From Promethearchaeota archaeon (GTDB taxonomy: Archaea; Asgardarchaeota; Odinarchaeia; Odinarchaeales; JBHLKK01): a stretch of 14,469 nucleotides of DNA. Positions 1 to 14,469 of the stretch are shown one piece after another. Where the stretch lies: positions 1 through 14,469 of the forward strand of contig JBHLPL010000045.1 of assembly GCA_048939465.1 (NCBI GenBank), written 5' to 3'. The position numbers were made by a program, and so were the translations under genes. Under the pieces are notes generated by a model, which was not told the DNA's origin, ran no database searches, and worked only from the letters and a program-made list of their open reading frames with translations. The first letter of the stretch is position 1, and each line of letters begins with the position of its first letter.

Positions 1-831
1 GAAAAATCAACTTCGGTACTCGTGATTGTCGGAAAAGAAACCGCATTAGTAGAGACCGCAGATTTCAACTCCGCAGGAAAAATCCTTCACACGCTGGAAG
101 ATCTTGAAATCAATTCGGACACAATAAGGTACATAATTCCTACTCACAGGCATACAGATCATGCAGGGGGGGCCGCTCCTCTTGCAAAAGCATTGCCTGA
201 CGCCACGATCTACGGACATCAATACACAATTGATGCAATAAGAAGACCGGCAAAAATGAATCAAGCAGTGGTTGATATGTTCGGAGAATTCGCGGTTCCA
301 ATGGAGCCATTGGAGGACGAAGGCAGATTCTCAATCGTCAAGGGAGGAGAGATCATTGAGTTGGGTAATGACTTGGCGATCGAATTCATTCACACCCCTG
401 GACATACTTCAGATCACATTTCATTGTATGAAAGGAAAAGCAAAACCATGTACTGCGGGGATGCAGCTGGAATATTCAATTTCAGAAGCAAAACCATAAT
501 TCCATCGACCCTACCACCAAGCTTCAAATTCAAACCCTATGTTTCTTCCTTGGAGAGAATGTTAGATTATGAGTTGAATGCTGTAGCCTTTGCTCATTTC
601 GGAACTGTAATGGGAAAAGACGCCAACAGGATTCTCAGAGAAAGTATAGAAACGGTTGAAGAATGGATGGAGATTGCAAAAGAAGCGTGGAGAGATGAAG
701 GAAAAGTCGAAACGGTAATCAGGGCATTAAGACTAAGATATGGAAACAGACTGGGAGTATTTCATCCGGCAGCTAGAGAGATATTCTTCGATATACTGGG
801 AATAGGAACGGTCAATAATCTTGCTGTCTAA
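1..831 (+). CDS. MBL-fold metallo-hydrolase (glyoxalase II-like), 5'-truncated by the window edge
   Basis: The frame is open from base 1 (EKSTSVLVIVGKETALVET...), so the true start lies upstream. Motifs: THRHTDHAGG (HxHxDH), HTPGHT, GDAAG, AHFG. Stop TAA at 829-831. Confidence 0.9.
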   Translation, partial: EKSTSVLVIVGKETALVETADFNSAGKILHTLEDLEINSDTIRYIIPTHRHTDHAGGAAPLAKALPDATIYGHQYTIDAIRRPAKMNQAVVDMFGEFAVPMEPLEDEGRFSIVKGGEIIELGNDLAIEFIHTPGHTSDHISLYERKSKTMYCGDAAGIFNFRSKTIIPSTLPPSFKFKPYVSSLERMLDYELNAVAFAHFGTVMGKDANRILRESIETVEEWMEIAKEAWRDEGKVETVIRALRLRYGNRLGVFHPAAREIFFDILGIGTVNNLAV

Positions 832-936
832 TTCTAAATAGCATTATAATGCCAAATATCATTTAACGGAGTATTTTCTCGGCGATGCCGTCAAAACACC
901 TCTGACCGAATGTTAAATTGATCTGTAGAGGTGATA

Positions 937-1392
937 TTACCTTCCGTATGTCGCCATCGCCTCTCCATACTGCAGAATATGGCCTTCCATTGCCTTTTCT
1001 AATTCCTTCTTTGACGATCCTGCCGGTAAGTCAAGACGTATGTCCAAACCATGGACCTTGAAGAAGTACCTGTGTGGTTTTCCTCTGGGAGGACACGGTC
1101 CGCCGTATCCTGGCCTACCAAAACTACTTCTTCCTTGGGTTGCTTTGATCGGCTTTGAAATCTCATTTCCTCTTGGAATCCCTTCAGGTATTGAGTCGGT
1201 TGGCTCGATATTCCATATCACCCAATGATTGAATGTACCCATGGGTGCATCAGGATCATCACATATAATGGCAACGGACTTCGCATTCAATCCTTGAATC
1301 TCTATTCTTGGAGATATGTCTTCTCCATCGCAGGTGTATTTCCTGGGGAATTGAGTGAACTCAAGCCTAACATCAAGCTTCTCCACTCTCAT
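937..1392 (-). CDS. YbhB/YbcL family Raf kinase inhibitor-like (PEBP) protein, 151 aa
   Basis: Motifs DDPDAP, FNHWVIWNI, GYGGPCPP, HRYFFKVHGLD. Start moved from the ORF-track position 1467 (inside the mini-element) to ATG 1392, which has GGAGGAGG just upstream. Confidence 0.92.
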   Translation of the reverse strand: MRVEKLDVRLEFTQFPRKYTCDGEDISPRIEIQGLNAKSVAIICDDPDAPMGTFNHWVIWNIEPTDSIPEGIPRGNEISKPIKATQGRSSFGRPGYGGPCPPRGKPHRYFFKVHGLDIRLDLPAGSSKKELEKAMEGHILQYGEAMATYGR

Positions 1393-1426
1393 CGACCTCC
1401 TCCTTGATTTATAATTATTAAAGCTT

Positions 1427-1563
1427 GTGAACAGCCCCACCCTTTCAGACGGGGTTTCCTGTTTCATCCATTCCCAACGGGATATATCTGATAGGCCCTA
1501 CGTGCATTTCCTGCCCCGCAGTTTTTTGCTTGTGAATTGGCGAGTGTTACCTCGACTGAATAC
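1427..1563 (-). ncRNA. Putative TnpB reRNA/omegaRNA-like scaffold inside mini-element 1
   Basis: The internal TATA-like TTTAAATA (1594-1587) predicts a start near 1563. The body contains GGGGCAGGAAATGCACGTAGGGCCTAT...GAAACAGGAAACCCC, which resembles the 3' non-coding tail of tnpB elements. The 5' end is estimated, not observed. Confidence 0.45.
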
Positions 1564-1649
1564 CATATGCCTTTCGCAAAAACGAGTATTTAAATTCCTC
1601 GCAATTCATCTCAACCCTTTCGGATGGGGGCTTATTGCTGAGAAGACAT
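1427..1649 (-). mobile_element. Non-autonomous IS200/IS605-family (tnpB-type) mini-element, 223 bp, no transposase or TnpB ORF
   Basis: Minus strand reads TTGAT (1654-1650, TAM-like) | ATGTCTTCTCAGCAATAAGCCCCCATCC-GAAA-GGGTTGAGATGAATTGC (left-end hairpin) ... GATGAAACAGGAAACCCCGTCT-GAAA-GGGTGGGGCTGTTCAC (right-end hairpin and TTCAC terminus). No target-site duplication, as expected for this family. The left boundary is inferred from the TAM. Confidence 0.8.
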
Positions 1650-1748
1650 ATCAAGACTTTTGCGTAAATTCTCCCTATCTGGCGGATGTATCAGGAATAA
1701 TTGCCGGAGGAGTTTGTAAGATGGCGTCACAATAGACATGGAAAGAGA

Positions 1749-1883
1749 CTATTTCTTCCATTGTGTTTCATAGTTTTCGTGCCCGCACTTGGGACATTTA
1801 CACCATTTAAGCCCGTATGGTGTATTCTTGATAGCAATCTCTTTCAGATCTTTGACTGGGTGACCACAGTTAGGACATTTCAT
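1749..1883 (-). CDS. Small double-CPxCG zinc-finger protein, 44 aa (MKCPNCGHPVKDLKEIAIKNTPYGLKWCKCPKCGHENYETQWKK)
   Basis: Translated by hand; below the ORF-track length cutoff. ATG 1883, TAG 1751-1749. Two KCPxCGH knuckles. TATA-like TTTTTATA about 50 nt upstream. Confidence 0.85.
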   Translation of the reverse strand: MKCPNCGHPVKDLKEIAIKNTPYGLKWCKCPKCGHENYETQWKK

Positions 1884-2019
1884 TTGATCATCAGGGATTT
1901 CTTGCTATTTGAGGAATACTCTGGAGGTGATATAAAAAGTTAGAGGGTTCCTTTGATTGTGGATATCTTCACTAAGAACTCTTCGAGTTTATAGTGGAAG
2001 AGATGAGATTAGGAAGTGT

Positions 2020-2439
2020 TTATTCTTCTTTTATTTTCTTGATTTCCTCTTCTTCTTTCATTTTTTTGATTTCTTCAGACAGGACTGATAACTGTTTTTC
2101 AAGAATTTCTTTCTGTCCCTCTAAAAGCTCTATCTTTTCTTCCTTGGAAACTGCCTGTGGAGCGACGAAGGGGACAATTGTTCCATACGGCATTGTTGCA
2201 GGGTAAAGTTGTGACGATGGATAAATTCTTAATGGGGGATAGAATGGTACCGGGCTGTAATAAGGATACCACATACCGAATCCTCTTCCGAATCCTCTTC
2301 CGAATCCTCTTCCGAATCCTCTTCCGAAATAGCCGAAATTCTTCGTGAAACCAGGCGTATCATATCCTGAGCAATAGCCTAAGCCTCTACCGGTCTTAGG
2401 TCCTAATCCTGCTGGTCCGGTTCTGTCTCCTCTTGGCAA
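2020..2439 (-). CDS. DUF5320-like protein (Gly/Arg-rich N-terminus, C-terminal coiled coil), 139 aa
   Basis: N-terminal MPRGDRTGPAGLGPKTGRGLGYCSGY is typical of this family. GRGF repeats, a Pro/Tyr-rich linker and an E/K/L heptad tail follow. TTG start with GGAGG 8 nt upstream. Confidence 0.85.
   Translation of the reverse strand: MPRGDRTGPAGLGPKTGRGLGYCSGYDTPGFTKNFGYFGRGFGRGFGRGFGRGFGMWYPYYSPVPFYPPLRIYPSSQLYPATMPYGTIVPFVAPQAVSKEEKIELLEGQKEILEKQLSVLSEEIKKMKEEEEIKKIKEE
2276..2328. repeat. Perfect 12-bp tandem repeat (CCGAATCCTCTT x4 plus CCGAA) encoding (GRGF)4
   Basis: Read directly from the sequence. The copies are identical, including synonymous positions. Confidence 0.97.
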
Positions 2440-2460
2440 CCATCTCGCCTCCTTTCAATT

Positions 2461-2490
2461 ATCTATTTTGTGCATATGCACAAAACAGAT
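2461..2490. promoter_or_regulatory. Palindromic operator candidate ATCT-A-TTTTGTGCATATGCACAAAA-C-AGAT
   Basis: A 20-bp perfect palindrome (2466-2485) with matching 4-bp flanks. It lies between the TATA box and the RBS of the DUF5320-like gene. Confidence 0.75.
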
Positions 2491-2501
2491 ATAAATCTTT
2501 C
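2488..2501 (-). promoter_or_regulatory. BRE/TATA-like promoter (GAAAGA-TTTATATC) for the DUF5320-like gene
   Basis: A purine-rich BRE followed by TTTATA, about 50 nt upstream of the TTG start. Confidence 0.6.
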
Positions 2502-2594
2502 GATTGATGAAAAAGCGATTTCCTTATAATTTTCTTCAGGCATTATCTGCATAATAAGTTCGTAATAACAATAATAATATAAAATCTTCAATAA

Positions 2595-2610
2595 CCGAAA
2601 AATTTTTAAA
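2595..2610 (+). promoter_or_regulatory. BRE/TATA-like promoter (CCGAAAAA-TTTTTAAA) for the APC-RAM-USP-CLC operon
   Basis: Archaeal consensus-like element in an AT-rich divergent intergenic region. Confidence 0.55.
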
Positions 2611-2673
2611 TCTTTATAATATCTCATTAGGGAATCGTTAAGTGACCGTTCAGCAAGTCCAGAAGGAGTAGAA

Positions 2674-2748
2674 ATGGTAAATAGTCTTAAGGAACATCTG
2701 TCTGAATCTCGCTCTTTTTGTTCAACACCTGTCTTTGGATCGACTTAG
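2674..2748 (+). CDS. Putative 24-aa upstream ORF (MVNSLKEHLSESRSFCSTPVFGST), in frame with the APC permease
   Basis: AAGGAG lies 5 nt before ATG 2674. Its TAG (2746-2748) overlaps the GGAGG RBS of the permease. It is offset from 2761 by 87 nt, so it is in the same frame. Confidence 0.35.
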   Translation: MVNSLKEHLSESRSFCSTPVFGST

Positions 2749-2760
2749 GAGGATCAACCG

Positions 2761-4677
2761 GTGTCGGATAATGAAGTTCCTCTTAAGCGTGAGATTACTT
2801 GGTATGGCTCCTTCTGCATGGGCTATGCCAATGTAAGTGCTGGCATCTACGTCGCTTTGGGTCTCGTTGCTTTATATGCTGCCGGAGCTTCTCCTTTTGC
2901 ATTTGCAATCGCCGCTATGACCTATATTTGCACTAGTGTGGCCTACACTGAGTTGGCGACAGTTTATCCATACGCCGGGGGTGCTCAGATCTATGCAATC
3001 AGGGCCTCAAGAGATCTCTTGGCCTTCATTGTCGGGTGGGCGGTTATGTTTGATTACACGGTTTGTATATCCTTTTTCTCGTTGGCAACCGCAGGATATC
3101 TGAGCTTCTTCATACCTGCCCTTAGAGATGCACATCTGGATTTGTTCGGGATTCACATTCCGTATCTAGGGTTCATAGCATTTGCGATTACTGTCTGTCT
3201 CATCCTTGTAAACCTGATTGGAATGAAGGAATCCTCCAAATTAAACGAGGTTTTAGTCTCTTTGAACTTAGTTATTCTGGCGTTGATCGTAGTAATTGGC
3301 GCTGTCTTTGCTTTCAGCTTGACTCTTTTCCTGGGTCAGGTCCTGGTTTTTGGCGCTCCACAGCCCATAGCCAGTGTCGCATATATTTCCGGCACTAATT
3401 TTCAAGCGCAGAATTTCGTTTATGGTATGACTATTGCTATGTCTTCGTTCATTGGGGTAGAGACGATTGCCCAAGCTGCGGAGGAGACTAAAAAACCGCA
3501 TAAGTGGATTCCTTTAGCTAATAAACTATCGGTGATAGCGGTGCTAATATTTACAATGGGACTGTCCGTGATTAGCCTAGGTATTCTTCCCTGGGGGGTG
3601 TTAGGTGCAGCTGTAGAGAGTCCTGTAGCAACGATTGTAAGTCACATTCCAATTTTTGGACCGACGCTGGCTCCGATAGCCGCCGCTACAGGGCTTGCAA
3701 TATGCTTGGTTGCAGCGAATACTGGGATAATTGGCGCTTCCAGAGTAACCTACTCTATGAGTAGATTCAAGCTGCTACCTGATTGGTTCCACAAGACCCA
3801 CGCGAGGTTTAAGACTCCCTACAGAACAATACTCGTATTCAGTTTGATCGGCGGTGCGCTTTCGTTAATCGGAGAACTGGGGGTGATTGCCGAGATGTAC
3901 AACTTTGGGGCAATCCTGTCTTATCTAATAGTCAATATATCGTTAGTGATTTTGAGGAATAAAGAACATGATGTCTACAGAGCATGGAAAGCTCCAGGCG
4001 ATATTAAAATCCGGATAAGGAACAAGACCATCACAATCCCCCTCGTAGGTGTGATAGGAGCAGTCCTATGTGCGGTAATGTGGTCATCCATTCTATTGTT
4101 TCATCCTAATGGTAGATTGCTTGGAAGTATCTGGCTGGTGATTGGTGTCGTCGGATTCGCTATATACAGAATCAAGAACAAGTTGGGCCTGCTAACCACG
4201 GGCGTAGGAGGAAAAGTGCTTCCAAGTGGATTCAAGATGAACGCGACAGTTTTTCTCAGCTATAGGACTCCCGAAGATGTGGAGTCCGTTGCAGATTCAA
4301 TTTCTGCCGGCCTGGATCCACGGTTTGTTCTCAGGCTTTTGACAGTATTAGATCCGGAGATTTGGGGATTAACGCCGCATAGTGTCAAATCATATAGAGA
4401 GCTGGAAAAGTTTAAGGACGCTGCTCTAGAAGATCTGAATTCGATTGCCAAGATTCTAGAGAAGAAAGGATTTGAATGTACTGTATCGGTCGAGATAGGG
4501 AATCTTAGGAGTATCGCTAGACGTGAAGCAAAGATGGCCGGTAATGATGGGATAGTGGTGTTAAAGAGAAGACGATCTAAGAGGGAAATAGTAGACGGGA
4601 CAGACGTCATCTTTGAAGTGATGGCAAGATTCCCGGGCAAGCTGACAGTACTGAAAAGGAGGGAGCCTTATGCCTAA
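2761..4677 (+). CDS. APC-superfamily permease with a C-terminal USP-like cytoplasmic domain, 638 aa
   Basis: LKREITW start, TM1 GYANVSAGIY, YTELATVYPYAGG, FIGVETIAQAAEE, SRVTYSMSR, HARFKTPY and about 12 hydrophobic segments. A soluble tail of about 145 aa follows with a USP-like beta/alpha pattern (NATVFLS...LRLLTVLDP...GIVVLKRR...LTVLKR). GTG start with GGAGG. Confidence 0.88.
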   Translation: MSDNEVPLKREITWYGSFCMGYANVSAGIYVALGLVALYAAGASPFAFAIAAMTYICTSVAYTELATVYPYAGGAQIYAIRASRDLLAFIVGWAVMFDYTVCISFFSLATAGYLSFFIPALRDAHLDLFGIHIPYLGFIAFAITVCLILVNLIGMKESSKLNEVLVSLNLVILALIVVIGAVFAFSLTLFLGQVLVFGAPQPIASVAYISGTNFQAQNFVYGMTIAMSSFIGVETIAQAAEETKKPHKWIPLANKLSVIAVLIFTMGLSVISLGILPWGVLGAAVESPVATIVSHIPIFGPTLAPIAAATGLAICLVAANTGIIGASRVTYSMSRFKLLPDWFHKTHARFKTPYRTILVFSLIGGALSLIGELGVIAEMYNFGAILSYLIVNISLVILRNKEHDVYRAWKAPGDIKIRIRNKTITIPLVGVIGAVLCAVMWSSILLFHPNGRLLGSIWLVIGVVGFAIYRIKNKLGLLTTGVGGKVLPSGFKMNATVFLSYRTPEDVESVADSISAGLDPRFVLRLLTVLDPEIWGLTPHSVKSYRELEKFKDAALEDLNSIAKILEKKGFECTVSVEIGNLRSIARREAKMAGNDGIVVLKRRRSKREIVDGTDVIFEVMARFPGKLTVLKRREPYA

Positions 4678-4942
4678 GGGCGTGGAAGTGGTGATGAATA
4701 TATACGTGGTCTCTGAGAAACTGGATGAGGTTGCTGAAGAACTGGTGAAGCTAAATGAAGTCATAGACCTGTATGAAGTTACGGGCGATTCGGACATAAT
4801 TGCCTTGATACGGACCGACGACATAGCTGCTTTCAGAAACTTGTTGAAGAATTCGCTAATGAAAACACCGGGGATCAAAAGTACAATCTCATCGGTCATT
4901 CTACACACACGCAAGAAAGATAGTGAGTTAATTGATGAGTGA
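4670..4942 (+). CDS. Stand-alone Lrp/AsnC ligand-binding (RAM) domain protein without HTH, 90 aa
   Basis: LYEVTGDSDIIALI...PGIKSTISSVIL is the RAM signature. There is no N-terminal HTH. The start overlaps the permease stop (ATGCCTAA) and has AGGAGGG upstream. Confidence 0.85.
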   Translation: MPKGVEVVMNIYVVSEKLDEVAEELVKLNEVIDLYEVTGDSDIIALIRTDDIAAFRNLLKNSLMKTPGIKSTISSVILHTRKKDSELIDE

Positions 4943-4960
4943 GGCTGAGATGAGCCATTC

Positions 4961-5398
4961 ATGGAACCATATAACAAGACGAGAATCCTAATACCAATCT
5001 CTCAAAAGGTGGATAAAGAGAAAGTCACTGCTGCCTTGAGTATACTGTATTTCTTCAGGAAGCCGTTGATTGTTCTACTTCACATCATAGAATTACCAAT
5101 GACTGCTCCTTTAGATTTAAGTCTCTATCCCAAGGAAGAGGCTGAAGCAAGGAAGAAGCTTCAATCCGTTGAGAAGTGGCTTAGAGAGCAGGGATTTGAG
5201 GTTAGAATAAAGATAAGTGCGGCAAGGGACGCTACGCTTGGGATAATTGATGAGGCTGACACAGGAAGATACAGTCTAGTCATTCTTATGAAAAGAAGGC
5301 CTCCTGGAGGTCTCAAAAGGCTGTTCTATAAGAGTCATACCGACAGAGTGACCAGTAGGATTAGCTGCCTCTCTCTAATACTGCCTGTAGAAAGGTGA
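4961..5398 (+). CDS. Universal stress protein (USP) family, 145 aa
   Basis: RILIPIS, IVLLHII, GIIDEA...YSLVILM and the terminal SLILP strands match the USP fold. The ATP-binding G-x2-G-x9-GS motif is degenerate. Confidence 0.85.
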   Translation: MEPYNKTRILIPISQKVDKEKVTAALSILYFFRKPLIVLLHIIELPMTAPLDLSLYPKEEAEARKKLQSVEKWLREQGFEVRIKISAARDATLGIIDEADTGRYSLVILMKRRPPGGLKRLFYKSHTDRVTSRISCLSLILPVER

Positions 5399-5429
5399 GT
5401 TCAGGAAGGCCATGGGGGGGGACTGAAAA

Positions 5430-7172
5430 ATGGAAAAAAGATTCGACTCCAAGGTCAGGGTGGTTAGATCAAGGAAGCTTTTTGGTTTGGCAATTCTGGT
5501 AGGTATCCTGAGCGGGGTTGCTGCCATATCATTGGCTTTCTTAATTGACCTTTTCACATTCATTGTTTTTCGTGTTATCGGGGGGGTTGAAGTAGCCGAG
5601 GCACCAGGAATGCCGTCACTCTTTGGATCAATTGATTTTACGCTTTCGGCCCGTCCGCTCCTTTTCGCAATACCTATAATCGCCGGGCTAATCGTAGGCT
5701 ACATCATATATCACATCTCGCCTGAGGTTGAAGGTTCGGGGCTAGATCAGGTAATGACGATTTACCACAACGAAAGAGGTAAGGTGAGAGAGAGGGTCCC
5801 CCTCGTCACAACGCTCTCGTCGGCAATTACAATAGGTGTCGGTGGGAGTGCTGGCAAGGAAGGACCTTCGGCGGAAATAGGCGGCAGTATTGGCTCTATA
5901 GTAGCTGATAAATTCCATTTAACCTCACAGGATCGTGAGATACTTCTACTAACGGGCGCCGCAGCATGCCTAGGAGCAATTTTCAAGTCACCTTTTGGAG
6001 CCGCTCTTTTCATTATTGAAATCTTATATGCAAAAGACTATGAAGTTGAGGCTTTCATTTATTGTGTAATTGCAACCTTCATCTCCTACGGCATATTTAG
6101 CTCAGTATTTGGTTGGGGGCCTCTATTCTCAACACCGACCTACGGTTTCATCCCTCAAGAACTTCCACTATTTGTCCTACTGGGATTGGCATGTGCGCTT
6201 GTTGGCGTCATTTTCATCAAGGTGTTCTTAACACTCAAGAATAGAATATTTAGCTCTTTGCAAATGCCGAAATACCTCAAGCCTGCTGTAGGAATGGTTC
6301 TCATATCGTTATTATTGTTTTTCTTTCCGTACGCTACAGGACCTGGATATGGCCAAATACAAATGGTTATTGATGGGGTACTTCCAGTTTCAATCATCCT
6401 CATGATGATAGTCATGAAGATTCTAAGCACATCATTTACGATTGGCTCCGGGAATAGCGGAGGTGCCTTCGCACCGTCATTGGTAATCGGAGCGTCCATA
6501 GGTGGGATGTTCGGTCTCGGTGCGCAATTGATTTTCCCGATGTCAATAACACAATCAGGCATTTTCGTGGTTATTGGCATGGGAGCGTTCGTTTCAGCGA
6601 TAGCCAACGCACCAATCGCGGCCATCATGTTGGTGTCAGAAATGACGGGTAGTTACGCTATACTGCCTGCTGCAATACTGGCCTCAGTAGCCGCTTACAT
6701 AGCAGCTCTCAAGTGGTCCCTGTATGAACCGCAACTCCCCGATAGAACCTATTCGTACGCCCGCATCCCTACTCTGATGTATGACCTTTTGTCACACGTT
6801 GAAGTGAAGAAGATAATGACCAACAAGTTTCACAAGATTTTAGATGAGGCAAAAATTGTTGATTTGGAGGAGTTGTGCATTTCAACAGGCCAAAAATCCT
6901 TCCCTGTTATGAACAATGAGGGGAACATTATTGGAGTGGTTGGATGCAAGGACATAAGTGAGATATCTAGAGAGAGAAGAGAAACAGAAACTGTTAGAGA
7001 AATAATGAAGACTGATTTTGTATCGGTTTTTGAGAACTTTGACTTAAGAACAGCTTTACACGAACTCATATCAATGGATTTGTCGCAGATTCCGGTTCTG
7101 GATTCAAGGAATCGTCAGAAGTTGCTGGGTGTAGTAAGGCGAGCTGATATCGAGAAGATAATGGAGTTATAG
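5430..7172 (+). CDS. CLC-family chloride transporter (probably Cl-/H+ antiporter) with tandem CBS domains, 580 aa
   Basis: GSGLD (GSGIP-like), GKEGP with the gating Glu, FIIEIL with the internal Glu, GGAFAPS and SLYEPQL (central Tyr). C-terminal CBS pair: VKKIMT...FPVMN...VREIMK...IPVLD...LGVVRRADI. Confidence 0.93.
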   Translation: MEKRFDSKVRVVRSRKLFGLAILVGILSGVAAISLAFLIDLFTFIVFRVIGGVEVAEAPGMPSLFGSIDFTLSARPLLFAIPIIAGLIVGYIIYHISPEVEGSGLDQVMTIYHNERGKVRERVPLVTTLSSAITIGVGGSAGKEGPSAEIGGSIGSIVADKFHLTSQDREILLLTGAAACLGAIFKSPFGAALFIIEILYAKDYEVEAFIYCVIATFISYGIFSSVFGWGPLFSTPTYGFIPQELPLFVLLGLACALVGVIFIKVFLTLKNRIFSSLQMPKYLKPAVGMVLISLLLFFFPYATGPGYGQIQMVIDGVLPVSIILMMIVMKILSTSFTIGSGNSGGAFAPSLVIGASIGGMFGLGAQLIFPMSITQSGIFVVIGMGAFVSAIANAPIAAIMLVSEMTGSYAILPAAILASVAAYIAALKWSLYEPQLPDRTYSYARIPTLMYDLLSHVEVKKIMTNKFHKILDEAKIVDLEELCISTGQKSFPVMNNEGNIIGVVGCKDISEISRERRETETVREIMKTDFVSVFENFDLRTALHELISMDLSQIPVLDSRNRQKLLGVVRRADIEKIMEL

Positions 7173-7701
7173 ATCTATCTGCGATTGAAGATGCGAGTAT
7201 CATTCATACCCACATTTCCGAAATCAGTCCTAAGGCCTTTGATCTTACTATCCGGTACGAGAGTCTGTGAACCGCCTTCGCGTTAAGCGTGATTAGAGTT
7301 ACCGATCAATTCCAGAAGGAATAAACACATAGCTGAGAAAGCATCAAAGACCAGCGTCTCAATGAGGTGAGCTTTCTTGTCTCTACTCGAAGTGGTGGTT
7401 ATTGAAACTGAATAGAGCTTCTTCCCTTAATCCAGCCAATAGATATCAAATGGAGCAAAAGTCGGGTCCGGCTCGAGTGGCCATTCAGGATGAGTTGACC
7501 GATCTTGTCTTTGACAACAGAAATCCCCATGGGTTCCTAAGGACGAAGGAAAATACGTCCCCTTTATATCCAAAGGTTCATAATTATGACGGATTTTTAA
7601 TTGTATAGCTAACTGTTTATTATAACTTAATAAGCTAAAAAGGAGACATAAAGCGATCTCGAGAGAATACTTCAACCCACTTCCAGAGCCGGGTGGTAAG
7701 A

Positions 7702-7872
7702 ATGTCCTTAAGCTCGAAAATGAAGTATACATTTATCGCAAACGTAGTTTTCGCTATAATCATGGTAGCTTTATACTTTTTAGGACTCATTCCTCTAGGA
7801 GCACTGATCTTTGGCTTGATTGCAGGCTTCACAATCGTCGCTTTCAATTACATAGCGCTAAGACGCGTGTAA
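7702..7872 (+). CDS. Small two-TM membrane protein, 56 aa (MSLSSKMKYTFIANVVFAIIMVALYFLGLIPLGALIFGLIAGFTIVAFNYIALRRV)
   Basis: Translated by hand. GGGTGGT RBS before ATG 7702, TAA 7870-7872. Helical hairpin with basic termini. The listed minus ORF 7635-7847 is its antisense shadow. Confidence 0.75.
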   Translation: MSLSSKMKYTFIANVVFAIIMVALYFLGLIPLGALIFGLIAGFTIVAFNYIALRRV

Positions 7873-7934
7873 ATCGATAGTTACAGTAGCTGTTCGCTTC
7901 CCCGCCCGAGAAGTTCAATCTGATTCACTTCCAT

Positions 7935-8531
7935 TCATTTCGAGGTCTTATCAACTCGCTTCATCACTGGAGACAAAGAGTAATAGACGATCGATATTAC
8001 CACAATATTGGCCATAATTGTTCCTAGGACAGCCGTAATGAACGCATCTAGGAGGGTGACTCCCAGAAAAACAACGTATACAACGAGGGAGATGATGAAG
8101 ATGGCTGGTGCAATAATAAAGGATAGCAAAAGCATGGTTTTTCCCAAACCATATTTTTTGGCCAATTTCAATGTAAGACGCCCGGTAATGATGTCCTGGC
8201 GTGTTATAGGTTCGTCCCTTGTCTCCTGAATATACCTTCTCCAGTATTTGCTATCTATCCTAACAGCTTCTGATATGCCCATGATGGCCACGACCAGCGC
8301 TGTTACAAGAAAGAACCAGAGAACAGTAAAGGACCCTAATAGTCCCCCCGCCAGCGCAATCACAAACATCACGAAAACTGCAAAACCGTATAGATGTCCA
8401 GGATCTTGTGTTTTCCGCCACTGATGAAGAATTCCGCCTAGCGAAATGACTATTAGAATGAAACCGACAGAAAGAATCCACAACTCGTCGGCCAAGATTC
8501 TCTGCTCCCGACTGTCTTCTTCCCTTATCAA
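7935..8531 (-). CDS. Hypothetical integral membrane protein (about 5 TM), 198 aa
   Basis: Long ORF with three hydrophobic segments, a charged loop, then two more segments. No family recognised. The TTG start is uncertain. Confidence 0.75.
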   Translation of the reverse strand: MIREEDSREQRILADELWILSVGFILIVISLGGILHQWRKTQDPGHLYGFAVFVMFVIALAGGLLGSFTVLWFFLVTALVVAIMGISEAVRIDSKYWRRYIQETRDEPITRQDIITGRLTLKLAKKYGLGKTMLLLSFIIAPAIFIISLVVYVVFLGVTLLDAFITAVLGTIMANIVVISIVYYSLSPVMKRVDKTSK

Positions 8532-8610
8532 ACCTGAAACAGTAAGTATCTACTTGTCAAGCCCGTTCTCAACGGTCTAAAGCATTGGGCTCCTAAATTG
8601 TACTGCTTTT

Positions 8611-8766
8611 TCATTTCTCCTTCGACATTAGAGCCCAGTAGAAGGCTTGACCCATGGAGTTATAATCGAATTTTTCCAGCACCCATCCGTCTCTCGAGTG
8701 TTTGTTTACTTGATTCTCGATATCCTTGTCTTTTCTTTCTTTTATTAACTTGTACGTTCTTACCAT
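8611..8766 (-). CDS. Small soluble protein, 51 aa, DUF4177/DUF1737-like pattern (MVRTYKLIKERKDKDIENQVNKHSRDGWVLEKFDYNSMGQAFYWALMSKEK)
   Basis: Translated by hand. Strong GGAGTGA RBS, ATG 8766, TGA 8613-8611. It shows the YK...E..VN....GW.L pattern and lies 50 nt downstream of the amidohydrolase on the same strand. Confidence 0.78.
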   Translation of the reverse strand: MVRTYKLIKERKDKDIENQVNKHSRDGWVLEKFDYNSMGQAFYWALMSKEK

Positions 8767-8816
8767 TCTTTTATCACTCCCTCTTTGCAGTCCTCATATA
8801 AGTCAAGGCTGGCTAC

Positions 8817-10364
8817 TTATAAATTTCGGTAGACTATTTTTCCGTCCTGTATTGTCAGGCATACCTTTATTTCTCTAATTCGCTCCGGATTCTCGGATGG
8901 ATCTTCCGATAATACAACAATGTCAGCAAGTTTTCCCCGCTCAATTGAACCTTTTATGTTTTCTTCAAATGAGGCGAAAGCAGCATTTTTCGTATAACAT
9001 TTTATTGCTTCGTGTACTGACATTCTCTGACATAACATTGGTGCGTTCACGGCCCAGTGAATGCCGTATAAAGGGGAGAATGGCATACAGTCTGAGCCAA
9101 AGGCAATTAAACCACCCTTGTCGAGTATTATTCTGAAAGCACTATTCCTCTGGAACCAGGATTCTCCAAGTCTTTGTTCGTACATCTCACCTGGAAGACC
9201 CCATTCTCCTATGAAGTTGGGTTGCATAGATGCGATTATTCGGAGCTCGACTGCTTTCTGTATAGCTTCATCTGAAGCAAGCTCCATATGTTCTATTCTG
9301 TGTCTGTGATCAGCTTTTGGGAAGACCTCTAAGATTCTTTCAAGCGCTTTCACCGTCGATTCTATTGCCCTGTCTCCGATTGCATGGATTGCGAGTTGAA
9401 TTCCGGACTTGTGTGCCAAAGTGACAATCTCTTCGAGCTTATCCTGCTCATAAGTCAGCTTTCCTTTATTGCCAGGATCATCAAGAAATTCGCCCTTTAG
9501 TGCAGCAGTTCTTGAGCCAATTGAACCATCAGAATAGAGTTTAAGCGCTCCAATTCTGAGTCTTTGGTTTCCGAACCCTGTTGAAAGACCGAGTCTAAGA
9601 ATCGGTTCCAAGAGCTTTTCCACAAAGTTAAGATAGACTCTTATCCCCAATTTGCCTTCTCTAAGAGCCGAGAAGTAGGTTTCGATACTGCTGGATGAAA
9701 CAGTATCTTGGATGGAAGTTACTCCATGCCTATGAGCATATTCTGTAGCCTTCTCCAAAGCATTCCTCAGCGTGTGCCGGTCTCTGGGAATAAAGGATCT
9801 TAAATGTTCAGCAGCTTCTTCTTTAAAGACCCCACTCGGCTCTCTGGATTCATCAATCTCGACCCCTCCTTCATTGCTAGGAATATCGATAAGCTTGATG
9901 AAGTGTGTATTGACTGACAACATGTGTCCGTCAATTCTGATAAGGATGATAGGATGGCTTAGACTTATTGAATCTAGGTCTTGTCTCGTGATGTAGCGTC
10001 TTTCAGCCCATTTACTCTCATCCCAATTCGTTCCGATAATCATTTCACCCTTGGGTGTAGTGGACACCCGATCTTTGATTTTCTCAAGTGCCTCGCGGAG
10101 AGATTTTGCGCCTCTTAGATTGACCCTATTGAAGTCCAGTCCCATTTTAATGAAGTGTGTATGAGCATCAATGAACCCCGGCAGAACAACTTTTCCTTCA
10201 AGATTTATCACTTTTGTTGAGCTGCCTATCAGGTCCTCAACTTCCTTGTCTGTACCAACAAAAGCTATTCCGTTCCCGGAGATAGCAACTGCCTCAGCAC
10301 GACTATCTTCATTATCAAAAGTAATAACCTTGCCATTTATGAGAGCCAGATCTGCTTCTTTCAA
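8817..10364 (-). CDS. YtcJ-like metal-dependent amidohydrolase (amidohydrolase_3), about 515 aa
   Basis: PGFIDAHTH, KLYSDGSIGSRT, HAIGDRA, HRIEH, FGSD and GSIERGKLADIVVL. Start moved to TTG 10364 behind a GGGGGA RBS, because the ORF-track start 10463 lies inside the mini-element right end. Confidence 0.92.
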   Translation of the reverse strand: MKEADLALINGKVITFDNEDSRAEAVAISGNGIAFVGTDKEVEDLIGSSTKVINLEGKVVLPGFIDAHTHFIKMGLDFNRVNLRGAKSLREALEKIKDRVSTTPKGEMIIGTNWDESKWAERRYITRQDLDSISLSHPIILIRIDGHMLSVNTHFIKLIDIPSNEGGVEIDESREPSGVFKEEAAEHLRSFIPRDRHTLRNALEKATEYAHRHGVTSIQDTVSSSSIETYFSALREGKLGIRVYLNFVEKLLEPILRLGLSTGFGNQRLRIGALKLYSDGSIGSRTAALKGEFLDDPGNKGKLTYEQDKLEEIVTLAHKSGIQLAIHAIGDRAIESTVKALERILEVFPKADHRHRIEHMELASDEAIQKAVELRIIASMQPNFIGEWGLPGEMYEQRLGESWFQRNSAFRIILDKGGLIAFGSDCMPFSPLYGIHWAVNAPMLCQRMSVHEAIKCYTKNAAFASFEENIKGSIERGKLADIVVLSEDPSENPERIREIKVCLTIQDGKIVYRNL

Positions 10365-10439
10365 TACGGTCCCCCAATTGCACAAGAGTAATTGAAGATG
10401 GATTATGCAAGAACGGTTTAATAACGGTTGAGTATCAAG

Positions 10440-10705
10440 GTGAACTACTCCCAGCTTTTGCAACGGGGTTCCTCCCTCTTCCCCGCATGAGTCTGAAGAC
10501 GCTTTGGCTTCAAAGAGGGGAGCTTTCTGTGCCCCGAATTCATAACTGAGCAGGAAGTAGTTGGTTTCTGGGCCGGTTCACTCTAGTTGTGCCACAGGCA
10601 CGGGACGGTTCTGTCAAGCAGGATATACGCGTAAGGCCTGCGCCCCCAGACTAGGTTTTGTTCTCATGCCGCTGACCAGCCTTCCTCTCGAAGAGAGCAT
10701 CTTAC
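10440..10705 (-). ncRNA. Putative structured guide-scaffold RNA (TnpB reRNA/omegaRNA-like) inside mini-element 2
   Basis: Internal TATA-like TTTAAAAG (10736-10729). Stems: CTCTC-TTC-GAGAG, GTGCC-TGT-GGCAC, CTTTG-AAGC-CAAAG and CCCTCTT/AAGAGGG. An internal GTGAAC (10581-10576) is complementary to the terminal GTTCAC. The 5' end is estimated. Confidence 0.5.
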
Positions 10706-10789
10706 CCAAACCTTAAATTACCAGAGGACTTTTAAACACGACTCAACTCGTCTCCTCCCTCTCGGACGGGGTCTTCCTGCGGAAAAGAG
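10440..10789 (-). mobile_element. Non-autonomous IS200/IS605-family mini-element, about 350 bp, no protein gene
   Basis: Minus strand reads TTTAT (10794-10790, TAM-like) | CTCTTTTCCGCAGGAAGACCCCGTCC-GAGA-GGGAGGAG (left-end hairpin) ... GAACCCCGTTGCAAAAGCTGGGAGTAGTTCAC (right end, TTCAC terminus at 10440). No target-site duplication. The interior is GC-richer than the flanking intergenic DNA and contains many hairpins. Confidence 0.8.
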
Positions 10790-10831
10790 ATAAAAGATAA
10801 TGAATCAACCTAGATGTGAGATGCTGGGAAA

Positions 10832-11146
10832 ATGCACTTAGAAGAAATGAAGAAAAAAATAGAAGAACTCGTGCTAGAAAAGGGCTTTTACAACCGTCCT
10901 GAAGACATACCTAAGAAGTTACTTTTCGCTTTCATAGAGCTGGGCGAAGCAAGTGACGCTTGGAAGAAGGGCGAACCAGACAGCAAAATCGCGGAAGAGC
11001 TTATTGACGTAATATTCTACATTTTGGATGCGAGCAGACTGGCGTGTCCCTCGGTTAACATGGACGAAATGTTCCTTTATAAGCTGGAAAAGAACAGAAA
11101 GAGAGAATATCAGTACGGTGAGGGGCACAGGAAAAGACCTGAATGA
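10832..11146 (+). CDS. MazG-like nucleotide pyrophosphohydrolase, 104 aa
   Basis: IELGEASDAWKK...AEELIDVIFY (ExxE...EExxD metal ligands) and a C-terminal EKNRKREY. Confidence 0.88.
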   Translation: MHLEEMKKKIEELVLEKGFYNRPEDIPKKLLFAFIELGEASDAWKKGEPDSKIAEELIDVIFYILDASRLACPSVNMDEMFLYKLEKNRKREYQYGEGHRKRPE

Positions 11147-11233
11147 GCTTTTCGCTTAACATCCGTATTTCCGCGTCGTAGTGATGTGCAGCAATCCACT
11201 TCTGGTTTGGTAGGTAGGCAAATAGGTTTAGAT

Positions 11234-12688
11234 CTAACCCTCAGTCTTATGAAAACGGTATCTTTCCAGATAGAAATCAATCTTTCCCAAAGAGTCCACT
11301 TCAAACCATACTGATCTCTTCTCTCCTGCTTCAGACACAATGTAGAATTTGAAATCCTCTATTCTTTTGGTTTCCGGAATCAGAGGGGTGCTAGTCTGAA
11401 TGAGTTTATCCCTAGGTTCCAAGAACAGCAGAGGCCCTCTTTTCACTATTGATATCCTAAGTGCACCCCTGTATGTTTTGTATTCGCCTGGCAGCATATT
11501 GAGTTTCTCGTCTATCTCGAAGAATGGAATTTCCTTTTCAGGATCCCTGCCCATTAAGGAGGCCAAGCCACCCAGAAGCTGTAAATTTGGGCTCCTCCCT
11601 GCATTCGCAGCTTCCACGACTCCAATTTTTAGTTCTGGCACAAACGATATGTGAGCGCTTGAAACTCCGATAGAGCCTCCATGAATAACAAGTTTGCATC
11701 CTAAGAAATCATCCAATATTGCCCATCCGTAGCCGTATCCTTCCCTCCCGAAGGGCCCGTAGCGGCTACGGAACATGTCTGTTTCAATGTGGATCTTCTT
11801 CATTTCCTCAAGCAAAGACGGTTTGAGTATCGTCTTTTCCCCAAATACGCCATTCATACTAAACATCAGATAGTTTGACAGTTCCATTACCGAGCTCAGT
11901 AATCCCCCTGGTGCATACTTTAGCCTGTGTGAGGGGAGCTTCGTCGGCGTCGCAACTATGTTCTCATTCTCTGCTTCCAAGAAATAGGGAGTCATTATGT
12001 CTGGGTCTTTCTCAAATTCATCTTTCAGAAATGTGGACCTGCTCATTTTTAGAGGCTTCAAGATATTCTTTCTAACGTAGTCTTCATAAGCCATTCTACT
12101 GACTCTTTCAATAACCTCTCCAAGAAGCGTGTAGCCTGAGTTGAAGTAGAAGAATCTTTTTCCCGGTTCACTCGCAACTTCTTCAGATGCGCCGCTGAGG
12201 TGTAACAGTAAGTCATCCAAATTGCTCAGTGGAATCCATTTATCTTCAATTCCGGTCATCCGGTATATGATTATCTCCGCTACTGCGAGGCTCGGTATTC
12301 CAGAAGAGTGAGTCAAGAGATGATGTATTGTGATGTCATCGTCTTCTTTTCCTAGTCTCACGGGGATGTGTTTGCTGATGGGGTCCGTCAATTCCAGTTT
12401 TTCCTGTTCGACAAGCTGCATTATTGCCAGCGCTGTGAATGATTTTGTACACGAGCCTATCCCGTATAATGTATTAGGCGTGGCTGGAAGGTTTAATTCT
12501 TTGTTTCTTGCTCCGAATCCCCTAGCATATACGATCCGATCGTCTTTCACAAATGCAACACTCAATCCTGGTATTCGACCTTCAGTCATCGATTTACTAA
12601 TCATATTCTCAAATTTCTCTTTGAATCCGTCTGGCAATTGAGATGGTATCGCTATCACCTCACGAACATTCAAGATTTCGTTTTTCAA
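11234..12688 (-). CDS. Serine hydrolase of the class C beta-lactamase/DD-peptidase fold with a C-terminal beta domain (Pab87/CubicO-like peptidase)
   Basis: GSCTKS (SxxK), FYFNSGY (YxN), LLTHSSG, PGGLLSS and IHGGS, plus a C-terminal extension of about 90 aa. The start codon is uncertain (TTG 12688, ATA 12649 or TTG 12637). Confidence 0.9.
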   Translation of the reverse strand: MKNEILNVREVIAIPSQLPDGFKEKFENMISKSMTEGRIPGLSVAFVKDDRIVYARGFGARNKELNLPATPNTLYGIGSCTKSFTALAIMQLVEQEKLELTDPISKHIPVRLGKEDDDITIHHLLTHSSGIPSLAVAEIIIYRMTGIEDKWIPLSNLDDLLLHLSGASEEVASEPGKRFFYFNSGYTLLGEVIERVSRMAYEDYVRKNILKPLKMSRSTFLKDEFEKDPDIMTPYFLEAENENIVATPTKLPSHRLKYAPGGLLSSVMELSNYLMFSMNGVFGEKTILKPSLLEEMKKIHIETDMFRSRYGPFGREGYGYGWAILDDFLGCKLVIHGGSIGVSSAHISFVPELKIGVVEAANAGRSPNLQLLGGLASLMGRDPEKEIPFFEIDEKLNMLPGEYKTYRGALRISIVKRGPLLFLEPRDKLIQTSTPLIPETKRIEDFKFYIVSEAGEKRSVWFEVDSLGKIDFYLERYRFHKTEG

Positions 12689-12708
12689 AACATTATCGGA
12701 GTGTCTAT

Positions 12709-14313
12709 TTATTTTTGCTTGGCCAGTAGAACTTCTCCGGGAAGATTTCCGGTGTGTTCTGCTTTTTCAATTACTGTCTCTCCATTAACAATAACATACT
12801 CTATTCCACGACAGTATTGATGCGGATCTTTGTATGTGGCCTTATCTGTCACCTCTCTGGGATCAAAAATTACTAGATCTGCCCAAAACCCTTCTCTGAT
12901 CAATCCTCTGTCAAACAACCTTAGTTTTTGAGCTGGCATCGATGTCATCTTCCTGACAGCGTCTTGAAGCGTCAAAACATTTTCTTCTCTCACATACTTA
13001 CCCAATATTCTGGGGAATGTTCCATAGCTTCTTGGATGTGGCTTCCCTCTGGCCAGCGGACCGTATGGAGCACTAGCTACCGCATCAGTTCCGACTTTCG
13101 ATAATGGATGTTTCAAAACAACTCTTACATCCTCTTCACTCATCATATGTAAGACTATTCCAACAACACCGTCTTCTTCCAATAGGAGGTCAAACATCAC
13201 ATCAAATGGATTCATCCTTCTTTTCACTGCTACTTCTGATATACTCAGCCCTTCATATTGATTGTTCTTCTCACATCGAGTTATTACTATGCCTTCCCAG
13301 CCAGCATTCCGGACCAGATTTTCCCAGCCGTCTTTCTTCCTTTTGATGTATTCCTTGATCCTCTTTCTGACGGAATTGTCCTTCAATCTAGCCAGCATTT
13401 CATCCTTTCCGTTTTCATGTACCCAAGGCGGGAGACAGGCATACAACCCAGTGCTTCCAGCAGCATAAGGATAGAAATCATATGAAATCTCTACACCTTC
13501 TTCTCTAGCGGCATCAATGACTCTCAGAGCCGCTTTGACTTTTCCCCAGTTGCTCTTCCCAGCGGATTTCAGATGAGAAATTTCAACAGAAATCCTTGCA
13601 GATTTGCCAATCTTTATGGCTTCCTCAACCGACTCCAACAGTCTGTCGCTCTCATTCCTTATGTGAGATGTATATATCCCGCCGTATTCTGAGGCTACTT
13701 TGGCAAGTTCAATCAATTCGTCGGGGCCTGCATATGATGCAGGAGGATATATCAATCCCGTTGATACTCCAGAGGCACCATCTTCCATCGACTCAATCAA
13801 GAGTGCTTTCATTTCAGCAAGTTCATCCGCTGCCGGCTCTCTGTTCTCATATCCCATGACGTTTTTCCTCAGAACTCCGTGCCCTACCAAAGGCACCACA
13901 TTTACAGATGTTCCCTGATGACTGAGCCTGTCACAGTACTCTTTGAATGTAGACCAGTTCCATGATATCTCATCTGCCAAAGGTCCATATTCTCTTTTGA
14001 CCAAATCCTTTCTTTCAGAAGTTATTGGAGCCAGGCTGAAGCCACAATTTCCTATGACTTCGGTGGTGATTCCCTGCCTTATCTTACTCTCTGCCCGCGG
14101 ATTGATAAGAAGGGACAAGTCAGAGTGACTGTGCATATCTATAAATCCCGGAGACACTGCAAGGCCGGTGGCGTCGATAACCTTTTCTGCCCTTGATTCT
14201 GGAGTTCTCTTTACCTCGACAATCCTTCCATCATCGATAGTTACATCAGCCTTAAACCATGGGTTCCCCGTACCATCAACTACCAAGCCATTCCTTATAA
14301 CAAAATCAAGCAA
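12709..14313 (-). CDS. N-acyl-D-amino-acid deacylase (D-aminoacylase) family amidohydrolase, 534 aa
   Basis: NGLVVDGTGNP, PGFIDMHSHSD, GITTEVIGNCG, STGLIYPP, HIRNE, ISHLK, GTDA and PHPRSYGTFPRILG. Confidence 0.93.
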   Translation of the reverse strand: MLDFVIRNGLVVDGTGNPWFKADVTIDDGRIVEVKRTPESRAEKVIDATGLAVSPGFIDMHSHSDLSLLINPRAESKIRQGITTEVIGNCGFSLAPITSERKDLVKREYGPLADEISWNWSTFKEYCDRLSHQGTSVNVVPLVGHGVLRKNVMGYENREPAADELAEMKALLIESMEDGASGVSTGLIYPPASYAGPDELIELAKVASEYGGIYTSHIRNESDRLLESVEEAIKIGKSARISVEISHLKSAGKSNWGKVKAALRVIDAAREEGVEISYDFYPYAAGSTGLYACLPPWVHENGKDEMLARLKDNSVRKRIKEYIKRKKDGWENLVRNAGWEGIVITRCEKNNQYEGLSISEVAVKRRMNPFDVMFDLLLEEDGVVGIVLHMMSEEDVRVVLKHPLSKVGTDAVASAPYGPLARGKPHPRSYGTFPRILGKYVREENVLTLQDAVRKMTSMPAQKLRLFDRGLIREGFWADLVIFDPREVTDKATYKDPHQYCRGIEYVIVNGETVIEKAEHTGNLPGEVLLAKQK

Positions 14314-14367
14314 AGACCTATCTCCCTATCACGCCTCATAGAATTAGAAAGAAAGAGGGAGAAATAC

Positions 14368-14469
14368 TCATTCTGCTTGTCTGAAAAGATGTCCACTGCC
14401 AGATAGGTAAACAACTGTGATTAACTCTAGTATCCCCGCGAATACACCTAGTGATATAACCGCGGTTAT
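14368..14469 (-). CDS. 3' end of a probable membrane-protein gene truncated by the window edge (...ITAVISLGVFAGILELITVVYLSGSGHLFRQAE*)
   Basis: The frame is open from 14469 to TGA 14370-14368 and encodes one hydrophobic helix. It is on the same strand as the D-aminoacylase and 54 nt upstream of it. Confidence 0.6.
   Translation of the reverse strand: MTAVISLGVFAGILELITVVYLSGSGHLFRQAE

Follow-up and report, generated by a model that had tools for sequence, protein, structure and literature searches.

A family of gene-less IS200/IS605 elements in Asgard archaea that probably carry a standalone TnpB guide-RNA gene, and a decayed copy upstream of a PEBP gene

The element at 1427-1649 and its parts

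The window, a 14,469-nt stretch of DNA from an Odinarchaeales genome, carries at 1427-1649 on the minus strand an ORF-less IS200/IS605 mini-element of about 220 bases (~221 nt), flanked by a small zinc-finger ORF on one side and a YbhB/YbcL (PEBP) gene on the other. An earlier note, made from the sequence alone, had described it as a mobilisable TnpB guide cassette. The question is whether the element can be such a cassette, what it derives from, and what it does at this locus now. Our analysis makes it highly probable that this copy is a decayed non-autonomous IS200/IS605 element (PATE) and that the family to which it belongs is a standalone TnpB guide-RNA gene.

All features listed in the earlier note (hairpins, TATA box, non-coding body and terminal GTTCAC) were found on the minus strand. 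Outside the left end lies a degenerate target-motif site (1648-1654), which can be read as TTGAT (1654-1650) or GATAT (1652-1648), the family motif being TTTAT. The left end (1610-1647), defined by alignments, consists of a leader, a putative TnpA DNA guide (1633-1630) and a subterminal GAAA hairpin (1629-1610) with two of its eight pairs broken. It is followed by a putative promoter (1587-1607) composed of a conserved GAATTGCG block, a purine-rich BRE-like stretch and the TATA box TTTAAATA (1594-1587), which is unmutated in this copy. Transcription is predicted to start at about 1563, giving an RNA body of 137 nt (1563-1427) that begins with a 30-nt hairpin, P1 (1534-1563). The omega-RNA core (1455-1520), assigned by its identity to the end of a tnpB element and by pair counts, contains hairpin P2 (1516-1502), whose loop forms a pseudoknot with 1434-1429, helix P3 (1495-1492 with 1461-1458), hairpin P4 (1486-1469) and the putative TnpA right-end guide (1458-1455). 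The right end (1427-1454) is common to all copies and parents and has a sharp boundary both in alignments and in empty sites; it comprises the right GAAA hairpin (1454-1435), three pairs of which are G-T, and the terminal motif GTTCAC (1432-1427; TTCAC at 1431-1427). The adjacent host flank (1411-1426), which begins with AAGCTT at 1426 and would provide the guide segment, matches its own locus only.

The two ends are related in direct orientation and have near-terminal palindromes without terminal inverted repeats. The only coding content is a frameshifted relic of the TnpB C-terminus, in one frame of the core. In a scan with Rfam covariance models, HEARO among them, the element had no match up to E=5.

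The exact left boundary may lie anywhere within 1647-1649, an uncertainty of 2 nt. In favour of (C/T)TTAT as the original motif, and of 1647 as the boundary, is a congener in which the orthologous left flank has CTTAT followed by AAGC; simple parsimony, with the family consensus as reference, points slightly to 1649.

Copies of the element, a tnpB parent and a TnpA helper

Searches with BLAST and nhmmer identified more than 12 full-length copies in the host genome (E-values of 1e-28 to 1e-49), 73-80% identical to copy 1427-1649. Altogether 14 copies in the genome, each about 225 nt long, are complete, with the left end, the TATA promoter, a structured RNA of about 137 nt and the right end; two or three more are partial. 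Further copies sharing these ends, for which the earlier note had proposed to search, therefore exist, and their similarity is far beyond chance. Both congeners have the family as well, and so do two further Asgard families; strong matches were found in 9 of 400 genomes of the phylum. Exact matches of the P1 hairpin pattern in the species-genome collection all fall into Asgard records (31 of 31), and none was found on viral contigs. A literature search yielded no paper on the 225-nt family in Asgard archaea, which is weak evidence.

Related left ends are numerous: about 90 occur genome-wide, in at least five classes, whereas near-complete tnpB genes number only three and tnpA is present once. 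One of the tnpB elements (contig C2, 25971-27281) is the parent candidate, consisting of TTTAT, a left end, a 383-aa tnpB and a right end; its product matches NF040570 with 359 bits and has the RuvC D/E/D motifs. The last 97 nt of copy 1427-1649 are identical to the end of this element at 82 positions (85%), and end motifs are common to the family, the C2 element and a tnpA-tnpB element on contig C105 of the same genome. Ends and scaffold are thus shared with an intact IS1341-type tnpB element, and the full-length tnpB-bearing parent that the earlier note had expected is represented in the same genome. TnpB proteins 69-83% identical, with the same 3' scaffold, were found in all five cassette-bearing genomes checked.

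The sole assembled tnpA is that of contig C105 (L007:1150-1557; NF033573). Its HUH motif reads D-Y-F-H, as compared with D-H-F-H in an 86% identical orthologue and D-H-V-H in ISDra2 TnpA; the first histidine is replaced by tyrosine (codon TAT), and the protein is probably inactive. A search of two congeners with the C105 query found no tnpA, the assemblies searched being 78-91% complete (91% for the host assembly). Given this inactive-looking tnpA and the negative search of the congeners, the family is at most a candidate for present mobility.

Decay of copy 1427-1649

Copy 1427-1649 has the most broken scaffold pairs of the 40 copies compared: six are broken (two in P1, one in P2, two in the pseudoknot and one in P3), while 25 of the 40 copies break none. 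It scores 106 bits with a family model built without it, complete matches of other lineages reaching 125-149 bits; the 116-155 bits of its sisters in the genome come from copies that were in the training set. The fold z-score of its RNA part (-0.01) is the worst of the 40, and that of 1410-1649 is +0.68; the fold is not intact, and in single-sequence folding this copy did no better than shuffled sequences. Both TnpA guides are changed (AAGA to AAGC on the left, GAAG to GAAA on the right), the left hairpin has two mismatches, and the number of changes at conserved columns is the highest among 24 copies from the genus. Because the guides, the TAM, P1, P2, P3 and the pseudoknot are all mutated, copy 1427-1649 most likely neither moves nor guides. 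The description as a mobilisable guide cassette fits the family, which is ORF-less and has a cognate tnpB in trans, and is not supported for this copy, the most degraded of 40 in a genome whose only assembled TnpA has a mutated HUH motif.

The downstream PEBP gene and possible reuse of the promoter

The start codon of the PEBP gene (937-1392, minus strand; 151 aa; TIGR00481, 134.6 bits; PF01161) lies 34 nt past the element and in the same direction. A 176-aa frame of this gene that starts inside the element, at 1467, was taken as chance, as the ribosome-binding site and the relatives support the start at 1392.

A reading that is compatible with the decayed-PATE explanation, and that concerns the present role of the copy, is that the element's promoter replaced the native one, that its TATA box still fires and drives PEBP, and that the decayed scaffold forms a 5' leader of about 170 nt. 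We regard this as possible, though doubtful. Changes at conserved columns are absent from the promoter and spacer (0 of 27) and affect 20 of 124 columns in the left end and RNA (Fisher p=0.025); in four relatives the ribosome-binding site of PEBP is preceded, at a distance of 48-59 nt, by a TATA-like box, whose place is taken here by the right end of the element; and the orientation and the distance of 34 nt are suitable. The pattern comes, however, from one locus and was tested after the fact; AT-rich TATA-like words persist in the 34-nt flank, and read-through into PEBP from upstream genes on the same strand is possible. Across the genome, elements show no excess immediately upstream of genes on the same strand (10 of 55, versus 19% of intergenic motifs). 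A preference for insertion into host promoters, suggested by several TTTAT/AAA empty sites, was likewise dropped, as no enrichment was seen with crude gene calls.

The RNA scaffold and hairpin P1

The distance from the start of the TATA box to P1 is 28-33 nt (mode 31) in all 40 copies from three families. In archaea the spacing between TATA box and transcription start follows a rule, and the observed distance fits a start site at P1.

The family fold consists of the hairpins P1, P2 and P4, helix P3, the right hairpin and a pseudoknot in which the loop of P2 pairs with the bases that precede the guide. In model-aligned matches 96% of the cells are paired and 14 of 34 pairs are changed on both sides, a result not reached in any of 500 shuffles and beyond that of slid controls, with the limits that the alignment leans to the structure and that the shuffle control ignores relatedness. 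Seven of these 14 pairs belong to the hairpin of the right end, a structure that has a role at the DNA level too; in P2, P3 and the pseudoknot conservation outweighs covariation. The covariation in the body for which the earlier note had proposed to look is therefore present at the family level.

Hairpin P1 is absent from 12 cognate and six other tnpB loci, so an origin of P1 as leftover tnpB coding or leader sequence was rejected; about 40 nt at the 5' end of the RNA, P1 included, have no counterpart in any tnpB element examined. Wherever the sequence continues, P1 is followed by the core. As it is missing from the 12 tnpB elements and always precedes the core, P1 appears to be a module gained or kept by the cassettes and lacking in the parents. 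The earlier view is right for the family in that the cassettes have ends, a promoter and a guide scaffold; a simply gutted parent does not account for this 5' part.

Guides of the parent TnpB are cut from the tnpB mRNA, according to PMC10278001; on this ground we guess that P1 protects the 5' end or aids loading. A bolder proposal, to which we give a rather low probability, is that the cassette, rather than a gutted transposon, is an old dedicated guide-RNA gene in which P1, an added module, lets the separately transcribed RNA be stabilised or loaded into TnpB in trans. P1 would have spread over three Asgard families together with one TnpB clade, the ends being replaced by local ones; at the present locus the guide would have decayed and the promoter would have been kept for the host gene.

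Target motif and empty sites

The motif was counted at 77 left ends: it is TTTAT at 25, TTCAT at 17 and TTGAT at one, namely copy 1427-1649. The count took, near each end, the word most like TT(T/C)A(T/C) and is thereby biased to that motif; empty sites and anchored contexts agree with it. The family TAM, as read from these sites, is TTTAT/TTCAT and not TTGAT. The first base of the left guide covaries with position -3 of the TAM (A with T, G with C; Fisher p=0.004, related copies not being independent). Empty sites of sister copies in the congeners have TTTAT joined straight to the flank without duplication; by this comparison the family inserts 3' of TTTAT without duplicating its target. Of the insertion model in the earlier note, the lack of duplication is borne out on the sister copies, and the assignment of TTGAT as an ISDra2-type TAM is contradicted by the same empty sites.

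The clean TTGAT/AAGCTT junction that had been predicted at orthologous loci was not seen either. The element is absent there, and the congeners have instead about 860 extra bases, with a gene for a membrane protein of about 200 aa, between the zinc-finger ORF and PEBP. This gene lies on the opposite strand (L009:2100-2730 and L011), where the host genome has the element; TBLASTN found no homologue of its product in the host genome. A search of the JGI metagenomes with the exact flank pattern found no empty allele of copy 1427-1649; on the one contig with an identical protein the element is present and differs by a single substitution. In near relatives the genes upstream of PEBP are different ones, and the flank 1411-1426 aligns with the PEBP upstream region of relatives.

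These data bear on a reading close to that of the earlier note, in which copy 1427-1649 still moves and guides, with TTGAT as an ISDra2-like target motif. In one register TTGAT does directly precede the element, the TATA box, terminal motif and right hairpin are intact, and the score of 106 bits still places the copy in the family; yet the single occurrence of TTGAT among the left ends, the pseudoknot with two of six pairs broken, a fold z-score of about zero and the mutated HUH motif of TnpA speak against it. Furthermore, under the IS608 pairing rule the left guide AAGC fails to pair at two of three positions, both with TTGAT and with GATAT. We consider this reading improbable.

How intact copies may work

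For intact copies of the family we propose a cycle in which transcription, loading and cleavage are deduced from sequence features. A Y1 TnpA acting in trans would excise and insert the element via its end hairpins, using 4-nt DNA guides (AAGA for TTTAT and GAAG for TTCAC). Driven by the internal TATA box, an RNA would begin at P1 and extend across the pseudoknotted scaffold and on into the flank. A TnpB made elsewhere would load this RNA and cut the joint of TTTAT and flank left by excision, and repair of the cut joint would restore the element. The target of the guide would thus be the element's own empty site, a selfish rather than a defensive function.

It is very unlikely that the family is a mere internal deletion product of a tnpB element, with a body lacking RNA function and similarity due to recent common descent. 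Core-deleted IS605 elements are common (PMC3119063), and the last ~95 nt do come from the tnpB 3' end, with one frame still recognisable as a TnpB tail. However, comparison of the three Asgard families gives an identity of 84% for P1 and the core, versus 30-32% for the spacer, linker and right hairpin; the TATA-P1 spacing is fixed despite a variable distance between left end and TATA box; and no parent has P1.

Nor do we find it credible that the guides were domesticated to aim TnpB at host genes or viruses: one sister copy is indeed found with an intact scaffold at an orthologous site in three species (L035, L043 and L047; host C59 and two congeners), but the guides of the family copies are insertion flanks, the P1 pattern is absent from viral contigs, the flank guide 1411-1426 has no second target in the host genome (adjacent to TT(T/C)A(T/C), at most two mismatches), and no convincing second TAM-adjacent target was found there for the guide of any copy.

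Relation to known systems

The kind of element is already known, as PATEs with standalone omega-RNAs, and the family shows the testable features of PATEs together with those of omega-RNAs at the family level. What the present case adds is the cassette-only hairpin P1 and an unmutated promoter where relatives have a native PEBP promoter.

In the mechanism proposed for PATEs, TnpA in trans would move the element and TnpB in trans would protect it from loss (10.1101/2023.03.14.532601); intact copies of our family most likely behave in this way. The PATE-like ISGst elements of Geobacillus stearothermophilus (Meers et al., same source) resemble our family in having no protein gene, parent-like ends, an omega-RNA that needs TnpB and TnpA in trans, and a TAM and TEM with covarying DNA guides; the family described here differs by its archaeal TATA promoter and by a cassette-specific 5' hairpin found across host families, and this copy by its decay. 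PATEs of Haloquadratum walsbyi were defined as DNA elements, when their guide function had yet to be discovered (Dyall-Smith et al. 2011, PMC3119063). They likewise have near-terminal palindromes, neither terminal inverted repeats nor target duplication, a length too short for a transposase, divergent multi-copy families and terminal-only forms of about 50 bp alongside; here, by contrast, a scaffold and a cognate TnpB are identified.

Standalone omega-RNAs have been shown by experiment to act in trans (summarised in Altae-Tran et al. 2023, PMC10691335). Like our family, these OMEGA guides are mobilised guide-RNA genes without effector or transposase and have a compatible effector in the genome; trans activity is experimental there and predicted here. 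In the ISDra2 omega-RNA a pseudoknot adjacent to the guide forms the conserved core (Nakagawa et al. 2023, PMC10097598), and the two systems share the right-end scaffold, a guide taken from the 3' flank and a pseudoknot formed by the bases just before the guide. This likeness is one of features. The TAM is TTGAT in ISDra2 and TTTAT here, and the RNA comes there from the tnpB mRNA (PMC10278001) and here from a putative promoter of its own.

The family offers a natural test set: its standalone guide RNA of 137 nt has a predicted start, the matching TnpB has 383 aa, and TTTAT is the predicted TAM. With it one can test directly how a gene-less element borrows a nuclease that normally cuts its guide from its own mRNA. 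While copy 1427-1649 is itself a relic, hairpin P1 is the part most worth following up: if P1 were needed for loading in trans, it would mark a step from cis-acting transposon guides to separate guide genes and could serve as a 5' module in the design of guides. At the present locus a guide cassette may have become a host promoter.

Other cassettes and neighbouring ORFs

The left-end classes comprise single-hairpin forms of about 50 nt, the 225-nt family, a TTCAT family of about 295 nt whose 3' half matches the tnpB end of C70/C55, and families of about 315 and 350 nt for which no parent was found genome-wide. A second ORF-less IS200/IS605 cassette in the window (10440-10792, minus strand; ~350 nt) has TTTAT and the same end motifs and is one of about 12 copies of a different family; none of the tnpB loci analysed matches its structured body. 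Distant gene-less cassettes of another Asgard family (L060, L061, L064 and L068) score 53-65 bits and have a different 5' domain, and three of these four share the word CTGAGGT with P1.

At one orthologous site a family copy (L022, congener G001 C9), a shorter related element (L106, host C116) and, in the third species, an empty site were observed. The copy that occupies the same site in three species immediately precedes a palindrome and a T-run resembling a terminator.

Just upstream of the element, the small ORF at 1749-1883 (minus strand) encodes two CPxCG zinc knuckles and is conserved in both congeners. Further on, a 12-nt tandem repeat at 2276-2335 codes for GFGR units within a Gly/Arg-rich ORF of 139 aa (2020-2439, minus strand).

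Follow-up and report, generated by a model that had tools for sequence, protein, structure and literature searches.

The sharply bounded 350-nt element on the minus strand of the window (10440-10789) is very probably a non-autonomous, ORF-less mini-element of the IS200/IS605 type (PATE or MITE-like), derived by internal deletion of a TnpB-only insertion sequence with retention of its promoter and omega-RNA region. The window is the whole 14,469-nt stretch of DNA that was analyzed and lies on contig C89 of a 152-contig, 1.96-Mb Asgard archaeal MAG with a completeness estimate of 91%. By alignment, the interior of the element is homologous to the coding region at the 3' end of tnpB in a divergent clade found in sister genomes.

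Four parts of the insertion sequence would have been retained in the internal deletion that produced the ORF-less form: the left end, including its hairpin and the promoter of tnpB, roughly the first ten codons of that gene, the 3' part of tnpB that forms the omega-RNA (reRNA) scaffold, and the right end. The class B subfamily, to which the window copy belongs, would later have acquired a two-hairpin insertion of about 50 nt within this scaffold. The element is presumably moved as single-stranded DNA by a Y1 TnpA encoded elsewhere, the sole genomic copy of which lies on contig C105, and the left-end promoter is predicted to drive an RNA of about 270 nt that crosses the right end. If a TnpB from the cognate clade were loaded with this RNA, it would cleave the empty site, in which TTTAT directly precedes the CTTGATAC... 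flank, and would thereby favor retention of the element.

Element boundaries, copies, and empty site

The element runs from C 10789 to C 10440 on the minus strand and closes with the 3' terminus GTTCAC. TTTTAT (10795-10790, minus strand) immediately precedes the 350-nt body, with the TAM TTTAT (10790-10794, minus strand) adjoining the left end on its 5' side. Most copies are preceded by TTTAT, TTCAT, or TCTAT. There are no terminal inverted repeats; subterminal imperfect hairpins occur at both ends, are conserved across copies, and are common to the TnpB-bearing elements on contigs C105 and C2 of the same genome and at loci L059 and L068 of related genomes. The G+C content of the element is 0.53-0.56, compared to approximately 0.41 in its flanks.

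Fourteen full-length class B copies of 343-400 nt, with 68-73% identity to the window copy, were identified in its own genome by BLAST and profile search (ten first, 14 with the profile). All of them lose similarity exactly at both ends, as the aligned stretch starts right after a TTTAT-like motif and ends right after GTTCAC; for the window copy, similarity to the 13 further copies begins and ends exactly at its limits (10440 and 10789, minus strand). The boundaries and the copy family are directly supported by these alignments. No match to class B was found outside its own genus in a BLAST search of 400 genomes of the phylum. Six shorter relatives of 287-311 nt (class D) occur in the same genome, along with dozens of isolated matches to the left end that stem from other mini families.

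Within the element, no ORF of at least 60 aa occurs. The longest small frames are an ATG frame of 32 aa (10543-10445, minus strand) and, on the plus strand, a TTG frame of 51 aa; neither resembles a full TnpB. The earlier note had given a 28-codon ATG frame as the longest, which both of these exceed. Its description of a protein-free IS200/IS605 cassette is likewise borne out by the 14 copies with identical ends and without a real ORF. The individual parts that it had listed, i.e., TTTAT, the GAGA hairpin, the TATA box, the right-end hairpin, the terminal GTTCAC, the internal GTGAAC, and the guide flank, were all recovered in place when read on the minus strand.

The left-end subterminal hairpin (10752-10771, minus strand) carries a GAGA loop and is the presumed TnpA recognition site; it is also present in the C105 element, which encodes TnpA and TnpB, and in the C2 TnpB element. 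The window copy retains 6 of 8 pairs of this hairpin compared to 8 of 8 in the family consensus. The TATA box TTTAAAAG (10729-10736, minus strand) belongs to the former tnpB promoter: TTTAAAT is kept in nearly all copies and, in C2, L059, and L068, precedes the start of tnpB at the equivalent position. Further inward, positions 10680-10710 (minus strand) probably hold a relic of the tnpB 5' end (first ~10 codons) and approximately the expected transcription start, as judged from a by-eye alignment with the TnpB ORF starts of L068 and L059 by way of class D. At the other end, the right-end subterminal hairpin (10448-10467, minus strand) is conserved with one U/U mismatch in all classes and has two additional mismatches in the window copy. 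The terminal GTTCAC (10440-10445, minus strand) represents the right-end cleavage motif as well as the proposed pseudoknot 3' strand and is common to C2, C105, L059, L068, and the metagenome elements. The flank CTTGATACTCAACCGTTATT (10420-10439, minus strand) would be the guide if the RNA were made and loaded, with its position following from the TnpB omega-RNA rule (PMC10097598).

An empty allele, which the earlier note had anticipated, was found in a related species. At L070:2890-3010 (JBHLKK010000059.1), the orthologous spacer between the small upstream gene (10832-11146 in the window) and an amidohydrolase gene occurs without the element and has TTCAT at the position of the TAM. This spacer measures approximately 110-115 nt and is about equal in length to the window spacer minus the element, with the same two flanking genes and no target duplication. 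The L070 junction reads ...ATGATCTTTCAT|TTGGCACAC..., compared to ...ATTATCTTTTAT|element|CTTGATACTC... in the window. The L070 spacer is a natural empty site in a related species that lacks the 350 nt. Insertion thus took place after TTTAT without target-site duplication and was recent relative to speciation.

Three TnpB genes (C2, C105, and C70/C55) and one Y1 TnpA gene (C105:1180-1545) make up the inventory of the genome. The left-end hairpin, the TATA box, and the GTTCAC terminus of class B are also present on the TnpB-only element C2:25975-27284 and on C105, the only TnpA+TnpB element of the genome. The left-end hairpin of the latter is near-identical, whereas its right-end hairpin differs apically. 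Mini-element 1 of the window (class A, 1426-1646, minus strand) has approximately 17 genomic copies, in which the left end and promoter are fused to the last ~97 nt of a C2-type TnpB element, and the nuclease gene of this parent is present in the genome (C2:26093-27247). A third family (class C) has its 3' region in common with the C70/C55 TnpB. Compared to three TnpB genes and a single TnpA gene, the mini families number at least four (A-D) and the left-end matches well over 50, making this small genome unusually rich in guide-only IS200/IS605 derivatives.

The parent TnpB element

The class D profile matched TnpB elements in two separate regions, the left end and the final ~195 nt. These elements were found in the related genomes G002 (L068, L063) and G001 (L059) and in another family of the phylum (L032, L037, L044, L052). 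In L059 and L068, the TnpB ORF extends across the entire scaffold and ends in a TAG codon located within the right end. Because the profile matches both the left end and the TnpB 3' region with an ORF running through to the right-end TAG, class D is a plain internal-deletion derivative of a divergent TnpB element. The parent with an intervening TnpB ORF, for which the earlier note had proposed a search, is thus present in the lineage: it is intact in the same-genus genome G001 (L059), interrupted by a premature TGA in G002 (L068), and represented on five metagenome contigs. All five carry the class D-type scaffold, which closes a TnpB-type reading frame on four of them; the fifth contig is cut off just upstream.

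The L059 parent TnpB is a divergent protein of 395 aa in which TNB was the only Pfam domain found. It shares 28% identity with the C2 TnpB, and its best solved natural relative is ISDra2 TnpB (E 3.7e-6, residues 118-343). The earlier proposal that the scaffold stems from a TnpB clade other than that of mini-element 1 agrees with these values. In the parent clade (L059:1336-2520, minus strand, G001), VFGDL stands opposite GTEHL of ISDra2, placing Gly-Asp opposite the ISDra2 Glu-His. The Glu of GTEHL is the RuvC-II catalytic residue (E278). In the parent clade, the acidic residue may be shifted, or TnpB may be impaired as a nuclease. In the class D parent TnpB of L068 (667-1851, contig C94 of G002), an in-frame TGA occurs where L059 has AAA (Lys), giving ...PV*GR compared to ...PVKGR, which marks this gene, by its sequence, as either a pseudogene or an instance of read-through.

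Class B, class D, and the parents could be aligned over the S1 hairpin, the GGGCUG...GUGAAC...CAGCCC segment, CCUCCCC, GAGGGAGG, and the right-end hairpin. The 32-aa relic frame of class B ends in ...REEPRCKSWE, compared to ...REEAPCES in the parents. Class B differs mainly by some 50 nt inserted immediately behind CAGCCC, which form a variable hairpin and a CUGUGC/GCACAG hairpin, so that class B is the class D scaffold plus a two-hairpin insertion. No TnpB gene bearing this insertion was found among approximately 30 TnpB loci of five related genomes, and an exact-pattern scan of metagenome contigs gave 0 matches to such a parent. Within the 91%-complete genome of the window itself, a tblastn search with the intact L059 TnpB detected no intact cognate TnpB and yielded remnants only (C69:36796-37011 and C151:206-644).

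Scaffold conservation and the state of the window copy

The helices were evaluated in a set of 30 sequences, against 1000 column shuffles as well as slid controls. For the pseudoknot, 88.9% of cells were paired compared to 2-39% when slid, and the four double-change cells were reached by 22 of 1000 shuffles, which amounts to weak covariation. S1 and S2 had 75.7 and 82.8% of cells paired (35-53 and 24-48% when slid, respectively) and covaried clearly, with the observed score reached by 0 of 1000 shuffles in both cases. These two signals derive mostly from few changes between lineages, and the kin sequences are not independent. For S3, S2a, the right-end hairpin, and the class B hairpins, complementarity was conserved and lower when slid, while covariation did not go beyond the shuffles. 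Conservation of the pseudoknot complementarity and covariation in S1 and S2 are therefore directly supported, whereas the covariation that the earlier note had expected of its stems did not extend to the remaining hairpins.

The S1 region (10618-10640, minus strand) forms a hairpin with a UAUAU loop and shows compensatory changes among class B, class D, and TnpB-linked forms; it is weakened in the window copy. S2 (10570-10611, minus strand), a helix of the GGGCUG/CAGCCC type, encloses the S2a hairpin (10589-10601) and the pseudoknot 5' strand. It covaries from U-A to G-C and from G-C to U-A, and the window copy retains 4 of its 6 pairs. The class-B-specific insertion, followed by the conserved CCUCCCC strand, occupies 10517-10569 (minus strand) and is missing from class D and every TnpB-linked form; about 90% of its cells can pair, without significant covariation. 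Downstream lie a hairpin of the UCUGAG...CUCAGA type (10492-10516, minus strand), which in class B has 82% of cells paired compared to 22-55% when slid, without covariation, and the GAGGGAGG strand (10471-10478, minus strand). The latter pairs with the upstream CCUCCC to form S3, is kept in classes B and D and in the parents, and has 87% of cells paired without covariation.

The proposed pseudoknot 5' strand is the internal GTGAAC (10576-10581, minus strand), which lies 136 nt upstream of the terminal GTTCAC. In most TnpB-linked and class D forms, GTGAAC is found at -107 to -102 (range -111 to -106 through -104 to -99) and faces the terminal GTTCAC. In 15 of 16 class B copies, it is found at -133 to -156, including -142 to -137 in the window copy, and at -194 in the remaining copy on C48. 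In ISDra2, scaffold positions -6 to -2 pair with -102 to -106 (PMC10097598), and the pseudoknot of the TnpB-linked forms would, by analogy, have the same geometry. The GTGAAC/GTTCAC pairing postulated in the earlier note is upheld as far as conserved complementarity and this position in TnpB-linked forms are concerned, whereas its covariation is weak.

Conservation along class B is fairly flat, at 0.50-0.85 per 10 nt, with peaks at element positions 251-300 and at GAGGGAGG. Positions 251-300 include the best-conserved 10-nt windows and overlap the 3' part of the class-B-specific insertion. RNAalifold gave a weak consensus for 14 class B copies, with a covariation term of -1.55 kcal/mol and several untrustworthy helices. 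Unsupervised scans for covarying stacks were swamped by noise from G-U pairs and purine runs. An alternative hairpin GGAG/CUCC (Sh1) did not surpass its slid versions, and CUGUGC/GCACAG was preferred, although it is also without covariation. Two class B copies stood out within the module: G000:C48:18818-19217 has an extra 47-nt insertion there (alignment columns 264-310), and G000:C39:18557-18919 has CCUUGC in place of CCUUCC after the variable hairpin. In the C39 copy, two segments able to pair are changed to match, from GAAGG to CAAGG upstream and from GGGAGG to GCGAGG approximately 135 nt downstream, which hints at possible alternative pairings of one strand.

No unusual folding energy was detected, with z values of +1.66 for the 360-nt segment and +0.90 for the putative 271-nt transcript, and neither strand beat its shuffles. 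"Highly structured", as the RNA had been termed, is thus an overstatement, while "conserved TnpB-type scaffold" is a fair description. The scaffold had also been described as twice as long as that of mini-element 1; its length comes partly from counting at the promoter and partly from the class-B insertion of about 50 nt.

The window copy is most likely old, orphaned, and by now inactive, judging from its sequence, because the cognate nuclease was not found in the genome and because mismatches have accumulated in its end hairpins and scaffold helices. It scores lowest of the ten best class B copies, with two mismatches in each end hairpin and others in S1, S2, and the CUGUGC/GCACAG hairpin. 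Activity in trans at present would thus be unlikely for this copy. No second genomic target for the first 16 nt of its guide was found in the genome at up to two mismatches. Across the guides, the counts of second genomic targets equaled chance, with approximately one match per 16-mer at up to two mismatches.

Class B RNAs could alternatively be live trans-acting guides, loaded by an unassembled cognate TnpB or by the resident TnpB of C2, C105, or C70/C55, which would allow homing or retention without a nuclease gene. This is improbable overall. The promoter and scaffold blocks are conserved among copies that are approximately 30% divergent, the insertion overlaps the best-conserved windows, and the pseudoknot complementarity is kept in 89% of cells, but several helices of the window copy are mismatched. 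A cognate gene could lie outside an assembly that is only 91% complete and breaks at repeats, although tblastn returned nothing beyond remnants. All resident TnpB elements have a GTTCAC or GTTTAC terminus; however, the C2 TnpB is only 28% identical to the cognate clade, and the C2 scaffold serves the separate class A. The idea itself has been stated in the literature (Meers et al. 2023).

A separate suggestion is that class B has evolved on its own as a guide-only lineage, beyond a deletion relic. It arises because the two-hairpin module is missing from TnpB-linked forms and lies partly in the best-conserved stretch, and because at least 14 copies exist without a cognate nuclease. We regard it as quite doubtful. 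If true, class B RNAs would either rely on a TnpB from a different clade (cross-clade guide use) or be host-adopted regulatory RNAs.

That the host took over the element as a mobile promoter or leader, with transcription crossing the right end, entering the amidohydrolase gene (8817-10373, minus strand), and altering its expression, is very unlikely. The right end faces this gene from a position 66 nt upstream of its start, and all 20 class B and D copies are situated between long reading frames. Yet among the 19 copies with a downstream ORF, 11 are co-directional and 8 convergent, which is no clear bias; AT-rich TTTAT targets are expected in promoter regions anyway, and the related species has the same gene and spacer without the element. 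The amidohydrolase shares 77% identity with one in the MAG of L070, which is labeled Candidatus Hodarchaeota, and its next relatives are from Atabeyarchaeia, which places the host among the Asgard archaea. A TTG-started ORF (8817-10463) extends this gene by 30 codons upstream (10374-10463) and overlaps the element by 24 nt at its right end. This extension is spurious, and the shorter start near 10373 is supported by the Pfam match and by the gene of the relative.

A stand-alone, non-mobile RNA gene with a housekeeping or regulatory function (such as an RNase P, SRP, or riboswitch-like RNA), which the lack of an ORF and a G+C content above that of the flanks might suggest, has a negligible probability and is contradicted by the census of at least 14 dispersed copies with transposon ends, the empty orthologous site, the homology of the interior to a TnpB gene tail, and the Rfam result. 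At gathering score, no Rfam family, HEARO included, matched anywhere in the window, so that the comparison proposed earlier retrieved no described family. The only sub-threshold match was NiCo (E 1.5) on the plus strand, opposite to that of the element.

Comparison with known systems

Read as a deletion derivative of a TnpB-only insertion sequence, the element is of a kind that has already been described (PATE-like, omega-RNA-carrying) and does not represent a new mechanism. Its peculiarity is the conserved insertion specific to class B, together with a genome in which no cognate nuclease was found. As the concept itself is published, the value of the element is that of a well-documented case and an annotation aid, e.g., for the spurious TTG extension of 8817-10463. 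It documents the decay of TnpB insertion sequences into promoter-plus-guide cassettes in an Asgard archaeon and provides a clear-cut case of a guide family orphaned in a genome that yielded no nuclease for it. Families A and D are each traceable to the precise parental segment they retained, which amounts to a map, supplied by nature, of the minimal omega-RNA region in a divergent TnpB clade.

In Geobacillus stearothermophilus, PATE-like ORF-less elements often encode omega-RNAs that depend on being served in trans; the term PATE was taken by these authors from earlier work (Meers et al. 2023, doi 10.1101/2023.03.14.532601). Like them, the class B element has no protein gene, has IS200/IS605 ends common to the TnpB- and TnpA-bearing elements of its genome, and carries a guide-RNA region, and by analogy, it would need TnpA and TnpB in trans. 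Unlike the G. stearothermophilus elements, it resides in an Asgard archaeon, has an archaeal TATA promoter in its left end, and contains a scaffold of a divergent clade with an insertion of about 50 nt, the cognate nuclease of which was not found in the genome.

With the omega-RNA (reRNA) of ISDra2 TnpB (PMC10097598; PDB 8bf8, 8exa, 8h1j), the element shares a scaffold composed of the tnpB 3' end and the right end, a guide taken from the flank, and a 5-nt T-rich TAM; in its TnpB-linked relatives, the last ~6 nt would pair with a segment ~102-107 nt upstream. It differs from ISDra2 in having no RNA sequence similarity, a distant cognate protein (E 3.7e-6), and no protein gene of its own. Furthermore, the proposed pseudoknot partner of the window copy is located 142 nt upstream because of the class-B insertion.

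The closest comparison within the window is mini-element 1 (class A), which likewise joins a left end with a promoter to the final portion of a TnpB element and terminates in GTTCAC. While class A keeps the last ~97 nt of a C2-type element, class B keeps approximately 210 nt of another clade plus the insertion. The IscB/IsrB omega-RNA (HEARO) is also a long structured guide RNA of IS200/IS605 elements that is found without its ORF as well. HEARO lies at the left end with its guide at the 5' side, and the class B element matches no Rfam family, HEARO included, and has its homology in a TnpB 3' end.
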